40,349 bases of DNA from a virus. Lineage: Duplodnaviria; Caudoviricetes. The stretch covers positions 1 through 40,349 of IMG/VR virus record IMGVR_UViG_3300016722_000152; one strand, written 5' to 3'. The first letter of the stretch is position 1, and every line of letters starts with the position of its first letter. Below the pieces are notes generated by a model that had not been told where the DNA came from, made no database searches, and saw only the letters and a program-made list of their open reading frames with translations. This document shows positions 1 through 40,349 of the stretch, piece after piece. A program made the translations under genes and the position numbers.

Positions 1-48
1 TAATCGAATAATAATATAAATTGTAAAAATTATTGTTATGAAAGTATG

Positions 49-77
49 TTTACAATATTTTCAATATGCAATATAAT
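49..77 (+). promoter_or_regulatory. SigA-type promoter for the repressor operon
   Basis: TTTACA(49-54)-17 nt-TATAAT(72-77). Confidence 0.7.
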
Positions 78-79
78 AG

Positions 80-99
80 AATTAGCAACTTAGCTTACA
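80..99. promoter_or_regulatory. Putative repressor operator (degenerate copy)
   Basis: AATTAGC-N6-GCTTACA resembles the perfect palindrome at 1585-1604 and lies over the expected transcription start. Confidence 0.55.
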
Positions 100-373
100 A
101 GCATACTGGTTAGTGCAAGTAGCTAAATTGTAATATAACAATAAATTCATTCAGAATCAACAAACATTTAATGATTAGAGTGATGAAGATTTTAAGATAA
201 GCCTAAAATTAGTGAAATGATTATAAAGTAATAAAAACGATTAAAAGTATGTGGTGAAGTAAGGGATAAAGAAGAAAATCACGATTGAGAATTTAAAGAA
301 TCGTTTAATGTGTAGATAATCAAAATAGATATAATAATTTAGAGTGAGTGTGAAGATTGAAGGATGAATAAAT

Positions 374-751
374 ATGAATAAGAATGTTGAACAAAGTTTT
401 GGTGAATTTATTGCTAGCAAAAGAGAAGAAAAAAAAATAACACTAAGAGAAATGGCCAGATTACTAAAGATTACTCCACCCTATTTGAGTGACATAGAAA
501 AAGATAGGCGTAATTCTCCAGATAAAGATAAGCTTGATGGAATAGCAGTTATACTTTCTCTAAGCGAGGAAGAGTGCAGATATATGTATGATTTAGCTGG
601 AAAGAAGAGAAATTCTATTTCTCCAGATTTACCAGAGTATATTATGAAAAGAGATTATGTACGTGCTGCATTAAGAAAGGCTATGGATCTAAACCTTGGA
701 GAGGAAGAGTGGAAAAAGTTTATAGAAGAACTTGAAGATAGAAAGGGGTAA
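374..751 (+). CDS. XRE-family HTH repressor (ImmR-like)
   Basis: N-terminal HTH (ITLREMARLLKITPPYLSDIEKDRR); directly upstream of an ImmA-like protease. Confidence 0.88.
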   Translation: MNKNVEQSFGEFIASKREEKKITLREMARLLKITPPYLSDIEKDRRNSPDKDKLDGIAVILSLSEEECRYMYDLAGKKRNSISPDLPEYIMKRDYVRAALRKAMDLNLGEEEWKKFIEELEDRKG

Positions 752-760
752 TTTTCATTC

Positions 761-1543
761 ATGTATAGTCCAGTCTTTCGCACCAAGTCAAACGGTGTAC
801 CTATTTTAAGCAAAATCGAAATTGATTGTATTGCAGAGAGGTGTCTCATGGATTTTTACCCAAAAGCATTAGAGGCACCTCAACCTATTGATGAAGACAG
901 ATTTTTAACAGAATATTTAGGATTGGATCAAGATTTTCAATATTTAACTCATTGTGGTTTATATCTTGGAATGATGGTTTTTGAAGATTCAAATAAAATA
1001 ATTGTATATAATAAAGAAACAAATAGAGCAGAATATATAAAGGTTAAAAAGGGAACTGTAATTATAGATAATACTTTATTAGAAGAAAAGCAAGAACATA
1101 GATATAGATTTACAGCGATTCATGAAGGTGCTCATTGGATACTTCATAAGCATAAATATTGCAAATCTACTGGACAAGTATTACTATTTAATATTTGTAA
1201 TGAAAATAATTTTAAATGTAGAGCAATTAATATTGATGGAAATTTTAAGCCTTTAGCAAAATGGACAGATGATGATACTATGGAATGGCAAGCAAATTAT
1301 TTTTCATCAGCTTTGTTGATGCCGAAATCAGTAATGTTAAAATTATGTACTGATAAACAAATAGTAGAAGAGCTTACTTATCAAAGCTTTTGGAATAACG
1401 ATGCCTATAATACTCTATTAATTGACAAAGTATCTGAAGTATTTAATGTATCAAAAAAAGCAGCTGGAGTAAGATTAAATAATTTATATTTATTTGAGAA
1501 TCCATTTGAGGATAATTTATATAGTACAAGTATTGCATTTTAA
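761..1543 (+). CDS. ImmA/IrrE-family zinc metallopeptidase (anti-repressor)
   Basis: RYRFTAIHEGAH (HExxH) and EWQANYFSSALLMP motifs. Confidence 0.9.
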   Translation: MYSPVFRTKSNGVPILSKIEIDCIAERCLMDFYPKALEAPQPIDEDRFLTEYLGLDQDFQYLTHCGLYLGMMVFEDSNKIIVYNKETNRAEYIKVKKGTVIIDNTLLEEKQEHRYRFTAIHEGAHWILHKHKYCKSTGQVLLFNICNENNFKCRAINIDGNFKPLAKWTDDDTMEWQANYFSSALLMPKSVMLKLCTDKQIVEELTYQSFWNNDAYNTLLIDKVSEVFNVSKKAAGVRLNNLYLFENPFEDNLYSTSIAF

Positions 1544-1576
1544 AATATAACAGCATTAACTTGCTGTTATATTTTT
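1544..1576 (+). terminator. Intrinsic terminator
   Basis: AATATAACAGCA-loop-TGCTGTTATATT followed by Ts, immediately after the stop codon. Confidence 0.8.
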
Positions 1577-1584
1577 AGATAATG

Positions 1585-1604
1585 TGTAAGCAAAAAAGCT
1601 TACA
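1585..1604. promoter_or_regulatory. Palindromic operator, probably for the XRE repressor
   Basis: TGTAAGC-AAAAAA-GCTTACA perfect inverted repeat, 8 nt upstream of a consensus -35. Confidence 0.65.
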
Positions 1605-1612
1605 AGTAGATA

Positions 1613-1641
1613 TTGACATGGGAACATATGTTCTGTAAAAT
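1613..1641 (+). promoter_or_regulatory. SigA early promoter with a Firmicutes LexA (SOS/Cheo) box in the spacer
   Basis: TTGACA(1613-1618)-17 nt-TAAAAT(1636-1641); GAACATATGTTC (GAAC-N4-GTTC) at 1622-1633. Confidence 0.82.
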
Positions 1642-1674
1642 TTAACTATAATTTGAAAATTGGAGATGGTATAA

Positions 1675-1830
1675 ATGAAAGAAAAAGTAATACACGTAAG
1701 TTGTCCAAGCTGTAGCAACAAAAGACTTTTTGATTTAGAAAGAGGTGCAATTGGACTGGTTTCAATAAAATGTCCTAAATGCAGAGCAGTAGTAGCAATT
1801 AAACTACAAAATACCAGAACACAAAAATAA
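1675..1830 (+). CDS. 51-aa zinc-ribbon protein, Mu Com-like (not in the ORF track)
   Basis: Manual translation MKEKVIHVSCPSCSNKRLFDLERGAIGLVSIKCPKCRAVVAIKLQNTRTQK; two CxxC pairs; GGAG RBS upstream. Confidence 0.82.
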   Translation: MKEKVIHVSCPSCSNKRLFDLERGAIGLVSIKCPKCRAVVAIKLQNTRTQK

Positions 1831-1908
1831 TGAACTAATAAGAATTTAAATCCTCTTAGTTCTAACATATTAACTACCGAGCAAGTGATCCTAATTAATA
1901 GAGATACC

Positions 1909-1961
1909 AAATGGCCGGAGTAAAGCTAGAAAATAATAGCTTACTCTGGTCATTTTTTTTT
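1909..1961 (+). terminator. Strong intrinsic terminator/attenuator in the early leader
   Basis: AAATGGCCGGAGTAAAGCTA pairs with TAGCTTACTCTGGTCATTT (G-U pairs, one bulge), ending in a T9 run. Confidence 0.8.
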
Positions 1962-1975
1962 GACCTCTTTTTAGC

Positions 1976-2024
1976 ATTTGCTGACTTTCTTCTAGCTTTA
2001 CAAGGCAAGAAGAAAGGAGCAAAT
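1976..2024 (+). promoter_or_regulatory. RBS-sequestering hairpin
   Basis: Nested stems ATTTGCT/AGCAAAT, CTTTCTTCT/AGAAGAAAG and GCTT/AGGC cover the AAGGAG RBS of the gene at 2029. Confidence 0.7.
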
Positions 2025-2028
2025 AAAA

Positions 2029-2424
2029 ATGAAAATATCATATGAATTTGTAACAGGAGAAATAGTAGAAATTGAGGTTCCAGAAAATATTACAAAGGTG
2101 TCAATAGAAATTGATAGAGATATTTATAACCATAATAGAAAAGAAACTAGGAGACATAATTCTATTGATTATATGGAAGATGCAGGACTTCAATTTGAAG
2201 ATAATAGTGTAGACATAGTATTGGATTTAGAACAAAAAGAAGTAATAGATGAAATAGAACAAGCCTTGGATATATTGTTACCAGAGCAGAAAGAATTGAT
2301 AGAAAAAGTATTTTATAAAAACATGAAAATAGTTGATATTGCAGCAGCTTCAGGAGTTACAGAAGCTGCTGTTAGAAATAGATTAAAAAAAATATATAAA
2401 AAATTGAAAAAAGTTTTAATTTAG
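2029..2424 (+). CDS. Sigma-70 region 4 domain transcription activator
   Basis: C-terminal LLPEQKELIEKVFYKNMKIVDIAAASGVTEAAVRNRLKKI HTH; no region 2 evident. Confidence 0.82.
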   Translation: MKISYEFVTGEIVEIEVPENITKVSIEIDRDIYNHNRKETRRHNSIDYMEDAGLQFEDNSVDIVLDLEQKEVIDEIEQALDILLPEQKELIEKVFYKNMKIVDIAAASGVTEAAVRNRLKKIYKKLKKVLI

Positions 2425-2494
2425 GGGGTTCGAATTGTTAAATCCCAAGGCTATATAGTGTAAGGCTTAATTAAAAAAGAAGGAGGTTAAATAT

Positions 2495-2626
2495 ATGCAA
2501 ACAATAAAAATTACAATAACAAGCCCAGCTCAGACAAATATTGTTCTTAAGGAATGCAAGCATGGAGGTAATGATGTTACTGATAAAATAGCAAAATTAT
2601 TAAAAGTAAAAAGGAAAGGAGAATGA
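2495..2626 (+). CDS. 43-aa hypothetical protein (not in the ORF track)
   Basis: AGGAGG RBS at 2481-2486; MQTIKITITSPAQTNIVLKECKHGGNDVTDKIAKLLKVKRKGE; stop lies 4 nt before the next gene. Confidence 0.6.
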   Translation: MQTIKITITSPAQTNIVLKECKHGGNDVTDKIAKLLKVKRKGE

Positions 2627-2630
2627 TAAA

Positions 2631-2915
2631 ATGTCAGATTTAATAAATGAAATAGTTAAAAATCTAAAGAAACTCGCAGATAATCTGGATGCATTATCAA
2701 AAGATTTAAAAGAAGTGCCAGAGGTATCGCAAACAAAAGAACCTAAAGAAGAAATTATAACACTTGAGCAAGTTAGAGCAGTTCTAGCAGATAAATCTCG
2801 AGAGGGAAAACAGGCTGAGGTAAAAGCACTTATTGTAAAGTATGGTGCAGATAAACTTACAGCTTTAGATCCAGCTTGCTACAAAGACTTATTGAAGGAA
2901 GCTGAAACTATATGA
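2631..2915 (+). CDS. Conserved phage replication-module hypothetical protein
   Basis: TLEQVRAVLADKSR...KYGADKL motif typical upstream of DUF2800; overlaps the next start. Confidence 0.75.
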   Translation: MSDLINEIVKNLKKLADNLDALSKDLKEVPEVSQTKEPKEEIITLEQVRAVLADKSREGKQAEVKALIVKYGADKLTALDPACYKDLLKEAETI

Positions 2916-4051
2916 GTAAGACATTACATGCCATATTATCAGCTTCAAGTTCTCATAGGTGGCTTACTTGTACTCCTGCGCCAAAACTTGAATCAACATT
3001 TAATGAAGAAACAAGTGTATTTGCAGCAGAAGGAACAGCAGCTCATGAATTAAGTGAGCATAAGCTTAGAAAGTTTTTAAAGATTAAGTCAAGGAAACCT
3101 AAAAGTGAGTTTCAATGTGATGAGATGGAAGAATACACAGATGTTTATGTTAATTTTGCAATTGAACTTATAACAAAGGTACGCCAAAGCTGCAAAGATT
3201 CTATTGTTCTTATAGAGCAAAGATTAGATTTTTCCAATTATGTACCTGAAGGTTTTGGAACAGGAGATTTAGTTATAGTAGCTGATAGAACTCTTTATAT
3301 TGTGGATTTAAAGTATGGTACAGGTGTAGCAGTATCAGCATATAAAAATCCTCAAATGATGTTATATGCATTAGGAGCACTTAATTTATTTGAAGCTCTT
3401 TATGATATAGAAGCAGTAAACATGACAATAGTACAACCAAGGTTAGAGTCAATATCAACTTATGAAATATCAGTAAATGAATTAACTACTTGGGCAGAAA
3501 CAGAATTAAAACCAAAAGCAGAGCTTGCAATTAATGGAGAAGGTGAATTTGTTCCAAGTGAACATTGTAGATTTTGCAAAGCTAGGACAACTTGTAGAGC
3601 AAGGGCAGATAGCTTTTTAGAACTTGCAAGATTTGAGTTTAAAATGCCAGATTTGCTTACAGATTCAGAAGTAGAAGATGTTTTAAGTTTAGCAGATCAA
3701 TTATCAAAATGGGCTGCAGATATTTATACTTATGCAACAGAAAAAGCAATAAATGAGGGAAAAGAGTGGATAGGTTATAAGTTAGTTGAAGGACGTTCAA
3801 ATAGGAAATATTCTGATGAATCAGCAGTAGTAGAAGCTGCTATAAATGCAGGATATACAGATATTTATAAAAAGACACTTTTAGGAATTACTGATATGGA
3901 AAAATTACTTGGTAAAAAGAACTTTGAAACAATACTTGGAAATCTTATCGAGAAGCCCAAAGGTAAGATTACATTAGTTTCAGAGAGTGATAAGAGAAAA
4001 TCAATAAAATTAGATAATACTGCAAAGGCAGATTTTAAGGAGGAGCTTTAA
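2912..4051 (+). CDS. DUF2800 Cas4-like PD-(D/E)xK exonuclease
   Basis: HAILSASSSHRWLTC, GTAAH, FGTGD..IVDLKYG, QMMLYALG, and C-terminal CRFC-x5-C. Confidence 0.88.
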   Translation: MSKTLHAILSASSSHRWLTCTPAPKLESTFNEETSVFAAEGTAAHELSEHKLRKFLKIKSRKPKSEFQCDEMEEYTDVYVNFAIELITKVRQSCKDSIVLIEQRLDFSNYVPEGFGTGDLVIVADRTLYIVDLKYGTGVAVSAYKNPQMMLYALGALNLFEALYDIEAVNMTIVQPRLESISTYEISVNELTTWAETELKPKAELAINGEGEFVPSEHCRFCKARTTCRARADSFLELARFEFKMPDLLTDSEVEDVLSLADQLSKWAADIYTYATEKAINEGKEWIGYKLVEGRSNRKYSDESAVVEAAINAGYTDIYKKTLLGITDMEKLLGKKNFETILGNLIEKPKGKITLVSESDKRKSIKLDNTAKADFKEEL

Positions 4052-4053
4052 TT

Positions 4054-4608
4054 ATGGGAACAAGCAATAACAAAAATCAAGGAACTAAGGTTGTAACAGG
4101 AATTGTACGATTCAGTTACGCAAATATATGGGAGCCAAAATCAATTAATGGTAGTGATGAAAAATATTCTGTATCTCTTATCATTTCAAAGGATGATAAA
4201 GAAACCGTGGATGCAATTAATAAAGCAGTTGAACAAGCTAAGAAAGATGGCATATCAAAATTTGGCGGTAAGATACCAGCTAATTTAAAACTTCCACTTC
4301 GTGATGGAGATGTTGAAAGATCAGACGATGAGGCTTATAAAAACAGTTACTTTATTAATGCCAATAGTAAGGATAGACCTCAAATTGTAGATAAAGCTGT
4401 GAGACCTGTATTGGATCAAAGTGAAGTATATTCAGGCTGCTATGGTAGAGCATCAATTACCTTTTATGCATTTAATAGCAATGGGAATAAAGGTATAGCT
4501 TGTGGTCTAGGAAATCTTCAAAAGATAAAAGATGGAGAAGCATTAAGTGGGCGTTCAAATGCAAGTGATGATTTTACAACTGAAGAAGATGATGATTTCT
4601 TAAGCTAA
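4054..4608 (+). CDS. DUF2815 single-stranded DNA-binding protein (T7 gp2.5-like)
   Basis: VRFSYANIWEP, PLRDGD, VYSGCYGR motifs; acidic tail EEDDDFLS. Confidence 0.88.
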   Translation: MGTSNNKNQGTKVVTGIVRFSYANIWEPKSINGSDEKYSVSLIISKDDKETVDAINKAVEQAKKDGISKFGGKIPANLKLPLRDGDVERSDDEAYKNSYFINANSKDRPQIVDKAVRPVLDQSEVYSGCYGRASITFYAFNSNGNKGIACGLGNLQKIKDGEALSGRSNASDDFTTEEDDDFLS

Positions 4609-4616
4609 AAAATCTA

Positions 4617-4644
4617 AAGGTAGTGGGTTTAAAACCACTACCTT
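4617..4644 (+). terminator. Hairpin between SSB and polymerase genes (weak terminator or mRNA stabiliser)
   Basis: AAGGTAGTGG-8 nt-CCACTACCTT; poor U tract. Confidence 0.5.
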
Positions 4645-4673
4645 CTAAAAAATATATATGGAGGAACTTAAGA

Positions 4674-6608
4674 ATGGAATTAAGTTTGGATATTGAGACA
4701 TTTTCTAGTGTGGATTTAGTGAAGTGTGGAGTTTATGCATATACAAATTCTAATGATTTTGAAATCTTATTATTTGCATACAGTATTGATGATGCAGAAA
4801 CAAAAATTATTGATTTAGCTTCTGGAGAGAAGTTGCCAAAAGAAATAGTAGAAGGATTAGAAGATGATAATGTTATAAAAACAGCCTTTAATGCTAATTT
4901 TGAAAGAACTTGTTTATCTAAACATCTTAATAGTTATTTAGAACCTAAAGCATGGAGATGTACAGCAGTTCAAGCTGCAATGCTAGGACTTCCTTTGTCA
5001 CTTGCAGGTGTTGGTGCAGTTCTTGGATTGGAAAAACAAAAAATGAATGAAGGTAAAGAATTAATAAGATATTTTTGTATGCCTTGTAATCCTACTAAAA
5101 CCAATAATATGAGAACTAGAAACTTACCAATTTATGCACAAGATAAATGGGAATTATTTAAAACTTACTGCAAAAGAGATGTAATTGTGGAAAAAGCTAT
5201 AAAAGTAAAAATTGCAAAATATCCAATACCAGAAAAAGAGCAAGCGTATTATGAGCTGGATCAGAAGATAAATGATAAGGGAATATTTATTGATGAAAAG
5301 TTAGTAAAACAAGCAATCAAATGTGACAGTATTTTAAAAGAAGAAAATACAATAAAGGCTCAAAATATAACAGGTTTAGATAATCCCAATTCAGTAGCAC
5401 AACTAAAAGTTTGGCTAATTGAAAATGGAATAGCAGTAGAAAGTCTTTCAAAGAAAGCTGTCAGTGACCTTGCAAAAGATAGTGATGGAGAAGTAGAAGC
5501 ACTTTTAAAACTAAGAATGGAAATGGCAAAAACATCAATAAAGAAATATGAAGCAATAGAAAGATCTGTTTGTCGTGATGGTAGAGTAAGAGGATTATTT
5601 CAATTTTATGGTGCAAACAGAACTGCTAGATGGGCAGGCAGGCTCGTGCAGGTTCAAAACCTCCCTCAAAATCATATACCAGATTTAACACTTGCAAGAA
5701 ATTTAGTTAAAGAAGGAAGATTTGATGAACTTCAATTATTTTATAGCAGCGTATCAAATATTCTTTCGGAGCTTATAAGAACAGCCTTTATTCCAAGGGT
5801 TAACAACAGATTTATAGTAGCTGACTTTAGTGCAATAGAAGCTAGAGTAATTGCATGGCTTGCAGGTGAAAAGTGGCGTATGGACGTATTTGCAACTCAT
5901 GGAAAAATATATGAAGCAAGTGCAAGTCAGATGTTTCATGTACCTATAGAAACAATAACTAAAACATCGCCGCTTAGGCAAAAAGGTAAGATTTCAGAAT
6001 TGGCCCTTGGTTATGGTGGTTCAATTGGAGCGCTTACATCTATGGGAGCGATAGAGATGGGAGTAAAGGAAGAAGAATTAAAACCCTTAGTCACAGCTTG
6101 GAGAAATGCTAATCCTAATATTGTTTCATTATGGTGGGAAGTTGATAGAGCTGCAATAAAAGCAGTAAAAGAAAGAACTGAAACGCAGGTTAAAAATATT
6201 AAATTCAAATACCAAAGTGGAATTCTATTTATTACACTTCCATCTGGCAGAAAATTATCTTATATAAAGCCAAGAATTCAATTAAATAAATTTGATAGAG
6301 AAGGCATTACTTATGAAGGAATTGGAGCAACTAAGAAGTGGGAGAGAATAAATACTTATGGACCAAAGCTTGTGGAGAATATAGTACAGGCTATAGCACG
6401 TGATTTATTAGCAGAAGCAATGCTCGGATTAGATAAAGCAGGATATGAAATTGTTATGCATATTCATGATGAAGTGGTTATTGAAGCACCTATTAATAAA
6501 GGATCTTTAAAAGAAGTGTGTGACATTATGGGAGTTACTCCTAAGTGGTCAAGAGGTTTGCCGCTTAGGGCGGATGGTTATGAATGTGATTATTATAAGA
6601 AAGATTAA
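4674..6608 (+). CDS. Phage DNA polymerase, family A
   Basis: Exo I LDIETFS; motif A ADFSAIEAR; motif B RQKGKISELALGYG; motif C HIHDE. Start moved to the ATG after the GGAGG RBS. Confidence 0.94.
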   Translation: MELSLDIETFSSVDLVKCGVYAYTNSNDFEILLFAYSIDDAETKIIDLASGEKLPKEIVEGLEDDNVIKTAFNANFERTCLSKHLNSYLEPKAWRCTAVQAAMLGLPLSLAGVGAVLGLEKQKMNEGKELIRYFCMPCNPTKTNNMRTRNLPIYAQDKWELFKTYCKRDVIVEKAIKVKIAKYPIPEKEQAYYELDQKINDKGIFIDEKLVKQAIKCDSILKEENTIKAQNITGLDNPNSVAQLKVWLIENGIAVESLSKKAVSDLAKDSDGEVEALLKLRMEMAKTSIKKYEAIERSVCRDGRVRGLFQFYGANRTARWAGRLVQVQNLPQNHIPDLTLARNLVKEGRFDELQLFYSSVSNILSELIRTAFIPRVNNRFIVADFSAIEARVIAWLAGEKWRMDVFATHGKIYEASASQMFHVPIETITKTSPLRQKGKISELALGYGGSIGALTSMGAIEMGVKEEELKPLVTAWRNANPNIVSLWWEVDRAAIKAVKERTETQVKNIKFKYQSGILFITLPSGRKLSYIKPRIQLNKFDREGITYEGIGATKKWERINTYGPKLVENIVQAIARDLLAEAMLGLDKAGYEIVMHIHDEVVIEAPINKGSLKEVCDIMGVTPKWSRGLPLRADGYECDYYKKD

Positions 6609-6626
6609 AAAGGGGGAACAGACACT

Positions 6627-7187
6627 ATGGTCAGTAATGAAGAAGTATTTATATCTGGAGATATAGAAAATTTATATATTAGAAATAAACATCTTATGTT
6701 TCATATAGCTAATAAATTCTTAAACATTCAATTAGACTATGATGATTTAATTGGATGCGGAGATTTAGCATTTGTTAAAGCTATTAAAAGTTTTGATCCT
6801 CATAAGAGTAAATGGGCAACTTTTTTTAGCAAGATAATGATAAATGAAATATTGATGATAAATCGTAAGAAAAATAGGTATGTACAGACAATATCTATAG
6901 AAACAGTTATTTTTGAGGATAGTGATAATAACGTATTAACAATTCAAGATGTAGTTGCTGCACCAAAAAATACTATGGATGAAGTAATTAACTTAATTGT
7001 CACAGAAGAAATTTTAATGATAGCTAAAAAGTTATCACCAAGAAAACGTGAAATATTTAGATTATACTTGCTTGGAATAAAGCAAATAGATATTGGTCAA
7101 ATACTTAATTTAAGTCAATCTTATGTTGCTAGGCTAATTAAAAATATATGTTTAGAGTTAAAAATAAATTATGAAAAAGGTGCTTAA
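6627..7187 (+). CDS. Sigma-70 family sigma factor resembling sporulation SigE/SigK
   Basis: Region 2 DDLIGCGDLAFVKAIKSFDPHKSKWATFFSKIMINEILM; region 4 QIDIGQILNLSQSYVARL. Confidence 0.82.
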   Translation: MVSNEEVFISGDIENLYIRNKHLMFHIANKFLNIQLDYDDLIGCGDLAFVKAIKSFDPHKSKWATFFSKIMINEILMINRKKNRYVQTISIETVIFEDSDNNVLTIQDVVAAPKNTMDEVINLIVTEEILMIAKKLSPRKREIFRLYLLGIKQIDIGQILNLSQSYVARLIKNICLELKINYEKGA

Positions 7188-7234
7188 TTATAAAGCATTA
7201 TTTCAGGATGCGAGATCAAGGAGAGTGATTAAAA

Positions 7235-9592
7235 ATGATAATATCAGTTGCAAATAACAGAACTTCAAAGTATTGGAAGTCTATAAATATGTCTTGGGAT
7301 GAATTTGTAGAGAAAGTTAAAGTAACCACAAGAACTACTGAAAGTGTAGAAGAATATAAAAGACTTTCAAAGGTAAAACAAGATGAAGTAAAAGACGTTG
7401 GTGGATTTGTTGGAGGAAAGCTTAAAGAGGGTAAACGTAAGAATGGATATGTTGAATATAGAACAATGTTAACTCTTGATATGGATTATGCTGCACCAGA
7501 ACTTTGGGAGCAAATCACTATGTTTTATGATTTCACCTGCTGCATCTATTCAACTCACAAACACACTTCTGAAAAGCCAAGACTTAGATTAATTATACCT
7601 TTATCAAGAAATGTTACAGCAGATGAATATACAGCTATAGGTAGAATGGTAGCTTCGGATATTGGCATAGAGCAGTTTGATGATACCACATATGAGCCTA
7701 CAAGATTAATGTATTGGCCATCAACCTCAAGTGATGGAGATTTTGTTTTTGAGGAGCAAGATGGTGTTTTTTTAGATGCAGATAAGATACTTTCAAGATA
7801 TAAGGATTGGCATGACAGCAGTAAATGGCCCGTTTCTTCAAGGCAGACAAGTATAGTAAAACACAGCATGACTAAACAAGCTGACCCATTAGAAAAGGAA
7901 GGTTTAATAGGAGTATTTTGTAGGACTTATACCATAGGAGAAGCTATTGATAATTTCTTATCTGATGTTTACAAGCCAAGTTTACTTGAAGGTAGGTATG
8001 ATTATGCGCCTGCTGATTCAACTGCAGGTGTACTTATTTATGATGATAAGTTTGTCTTTTCACATCATGCTACAGATCCAGCTTGTAGTAAATTGTGCAA
8101 TGCCTTTGATTTAGTAAGGATTCATAAATTTGGAGAACTTGATGGTAAAGCAGATGAGGATATATCACCTTCAAAACTTTCATCTTTCAAAGCAATGCAG
8201 GAGTTATGTACAGAAGATGTTAATGTGAAAAAGCAACTAGCAAGGGAGCGAATAGAGCAAGCCACAACTGACTTTTCAAATACTGAGGATGAAGATTGGC
8301 AGACTAGGCTTGAAGTTAGTAAAAAAGGAGATGTTCTTAATACATTAAAGAATTTGATAACTATTCTTGAATGTGATCCTAAATTAAAATCAATAGCATT
8401 TAACCAGTTAAGTGATGGAATGGAAATAAAAGCTGAAGTTCCCTGGAAGCATCCAAATAAGTTTTGGAGAGATGCAGATGACGCTCAACTTATAAGCTAT
8501 ATCGATTTAACTTATGGTTCCTTTACAGCAAGAAACTATAACATAGCTGTTACTAAGGTCACAGATGACCGTTCATACCATCCGATAAGAGAATTTTTAG
8601 ATAAGCTTCCTAAATGGGATGGAGTGAAAAGGCTTGAAACATTATTTATAGATTATTTCAATGCTAATGATGAAGAATACACTAGAGCAGTAACCAGAAA
8701 GGTTTTTATTGCAGCAGTAGCTAGAGTTATGAAGCCTGGGATTAAGTTTGACTGGATGCTTGTTTTAAATGGTCCTCCAGGAATAGGTAAGAGTACTATT
8801 ATCGGACGATTAGCTTCAGAATGGTTTAACGATTCCTTAAAGCTATCTGATACAAAGGATAAGACCGCAGCAGAAAAGCTTCAAGGGTATTGGATTCTTG
8901 AAATTGGAGAACTTGCAGGTATGAGTAAGGTAGAGGAAAACATTCTTAAAAACTTCTTATCCAGTCAAAATGACATCTATAGGGCAAGTTTTGGAAAGCG
9001 TGCTACACCTCATCCAAGGCAGTGTATATTTATCGGAACTACTAATGAAGAACGTGGATATTTACGTGATACCACAGGCAATAGAAGGTTTTGGCCATTG
9101 AAGGTTTATAGGTCAGAAAAAAAGCCTTGGGATATGACAGAGGAAGAAGTTAGGCAAATTTGGGCAGAGGCTAAGGTGTATTTTGAAGCGAATGAGGATC
9201 TGCAGCTATCACCTGAACTTGAAAAGAGGGCAAATGAATTACAAAATGAAGCTATGGAAGCTGATGACCGCCAAGGTATCATTGAAAGTTATCTTGAAAT
9301 GTTACTTCCTGATGACTGGGAGAGTTTTGATATCTATAAACGCAGAGAATATATCAATGAGTATTACAATGATGATTCAATTATTCCAAAGGGTACAGTT
9401 CAAAGAGAAACAGTATCTGTTATCGAAATATGGTGTGAAGCCTTTGGGAAAAACAAAGCTGATTTAGAAAGATTTAAGTCTTTTGAAATCACAAAAATGC
9501 TAAGAAGAATTCCATGTTGGGTTCAAGACCCTAAGCAAAAGTGGAATAAGTTATATGGAAATACAAGAACATTTAGGAGAGTTAAGTTTTAG
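7235..9592 (+). CDS. VapE/VirE-family primase-helicase
   Basis: N-terminal TLDMD..YSTHKH primase-like motifs; Walker A GPPGIGKS; LEIGEL; FIGTTN; TGNRRFWP. Confidence 0.9.
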   Translation: MIISVANNRTSKYWKSINMSWDEFVEKVKVTTRTTESVEEYKRLSKVKQDEVKDVGGFVGGKLKEGKRKNGYVEYRTMLTLDMDYAAPELWEQITMFYDFTCCIYSTHKHTSEKPRLRLIIPLSRNVTADEYTAIGRMVASDIGIEQFDDTTYEPTRLMYWPSTSSDGDFVFEEQDGVFLDADKILSRYKDWHDSSKWPVSSRQTSIVKHSMTKQADPLEKEGLIGVFCRTYTIGEAIDNFLSDVYKPSLLEGRYDYAPADSTAGVLIYDDKFVFSHHATDPACSKLCNAFDLVRIHKFGELDGKADEDISPSKLSSFKAMQELCTEDVNVKKQLARERIEQATTDFSNTEDEDWQTRLEVSKKGDVLNTLKNLITILECDPKLKSIAFNQLSDGMEIKAEVPWKHPNKFWRDADDAQLISYIDLTYGSFTARNYNIAVTKVTDDRSYHPIREFLDKLPKWDGVKRLETLFIDYFNANDEEYTRAVTRKVFIAAVARVMKPGIKFDWMLVLNGPPGIGKSTIIGRLASEWFNDSLKLSDTKDKTAAEKLQGYWILEIGELAGMSKVEENILKNFLSSQNDIYRASFGKRATPHPRQCIFIGTTNEERGYLRDTTGNRRFWPLKVYRSEKKPWDMTEEEVRQIWAEAKVYFEANEDLQLSPELEKRANELQNEAMEADDRQGIIESYLEMLLPDDWESFDIYKRREYINEYYNDDSIIPKGTVQRETVSVIEIWCEAFGKNKADLERFKSFEITKMLRRIPCWVQDPKQKWNKLYGNTRTFRRVKF

Positions 9593-9770
9593 CTAGAATT
9601 TAGTTAGGTCTTGTTAGAAATATAGTTAAGTTTTGGGTAGAGTTAAAAAGTGTTGATTTACCTGGTTTTGCATTAGCTCTACTTAACTAACTATATATAT
9701 ATTACTACTAATAATAATAAATAATAGCATAAGGCGTGAGCGCACGTAAATGCATATACGCACGTATAGG
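9580..9770. other. Putative phage replication origin
   Basis: Direct repeat AGTTAAGTTTT (9580, 9624), inverted copy ACTTAACTA (9681), AT-rich tract, then alternating purine-pyrimidine tract; follows the primase-helicase. Confidence 0.45.
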
Positions 9771-9880
9771 GAAACCTACACTTTGTTATTAGATACAGAG
9801 TGAAACTCAGTGAATTCAATGGGTTGAACCTACAACAAGAATTCTAATGGATAGATTGTTAGTAAGAAAGGGGCAGAAAT

Positions 9881-10111
9881 ATGATTAGTTTTTATGAGTG
9901 GTGTATAGAAAAATATTATGGAGTGGATAACCCCAAAGGAGATTTGGCTGGAGATATGAAAAATGATGGTGGGTTTCCAAAAGAATCTATATCCAAGATT
10001 GAAATAGAAGTTTACCTAATGTCAAAAAGAGCATGTAGTGAAGCTATAAAAACTTTTAGGAGGCTTTATGAGAGAGAGTACATTAGAGAAATTGTTTGTA
10101 AAAGAAGTTAA
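9881..10111 (+). CDS. YozE SAM-like domain protein
   Basis: SFYEW...GDLAGDMKNDGGFPK...EIEVYL pattern. Confidence 0.7.
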   Translation: MISFYEWCIEKYYGVDNPKGDLAGDMKNDGGFPKESISKIEIEVYLMSKRACSEAIKTFRRLYEREYIREIVCKRS

Positions 10112-10349
10112 AAAACGTGGAGGGTTGGCATTAAAGTTTGTATCGCCTGGAATGTCAGGTGTGTCAGATAGAATTGTTTTAATGAAAAATGGAAGGATGG
10201 CATTTGTGGAACTTAAAGCACCAGGAAAGAAAATGCGACCTCTTCAGATAAAGAGAAAAGGACAATTAGAATCATTAGGATTTAAGGTATATTGCATAGA
10301 TAACAAAGAACAGATTGGAGGAGTAATTGATGAAATTGAAAAGAGATGA
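10068..10349 (+). CDS. VRR-NUC domain nuclease
   Basis: KFVSPGMSGVSDRIV...FVELKAPG...PLQ. Confidence 0.9.
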   Translation: MRESTLEKLFVKEVKKRGGLALKFVSPGMSGVSDRIVLMKNGRMAFVELKAPGKKMRPLQIKRKGQLESLGFKVYCIDNKEQIGGVIDEIEKR

Positions 10350-11697
10350 TATGCATGAATATCAAAATTACTGTATTGAAAAGATTATAGATAATCCTAT
10401 GTTTGCACTTTTACTGGATATGGGTTTAGGCAAAAGCGTTATAACTTTAACAGCTATTTGGGATTTAATCTTTGATTATTTTGAAGTTTCAAAAGTTCTT
10501 ATAATTGCTCCACTTAGAGTAGCAAGAGATACTTGGTCAAAAGAAATTGAAAAATGGGAACATTTAAAAGAACTTAGAATTTCAAAGATTCTTGGAACTG
10601 AAAAAGAAAGACTAGCAGCTGTTGTTAGAAAAGCTGATATTTATATTATAAATCGTGAAAATGTAGAATGGCTTTGTGAAGATTATAAATTTAATTTTGA
10701 TATGGTGATAATTGATGAACTTAGTTCTTTTAAATCACACAAATCAAAAAGGTTTAAAGCACTTAGAAAAGTAAGACCCAATGTTAAAAGAATAGTTGGA
10801 CTTACAGGAACACCAGCACCAAATAGTTTAATGGATTTATGGAGTCAGATAAATTTACTTGATATGGGAGAAAGACTTGGAAGATTTATTGGTGGATATA
10901 GAGAAAGATATTTTACACCAGACAAAAGAAGTAGAGAAGTTGTATTTTCATATAAACCAAGAGATGGATCAAAAGATGCAATTTATAAAAAAATAAGTGA
11001 TATTTGTATTAGTATGAAGGCACTTGATTATTTAGATATGCCAGATTGTATTTATAACAAGGTTGAAATTAAAATGAATGAAAAAGAAGAAAAACTTTAT
11101 AAAAAATTAGAAACAGAAATGTTACTTTCATTTGAAGAAGGAGATATAGATGCAGTAAATGCAGCAGCTCTTTCAAATAAGTTACTTCAAATGGCAAATG
11201 GAGCTGTCTATGATGAAAATGGAAAAGTTAAAGTAATACATGATAAAAAAATAGATGTTTTAGAAGATTTAATTGAAGGAGCAAATGGGAAACCAGTGCT
11301 TGTGTTTTATGGATACAAACATGATAAAGATAGAATTGTTAAAAGATTTAAGGCAGAAGAAATTAATACTTCTGAAGATATAACAAGATGGAATAATGGA
11401 GAAATTAAGGTGGCAATTGTTCATCCAGCTTCAGCAGGTCATGGATTAAATCTTCAAACAGGTGGATCAACAGCAATATGGTTTGGACTTAATTGGAGTT
11501 TAGAACTTTATCAGCAAGCAAATGCAAGACTTTGGAGACAAGGACAAAAGAGTACGGTTGTTATTCACCATATTATAACTAAAGGAACAGTAGATGAAGA
11601 TGTTATGAAAGCACTTGAAAGAAAAGATATAGGACAGGCTGCTTTAATTGAAGCCATGAAAGTACGAGTTGGAGGTGTTAAAAATGAAAATTTATAG
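10330..11697 (+). CDS. SNF2-like superfamily 2 helicase
   Basis: LDMGLGKS, IIDELS, GLTGTP, GHGLNLQ, QANARLWRQGQ. Confidence 0.92.
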   Translation: MKLKRDDMHEYQNYCIEKIIDNPMFALLLDMGLGKSVITLTAIWDLIFDYFEVSKVLIIAPLRVARDTWSKEIEKWEHLKELRISKILGTEKERLAAVVRKADIYIINRENVEWLCEDYKFNFDMVIIDELSSFKSHKSKRFKALRKVRPNVKRIVGLTGTPAPNSLMDLWSQINLLDMGERLGRFIGGYRERYFTPDKRSREVVFSYKPRDGSKDAIYKKISDICISMKALDYLDMPDCIYNKVEIKMNEKEEKLYKKLETEMLLSFEEGDIDAVNAAALSNKLLQMANGAVYDENGKVKVIHDKKIDVLEDLIEGANGKPVLVFYGYKHDKDRIVKRFKAEEINTSEDITRWNNGEIKVAIVHPASAGHGLNLQTGGSTAIWFGLNWSLELYQQANARLWRQGQKSTVVIHHIITKGTVDEDVMKALERKDIGQAALIEAMKVRVGGVKNENL

Positions 11698-12040
11698 GAA
11701 TAGTATTATAATGGTCGACTTTGGGGAATTACAAGGTTCTGTTCAAAAAGGAGTAAGACCAGCAATAGTTATTCAAAATGACATTGGAAATAAATATTCT
11801 ACAACCACAATAGTTGTACCAATAACAGGGAAAATAAAAAAGACTCTTCCAACACATCATGAATTATCTTCTAAAAATTATTGTTGTTTAAAATGTGATA
11901 GCACAATATTAGCAGAGCAAGTAATAACAATATCAAAAGAACAGATTTTAGATATTATTGGACATCTTAGAGAAGATGATGAAGCCAAATTAAATGAAAT
12001 ATTAGCAATAAGCATGAACATAAAAAGTAATAGGATTTAA
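11684..12040 (+). CDS. PemK/MazF-family endoribonuclease, no adjacent antitoxin recognised
   Basis: GSVQKGVRPAIVIQNDIGNKYSTTTIVVPIT closely matches the Firmicutes NdoA/MazF signature; GGAGG RBS. Confidence 0.88.
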   Translation: MKIYRNSIIMVDFGELQGSVQKGVRPAIVIQNDIGNKYSTTTIVVPITGKIKKTLPTHHELSSKNYCCLKCDSTILAEQVITISKEQILDIIGHLREDDEAKLNEILAISMNIKSNRI

Positions 12041-12059
12041 GAGATGGAGGGATAAGTTT

Positions 12060-12290
12060 ATGAAAATAAATAGTATTTGTATAGGTCAGACTAAAAACAA
12101 CGGATGTAAAAAACTAACTGTGGATAAATGTATAGGAGAATCTTGTTCTTTTATACAAACAAAAGAACAAGCGGATGCTTCTAAAAAAAGGTCTTTTGAA
12201 AGATTGGCAAGCCTTAGACAAGAACGTCAAAGTCATATTGCAGAAAAGTATTATAGCGCGAAAATGCCTTGGCTTAAAGGTGGTGTTTAG
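12060..12290 (+). CDS. Small Cys-rich hypothetical protein
   Basis: GGAGG RBS; four Cys in the N-terminal half. Confidence 0.7.
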   Translation: MKINSICIGQTKNNGCKKLTVDKCIGESCSFIQTKEQADASKKRSFERLASLRQERQSHIAEKYYSAKMPWLKGGV

Positions 12291-12291
12291 T

Positions 12292-12717
12292 ATGACTACT
12301 AAAGAGTATTTGGCACAAGCCTATCGTATTGACCAAAGAATAAATAGTAAGCTTGAGCAGATCGTTTCGCTTCGAGAATTGGCTACAAAAGCAACGTCTA
12401 CACTAAGCGATATGCCACCAAGTGGTACTCGTAATATGCATTCTATGGAAGGAATCATAGTGAAGATGGTTGATTTAGAAAGAGAAATCAATCATGATAT
12501 TGATACTCTTGTGGATTTAAAGAGAGAAATAATGTCTATTATAAAAAAGATAAATAATCCAGAACAACAAACGCTTTTAGAACTTCGTTATCTTTGCTTT
12601 AAAACTTGGGAGCAGATTGCAGTAGATATGGGATATAGTTCTCAACATATTTTTCGCATCCATGATAAGATACTAAAAGGAATCATTATTACCAAAGATG
12701 AGAGTAAATGTGATTGA
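12292..12717 (+). CDS. DUF1492/ArpU-RinA-like late transcriptional regulator
   Basis: MTTKEYLAQAY start; LLELRYLCFKTWEQIAVDMGYS HTH; last gene before HNH and packaging genes. Confidence 0.8.
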   Translation: MTTKEYLAQAYRIDQRINSKLEQIVSLRELATKATSTLSDMPPSGTRNMHSMEGIIVKMVDLEREINHDIDTLVDLKREIMSIIKKINNPEQQTLLELRYLCFKTWEQIAVDMGYSSQHIFRIHDKILKGIIITKDESKCD

Positions 12718-12749
12718 ATGAGAGTATCATCTTCTGATAATATTATAAT
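12698..12749 (+). promoter_or_regulatory. Putative activator-dependent late promoter
   Basis: ATGAGAGTA at 12698 and 12718 with a degenerate copy at 12708; TATAAT at 12744; no consensus -35. Confidence 0.6.
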
Positions 12750-12768
12750 AGACGAGATGTAGATAATT

Positions 12769-12805
12769 AAAGAGCCGCTGCAGAAAAAACTGTAGTGGCT
12801 TTTTC
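12769..12805 (+). terminator. Terminator-like hairpin in the late leader
   Basis: AAAGAGCCGCTGCAG-A6-CTGTAGTGGCTTTTT. Confidence 0.65.
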
Positions 12806-12829
12806 TATGACTGAAATGAGGTGAAGTGA

Positions 12830-13183
12830 TTGCCAAAGAAACCATTAAAACCTTGTAAGCATCCAGGTTGTCCTAAACTTACTGAAGAAAAATACTGTGA
12901 TGAACACAAAGGATTTCATGTGAATGATAGAGCAAATGCAAGTAGGCGTGGTTATGATAGTAGATGGAGAACAGCTAGAAATAGATTTTTAAAAGTTAAT
13001 CCGTTGTGTGTTAAATGTAAGGAACAAGGTAAACTTACTAAAGCAACTGTTGTTGATCACATTAAACCACATCGAGGTGATAAGAATTTGTTTTGGGATG
13101 AGAGCAATTGGCAATCACTTTGCAAGAGTTGTCATGATACTAAAACAATGACTGAAGATAGATATAAAGAATACAGATTTTAA
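12830..13183 (+). CDS. Terminase-associated HNH endonuclease
   Basis: PCKHPGCP, PLCVKC, VDHIKPH, NWQSLCKSCHDTKT. Confidence 0.92.
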   Translation: MPKKPLKPCKHPGCPKLTEEKYCDEHKGFHVNDRANASRRGYDSRWRTARNRFLKVNPLCVKCKEQGKLTKATVVDHIKPHRGDKNLFWDESNWQSLCKSCHDTKTMTEDRYKEYRF

Positions 13184-13199
13184 CAGTGGGCATTTTTAA

Positions 13200-13290
13200 A
13201 CGGATAGGGCGGTCATTATCTCTACAAAGGACAAGCTAAAGACCGCCGCCCCCTCTCGCGTGAATTTTCGCAGAATTACGCAAGGGGGGA
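13200..13290. other. Candidate cos packaging site
   Basis: GC-rich island right after HNH with inverted repeat GGCGGTC(13208)/GACCGCC(13241), followed by GCCCCC. Confidence 0.55.
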
Positions 13291-13526
13291 TATAATTTTA
13301 GAATAAAAAAATGCATTAAACATAGTAATAACAACTGCTTATCTAAACTAGCAATTTGCGAGATGGTTAAATTAGTAAATTTGAAAATTCCTTTATTGAA
13401 CATAATGTGAAAGTTATATTTAATTCAGATAATGAAAACAAATATATTAATTAAATTAAATATAAGTTATAATTAGGGTATAATGGTATTATAATACACA
13501 CTAAAGCGAAAATAGGGGGAAATATT

Positions 13527-14207
13527 ATGGGTTTTATTAAAGATTTAGGTTCTTTTGCAGGTAAGCTTGCAGGTGGGGTTGTTGGTGGAGCAATAGAAAT
13601 TGTTGGAGAAGTTACAAATAGTGACTTTATTAAAGATGTTGGAAAAGGAGTTAACCAAGTATCTTCAAAATCTGGTGAATTACTAGGAAATCTAGTAGAA
13701 GGAACTGTTGATACAGTTACAGGTATAATTTCAGATGATGATTATTTAAAAAATAAGGGGAAAACACAATTTTTTGATGCAGCTGTAGATACAATAACTG
13801 GCGTTGCTAATGGAGTTGTAACTGTTGGAAAGAAAGGAATTGACACTGCAGGAGCAATTTTGGATGGTGATACAGAAAAAGCAATTGAATGTGGAAAAGA
13901 TTTTGCTAAAATAGCGGCAGTAAGTGTACTATCTATAGGTGTTATAGACGTTATAGATGGTTTAGATGGGTTAGATATACTAGATGGAACTGACCAGATG
14001 GCAATTTCTGATGGAATAGACATGAGTGATACTGTGGATGCTGACTTTGATGATGTTGGTGTGGAGAATTTAAATATGCATAGTGTTACACCTCATTGGA
14101 GAACGCTTTCTGATGGAGGAGAAATTTGGGTTGATGGTGATGGCGATACAAGTGTGAATACAGGAGATGGTTGGATGCAACATAATCCAGATTATAAGAG
14201 CATTTAA
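13527..14207 (+). CDS. Moron: Gly/Asp-rich hypothetical protein
   Basis: 226 aa; TATAAT boxes at 13468, 13479 and 13490; GGGGG RBS; own terminator. Confidence 0.8.
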   Translation: MGFIKDLGSFAGKLAGGVVGGAIEIVGEVTNSDFIKDVGKGVNQVSSKSGELLGNLVEGTVDTVTGIISDDDYLKNKGKTQFFDAAVDTITGVANGVVTVGKKGIDTAGAILDGDTEKAIECGKDFAKIAAVSVLSIGVIDVIDGLDGLDILDGTDQMAISDGIDMSDTVDADFDDVGVENLNMHSVTPHWRTLSDGGEIWVDGDGDTSVNTGDGWMQHNPDYKSI

Positions 14208-14240
14208 AATTATAGATAGAATAAAAAAGGTAATACATAT

Positions 14241-14285
14241 AAACGCTAAGAAAACTAGTAATAGTTATTCGAGGCGTTTTTTATT
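14241..14285 (+). terminator. Intrinsic terminator
   Basis: AAACGCT..AACTA-GTAA-TAGTT..GGCGTTTTTT. Confidence 0.65.
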
Positions 14286-14316
14286 GCACTAAAACTCATT
14301 GAAAGGAGCATATCAT

Positions 14317-14754
14317 ATGACTGTGGACGAAAAAGAAAAAATAAAAGAATTAAGGTTAAAAGGTATGGGCTATAAAGGAATTTCTAGTATTTTAGGATTA
14401 TCTAGAGATAGTGTTAGAGGCTTTTGTAAGCGAAATGATTTAAATGGCAGTTCATGTGTTGTTGCTCTTAATTTTGAAGAAAAAAGAAAAAGAAATTTAA
14501 TTTGTGATTGTTGTGAAAAATCTATAAAACAAAAAGTAAAAGGTAGGATAAGAAGATTTTGCAGTGATGAGTGTAGGCGAAAATGGTGGAATGAAAATCA
14601 AGATGAAAAAAATAAAAGTGAAACTGCTACTTACAAATATACATGCCCATATTGTGGTGAAAAGTTCATTGTTTATGGAAATAAGAAACGCAAATATTGC
14701 AGTCATAACTGTTATATAAAAGATAGGTTCTGGAGGGAAGAAGATGGAGTTTAA
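14317..14754 (+). CDS. HTH plus zinc-finger protein
   Basis: GMGYKGISSILGLSRDSVRGFC HTH; CDCC..FCSDEC and CPYC..YCSHNC; AAGGAG RBS. Confidence 0.8.
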   Translation: MTVDEKEKIKELRLKGMGYKGISSILGLSRDSVRGFCKRNDLNGSSCVVALNFEEKRKRNLICDCCEKSIKQKVKGRIRRFCSDECRRKWWNENQDEKNKSETATYKYTCPYCGEKFIVYGNKKRKYCSHNCYIKDRFWREEDGV

Positions 14755-15982
14755 AAAGTTAAAAATAGATTCACTGATTCCAGCTGAGTATAATCCAAGA
14801 AAAAAGCTAAAGCCTGGAGATAGTGAATTTGAAAAAATAAAAAATAGTATCAATGAGTTTGGATATGTGGACCCTATTATTGTAAATAATGATTTAACAG
14901 TAATTGGAGGCCATCAAAGAATATCAGTTCTAAAGACCTTAGGATTTATAGAAATAGATTGTGTGGTTATTGATGTTGATAAAACAAAAGAAAAGGCATT
15001 AAACATTGCGCTTAATAAAATTAGTGGTGAATGGAATAAGGAATTACTTGCTGATCTTATAAAGGATTTGCAATCTTTAGATTATGAGACATCATTTACA
15101 GGATTTGACCCACCGGAGATTGATGCATTATTTAATGAACTTCATCCTAAAGATGTGACAGAGGATGGTTTTGATGAACCACTTCCTGAAATACCAATTA
15201 CAAAACAAGGTGATGTTTGGTTTTTAGGAAGGCACCGTTTAATCTGTGGTGATAGCAAAAAGCTTCAAACTTATGAAACATTAATGGATGGAAAGAAAGC
15301 AAATCTAGTGGTAACAGATCCTCCATACAATGTGGCTTATGAAGGAACTGCTGGAACAATTCAAAATGATAATATGGAAGATAAAAAGTTTTATGAATTT
15401 CTTCTTAATGCTTATAAAGGCATGTATGAAAGTCTTGCAGATGGAGGTTCAATTTATGTATTCCATGCTGATAAGGAAACTGTTAATTTTAGAACAGCAT
15501 TTAAAGATGCAGGATTCTTTTGTCATCAAACTTGTATTTGGATAAAAAATTCACCAGTGCTTGGACGATGTGATTATCAATATAATCATGAACCAGTACT
15601 TGTAGGTTGGAAGCCAACTTCTGGACATAAGTTTTATGCAGATAGGAAGCAAAGAACCACTTGGAATTTTGATAGGCCCACAAAATCAAAATATCATCCG
15701 ACAATGAAGCCAATAGCATTAGTAGCTTACCCAATTACAAACTCAAGTTTAACTAATTCTATAGTTCTTGATCCATTTGGTGGAAGTGGTTCAACTCTTA
15801 TAGCTTGTGAACAAACAGACAGGATATGTTACACAATAGAACTTGATGAAAAGTATGCAGATGTCATTGTAAAAAGATACATTGAGCAAGTTGGAACTGA
15901 TGAAGGTGTATTTCTTTTGAGAGATGGAGTTAAAATTAAATATACAGATATTTCAATAGAAGAACAAGAGAAGCCACTTTAA
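14744..15982 (+). CDS. ParB-like domain fused to an N6-adenine/N4-cytosine DNA methyltransferase
   Basis: YNPRK..GYVDPII..IGGHQR (ParB); DPPY, HPTMKP, LDPFGGSGST. Confidence 0.92.
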   Translation: MEFKKLKIDSLIPAEYNPRKKLKPGDSEFEKIKNSINEFGYVDPIIVNNDLTVIGGHQRISVLKTLGFIEIDCVVIDVDKTKEKALNIALNKISGEWNKELLADLIKDLQSLDYETSFTGFDPPEIDALFNELHPKDVTEDGFDEPLPEIPITKQGDVWFLGRHRLICGDSKKLQTYETLMDGKKANLVVTDPPYNVAYEGTAGTIQNDNMEDKKFYEFLLNAYKGMYESLADGGSIYVFHADKETVNFRTAFKDAGFFCHQTCIWIKNSPVLGRCDYQYNHEPVLVGWKPTSGHKFYADRKQRTTWNFDRPTKSKYHPTMKPIALVAYPITNSSLTNSIVLDPFGGSGSTLIACEQTDRICYTIELDEKYADVIVKRYIEQVGTDEGVFLLRDGVKIKYTDISIEEQEKPL

Positions 15983-16133
15983 AAGGTAGTTTTTCTAATG
16001 ACATTATCATAGGAATATTGTCATTAAAATCCTGTGTTTTTTCTTCATATATAACTGGCTATGTAGCCCCCGTAGAGGTAATATGTACACTACCAAAAGG
16101 TAATAAACACACTTTGAAAGGGGCATAAACGCA

Positions 16134-17042
16134 ATGAAAAATCAAACAATAGGTGTAGAAATTGAAATGACAGGAATTACTAGAGAAAAAGCTGCAGAGG
16201 TTACTTCAAAATTCTTAAATGGCAAGATTGAAAGAACATGTGATAGCTACGATACCTACAATGTAAAAGCACCAGATAATAGAGTTTGGAAAATAATGAG
16301 TGATGCAAGTATTCACACAATGAAAAACGAAAAAGGTAGATTGGTTTCAGCAGATAGAAGTTACAGCGTTGAATTGGTTACACCAATTTTAAAGTATGAT
16401 GAGGACATTGAAACACTTCAAGAACTTGTTAGACAGCTCAGACATGCAGGAGCAGTTAGTGAAAGCAAGTTTCAATGTGGCATTCACATTCATATAGGGG
16501 CCAAAGAACATACTCCAAATACTTTAAAGAACTTGGTTAACCTTGTGGCTTCAAAGGAGGATTTAATTTACAAGGGTTTTGAAATAGATCCAGCAAGGGT
16601 TAGGTATTGCCAAAAGGTTAATGAGAATTTGATTGAAACTATAAATAAAAAGAAGCCCAAAACAATAAAGCAACTAGCCGACATTTGGTACAGCGAATAT
16701 GGAGTTGAGAATAGAGAACGCCATTACCACACAAGTAGATACCATGGACTAAATTTACACAGCACTTTTACAAAAGGAACTATTGAATTTAGACTTTTCA
16801 ACGGAACTTTGCACGCAGGAAAAATTAGAAGTTACATAGTTTTCTGCCTAGCAATAAGCCATCAAGCATTAAACCAAAAGAGCGCAAGTGCAAAACGTAC
16901 TCATACAGATAATGAAAAATATACATTTAGATGTTGGCTACTTAGATTGGGACTTATAGGAGATGAATTTAAAAATTGCAGACAACACCTTATGAAATCA
17001 CTTGATGGAAATTCAGCCTGGAGAACACCAAGAATTGCTTGA
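16134..17042 (+). CDS. Amidoligase family protein (COOH-NH2 ligase type)
   Basis: IGVEIE, DAS, ELVTPIL, CGIHIHIG, RYHGLN, TIEFRLFNGTL. Confidence 0.88.
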   Translation: MKNQTIGVEIEMTGITREKAAEVTSKFLNGKIERTCDSYDTYNVKAPDNRVWKIMSDASIHTMKNEKGRLVSADRSYSVELVTPILKYDEDIETLQELVRQLRHAGAVSESKFQCGIHIHIGAKEHTPNTLKNLVNLVASKEDLIYKGFEIDPARVRYCQKVNENLIETINKKKPKTIKQLADIWYSEYGVENRERHYHTSRYHGLNLHSTFTKGTIEFRLFNGTLHAGKIRSYIVFCLAISHQALNQKSASAKRTHTDNEKYTFRCWLLRLGLIGDEFKNCRQHLMKSLDGNSAWRTPRIA

Positions 17043-17110
17043 AATTAAAATTAATTCACAGGGGATAAAAATTCCCTTGTGTAAAACTATAGAAAAGGAG
17101 ACATGATAAA

Positions 17111-17566
17111 GTGGATAAAAAAGTAAAACTATATGGTGCATATGGTTCAAATATGAACTTAGAGCAGATGAGTCATAGATGCCCAAAAGCTAAGGTTGTA
17201 GGAATTGGAATACTTAAAGATTATAAATTAACCTTTAGAGGAAGGTATAAAGGTGTTGCAAATATAGAGCCTTGCAAGGATAAATCAGTACCTATTGTTT
17301 TGTGGGAAATAACGAAGGATTGTGAAACAGCACTTGATTTGTATGAAGGATATCCTAATCTATATATAAAGAAAGAAGTTGAAGTTCTTATAAATGATAA
17401 ACCAAGAAAAGCTATGGTTTATATAATGACAGATGAATATACTGATATAGTAGCAGCTCCAACAGAATATTATTTCAACGTCATTGCAAGAGGGTATTCT
17501 GATAATGGAATTGATTTAAAACCTCTACAGATTGCATATTCAGAATGTTTATCTGAACTTAGATAG
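17111..17566 (+). CDS. Gamma-glutamylcyclotransferase (AIG2-like)
   Basis: YGAYGSNMN..RCP; LDLYEGYP. Confidence 0.88.
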   Translation: MDKKVKLYGAYGSNMNLEQMSHRCPKAKVVGIGILKDYKLTFRGRYKGVANIEPCKDKSVPIVLWEITKDCETALDLYEGYPNLYIKKEVEVLINDKPRKAMVYIMTDEYTDIVAAPTEYYFNVIARGYSDNGIDLKPLQIAYSECLSELR

Positions 17567-17577
17567 CAAAAGAAATT

Positions 17578-17609
17578 AAGAGCTTACTAAAAATGTAGGC
17601 TCTTTTCTT
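17578..17609 (+). terminator. Intrinsic terminator
   Basis: AAGAGCTTAC-7 nt-GTAGGCTCTT followed by TTCTT. Confidence 0.75.
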
Positions 17610-17641
17610 ATGATAAATTCTAAAGATTGGAGGTGAAACCT

Positions 17642-18118
17642 ATGGCACAAAGAGGAAGAAAACCGAAACCAACCGCAGTAAAAGAACTTGAAGGCAATCC
17701 AGGAAAAAGACCGCTTAATGAATTGGAACCAAAGCCTCAGAAGAAAGCACCAAAATGCCCGAGTTGGCTTGATGCAGAAGCTAAAAAAGAATGGAGAAGG
17801 ATTGCAAAGCAACTTGAGGAACTTGGTATATTAACGGAAGTTGATATGGCAGCTTTTGCAGGATATTGTGAAGCTTATGCACGTTGGAAAGAAGCTGAAG
17901 AATTTATATCAAAGCATGGAACGATTGTAAAAACACCAAGTGGTTATTGGCAACAGGTGCCACAGGTATCAATTGCTCAAACTTATCTTAAAATTATGAT
18001 TAAATTCTGTGAGCAGTTTGGACTTACACCATCTTCAAGAAGTAGAATTGTTGCAGATAAAGGGACTAATGAAGTTTATGATCCTATGGAAATGATGTTA
18101 AGGGGCGAGGTGAAATAA
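17642..18118 (+). CDS. terS: Terminase small subunit, P27 family
   Basis: RGRKPKPT..GNPGKR, PSWL..AKKEW, FGLTPSSRSRI. Confidence 0.93.
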   Translation: MAQRGRKPKPTAVKELEGNPGKRPLNELEPKPQKKAPKCPSWLDAEAKKEWRRIAKQLEELGILTEVDMAAFAGYCEAYARWKEAEEFISKHGTIVKTPSGYWQQVPQVSIAQTYLKIMIKFCEQFGLTPSSRSRIVADKGTNEVYDPMEMMLRGEVK

Positions 18119-19665
18119 TGTATGATGAAGCAAAAGCAAAGCGTGCTATTAATTTTATCAACTGCTTAAAACATACAAAAGGTCAGTGGAGAGGCGTTCC
18201 TTTCGATTTACTTCCATGGCAAGATAAGATCATAAAAGATATATTTGGTAATGTAAAAGAAAATGGATATCGTAAGTATAATACTGCTTATGTAGAAATT
18301 CCAAAGAAGAATGGTAAATCAGAACTTGCAGCGGCAATAGCACTTTTAATGACTTGTGGTGATAATGAATGGGGAGCTGAGGTTTATGGCTGTGCTTCTG
18401 ATAGGCAACAAGCATCTATTGTTTTTGATGTTGCAGTTGAAATGGTGGAGCAATGCCCAGCACTTAAGAAAAGAATTAAGCCTATAATGTCAATGAAAAG
18501 ACTGGTATATAAACCTACAAATAGCTTCTATCAAGTGTTATCAGCGGAAGCTTATACAAAGCATGGACTTAATGTTCATGCAGTTGTTTTTGATGAACTT
18601 CATGCTCAACCCAATAGAGATTTATTTGATGTAATGACTAAAGGTTCAGGGGATGCAAGACTACAACCATTATTTTTTCTTATAACTACAGCTGGAACAG
18701 ATAGAAATTCTATATGCTTTGAGCAGCACCAAAAGGCAATGGATATAATTGAAGGTAGAAAAATAGATCCAACATTTTACCCAGTTATTTATGGGATAGA
18801 TGACAATGCTGATTGGGGATTAGAAGCAAATTGGTATAAAGCAAATCCATCTTTAGGACACACTATTGATATAGAAAAAGTTAGAAATGCTTATAATAGT
18901 GCAAGAGAAAATCCTGCTGAAGAAAATATCTTCAGACAGCTAAGATTAAATCAATGGGTGAAGCAGTCCACTCGTTGGATGCCAATGCATATCTGGGATG
19001 AGTGTGATTTTAATATAGATATAGATTCATTAAGAGGCAGAGAATGTTATGGAGGACTTGACCTTTCAAGTACTACAGATATTACTGCTTTTGTTTTAGT
19101 TTTTCCACCAAGAACATCTGAAGAAAAATATATAATATTGCCTTACTTTTGGATACCAGATGATAATCTAAAGCTAAGAGTAAGAAGAGATCATGTTCCT
19201 TATGATGTGTGGGAAAAACAAGGTTTTATAAAAACAACAGAAGGTAATGTGGTCCACTATGGATTCATAGAAACTTTTATAGAAGAACTTCACACAAAAT
19301 ATAACATTAAAGAAATAGCTTTTGACAGATGGGGAGCTGTACAAATGGTACAGAATCTTGAGGGCATGGGATTTACAGTAGTTCCTTTTGGACAAGGATA
19401 TAAAGACATGTCTCCACCTTCAAAAGAATTAATGAAACTAACTCTTGAGAAGAAGATAGCACATGGAGGCAATTCAGTGCTTAGATGGATGATGGATAAT
19501 ATTTTTATTAAGCAAGATCCAGCTGGAAATATTAAACCAGACAAAGAGAAAAGTACAGAAAAAATTGATGGAGCAGTGGCTCTTATTATGGCTTTGGATA
19601 GATCAATTAGGAATCAAGGAAGTTGTAGTAGTGTTTATGATGACAGGGGGATACTAGTCCTATAG
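18118..19665 (+). CDS. terL: Terminase large subunit
   Basis: Walker A PKKNGKS; VVFDELH; GGLDLS; KIDGAVA. Confidence 0.95.
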   Translation: MYDEAKAKRAINFINCLKHTKGQWRGVPFDLLPWQDKIIKDIFGNVKENGYRKYNTAYVEIPKKNGKSELAAAIALLMTCGDNEWGAEVYGCASDRQQASIVFDVAVEMVEQCPALKKRIKPIMSMKRLVYKPTNSFYQVLSAEAYTKHGLNVHAVVFDELHAQPNRDLFDVMTKGSGDARLQPLFFLITTAGTDRNSICFEQHQKAMDIIEGRKIDPTFYPVIYGIDDNADWGLEANWYKANPSLGHTIDIEKVRNAYNSARENPAEENIFRQLRLNQWVKQSTRWMPMHIWDECDFNIDIDSLRGRECYGGLDLSSTTDITAFVLVFPPRTSEEKYIILPYFWIPDDNLKLRVRRDHVPYDVWEKQGFIKTTEGNVVHYGFIETFIEELHTKYNIKEIAFDRWGAVQMVQNLEGMGFTVVPFGQGYKDMSPPSKELMKLTLEKKIAHGGNSVLRWMMDNIFIKQDPAGNIKPDKEKSTEKIDGAVALIMALDRSIRNQGSCSSVYDDRGILVL

Positions 19666-19696
19666 AAAATTAATATGTTTATTATTTCCGTTTAAG

Positions 19697-19705
19697 TGAT
19701 ATAAT
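19697..19705 (+). promoter_or_regulatory. Extended -10 promoter of the moron
   Basis: TG-A-TATAAT upstream of the AAGGGG RBS. Confidence 0.6.
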
Positions 19706-19737
19706 AGTTATTATATTTACAATAAGGGGATAAGCTT

Positions 19738-20796
19738 ATGGATAAGGTAATAATTGTGGATGATCAGGATATAATTGATTCAGCATATAATTCACAAACT
19801 ATTAAAAGAGAATTTATAAGGCACTTTGAGCATAATAAAGGGAATATAGCAGCAGGATTGGCAGAAATATTATCAGGAATTGAAAATGTTAAAGATATAA
19901 TTAAACCTGAAAGAACTTTTATAGCTAAGTTCCCCAAAGATGTTTTGGAAAAGATAAATAGTGGTCAATATGATATCATGAAAACAAAGAATGGTGAAAT
20001 ACTATCTAGTATTATTGATACAACTTTACCTAAAAATAGGAATATTGTTCATCAATTAAGATTAGATGAAGTTGATCCTAATATTAACGAAAAATTAAAA
20101 AATCTTAGTACGAATGTAGCTAATTTTGCATTACAGCAACAATTAGCTAATTTAACTGAGATGTTAAGTCAAATTCAAAGTCTCGCAATTGATATTAAAA
20201 GAGGACAGGTAACAGATAGAATAGGACTTATAATATCTGGAAAGAATCAGTTGGAACAAGCTATGCAAATGAAGGAATCAGATGTGAATAAACAATATAT
20301 TTTGATGAATGCAATAAAAAGTTTAAATGATGGTAGAGCTCAGATTGATTTATATTTGAGAGATGAACTAAATAAAAATTTAGACGTACCTAAAAACAAA
20401 TTTCTTCTATTTTGCAAGTCTTTTATTAATAGTAAGTTTTATAAAGATATAGAAAAACAATTTGGTGAACTTCAAGAAAGTATTAGTGCCTATTTTGAGG
20501 CTACTAATTTGTTAGCATCAGCATATGAAATTTTAGATAGCAAAGAAGCTTTGTCAAAAGTATTCATGCCAGCAAAAGAACTAATAGAAATTAGTCACGA
20601 GAGAATGAGTGAATTATCAGAATTAGCATTAGATGGTATTGATAATAAAAGCTCTCATTGGTATGCTCAACCACAGATATTCATAAACAAAATTGATAAT
20701 TATAGCAAACTCATATTACCATTATCTGAACAGAATAAATATGTATCAATTAAGTTTTGTGTAAATAAATTAGAGGAGGAGAACGAAATTGAGTAA
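19738..20796 (+). CDS. Moron gene A: largely helical hypothetical protein
   Basis: 352-aa ORF between terL and portal; no family recognised. Confidence 0.8.
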   Translation: MDKVIIVDDQDIIDSAYNSQTIKREFIRHFEHNKGNIAAGLAEILSGIENVKDIIKPERTFIAKFPKDVLEKINSGQYDIMKTKNGEILSSIIDTTLPKNRNIVHQLRLDEVDPNINEKLKNLSTNVANFALQQQLANLTEMLSQIQSLAIDIKRGQVTDRIGLIISGKNQLEQAMQMKESDVNKQYILMNAIKSLNDGRAQIDLYLRDELNKNLDVPKNKFLLFCKSFINSKFYKDIEKQFGELQESISAYFEATNLLASAYEILDSKEALSKVFMPAKELIEISHERMSELSELALDGIDNKSSHWYAQPQIFINKIDNYSKLILPLSEQNKYVSIKFCVNKLEEENEIE

Positions 20797-20977
20797 ATGT
20801 ATTTTTTGTTCTAAAGAAAATGATGGTTTAATATGTAAACATTGTTTAGCAAAAGGAGCAAATGAAGCAGGAAGTGCTATTAAAAAAAGTGCAGATTTTG
20901 CAATAAAGGCAGCACCAGTTGTTTTATCAGTTGCTACCTTTATTGCAACAAAAGGGAAGAAAAAACCAAAAATTTAA
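20789..20977 (+). CDS. Moron gene B: small zinc-finger protein with hydrophobic C-terminal helix
   Basis: CIFC..CKHC, then AAPVVLSVATFIAT and KGKKKPKI; GAGGAG RBS; overlaps the gene A stop. Confidence 0.72.
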   Translation: MSKCIFCSKENDGLICKHCLAKGANEAGSAIKKSADFAIKAAPVVLSVATFIATKGKKKPKI

Positions 20978-21013
20978 TACCTATTCGAATAAACAATTAT
21001 TTTAATTATTATG

Positions 21014-21047
21014 AAAAAAGCATCTATAATAATGAGGTGCTTTTTTT
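21014..21047 (+). terminator. Intrinsic terminator, possibly bidirectional
   Basis: AAAAAAGCATCT-9 nt-AGGTGCTTTTTTT. Confidence 0.8.
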
Positions 21048-21079
21048 ATACCCATTTTTAGGAGGTGAACATAACGATA

Positions 21080-22348
21080 ATGAAAATACCAATAATATCA
21101 AAACTTTGGGAACCTAGAGCAGGTCCTAAAAATAGTTTATGGGGAAGCACCTATAGTTTTTTCTTTGGTAGCACCACAAGTGGTAAAACAGTAAATGAAA
21201 GAACTGCAATGCAAACTACTGCAGTTTATGCGTGTGTTAGAATACTTGCTGAAACTATAGCTTCACTTCCACTGCATACTTATAAATACACTGAAAATGG
21301 TAAGGAGAAAGCTACAGAACATCAAATATATAATCTTCTTGCAGATGAACCAAACCCAGAGATGACTTCATTTGTGTTTAGGGAAACACTTATGAGTCAT
21401 CTTTTATTATGGGGAAATGCATATGCACAGATAATTAGGGATGGGAGAGGAAAGGTTATAGCTTTATATCCTTTGTTACCTAATAAAATGACTGTTAATA
21501 GAGCAAGTAATGGAGAAATCTATTATATTTATTCAAGATATTCAGATGAGAATCCTAATATAAAAGGTTATGGTGAAGTTTATCTACAAAATCATGAGGT
21601 ACTTCACATTCCAGGGTTAGGGTTTGATGGATTAGTTGGATATTCACCAATAGCTATGGCAAAGAATGCAGTTGGTATGTCTATTGCTTGTGAAGAATAT
21701 GGAGCTAGTTTTTTTGCTAATGGAGCTAATCCGGGTGGAGTATTAGAACATCCAGGAGTAGTTAAAGATCCTGCAAGAGTTAGAGATAGCTGGAATTCAG
21801 TATATCAAGGCACAGGAAATGCACATAAAGTTGCAGTTCTTGAAGAAGGTATGAAATTTCAAAGTATAGGAATACCGCCAGAGCAAGCACAGTTTTTAGA
21901 GACGAGAAAATTTCAGATTAATGAAATTGCTCGTCTTTTTCGCATACCTCCACATATGGTTGGAGATTTAGAAAAATCAAGTTTTTCTAATATAGAGCAA
22001 CAGAGTCTTGAATTTGTTAAGTACACTTTAGATCCATGGGTAATTAGATGGGAACAAGCAATGAAAAAAGCATTATTGTTACCTAGTGAAAAGAAAGACT
22101 ATTTTATTAAGTTTAATGTAGATGGATTACTTAGAGGTGATTATCAAAGTAGAATGAATGGTTATTCCATTGGAAGACAGAATGGTTGGCTATCAAGTAA
22201 TGATATTAGAGAACTTGAAAATCTTAATAAAATACCAGATGAACTAGGTGGAGATTTGTATTTAATCAATGGAAATATGACAAAGCTTGCTGATGCAGGT
22301 GCATTTGCAAATAAGAATAATATAGGATTGGAGAAAAAGGATGAGTAA
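21080..22348 (+). CDS. Portal protein, HK97 family (start may be 21065)
   Basis: AVYACVRILAETIASLP, LLWGNAY, GYSPI, IARLFRIPP. Confidence 0.95.
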   Translation: MKIPIISKLWEPRAGPKNSLWGSTYSFFFGSTTSGKTVNERTAMQTTAVYACVRILAETIASLPLHTYKYTENGKEKATEHQIYNLLADEPNPEMTSFVFRETLMSHLLLWGNAYAQIIRDGRGKVIALYPLLPNKMTVNRASNGEIYYIYSRYSDENPNIKGYGEVYLQNHEVLHIPGLGFDGLVGYSPIAMAKNAVGMSIACEEYGASFFANGANPGGVLEHPGVVKDPARVRDSWNSVYQGTGNAHKVAVLEEGMKFQSIGIPPEQAQFLETRKFQINEIARLFRIPPHMVGDLEKSSFSNIEQQSLEFVKYTLDPWVIRWEQAMKKALLLPSEKKDYFIKFNVDGLLRGDYQSRMNGYSIGRQNGWLSSNDIRELENLNKIPDELGGDLYLINGNMTKLADAGAFANKNNIGLEKKDE

Positions 22349-23039
22349 GAAATTTTGGAACTGGATAAAGAATGAAGAAAGTAGGACACTTTATTTTGAT
22401 GGATACATTGCACAAGATAGTTGGTTTGATGATGATATTACTCCTAAACAATTTAAGAATGAACTTACATCTTCAGAAGGAGATATTTCAGTGTGGCTTA
22501 ATTCACCAGGGGGAGACGTATTCGCTGCAAGTCAAATTTATACTATGTTAAAAGAATATAAAGGCAAAGTAACAGTAAAGATTGATGGCATAGCAGCTAG
22601 TGCAGCATCAGTTATTGCAATGGCTGGAAGTGAAATATTAATGTCTCCAGTTGCAATGATGATGATTCATAATCCGTCTACAGTTGTTTTTGGAGAAGCA
22701 ACAGATTTACAAAGTGGAATTGAAATGCTCTCAGAGGTAAAAGAAAGTATAGTTAATGCATATGAGCAAAAAACAGGACTTGCAAGAAGTAAGATATCAA
22801 AAATGATGGATGCTGAAACTTGGTTTAGTGCTAATAAGGCTGTGGAGCTTGGTTTTGCAGATAAAGTTTTATATGAGGATAATCAAGAAGAAACTACAGA
22901 TGGTTTTATTTTTGATAAAGTAACTGTAACTAATGCATTAATGAGAAAAATACCAAAGGTAAAACAAACACAGACTGTAGCAGAAACAGGAACACCTCAT
23001 GATCAATTAATTAAAAGACTTGACCTTTTAAAATATTAA
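22341..23039 (+). CDS. ClpP-like prohead protease
   Basis: LNSPGGDV, GIAASAAS, MMIHNP, ETWFSA. Confidence 0.93.
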   Translation: MSKKFWNWIKNEESRTLYFDGYIAQDSWFDDDITPKQFKNELTSSEGDISVWLNSPGGDVFAASQIYTMLKEYKGKVTVKIDGIAASAASVIAMAGSEILMSPVAMMMIHNPSTVVFGEATDLQSGIEMLSEVKESIVNAYEQKTGLARSKISKMMDAETWFSANKAVELGFADKVLYEDNQEETTDGFIFDKVTVTNALMRKIPKVKQTQTVAETGTPHDQLIKRLDLLKY

Positions 23040-23055
23040 ATTTGGAGGAATGTAT

Positions 23056-24252
23056 ATGAGTAAAATATTAGAACTTAGGGAAAAAAGAGCAAAACTATGG
23101 GACAGTACAAAGGCTTTCTTAGATAGTAAAAGAAATGATAATGGATTGTTATCAGCTGAGGATACTTCAACTTATGAAAAAATGGAAGCTGATGTTGTAA
23201 ATTTAGGAAAGGAAGTAGACAGATTAGAACGTCAAGCAGCACTTGACTTAGAACTTTCAAAGGCAACTTCTAGTGCAATTAGAAATGATCCTAATAATAA
23301 CATTGATGGAGAAAAAACAGTTAGAGCATCAAATGAGTATAAAAGTGCATTCTGGAAGACTATGAGAAATAAGAATAGCTTTGAGGTTCAAAATGCTCTG
23401 CAAATTGGTACTGATAGCGAAGGAGGATTTCTTGCACCAGATGAATTTGAAAAAACATTAATTGAAAGCTTAGAAGAACAAAATATATTTAGACAACTTG
23501 CCAATATAATTACTACATCTTCAGGGGATAAGAAAATTCCTGTTGTTGCTACTAAAGGTACAGCATCTTGGGTAGATGAAGAGGGAGTTATACCAGAATC
23601 GGATGATTCATTTGGGCAAGTATCAATTGGAGCATATAAATTAGCCACTATGATTAAGGTTTCTGACGAACTTCTTAATGATAGTGTTTTTAATTTAGAG
23701 AGTTATATAGCAAAAGAGTTTGCTAGGAGGATTGGGGCAAGAGAAGAAGAAGCTTTCTTTATTGGTGATGGTACTGGAAAGCCTACAGGAATATTCAATT
23801 CTACTGGTGGGGCAACACTTGGGGTTACTGCTGCAAGTGCTACAGCTATTACTCTTGATGAGGTTATGGATTTATTCTATTCTCTAAAATCACCATATAG
23901 GAAGAATGCTATATTTACTATGAATGATTCAACAGTAAAAGCTATTAGAAAACTTAAGGATGGGAATGGTCAGTATATTTGGCAGCCATCTATTACAGCA
24001 GGTCAGCCAGATACTATTCTTAATAGACCTGTAAAAACTTCTGCTTATGTACCAACATTAGCATCTGCGGCTAGAGCTATTGCATTTGGAGATTTTAGTT
24101 ATTATTGGGTAGCTGATAGACAAGGTAGATCATTCCAAAGACTAAATGAATTATATGCAGCAACAGGACAAGTAGGGTTTAAAGCTACTCAAAGAGTTGA
24201 TGGTAAATTAATACTTCCTGAAGCTATTAAAGTTTTACAAATGAAAGTTTAG
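23056..24252 (+). CDS. Major capsid protein, HK97 fold
   Basis: Coiled-coil delta domain; GGFLAP; GDGTGKPTG; LKDGNGQYIWQP; FGDFS. Confidence 0.95.
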   Translation: MSKILELREKRAKLWDSTKAFLDSKRNDNGLLSAEDTSTYEKMEADVVNLGKEVDRLERQAALDLELSKATSSAIRNDPNNNIDGEKTVRASNEYKSAFWKTMRNKNSFEVQNALQIGTDSEGGFLAPDEFEKTLIESLEEQNIFRQLANIITTSSGDKKIPVVATKGTASWVDEEGVIPESDDSFGQVSIGAYKLATMIKVSDELLNDSVFNLESYIAKEFARRIGAREEEAFFIGDGTGKPTGIFNSTGGATLGVTAASATAITLDEVMDLFYSLKSPYRKNAIFTMNDSTVKAIRKLKDGNGQYIWQPSITAGQPDTILNRPVKTSAYVPTLASAARAIAFGDFSYYWVADRQGRSFQRLNELYAATGQVGFKATQRVDGKLILPEAIKVLQMKV

Positions 24253-24442
24253 GTGCTGAAATATAAATTATAAATAAATTTGGAGGTTTAAATATAGTAG
24301 ATATAATAATTGTTATGTAAAGTAAAGTAATACAAAAACATAATCCGAAATGTAGTGGTACCTATTAAATATGAAAATATATATAGTATGTACTAATTAT
24401 TTATAGAAAGAAATTTTTTAAGTAATGAATTGAGGTGAGCAT

Positions 24443-24718
24443 ATGATTCTTTCACTTGAAGAAGTTAAATTGTATTTACGAGTTGATGGTGATGAGGAAA
24501 ATACACTCATCACCAATTTCATAATTGCTGTAGAAGAATTATGTGAAGGTATTTTAAGATATCCAATATCGGAGTTTGCTACTGTGCCAGAAACAGTTAA
24601 GCAATCAGTTATTTATGGAGTATCTAATATGTATGAACAACGTGAAAACTTTGACGTGAAAGCAGTTATTGAAACAATGACAAGGCTTTTGTTTTCTTAT
24701 CGAAGGGAAAGTTGGTGA
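24443..24718 (+). CDS. Head-tail connector (gp6-like)
   Basis: LEEVKLYLRVD...MYEQRE. Confidence 0.88.
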   Translation: MILSLEEVKLYLRVDGDEENTLITNFIIAVEELCEGILRYPISEFATVPETVKQSVIYGVSNMYEQRENFDVKAVIETMTRLLFSYRRESW

Positions 24719-24722
24719 TGTT

Positions 24723-25049
24723 GTGGCCATAGGAGATTTAAGGCTTAGAATAACATTTCAAAAACTCACTACATTAGTAAATGAAAATGGATTTGAAGAG
24801 GAAGCATGGCAAGATTATAAAACAATATGGGCATCAGTTTCTAATTTATCTGGCAGAGAATATTATCAAGCTGCGGCAATTCAAGCGGAAAAGACTGTAA
24901 AGTTTCTAATAAGGCACATTACAGATGTAGATACAGACATGAGAATTTTATTTGACGATAAGCAGTACAACATAACTTCAATTGATAATATTAAGTATGA
25001 AAATAAGTACCTTGAAATAAAAGCTTTGGAGGCTGATAGCAATGGCTAA
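24723..25049 (+). CDS. Head closure/head-tail adaptor
   Basis: RITFQ..W....TIWA..GREY..MRI..YNITSI. Confidence 0.88.
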   Translation: MAIGDLRLRITFQKLTTLVNENGFEEEAWQDYKTIWASVSNLSGREYYQAAAIQAEKTVKFLIRHITDVDTDMRILFDDKQYNITSIDNIKYENKYLEIKALEADSNG

Positions 25050-25165
25050 TATCTAAGATTCATCATGACTCACAACACATAATTACAATAAGTAATTACA
25101 CTACTGAATTACTTGTGGAACATTTTATTAAGGAGTATGATGAAGGAAAAGGAGGATTTACCATT

Positions 25166-25420
25166 ATGGAAGTTAATGCTGAAGTTTTTAGAAAAGAACT
25201 TACAAAAATATTTGTAAATGCTAAAGAACAAGGTAAAGAATTTGTAGATGTTAAATCAGGTGATTTGCATAGTCAAGTTGGTGGTTATCCAGGATCAAAT
25301 CATAGAATGCCTACTTGTTGCAGTGTAATGAAAAGCATGATGAAAGCAAAAGATGAAATATTAGAAAAACCACCGTTAGAAAAAGGAGCATCTTTAGTAA
25401 TAAGATACTTTCTTAAATAA
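25166..25420 (+). CDS. Moron: 84-aa hypothetical protein with GGYPGxNHRMPxCC motif
   Basis: GGAGG RBS; candidate promoter TTGTGG(25113)-17-TATGAT(25136); own terminator. Confidence 0.75.
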   Translation: MEVNAEVFRKELTKIFVNAKEQGKEFVDVKSGDLHSQVGGYPGSNHRMPTCCSVMKSMMKAKDEILEKPPLEKGASLVIRYFLK

Positions 25421-25437
25421 TTTAATAGATAAGGTTT

Positions 25438-25462
25438 AAGTGCAGTAACATGCACTTTTTTT
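25438..25462 (+). terminator. Intrinsic terminator
   Basis: AAGTGCA-GTAACA-TGCACTT followed by a T run. Confidence 0.75.
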
Positions 25463-25495
25463 CTGCTAAAAAAGATGTATGTGGAGGTGAAAATA

Positions 25496-25882
25496 ATGGC
25501 TGATATAGAGCTTACAGGTGTTGATGAGATATTAAATAAGCTTCAGCAAATTGGTACAAATATTAGTAGATTAGAAAATAAAGCACTAAAAAATGCAGCA
25601 GAGCCTGTACTTGAAGACGCAAAGGCTACAAATGCATTTAATGATAGAAGTGGAAGATTAAGAAAAGGGCTTAAAATAAGCAATGTAAAAAATAAAGAGG
25701 GAATTAAATATATTCTTGTAGGTGTAGACAAAGGAGATAACTCAAAGATATTTTATGGTAAGTTTTTAGAGTTCGGAACTTCTAAAATGTCTGCAAGACC
25801 ATTTTTGCAGCCAGCTTATGAGAAAAATAAGGATAATATACAGCAAACTATAGCTGAAACTTTAAAGGAGGGCTTGAAGTGA
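25496..25882 (+). CDS. HK97 gp10-like tail component
   Basis: FYGKFLEFGTSKMSARPFLQPA. Confidence 0.9.
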   Translation: MADIELTGVDEILNKLQQIGTNISRLENKALKNAAEPVLEDAKATNAFNDRSGRLRKGLKISNVKNKEGIKYILVGVDKGDNSKIFYGKFLEFGTSKMSARPFLQPAYEKNKDNIQQTIAETLKEGLK

Positions 25883-26211
25883 TAAATAAATTAGTAATTG
25901 AAGCTTTGAAATCTCTTAAAGTTCCTGTGTCATTTCAAAAATATAGTGGCAAGGAAAACACTTATATAACTTTTTTTAACTATCTAGAACAAGGTGAGCA
26001 GTATGCTGATAATGAAGAAAAAGTTACTGGTTATTATATTCAAGTAGATGTATGGGGCAAAAATGACTATATAGAACTTGTAGAAAAGGTAAAAGATCAG
26101 ATGAGAGCTGCGGGGTTTATAAGAACTTTTGCAGCTGATTTATTTGAGGAAGATACTAAAATTTATCATAAAGCAATGAGATTTTTTATACAAAGTGAAT
26201 GGAGGCAATAG
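25879..26211 (+). CDS. Putative tail terminator/completion protein
   Basis: Position before the major tail gene; YITF..QVDVW..GF..YHKAMRF. Confidence 0.75.
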   Translation: MINKLVIEALKSLKVPVSFQKYSGKENTYITFFNYLEQGEQYADNEEKVTGYYIQVDVWGKNDYIELVEKVKDQMRAAGFIRTFAADLFEEDTKIYHKAMRFFIQSEWRQ

Positions 26212-26214
26212 TAT

Positions 26215-26781
26215 ATGGCAGGAATAATTAGTAGTGCTCCAGTGGGAGTAGAGAATTTGGTATATGCAATTTTAACTGATGAACAAACCCCAACTTATGG
26301 TACACCAGCATTAGTTTCACCAGCAATAAATGTAAAAATAAATCCAAAGAGCAATTCTGAGACATTATATGCTGATAATAGAGCGGTGGAAACAGTATCA
26401 AATTTAGGCGAAGTAGATGTTGAAATTGAAACTCAAGATTTACCCTTAGAAGTTCAAGCAGCACTTCTTGGACATAAATTGGATTCAACAAGTAAAGTTA
26501 TGAGTTATGAAGCTGATGATATGGCTCCTTATGTAGCTATAGGATTTAAGGTGAAAAAAGGCAATGGTAAATACAGATATGTTTGGCTACTTAAAGGGAA
26601 ATTCAGTGAACCAGAAGAAGAGCATTCAACTCAAGAAAATAAAACAAAATTCCAAACACCAAAACTTAAAGGTACTTTTCTAACAAGAGAGGATGGTAAA
26701 TGGAAGTACACTGCTGATGAAGATAGTGGATTTACAGGTGGCTCTACTTGGTTTACGAATGTATATGCCCCAGTAGTTTAG
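26215..26781 (+). CDS. Major tail protein (phi13-like)
   Basis: LYADN, APYVAIGF, YRYVWLLKGKF. Confidence 0.9.
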   Translation: MAGIISSAPVGVENLVYAILTDEQTPTYGTPALVSPAINVKINPKSNSETLYADNRAVETVSNLGEVDVEIETQDLPLEVQAALLGHKLDSTSKVMSYEADDMAPYVAIGFKVKKGNGKYRYVWLLKGKFSEPEEEHSTQENKTKFQTPKLKGTFLTREDGKWKYTADEDSGFTGGSTWFTNVYAPVV

Positions 26782-26814
26782 TTACAAATTTTAATGTGAT
26801 GGGAGGAATAAAAT

Positions 26815-27099
26815 TTGGAAATATTACTGAATAATAAAAGCTATGTTATGCCTAAGGTAAAAACAAGAATGCTTAGAAAGGCTATTGAAATAAATGAAAA
26901 TATAAATTTTAATAATTTAAAAAGTAAAGATCTAGATGGTCTAGTTGATTTTGTTGTAGAACTTTATGGAAATGAATTCAGTAGAGATGATTTTTATGAT
27001 GGACTTAATGCAGATAAACTTATAGAAACTTTAAATAGTAGCATAAACGGAATAGTAGGAACAATGGGAAATAAATTAAATGAGTTCCCAAACAAGTAA
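26815..27099 (+). CDS. Tail assembly chaperone (G)
   Basis: Lies between the major tail and tape measure genes; ends at a slippery heptamer. Confidence 0.82.
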   Translation: MEILLNNKSYVMPKVKTRMLRKAIEINENINFNNLKSKDLDGLVDFVVELYGNEFSRDDFYDGLNADKLIETLNSSINGIVGTMGNKLNEFPNK

Positions 27100-27287
27100 G
27101 CGGAGAAGCACATGAAAAGCTATCTCCGCTTGATTTTATTAAAGAAATTTATTCAGGACTTTTAGAACAAGGCTGGACTTTAAATGATATTGATGAAATG
27201 GATATATTTTATTATTTTGATATCTTAATTTATAGGTCAATCAAAGAATATAAGCAGAATTTGAATAATGTTTTAAAGATATTGTAA
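27087..27287 (+). CDS. Tail assembly chaperone GT extension via programmed -1 frameshift
   Basis: C CCA AAC slippery site at 27087-27093; -1 frame is open to 27287 (..EQGWTLNDIDEMDIFYYFDIL..). Confidence 0.8.
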   Translation, partial: PKQVSGEAHEKLSPLDFIKEIYSGLLEQGWTLNDIDEMDIFYYFDILIYRSIKEYKQNLNNVLKIL

Positions 27288-27316
27288 GAAATTTAGGGTA
27301 GATAGGTGGTGAGAGA

Positions 27317-29761
27317 GTGGCAGAAGAACTAGGAAGTTTAGCGATTAAAATAGGATTAGACTCAAGTGGTTTTCAAAATGGAATAAGTAGTATCAATAGA
27401 AATCTTAGAGTTCTTGATAGTGAGTTTAAAGCTAACACAGCAGCACTTGGAGAAAATTCAAAAGGTCTTGATGGGCTAAAATTAAAATCAGAAAGTCTTA
27501 CTAAACAATTGGAACTTCAAAAGCAAAAAGTAAGTGTCTTGGAAGGCGCTTATACTAAAAGTGCTGAAACAAAAGGTAAGGATAGTGAAGCTACCCAAGC
27601 ACTTGAGATAAAACTTAATAAAGCAAGACAAGCTCTCTCACAAATGGAAACAGAACTTTCTAAAGCAAACAAAGAAATTGAAACTCAAAGCAATAAATGG
27701 ACTTCTTTAGGTAAAAGCCTTGATGGCATAGGAAGTAAGATGAAAAGCGTTGGAGAAGGTTTTAGTAATGCTGGATCTAAGCTTTCAGTAGGACTAACTG
27801 CTCCAATAGCTACACTAGGAGTTGCAAGTGTAAAGTTAGCATCTGATATGAATGAAAGTATGAATAAAGTTGAGGTTGCATTTGGAAGTAGTGCAAAAAC
27901 TGTTGAAGATTGGTCAGGTAGCACATTAAAAAGCTTCGGTATTGCTAAAGGTACTGCATTAGATATGTCTTCTCTTTTTGGCGATATGGGTACAAGTATG
28001 GGATTAAGCCAAGAAGAAGCTGCAAATATGTCTATGTCTTTAGTGGGACTAGCAGGTGATTTATCAAGTTTTAAAAATATTGGTATTGAAGAAGCTGAAA
28101 CTGCTTTGAATGGAATATTCACTGGAGAAACTGAAAGCTTAAAAATGTTAGGTGTAGTTATGACAGATACTAACCTGCAACAATATGCCTATTCTAAAGG
28201 AATAGAAAAGAAAACTCAGGATATGACTGAATCAGAAAAGGTTCAACTTAGATATAACTTTGTTTTAGAGAAAACAAAAAATGCACAGGGAGATTTTGAA
28301 CGTACAGGTGCAGGAACTGCTAATCAAATGAGAGTGTTTCAAGAGAGTTTAAAAGAACTTGGTGCTACAATGGGACAAAATATATTACCAGTAATAACTC
28401 CTATAATTACTAAATTAAATGAATGGGTACAGGCTTTTGGAAAGTTAGATTCAGGTACACAAAAAACAATAATTGTTATAGGAGCTGTACTTGCAGCATT
28501 AGGTCCTGTACTTTCTATAATAGGAAGTGTGATTACTGTAGGTGGAAGTTTAGTAACTTTATTTGGAAGTATAAGTACAGCAATTGCAGGAGCGGGAGGC
28601 GCAATGGCACTTTTAACTGGACCAGTAGGAATAGCTATAGCTGCTATTGCCGCAATAATTGCTGTAGGTGTTCTTTTATATAACAATTGGGACACCATAA
28701 AAACTAAAGCATCAGAGCTTTGGAGTAGTATAATGTTGACCTTTGAAAATATAAAAACGTCAATATCGAGTGCATGGGAAAATGTAAAAACTGCAACATT
28801 AACTGCTTGGGAAAGCTTAAAAAGTACTATAAGTAATGGTCTTAATAATATAAAGAGTTTCCTAGAGCCAGCTTTAAATTTCTATAAAACAATATTTCAA
28901 AATACCTGGGACATCATAAAAAATATTGTTCTAGGAGCGGTTCTTATAGTCCTGGATATAGTTACAGGAAACTTTACAAAGTTAAAATCAGATATAGAAA
29001 ACATATGGAATAATATAAAAACAGCATTAAACAATATATGGGAAGCTATAAAAGGAGTTGCTATAAATGCATGGACTAAGCTAAAAGAAAGTGTAGTAAA
29101 TCTTTGTAACAATATTAAAGAAACAGTAATTAATATATGGAATGCAATTTTAACATGGTTTTCTGAATTACCAGGTAAGCTTTATAACTATGGATCAAGT
29201 ATGTTTACAAAAATGAAAGAAGGAATAAGCAGTACCATAGGTAATGTAAAAAGTTCTATAGAAAGTGGCATAAATAGTGCATTAACTTTTTTAGCAAGTT
29301 TACCAAGTAAGGCTTGGAGCTATGGAGCAGATTTTGTAGATGGGATTGTAAAAGGAATTAAATCTGCTATGGGTAAAGTTGAAGATGCCGTAAGTGGACT
29401 TGCATCTAAAATAAGAAGCTATCTCCATTTTTCAGTTCCAGATGAAGGGCCACTTACTGATTATGAAAGTTGGATGCCGGATTTTATGTCAGGACTTGCA
29501 GATGGCATAAATAAAAGTAAAAATGTTGTTTCAGAGGCGATAAAGGGGCTGTCTTTAGATATGAGTGTAAACACTAAATTAGCAACTATAACAGCGCCAA
29601 ATAGCAATCAATCAAGTTCAGTTAAAGATTCAAATAGTAGTAATGGTTTAACACTCAAAATAGAAAACTTCATTAATAATACTGAAAAAGATATAGAACA
29701 GCTAGCTTATGAATTAGAATTCTACAGGCAGAAAATTGCTATGGGTAAAGGAGGAATTTAA
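27317..29761 (+). CDS. Tail tape measure protein
   Basis: 814 aa; coiled coil, Gly/Ala-rich hydrophobic block, Trp residues at roughly 11-aa spacing; LHFSVPDEGP. Confidence 0.93.
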   Translation: MAEELGSLAIKIGLDSSGFQNGISSINRNLRVLDSEFKANTAALGENSKGLDGLKLKSESLTKQLELQKQKVSVLEGAYTKSAETKGKDSEATQALEIKLNKARQALSQMETELSKANKEIETQSNKWTSLGKSLDGIGSKMKSVGEGFSNAGSKLSVGLTAPIATLGVASVKLASDMNESMNKVEVAFGSSAKTVEDWSGSTLKSFGIAKGTALDMSSLFGDMGTSMGLSQEEAANMSMSLVGLAGDLSSFKNIGIEEAETALNGIFTGETESLKMLGVVMTDTNLQQYAYSKGIEKKTQDMTESEKVQLRYNFVLEKTKNAQGDFERTGAGTANQMRVFQESLKELGATMGQNILPVITPIITKLNEWVQAFGKLDSGTQKTIIVIGAVLAALGPVLSIIGSVITVGGSLVTLFGSISTAIAGAGGAMALLTGPVGIAIAAIAAIIAVGVLLYNNWDTIKTKASELWSSIMLTFENIKTSISSAWENVKTATLTAWESLKSTISNGLNNIKSFLEPALNFYKTIFQNTWDIIKNIVLGAVLIVLDIVTGNFTKLKSDIENIWNNIKTALNNIWEAIKGVAINAWTKLKESVVNLCNNIKETVINIWNAILTWFSELPGKLYNYGSSMFTKMKEGISSTIGNVKSSIESGINSALTFLASLPSKAWSYGADFVDGIVKGIKSAMGKVEDAVSGLASKIRSYLHFSVPDEGPLTDYESWMPDFMSGLADGINKSKNVVSEAIKGLSLDMSVNTKLATITAPNSNQSSSVKDSNSSNGLTLKIENFINNTEKDIEQLAYELEFYRQKIAMGKGGI

Positions 29762-29762
29762 G

Positions 29763-30470
29763 ATGCTTAGTTTTAATTTTGGAAACAAAAACAGCTATGA
29801 GGATTTTGGAATTCTAATATCTAAAAGACCAAGCATACCTTCTCCAAAACGTAGAGTAAATACAATAAATATTCCAGGAAGAAATTCTAATTTAATATTT
29901 GATGAGAAGACTTATGAGGACATAACTTTAACTGTGGAGTGTTCAGTAAAAGATAAGGAGAACCTTGCAAATAAGATTGATGATATAAAAGCGTGGCTAT
30001 TTGAAACAGGTCAAAGTGATCTGATATTTAGTTTTCAAGATGATAGAAAATATATTGCTCAAGTAGTAAATGCTATTGATTTCAAACAAATTTATAAATA
30101 TTTTAGTGAGTTTCCAATAATATTTAATTGTAGACCTTTTAAGTATGCAGTTGAAAATAACATGGTAAATATTATTGAAACAGGAACTAAGGTAAGCAAT
30201 ATAGGAACTATTGAAAGTGAACCTATAATAAGCATTTATGGATCTGGTGATATAGTTTTTAAAATAAATGGAGAGCAAATAAGCCTTAAAGGAATCTCTG
30301 GGAAAATTATAATAAATTCAATTATACAGGATTGTTATGATGATGAAGGAAATAATTTAAATGGAAGTATGACTGGTGAGTTTTTGAAACTGAAACCTGG
30401 TGAAAATATTATAGAGTGGAGTGGAAATGTTACTAAGATTGAGCTGTTACCAAACTGGCGGTGGTTATAG
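29763..30470 (+). CDS. Distal tail protein (Dit)
   Basis: Follows the tape measure gene; IPGRN, FNCRPFKY, LKPGEN. Confidence 0.85.
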   Translation: MLSFNFGNKNSYEDFGILISKRPSIPSPKRRVNTINIPGRNSNLIFDEKTYEDITLTVECSVKDKENLANKIDDIKAWLFETGQSDLIFSFQDDRKYIAQVVNAIDFKQIYKYFSEFPIIFNCRPFKYAVENNMVNIIETGTKVSNIGTIESEPIISIYGSGDIVFKINGEQISLKGISGKIIINSIIQDCYDDEGNNLNGSMTGEFLKLKPGENIIEWSGNVTKIELLPNWRWL

Positions 30471-32326
30471 TGATTTGTGTTTATGATAAGAAAACTACTA
30501 AAGGAAACTTTAATAATAATGGTCTTGGAATATTAAATGAGCCTATAAGCTGTTATATTACAGAAGAATTAAATGGAGAGTATTCTCTAGAACTAGAGTA
30601 TGCAGCTAATTCTAAAAAAGCAAAGCACTTAGAAGAATGGAATATTATAAAAGCAGATGGACAGCTTTTTAGAATATATAAAGTAGAGAAAAACAGTGAA
30701 GGCAAAAATATAATTAAGGCATGGGCTAAACATATATTTTATGATTTAGCTTATTATTTTATTGAAGATATGCAAGCTGAAAACTGTAGTGTAAAAACAG
30801 CACTGCAAAAATCTTTAGTTGGAGATTTAATAGTCATATATACAGTAGATAGTGATATTATAACTGCAAATTCAATTAATGTAATAGAAAAAAATCCTGT
30901 TGAAGCTATATTTTCTATAATTAATATATGGGGCCTAGGTGAATTAAAGAGAGATAACTTTGATGTTAAGATCCTAAAGAGCATAGGAAAAGATGCAGGA
31001 GTTTTAATAGCTCAAGGTAAAAATATATCAGGATTAAAATTCAATTCAGATACCACAAGTGTTGTAACTAAACTATATCCAGTAGGGAAGAATGGTATTA
31101 AACTTACTGAAAAATATATAAGTGTACCTAACTGGAATAGTGAAAAATACCCACCATTCCCTATTATAAAGAAGGTAGAATTTAAAGAAGCAGAAGATGA
31201 AGTAACTTTAAGAATATTAGCTACGGAATCAGCAAATGCAGTAGGTTTAAGTAAAGTAAGTATTGATATAGACTTTATTGAACTTAGTAAGACAAAAGAA
31301 TATGAGAACTATAAGCATCTCCAAACAGTCAATATAGGAGATTTTGTTATAGTTAGGCATAAGGATTTTGATATAGACGTTAAAGTTCCAGTACTTAAAA
31401 TAAAGAAAGATGTTTTAACATGTGTAAATTCTAAAGTCGAACTAGGGCAGCCAAGGGACAACATACTAAATCAATTAGATATGGGAAGTATAAAGACAAC
31501 AATAGATGAACTGGGAAATAAGGTAGCAGAGTCTTTAACATCAATGCTTTATTATGCTAATCCAATTTCTTTGACTGTAGGAACAACAGCTATTGAACCC
31601 ATGTATCTTGGAGTTACTGCAGTTTCAGCTACAAATTTATCAATGAATTTTTCTATGTACTGCATAGCAAGTGCATCTTGTACTGTAACAATCCAAATTC
31701 AATTAGATAATAAAGATATTTCATTTACCCCAAAACAAAAATTGCAACAGGGAGATAATGTTATAGGAATACCTATTGGAATTCCACAAGTTTCAAGTGG
31801 TCCACATTATATTGGTATTTTCTTGAAAGTGGATACAGGAACATTAAATATACCTATCTATAATCTGCAATGCACAATTGATGGAAGAAACCTTCAAGGT
31901 GGCTTAAGTGCAGAACCTGCTCATGCAGAATGTTTTGAAAATCTAGAGTTTATAAATATGAATGTATTGTATTTGAGTAAAGTTAAAAGTGTAAATTCAA
32001 ATATTAAGTTAGAAGATCCATATACAGAAGCTTTTACTAATAATATAACAGTAGATATAGCTACAATAGCTGGTAGTAAACAAATGAGTACAAATTATGA
32101 TGTATCAATAAAAAAACTAGGACAAACTTGGAATTTTACAGATCAATATGCTTCGATGTATGACTTTGATAATTCTGTATTAACTTTAGATAGTGAAGGT
32201 TTATATTTTAGAACAACCTACATATCTAATTCAGAAGTAGGAAGTATTGATGAAGGATATTTAGATGTAGTTGAAATGCTAGACATGACTAAGTTTAATA
32301 ATATTGTTTCTTTGGAGGTGGAATAA
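30470..32326 (+). CDS. Tail tip/hub protein (Tal-like)
   Basis: NGLGIL..EELNGEYSLELEY, QLFRI, VNIGD motifs. Confidence 0.85.
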   Translation: MICVYDKKTTKGNFNNNGLGILNEPISCYITEELNGEYSLELEYAANSKKAKHLEEWNIIKADGQLFRIYKVEKNSEGKNIIKAWAKHIFYDLAYYFIEDMQAENCSVKTALQKSLVGDLIVIYTVDSDIITANSINVIEKNPVEAIFSIINIWGLGELKRDNFDVKILKSIGKDAGVLIAQGKNISGLKFNSDTTSVVTKLYPVGKNGIKLTEKYISVPNWNSEKYPPFPIIKKVEFKEAEDEVTLRILATESANAVGLSKVSIDIDFIELSKTKEYENYKHLQTVNIGDFVIVRHKDFDIDVKVPVLKIKKDVLTCVNSKVELGQPRDNILNQLDMGSIKTTIDELGNKVAESLTSMLYYANPISLTVGTTAIEPMYLGVTAVSATNLSMNFSMYCIASASCTVTIQIQLDNKDISFTPKQKLQQGDNVIGIPIGIPQVSSGPHYIGIFLKVDTGTLNIPIYNLQCTIDGRNLQGGLSAEPAHAECFENLEFINMNVLYLSKVKSVNSNIKLEDPYTEAFTNNITVDIATIAGSKQMSTNYDVSIKKLGQTWNFTDQYASMYDFDNSVLTLDSEGLYFRTTYISNSEVGSIDEGYLDVVEMLDMTKFNNIVSLEVE

Positions 32327-33624
32327 TGACAGCTTACTGTATTGAAACTGATGGGGTAAGTGGGTATGTTAAATTTGCAGGGTTATTTTCAAGTATTAAT
32401 ATCTCAAATAGTTTTACATTAATGGCTACTGTTAAATTTTTAGAGACGAATACTTCTAACAATTATAGACCAATAGGAGTTTCAAATGCTTTTAATATAG
32501 GAATAAATGCAAATCAATATAGACCGTTTATTTCAACTGATCAAAACAACAAAGGCTATGGATCTACACCATCAGTATTAAGTGGATCAGTTTCTAGAAA
32601 TGTATGGGTAAAATTGTCCCTTATAGTGGATTTTACTGCAGATAAATGCAAGCTATTTATAAATAATTCTAAGTTATACGACTTTTCTTTTACATCCGGT
32701 TCTTCAAATTTATACAGGGATACAGGCGCTGATTATGTTGATTTATTAATTGGATCTATTTTAAACAATGGACAGCCTGACAGACCAATGAAAATCCGAA
32801 TATGCGATTTGAAATTATTTAATAGAGCTTTTACTGACGTAGAAGCTCAAAGTTATGTTGAAAAATGTGATGTGATAACTTCAAATTTAGTTTTATATTC
32901 TATTTTTAATGAAAATACGGGAACAAAAGTAGTTAACTATGCTGAAAATTTCAGTAGTTACAGTGGTGAATTAATTGGAAATACACAGTATGTGCAAGAT
33001 GATGTACCTTTTGATAATACACCAACACTAATTAGATATTTAATAATAGACGGAAATGATGTAAAGCATTGGAACTCAAGTAATTCTCAATATGAAAAAA
33101 TTGGAGAGATTCCTGTTACTAAGAAAATGTTTGATGACTATGGAAAAGCTACTATTAATAAAGGAAGAATAGGACTAACTTCTTTAAAACCTATTCTTGC
33201 TAGATGGAGTAATGCAACCGCAAATCCTTATTCAATAACGCAAGTTGCGATTCCAAAAGGGAAAGTAATAAAAATGCTAATAGACGCTACTTTCTCAGAA
33301 AGTTATATAGTTGATATTACAAATGCAATAGTTATAGCAACTAATACTGGGGCAGGAATATTAAAATTTATTGTAAGCTCTGATGGTGGAATAGAATGGA
33401 AAACATGGAATGGGAGTGCTTGGGAGATAATCAATGCAGATAATTCAGATGATATAAAAAGTAAAGGGATGTCCGTTTCAGTTTTTCAAGGAATTACTGA
33501 AACACAATGGACATCCCTTAACATTTCAAATAAAAAGATAAGATTTGCATGGTATATGGAAATCACATCAAGTACAGATGTTTTAAAGTTAAAGGAAATA
33601 AGGGTTAATTACAATACAGTGTAA
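32326..33624 (+). CDS. Tail-associated protein with LamG/concanavalin-like domain
   Basis: SFTLMATVK, WVKLSL, KLFINN, ICDLKLFNRAFT pattern. Confidence 0.7.
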   Translation: MTAYCIETDGVSGYVKFAGLFSSINISNSFTLMATVKFLETNTSNNYRPIGVSNAFNIGINANQYRPFISTDQNNKGYGSTPSVLSGSVSRNVWVKLSLIVDFTADKCKLFINNSKLYDFSFTSGSSNLYRDTGADYVDLLIGSILNNGQPDRPMKIRICDLKLFNRAFTDVEAQSYVEKCDVITSNLVLYSIFNENTGTKVVNYAENFSSYSGELIGNTQYVQDDVPFDNTPTLIRYLIIDGNDVKHWNSSNSQYEKIGEIPVTKKMFDDYGKATINKGRIGLTSLKPILARWSNATANPYSITQVAIPKGKVIKMLIDATFSESYIVDITNAIVIATNTGAGILKFIVSSDGGIEWKTWNGSAWEIINADNSDDIKSKGMSVSVFQGITETQWTSLNISNKKIRFAWYMEITSSTDVLKLKEIRVNYNTV

Positions 33625-33659
33625 GTGGTTAAAGGGTGATATTTTTGTTTAATAGATCT

Positions 33660-33872
33660 TTAATTCTTATGTTTAATAAAAGTTCTATATATAATCCCAA
33701 TGTACGAAACAAGAAAAATTATCCAAAGTAAGGAAGTATAATTAGAGAAAAAGTTTGAAAAATAGGTTCCGATAAGTATTCCTAAAGAAACAAGGGTTAT
33801 TTTTAAAAGGCTATAATCTAACACAGTATACTTTTTAGCAGCACCTAATAGTTTATTGATTAAATTTTTCAT
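33660..33872 (-). CDS. Moron: 70-aa two-helix membrane protein, antisense to the tail operon
   Basis: AGGAGG RBS on the - strand (33881-33886); two hydrophobic segments; fills an intergenic gap. Confidence 0.8.
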   Translation of the reverse strand: MKNLINKLLGAAKKYTVLDYSLLKITLVSLGILIGTYFSNFFSNYTSLLWIIFLVSYIGIIYRTFIKHKN

Positions 33873-34012
33873 TACACTAACCTCCTCTAAGCAAAATAAA
33901 ATCTATTATATTTATATTATAATACAAGCTTTAACATAATAGTATGTGTAAAAAAAGCCAAAAAGAAATAGTTTTTTTATATTGAAAAATAAACAGAGAG
34001 GAGAATTAAAAA

Positions 34013-35365
34013 ATGGCCTATAAAGAAAGTTTAGCTTACAGCAAAGACTTAATAAAAGGAACTAAAATAGAAATCTTAAAGAAAAAATTAATAATGCCCT
34101 ATACAGGTACAGCTACAGTGAAATTATACGATTCACTTACAGGAAAACAGACCTATGAAGCCAAAAGTGAAAATAGAATATCAGCTGTGTTTGGTAATAT
34201 AGCTTATCTTGAAGGATTTTATTATCCTATATTAGATAACGGTATAGAGTATTTATTAAGTGATATATATACAACATATCCATTTAGGGTAATGACTTTA
34301 ACAACAGGAGATATTCCAGAAGATCCTTATGACTACTTCACTTGGGGAAGTGTTATAGGTTATGCAGATAGTGTAGATCCATATAGTGGAAGTGATAATT
34401 TAAGAGGAAGTGTAAACCAAAGTGAAACCACAAGAATTACAGGTACGAAGCATTATGTAATGGACTTTCCAACAAATGCAGCAAACGCAACTTTTAGAAG
34501 TATATATTGGTCAGGAGGATATGTATATAATGGAAGTGTTAAAAACCCTAAATTAAATTACACATATACTAAAAAATCATTTGAAAAAGGAAATAGTGGA
34601 ACTTACTTATCTGATTATAATTTGTGTACTGATGAAACTAACCTTTATGTTTTAAAAGTTGATTCAACACTTGTATATGTATATGACAAAATTACTTATG
34701 AAAAGAAAAGCAATATAACATTACCAGCATCAGCAAGATCTATAGCTTATGATGGCACAAACTTTTGGATGCTAATAAGTGATGGTTCTTTTAAGAAACT
34801 TAATAAAAGTTTTGCTATAGTAACATCTTATTCAAAAAGTGCTGCTATCCCAGCAGATCTTATTTATAATGTTCGCTATTGGGATATTTTTGTAAATAAT
34901 ACTTATATTTATATAACCTATAATGGGTGTACAGAAACTTCAGGACCGACGTCTAAATATAAGAGTTGTATAGCAAAATACAATAAGGATGCTACCTTTG
35001 CTAATAAGGTTGAAATATATAGTGGAAATTATTATGGAATCACCTTAACTAAAATACCTAATAATAAATTGTGGGTGGTAGTTTATTCTGGTACTTGTTT
35101 GGAGTTGAATATTGATTTAAGTCCATATGGCACTTCAACTTTTAGCAACACAATGTGTAAGAGCGTAGTTTGGGATGGCGACACATCTACTATGTTTACC
35201 TCTGATTACAGTAGTTATGGAGAATTGAAACAAGAATATATTATTCCAGCTTCAGCACATACACTACTTCCAGAAGCAATAACCAAAACACCAACTAATA
35301 CTATGAAAATACAATATGATTTTACTTGTGATTATGTAAATCCTTTGGATATGCCATCACATTAA
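34013..35365 (+). CDS. Putative receptor-binding/tail fibre protein
   Basis: Last tail gene before the holin; Tyr/Ser/Thr-rich; propeller-like repeats (SIAYDGTNFW, SVVWDGDT). Confidence 0.65.
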   Translation: MAYKESLAYSKDLIKGTKIEILKKKLIMPYTGTATVKLYDSLTGKQTYEAKSENRISAVFGNIAYLEGFYYPILDNGIEYLLSDIYTTYPFRVMTLTTGDIPEDPYDYFTWGSVIGYADSVDPYSGSDNLRGSVNQSETTRITGTKHYVMDFPTNAANATFRSIYWSGGYVYNGSVKNPKLNYTYTKKSFEKGNSGTYLSDYNLCTDETNLYVLKVDSTLVYVYDKITYEKKSNITLPASARSIAYDGTNFWMLISDGSFKKLNKSFAIVTSYSKSAAIPADLIYNVRYWDIFVNNTYIYITYNGCTETSGPTSKYKSCIAKYNKDATFANKVEIYSGNYYGITLTKIPNNKLWVVVYSGTCLELNIDLSPYGTSTFSNTMCKSVVWDGDTSTMFTSDYSSYGELKQEYIIPASAHTLLPEAITKTPTNTMKIQYDFTCDYVNPLDMPSH

Positions 35366-35396
35366 ATAAATTAAGAAACTATGGAGGCAAAGAGAA

Positions 35397-35807
35397 ATGA
35401 AAAATTTAATTAACACCTTTCAATTAATTTTTACAGCAATAGGAGGGTATATGGGATGGTTTTTAGGAGGAGTTGATGGCTTTATGTATGCACTAATTAC
35501 CTTTGTAGTCATTGATTATGTTACAGGCTTAATGGTAGCAGTGCTAGAGAAAAAGCTATCAAGTGAAATTGGGTTTAGAGGAATATTTAAAAAGGTATTG
35601 ATTTTTAGTTTTGTTGGAATAGGAAATATTATAGATGTTCATTTAATCAAAAACAGTAGTGCAATTCGTACTGCTGTTATTTTTTTCTACATCTCTAATG
35701 AAGGTATAAGTATAATAGAAAATTCAGCAAAGATAGGATTACCAATACCACAAAAGCTAAAGGATATTTTAGAACAGTTAAATAAGGAGGAAAAGATTAA
35801 TGAGTAA
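35397..35807 (+). CDS. Holin, phage holin family 4
   Basis: IDYVTG, LSSEIGFRGIFKK, NEGISIIEN, GLPIP. Confidence 0.92.
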   Translation: MKNLINTFQLIFTAIGGYMGWFLGGVDGFMYALITFVVIDYVTGLMVAVLEKKLSSEIGFRGIFKKVLIFSFVGIGNIIDVHLIKNSSAIRTAVIFFYISNEGISIIENSAKIGLPIPQKLKDILEQLNKEEKINE

Positions 35808-36483
35808 ATTATGTTTTGATTATGGACATGGTGGAGAAGATCCAGGAGCAACTTATAATGGTAGAAAGGAATCTGATGACGTATTAAATTTAGGAAGAGA
35901 AGTAGCGGAAGAAGTAAGAAGACATGGGGTTACAGTAGATGAAACAAGAACTTCAGATGCTACAGTAAGTCTGAATGAAAGAAGTAGTTTTGAAAATAGA
36001 AACACATATGATTATTTTATATCATTTCATAGAAATGCTTATGAGGCAGAACAAGCTAAAGGAGTAGAAACATACACTTATTTAAATCCAGGAGCAAAAT
36101 CTAAAAGTTTAGCTGACAAGATACAGACATCACTTGCAGCTTTAGGATTTACAGATAGAGGAGTTAAGGAAGCAAATTACCATGTATTAAGAGAAACAAA
36201 AGCAGCTGCAGTTCTAATAGAAATTGGATTTATTGATAATAGTGAAGATAACAATTTATTTGATGAAAAAAGAAGTGAGATTATTAAGGTAATAACTAAA
36301 GCAATATTAGCTGAAGTTGGTATTGACTATATAGAAACTTCAGCAGAAACACAGCAAGAAACTGGACAAACTCTTTATAGGGTTATGGTAGGATCTTATG
36401 CTGTTAGAGAAAATGCTGAAAATCAAGTTCAAAAGTTAAAGGAAGCAGGTTTTGATGCAACAATTATGATTTTTAATAATTAG
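35800..36483 (+). CDS. Endolysin: Amidase_3 N-acetylmuramoyl-L-alanine amidase with SPOR domain
   Basis: DYGHGGEDPGA, SFHRNA, LIEIGFIDN; C-terminal LYRVMVGSY..NAE. Confidence 0.92.
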   Translation: MSKLCFDYGHGGEDPGATYNGRKESDDVLNLGREVAEEVRRHGVTVDETRTSDATVSLNERSSFENRNTYDYFISFHRNAYEAEQAKGVETYTYLNPGAKSKSLADKIQTSLAALGFTDRGVKEANYHVLRETKAAAVLIEIGFIDNSEDNNLFDEKRSEIIKVITKAILAEVGIDYIETSAETQQETGQTLYRVMVGSYAVRENAENQVQKLKEAGFDATIMIFNN

Positions 36484-36565
36484 CTTTAGATTTGCAAGCA
36501 ACTTGACTTCTATCAAGTTAAGAGTGATGTATAGTAGTACAAATTTGATAGAAAGGAGCAAGATT

Positions 36566-37729
36566 ATGCGAGTTAATATTATTAAGCCAACTGTAAAAGA
36601 GCAAAAAGAAAAGAAAAGAGTATGTGCTTATGCTAGAGTATCAAGTGTTCAAGACAAGCAAGGTGAATCTCTAGAAAACCAAATACAGTACTATGAAAAA
36701 CTTATAGCAAATAATTTAGAGTATGAATATATTGGTGTGTTTGCAGATAAAGGTATAACAGGAACAACTAAAAACAGACCTGAGTTTCAAAGAATGCTTG
36801 AGCTTTGTAGGGAAGGAAAGATAGATTTAATAATAACAAAGTCTATATCAAGATTTGCAAGAAACACGACTATTATTTTAGAAACTGTGAGGGAATTAAA
36901 AGATTTAGGGGTAGAAATAATATTTGAAAAAGAGAATATTAGAACTTTATCAGGGGATGGTGAGCTTATGCTTACTGTCCTCTCTTCTTTTGCCCAGGAG
37001 GAGAGCAAGAATGTAAGTGATAATGTAAAATGGAGAATAAAAAAGGAATTTGAAAGAGGGATTTATCATTTAAACACAAATAGGTTTCTAGGGTATGATA
37101 AGGATGAATTTGATAATCTGGTTATAAACAGAAAAGAAGCTAAAATAGTTGAAAGGATATTTGAAGATTATTTAAAGGGAAAAGGTACATTTGTAATTGC
37201 AAAGGAATTAAATATTGAAGAAATACCAACAGTGACAGGTGTCAAATGGTGGTCAAATACTATCTTTATGATACTGAAAAATGAAAAATATAAAGGGGAT
37301 ATTATTCTTCAAAAATACTATACGCCAGACCATTTAAAGAAAAAGCATATTATAAATAATGGTGCAGTTGATAGATACTACATTGAAGATAATCATCCAC
37401 CAATAGTTTCAAGAGAAGTTTGGGATAATGTTCAATCAGAAATTAAAAGAAGAGGAATTTCTAAGAGGCCAAAAGAACATCCATTATTGGGAATGCTATA
37501 TTGTAGTAAATGTGGAGCAGTTCTTAGCAGAAGACTTTGGAGTAATAAAACTCCATTCAAAAAATATGTATGGCAATGTAGTAATTATGTTAATAAATCA
37601 AAGCGTACCTGCACAGGTACTAAAATAGATGAAAAAGAACTTGAGAAAGTTAATATAGATGGGCCAATAATTATTAGGGAGGAATTCAGGGATGGCAAGA
37701 AGCATTACACTTATACCAGCAAGAGGTAG
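36566..37729 (+). CDS. Large serine recombinase 1
   Basis: AYARVSS, TKSISRFARN, AQEES, NEKYKGD, zinc ribbon CSKCG. Confidence 0.93.
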   Translation: MRVNIIKPTVKEQKEKKRVCAYARVSSVQDKQGESLENQIQYYEKLIANNLEYEYIGVFADKGITGTTKNRPEFQRMLELCREGKIDLIITKSISRFARNTTIILETVRELKDLGVEIIFEKENIRTLSGDGELMLTVLSSFAQEESKNVSDNVKWRIKKEFERGIYHLNTNRFLGYDKDEFDNLVINRKEAKIVERIFEDYLKGKGTFVIAKELNIEEIPTVTGVKWWSNTIFMILKNEKYKGDIILQKYYTPDHLKKKHIINNGAVDRYYIEDNHPPIVSREVWDNVQSEIKRRGISKRPKEHPLLGMLYCSKCGAVLSRRLWSNKTPFKKYVWQCSNYVNKSKRTCTGTKIDEKELEKVNIDGPIIIREEFRDGKKHYTYTSKR

Positions 37730-39104
37730 TGGAACAAATATTGCAGAGAATATACAACCACAGAAGAAAAGAATGGCAGCTTACTGTAGAGTTTCCACAG
37801 ATCAATTAGAACAGTTATCAAGTTATGAAGCACAGGTTAATTATTATACTACATTTATAAATAGTAACTTGGACTATGAATTTGTACGAATTTATGCTGA
37901 TGAAGGGATTTCAGGAACTAACACTAAAAAGAGAGAACAATTCAATAAAATGATTGAAGACTGCAAGGCTGGAAAGATAGACGTAATTATAACTAAATCA
38001 ATTTCAAGATTTGCAAGGAACACTCTTGATTGTCTAAATTATGTAAGAATACTTAAGGAACTTCATATTGCAGTTATTTTTGAAAAGGAAAATATTAATA
38101 CTTTAGATTCAAAAGGTGAAGTTTTACTTACCATACTTAGTTCGCTTGCACAAGATGAATCAAGGAGCATTTCAGAGAATACTACATGGGGGATTAGAAG
38201 AAAATTTGAACAAGGAAAGGTTTCAATAAATCACACAAAATTTTTAGGATATGATAAGGGAGAAGATGGTAATCTTATTATTAATGAAAAACAAGCTAAG
38301 ATTATAAGAAGGATTTACAGAGAATTCCTTGATGGAAAAGGTCCAAGTAGAATAGCAAGAGAATTTGAAGATGAAGGAGTTCAAATTTGGAATGGAAAAT
38401 CAAAATGGTATGACACCACTATAGGAAGTATACTAAGTAATGAAAAATATAAAGGAGATGCAATTCTTCAAAAGAGTTTTTCGGTAGATTTTCTTACAAA
38501 GAAAAGAGTGAAAAATAAAGGAGAAGTTCAACAGTACTATGTTGAAGACAGCCACCCTGCAATAATAGATAAAGAAATGTGGGAAGCAGCTCAGCTTGAA
38601 ATGGAGAGAAGAAGAACTTTTATAGAAAAGTATGGATTAAAAAAAATAGAGTATGCATTAAAAAATAATATTTTTTCAGGAAGAGTTATCTGTGGACACT
38701 GCGGCAGTTCTTTTGGAAGAAAAATTTGGAACTCTACTGATGAAAGATTACGAAGGGTTGTTTGGAGATGTAATAGAAAGTATGTAGTAAAAGGTAAAAA
38801 GAGCTGTGATAATAAACATATAGATGACAGCGTTTTATACAAAGCTTTTATAGATACATTTAACGCTATGATTGAAAATAGGGATTACTTTATGGAAAAG
38901 TGGTATGAAGAAGTACAAAATGAAAATGCATTAGTAAGATATAAAGCAAAACAGTTTATAAAAATTATAGAAAATGCAGAGCTAATAAAAGAATTTGATA
39001 TGGACTTGTTTTTTAGGATAGTTGAGAAAATGAGTGTACTTGATGGAAATAAGATTATTGTAACTTTGCTTGATGGTACAGATGTTGAATGTGAAATTGA
39101 ATAA
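37692..39104 (+). CDS. Large serine recombinase 2
   Basis: AYCRVST, TKSISRFARN, AQDES, NEKYKGD, CGHCG. Confidence 0.94.
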   Translation: MARSITLIPARGSGTNIAENIQPQKKRMAAYCRVSTDQLEQLSSYEAQVNYYTTFINSNLDYEFVRIYADEGISGTNTKKREQFNKMIEDCKAGKIDVIITKSISRFARNTLDCLNYVRILKELHIAVIFEKENINTLDSKGEVLLTILSSLAQDESRSISENTTWGIRRKFEQGKVSINHTKFLGYDKGEDGNLIINEKQAKIIRRIYREFLDGKGPSRIAREFEDEGVQIWNGKSKWYDTTIGSILSNEKYKGDAILQKSFSVDFLTKKRVKNKGEVQQYYVEDSHPAIIDKEMWEAAQLEMERRRTFIEKYGLKKIEYALKNNIFSGRVICGHCGSSFGRKIWNSTDERLRRVVWRCNRKYVVKGKKSCDNKHIDDSVLYKAFIDTFNAMIENRDYFMEKWYEEVQNENALVRYKAKQFIKIIENAELIKEFDMDLFFRIVEKMSVLDGNKIIVTLLDGTDVECEIE

Positions 39105-39118
39105 GGTTTGTATGTTGT

Positions 39119-39170
39119 ATAGCCAGTTGAGGATGATAGAGTCATTCTTGACTGGCTATTTTTGTTTTTT
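39119..39170 (+). terminator. Intrinsic terminator
   Basis: ATAGCCAGTTGAGGATGA-5 nt-TCATTCTTGACTGGCTAT followed by Ts. Confidence 0.85.
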
Positions 39171-39322
39171 AAGAAGATATGAGGAATTTATATATGATGA
39201 TACAATGGTAAATTTGTGAAAAATATGGTAAAATGATGTATCTTTATGTATAATTACAGTGTACTATCATGCAGATTTAGATATAGAGTGAAGTTAATAA
39301 AAAATTTGTATTTTAGTCATAC

Positions 39323-39356
39323 ATGGACATTGTGTGTCTATCTAAATGGTTATAAT
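39323..39356 (+). promoter_or_regulatory. Putative WYL operator and -10 box
   Basis: ATGGACA-TTGTG-TGTCTAT imperfect palindrome (39323-39341); TATAAT at 39351. Confidence 0.55.
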
Positions 39357-39380
39357 TAAAGATAGATAGTGGTGATAAAT

Positions 39381-40349
39381 ATGATTGATGAAAAAGATGT
39401 AAAGGTTAATCGCATATTAACAATATACTCAAAATTAGTACATGGTGAGATTGTTAATAAAAGAGAAATGGCTGAATTATTTAATGTGAATAAAAAAACA
39501 ATTCAGAGGGACTTAGATGATATAAGAGCTTATTTTTATTATAGTCGAGAAATTCAAGGAGCTAAAGATATCATATATAAGCGCGATAAGAAGGGCTATT
39601 TTCTTGATAATAGAGATGATGTGTTAACAAAAGAAGATATTTTATCAATAACAAAAATATTACTTGAAAGCAGAGCTTTTTGTAGAGAGGAACTAAAGCA
39701 TTTGACCAATTCTATATTGGTACAGGTTGATAATGTGCAAAGAAAGTATATTAAAGATATAGTTGGTAATGAGTTATTAAATTATGTTCCTTTGATGCAT
39801 AGTGACTTTCTGTTATCAAAAATATGGGATTTAAGTGAATTAATAAGAAGTAAGGAATTAACACAAATAACCTATATAAAGATTGATGGCATGGAAGTAA
39901 AAAGAATAGTTAAGCCAGTAGCGATTATCTTTTCTGAATATTATTTTTACTTAATAGCCTATTTCAATGATTTTGACTCACCAACTGTATTTAGAGTTGA
40001 TAGAATTAAAGCGTATAAAATAGTAGGAGAAAAATTCTATATACCAAGCGCAGGAAGATTTGAAGATGGAGAGTTTAGAAAAAGAGTTCAATTTATGTAT
40101 GCAGGTAAGCTTATGAAAATAAAATTTGAGTTTACAGGATCTTCAATAGATGCAGTATTGGATAAGTTGCCTACAGCAAGGATCATAGAATCGTTAGAAA
40201 ATAAATTTATAGTAGAAGCTGAGGTTTATGGTAAGGGAATAATGATGTGGTTATTAAGTCAGGGGAAGAATATCAGAGTAATCTCACCAGATGATTTTTG
40301 TAAGGATATTATAACTGAAATTAATCAAATGAGAGAATTGTATAAATAA
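39381..40349 (+). CDS. HTH-WYL-WCX transcriptional regulator
   Basis: FNVNKKTIQRDL HTH; YFYLIAY..FRVDRI WYL; WLLSQG..VISP WCX. Confidence 0.92.
   Translation: MIDEKDVKVNRILTIYSKLVHGEIVNKREMAELFNVNKKTIQRDLDDIRAYFYYSREIQGAKDIIYKRDKKGYFLDNRDDVLTKEDILSITKILLESRAFCREELKHLTNSILVQVDNVQRKYIKDIVGNELLNYVPLMHSDFLLSKIWDLSELIRSKELTQITYIKIDGMEVKRIVKPVAIIFSEYYFYLIAYFNDFDSPTVFRVDRIKAYKIVGEKFYIPSAGRFEDGEFRKRVQFMYAGKLMKIKFEFTGSSIDAVLDKLPTARIIESLENKFIVEAEVYGKGIMMWLLSQGKNIRVISPDDFCKDIITEINQMRELYK

Follow-up and report, generated by a model that had tools for sequence, protein, structure and literature searches.

The analysed stretch of DNA (the window; 40,349 nucleotides, provirus record IMGVR_UViG_3300016722_000152) carries a leader RNA in which an antiterminator hairpin and an intrinsic terminator share one strand. 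We hold this conserved terminator/antiterminator RNA to be real with high confidence. It stands between the gene of a small Com-like zinc-ribbon protein and a sigma-region-4 gene, and the layout was found in the window prophage and in over a hundred related elements. The protein is probably the antiterminator, LicT/RAT-like in action and with a Com-like fold, and would usually gate a sigma-region-4 gene. At the level of sequence, the layout, the 8-nt overlap of the two structures, compensatory pairing in both folds and a two-way linkage of RNA and protein gene were established.

The genes of the window are arranged in the order XRE repressor, ImmA/IrrE-type peptidase, switch region, DUF2800, ssDNA-binding protein, PolA, full sigma factor, VapE, packaging and head genes and two serine recombinases. 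The switch region and its flanks comprise the following features:

1585 to 1604, no strand: palindrome TGTAAGC-N6-GCTTACA just 5' of the promoter, candidate operator of the upstream XRE repressor
1613 to 1641, + strand: sigma-A-type promoter (11 of 12 matches) with a presumably LexA-like box in its spacer
1675 to 1830, + strand: Com-like zinc-ribbon protein, 51 aa, likely antiterminator (PHROG match, family profile against Mu Com, four-strand model)
1832 to 1862, + strand: small stem, weak and probably incidental
1871 to 1923, + strand: predicted antiterminator hairpin, conserved (RNA model match, covariation)
1909 to 1961, + strand: intrinsic terminator (folding), with 1914-1921 common to the antiterminator
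1922 to 1931, + strand: predicted 5' strand of a third helix, pairing with 1990-1999 (the anti-SD strand) in 10 perfect pairs and free only without the terminator
1976 to 2024, + strand: hairpin burying the Shine-Dalgarno sequence (SD) at 2014-2019 (folding, conservation)
2029 to 2424, + strand: sigma-70 region-4 regulator, 131 aa, the gated gene (family-model matches)
2424 to 2465, + strand: promoter-like conserved stretch 3' of the regulator gene, candidate target before the replication genes

Elsewhere in the window, we noted a hairpin after the peptidase gene (1541-1574), a PemK/MazF-like toxin gene (11669-12040), an amidoligase with GGACT gene (16134-17566) and the two serine recombinases with a WYL-domain gene (36503-40349).

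The terminator (1909-1955, followed by nine T at 1953-1961) had a folding energy of -25.6 kcal/mol and a z of -5.8, and none of 200 shuffles was as good. The hairpin at 1976-2024 forms 20 bp over AAGGAG at 2014-2019 and leaves the AUG outside (-22.2, z -5.4, 0 of 200 shuffles as good). An earlier note, made from the sequence alone, had described a long terminator at 1909-1961, a ~20-bp hairpin hiding the RBS of the sigma-region-4 gene and a lack of any consensus promoter from the terminator to 2029. All three descriptions held, and no consensus promoter was seen between 1961 and 2029. The small stem that it had placed at 1832-1862 exists, but it is marginal (z -2.05, 10 of 200 shuffles as good), lies outside the conserved element and is absent from the conserved alignment.

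The antiterminator consists of an outer helix (1873-1882 with 1914-1921, bulged A1876 and A1880) and an inner helix (1887-1891 with 1901-1907, bulged A1902 and A1906). Its base takes 8 nt of the 5' arm of the terminator. At about -10 kcal/mol, it can form in full once 1921 has been transcribed and stays the best fold until the 3' arm of the terminator emerges; by 1952, the terminator wins. The default state is predicted to be OFF, because the terminator outcompetes the antiterminator without help (-25.6 versus about -10 kcal/mol). In the unbound fold, positions 1975-1981, after the U-tract, can pair with 1881-1887 of the antiterminator. A similar pairing was seen in L139, L202 and L226, and it is possibly a reset on read-through transcripts.

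With the downstream regulator as query, six viral loci were found. Five of the six carried a divergent CxxC-CxxC ORF, then an ACYGAGC...ACC...GCCRGA element and a terminator, several of them in tandem; L007, a weak match, was without this arrangement of ORF and element. A loose pattern scan returned mostly chance matches (terminator and small zinc ribbon in 1 of 120 loci) and was rejected. An RNA-only pattern led to 72 viral loci, in 54 of which a short zinc-ribbon ORF ended ≤450 nt upstream.

A structure of 15 pairs was set by hand from an alignment of 34 distinct, hand-picked copies and then checked on an independent set. In the 34-copy alignment, 89% of the cells were paired (22-38% in slid controls) and nine of the 15 pairs had changed on both sides. 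The covariation score was reached by none of 500 shuffles. RNAalifold alone recovered eight of the 15 pairs. Covariation of the leader had been set beforehand as the test of its conservation in homologues, and the signal was strong. The window holds one copy of the element (E 1.4e-14), and this copy was part of the model.

The pattern for the independent set fixed the invariant core and left the terminator, inner stem and outer flank free. It identified at least 120 genome loci, mostly Clostridia by record title. Among the matches listed were 124 copies, 101 of them with a terminator (3' arm and T-run); 23 listed copies were without it, some of these truncated, and L231 has three copies with the terminator displaced. 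The outer pair, formed by the base before the core and the base after GCCGGA, was Watson-Crick in 100 of the 106 distinct listed copies (shuffle mean 45, maximum 61), with AU in 57, GC in 30 and CG in 13. Its second base was also paired within the terminator in 83 of 85 listed copies. Such covariation of one strand with two partners is expected of a true switch. The next outer pair was weaker (64 of 106 listed copies versus a shuffle mean of 43). The inner pairs were formed in 105, 83, 101 and 105 of the 106 listed copies (shuffle means 54, 41, 63 and 81); 18 of the misses of the second inner pair were U-U. The bulged A was present in 103 of 106 listed copies. The pair types changed about 16, 10, 19 and 20 times on a tree of 98 proteins, which is quick and weak (59 columns) and is the sole correction of the pair counts for kinship. 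For one strict pattern, we estimate ~150 stored stretches (GTDB species representatives).

Two or three copies of the element stand in tandem in L231 (2501-2784), L002 (732-884) and L004 (195-368). Such tandem copies would sharpen the response.

The unannotated 51-aa CxxC..CxxC ORF that the earlier note had named as the first gene past the promoter is present at 1675-1830, with the spacing CxxC-19-CxxC and GGAG in front. The protein matches PHROG 6417, a 'translational regulator' (E 2.5e-11). The alignment took in 70 of 100 distinct relatives, and the four Cys were invariant in 71 sequences. PHROG 6417 was matched by 52 of the 71 aligned relatives and gpCom, weakly, by 18. Mu Com against the family profile (hhalign) gave a probability of 95 and E 3.4e-8 over 32 columns, and the pairwise identity of the window protein and Mu Com was 33% over 30 aa. 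The Pfam Com model (PF10122) was not among the 11 families matching the window protein at E 0.01, and it matched 14 of the 71 relatives weakly (best E 8.7e-5). A word-based protein search found only five close relatives, and scanning with the back-translated 51-aa protein gave no viral locus.

The predicted structure is a four-strand ribbon (pLDDT 80). Fold searches with this model returned only generic ribbons, Cren7 among the weak ones, and no informative match; sequence and fold searches of the PDB gave no match at E 0.001. No CAT RNA-binding domain or PRD was matched among the families shown for the protein. As the Pfam Com model misses the window protein and no informative fold match was obtained, the family is called Com-like and not a Com; judged by these profiles, it appears to be a distant relative of Mu Com. 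The relation to Mu Com that had been proposed is thus supported at profile level, but it is distant and below the Pfam cut-off. In L364, the element follows a 137-aa ORF (1566-1979, - strand) that encodes tandem zinc ribbons, an arrangement that fits a two-module RNA target.

RNA and protein gene were linked in both directions. A zinc-ribbon ORF was found upstream in 68 of the 78 listed loci with enough upstream sequence, versus 3 of 1035 control windows; by the rule used, it was absent in the other ten. In 149 scored genomes of one family (seed genome included), the RNA model matched 12 places in 10 genomes. Eleven of the 12 lay within ~120 nt after a same-strand match of the protein profile, and the twelfth followed a tandem zinc-ribbon ORF. 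Starting from the protein, the RNA model matched near 11 of 14 strong protein matches (one with filters off, E 2.8e-5). Of the rest, one RNA copy was partial (E 0.13), one locus had no RNA-model match although inspection by eye showed an outer helix and a terminator, and one locus was left out of the check. None of 18 loci with weak protein matches matched the RNA model.

Seven annotated phage records were found by the protein alone, and four were examined. Three of the four carry a divergent copy of the element at the end of the ORF (E 0.003-0.036), and the copy in the fourth is partial (E 1.4). A terminator-like fold was present at each of the four, and two of these phages have a second copy about 1.5 kb further on. 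In these two gut phage records, the second antiterminator and terminator stand before non-sigma genes (L321 2745-2795; L322 4186-4236).

While the zinc-ribbon partner upstream is nearly constant, the downstream gene varies. There were 103 distinct downstream proteins, of which 81 were scanned: 50 matched sigma region 4 or ECF models and five matched HTH_11. In the 2029 gene of the window, sigma-70 region 4 was matched and region 2 was without a match. Directly past the stop codon of the regulator, a stretch resembling 2424-2465 was seen by eye in many homologues. This promoter-like stretch is likely the target of the regulator; a second copy was not found within the window.

An SOS promoter had been proposed in front of the ORF. 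The window locus does have a good box, GAAC-N4-GTTC at 1622-1633 inside the promoter spacer, which we take to be LexA-like; it is the single such site in the window. In the family, the exact box occurred in 1 of 106 distinct copies among the matches listed (0.2 expected), and a box with one mismatch occurred in 10 of 106 listed copies (5.6 expected). A family-wide LexA box was rejected on these counts, and the promoter pattern was not enriched upstream of the ORFs (22 of 106 listed copies versus 27 expected). The putative SOS control is a trait of the window locus and not of the family. As the LexA-like box is rare in the family, the switch would work downstream of different promoters.

In the accessible part of Nowacka et al. 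(PMC6483171), Com recognises CC(N)2-3GAG, with GA crucial and two motifs preferred. The fold predicted here places a CC strand opposite a GAG strand with a bulged A twice, once per helix (G-A-R in the inner helix); the loop length is unlike that of the SELEX motif, and the RNA model had no match at the Mu site. By analogy with Com, we infer that the zinc-ribbon protein reads the two CC/GAG modules. A binding site had been guessed at 1870-1910, close to the conserved hairpin found at 1871-1923, the probable site.

The proposed mechanism is as follows. The Com-like zinc ribbon would bind the bulged-A hairpin (1871-1923) on the nascent transcript, and the held hairpin would keep the overlapping terminator (1909-1961) from forming. 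RNA polymerase would then continue into the sigma-region-4 gene and on to the replication genes that follow. As the protein gene lies upstream of the terminator, the protein could be made first, from the short transcripts of the derepressed promoter. Once it accumulates, later transcripts would read through, so that read-through lags promoter firing. This would amount to a delay or threshold, comparable to the place of lambda N in its cascade. The switch sits at the first step after derepression and could set whether a short signal commits the element.

A real terminator/antiterminator switch with another trigger (a small molecule, a host protein, an antisense RNA or a ribosome finishing the zinc-ribbon ORF), in which the zinc ribbon only travels along, is the least improbable alternative, though still an unlikely one. 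Consistent with it, ORF and hairpin overlap at 19 of 123 loci. Riboswitch aptamers typically carry invariant unpaired bases, and the invariant unpaired bases of the element fit these as well. However, the distance from the stop codon to the hairpin varies from -260 to +27 nt, which is too loose for attenuation by the ribosome. The linkage to the zinc ribbon is near complete both ways, while the downstream genes vary, and these genes are regulators and not metabolic. Moreover, the related Com protein binds a similar RNA module, as described in the accessible part of PMC6483171.

The RBS of the gated gene is a second lock. Opening it costs 15.9 kcal/mol for the 2029 gene versus 2.2-8.4 kcal/mol for 13 other starts in the window. 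In the family, the cost was ≥10 kcal/mol for 40 of 55 gated genes versus 33 of 126 neighbours (p 7e-9), and an occluded RBS at the gated gene is characteristic of the family. An equilibrium coupling of antitermination to RBS opening was considered and failed in the window: with the antiterminator held, the cost rises from 11.9 to 15.2 kcal/mol. In six of eight hand-picked loci of the window subtype it falls, yet it stays at 12-20 kcal/mol, and in three of three loci of the other subtype it rises.

A Mu-like main action, with the protein binding the leader of read-through transcripts and freeing the RBS of the sigma-like gene while termination is a fixed leak, is unlikely, slightly more so than a different trigger. 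The conserved occlusion and the lowered costs in six of the eight loci agree with it, but the conserved element lies ~90 nt from the SD, the lowered costs remain high and the costs are raised in the window and in the other subtype. Antitermination by the zinc ribbon remains the likely reading of what the earlier note had put as binding of the leader to antiterminate and/or free the RBS. Its second half is not borne out by equilibrium folding of the window: the hairpin is conserved, but it is predicted to stay shut when the antiterminator is held.

Because the RBS is not predicted to open at equilibrium in the window, its release there would depend on the co-transcriptional third helix. Only 36 of 109 loci showed a significant third helix. 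In loci of the window subtype it forms with the anti-SD strand, and elsewhere the U-tract is often the partner. Window transcripts that end at 2000-2010 fold best with this helix, and longer ones favour the SD hairpin. The freed arm (1922-1931) might, in this subtype, capture the anti-SD strand (1990-1999) while the SD is still to be transcribed and so give a brief translation window. In these folding models, RBS opening via the third helix is possible but weak, and we propose it with less assurance than antitermination.

That the element acts as DNA (an operator or promoter) for a DNA-binding zinc ribbon, or that the protein promotes termination, is very improbable: many small zinc ribbons bind DNA, Cren7 was among the weak fold matches and the core bases are invariant, but compensatory changes around one-strand bulged A's, the fixed orientation and the terminator overlap fit RNA, and a termination factor is not needed because the terminator already wins unaided.

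No Rfam 15 family matched over the element in the window or in 20 loci. In 15 more loci, Rfam gave four matches (DUF2800, pemK twice and a group II intron), all away from the element. The DUF2800 and pemK RNAs occur in the same mobile elements, separate from the motif (L323 2920-3072; L327 2636-2736; L231 3862-3957). A description of the element was not found in the full-text literature, which included few subscription papers, or in the accessible parts of the motif surveys PMC11109978, PMC8632094 and PMC5737381. The motif was absent from the supplements of PMC8632094 and from part of those of PMC8040213; it may be listed in the supplements of PMC11109978 and PMC5737381 or in the rest of PMC8040213.

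Few protein families are known to antiterminate by refolding of the RNA, and a single target of Com has been studied. The switch, if confirmed, would be a new RNA family with a new antiterminator fold, across many Clostridia prophages and other mobile elements, and it would give a function to a small ORF missed by annotation. A 51-aa protein and a 50-nt RNA are easily tested and might be put to use in anaerobes as a compact genetic switch.

In L337, L347 and L351, more distant zinc ribbons are followed by GAGCC repeats running into the 5' arm of a terminator. These loci are possibly other members of a wider Com-like switch class. Tentatively, and with more doubt than belief, the Com fold could supply the protein component of RNA switches that form a large and overlooked class in Bacillota mobile elements. 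A sensor-less zinc ribbon in front of its own site would read two CC/GAG bulged-A modules, and one binding event would block termination and open the RBS via the co-transcriptional third helix. This would make a self-contained delay timer in the lysis/excision decision, with Mu translational activation as one branch and the GAGCC repeats by terminators after distant zinc ribbons as others.

The protein resembles Mu Com (PF10122) in its four-Cys ribbon with an alignable core. The small gene lies directly upstream of its RNA target (putative here), sometimes overlapping it; both systems have, here by the predicted fold, a CC/GAG module with an unpaired A and a downstream start locked in a hairpin. 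They differ in that Com activates translation at a 19-nt hairpin by the start codon (accessible part of PMC6483171), whereas a ~50-nt two-module hairpin overlaps an intrinsic terminator here. The RNA model had no match in the Mu com-mom region. The present hosts belong mainly to the Clostridia, and a regulator is the target, while the Mu target is a DNA-modifying enzyme.

In LicT/RAT, as far as the accessible part of PMC5393181 describes it, a weak hairpin shares 6-10 nt with a stronger terminator and the protein is needed to hold it. The likeness of the present element to the BglG/SacY/LicT-RAT systems, on the same partial source, lies in two conserved stem interruptions, a variable apical loop and the terminator overlap (8 nt here). 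RAT has 29-33 nt and two internal loops (PMC5393181, same part), while the present hairpin has ~50 nt and four bulged A's. The protein is unrelated: it has 51 aa, no CAT/PRD domain and no evident sensor. Moreover, its gene is part of a mobile element and precedes the site of the protein itself.

Lambda N is encoded by the first gene after a repressed promoter, which is followed by a terminator and then the delayed-early regulators. The gene order of promoter, first gene, terminator and regulators is the same here, and both systems have extra sites down the operon. The N peptide is rich in arginine, works together with Nus factors to modify RNA polymerase and acts processively. In contrast to lambda N/nut, every site of the present system overlaps a terminator of its own, and this points to local refolding of the RNA.
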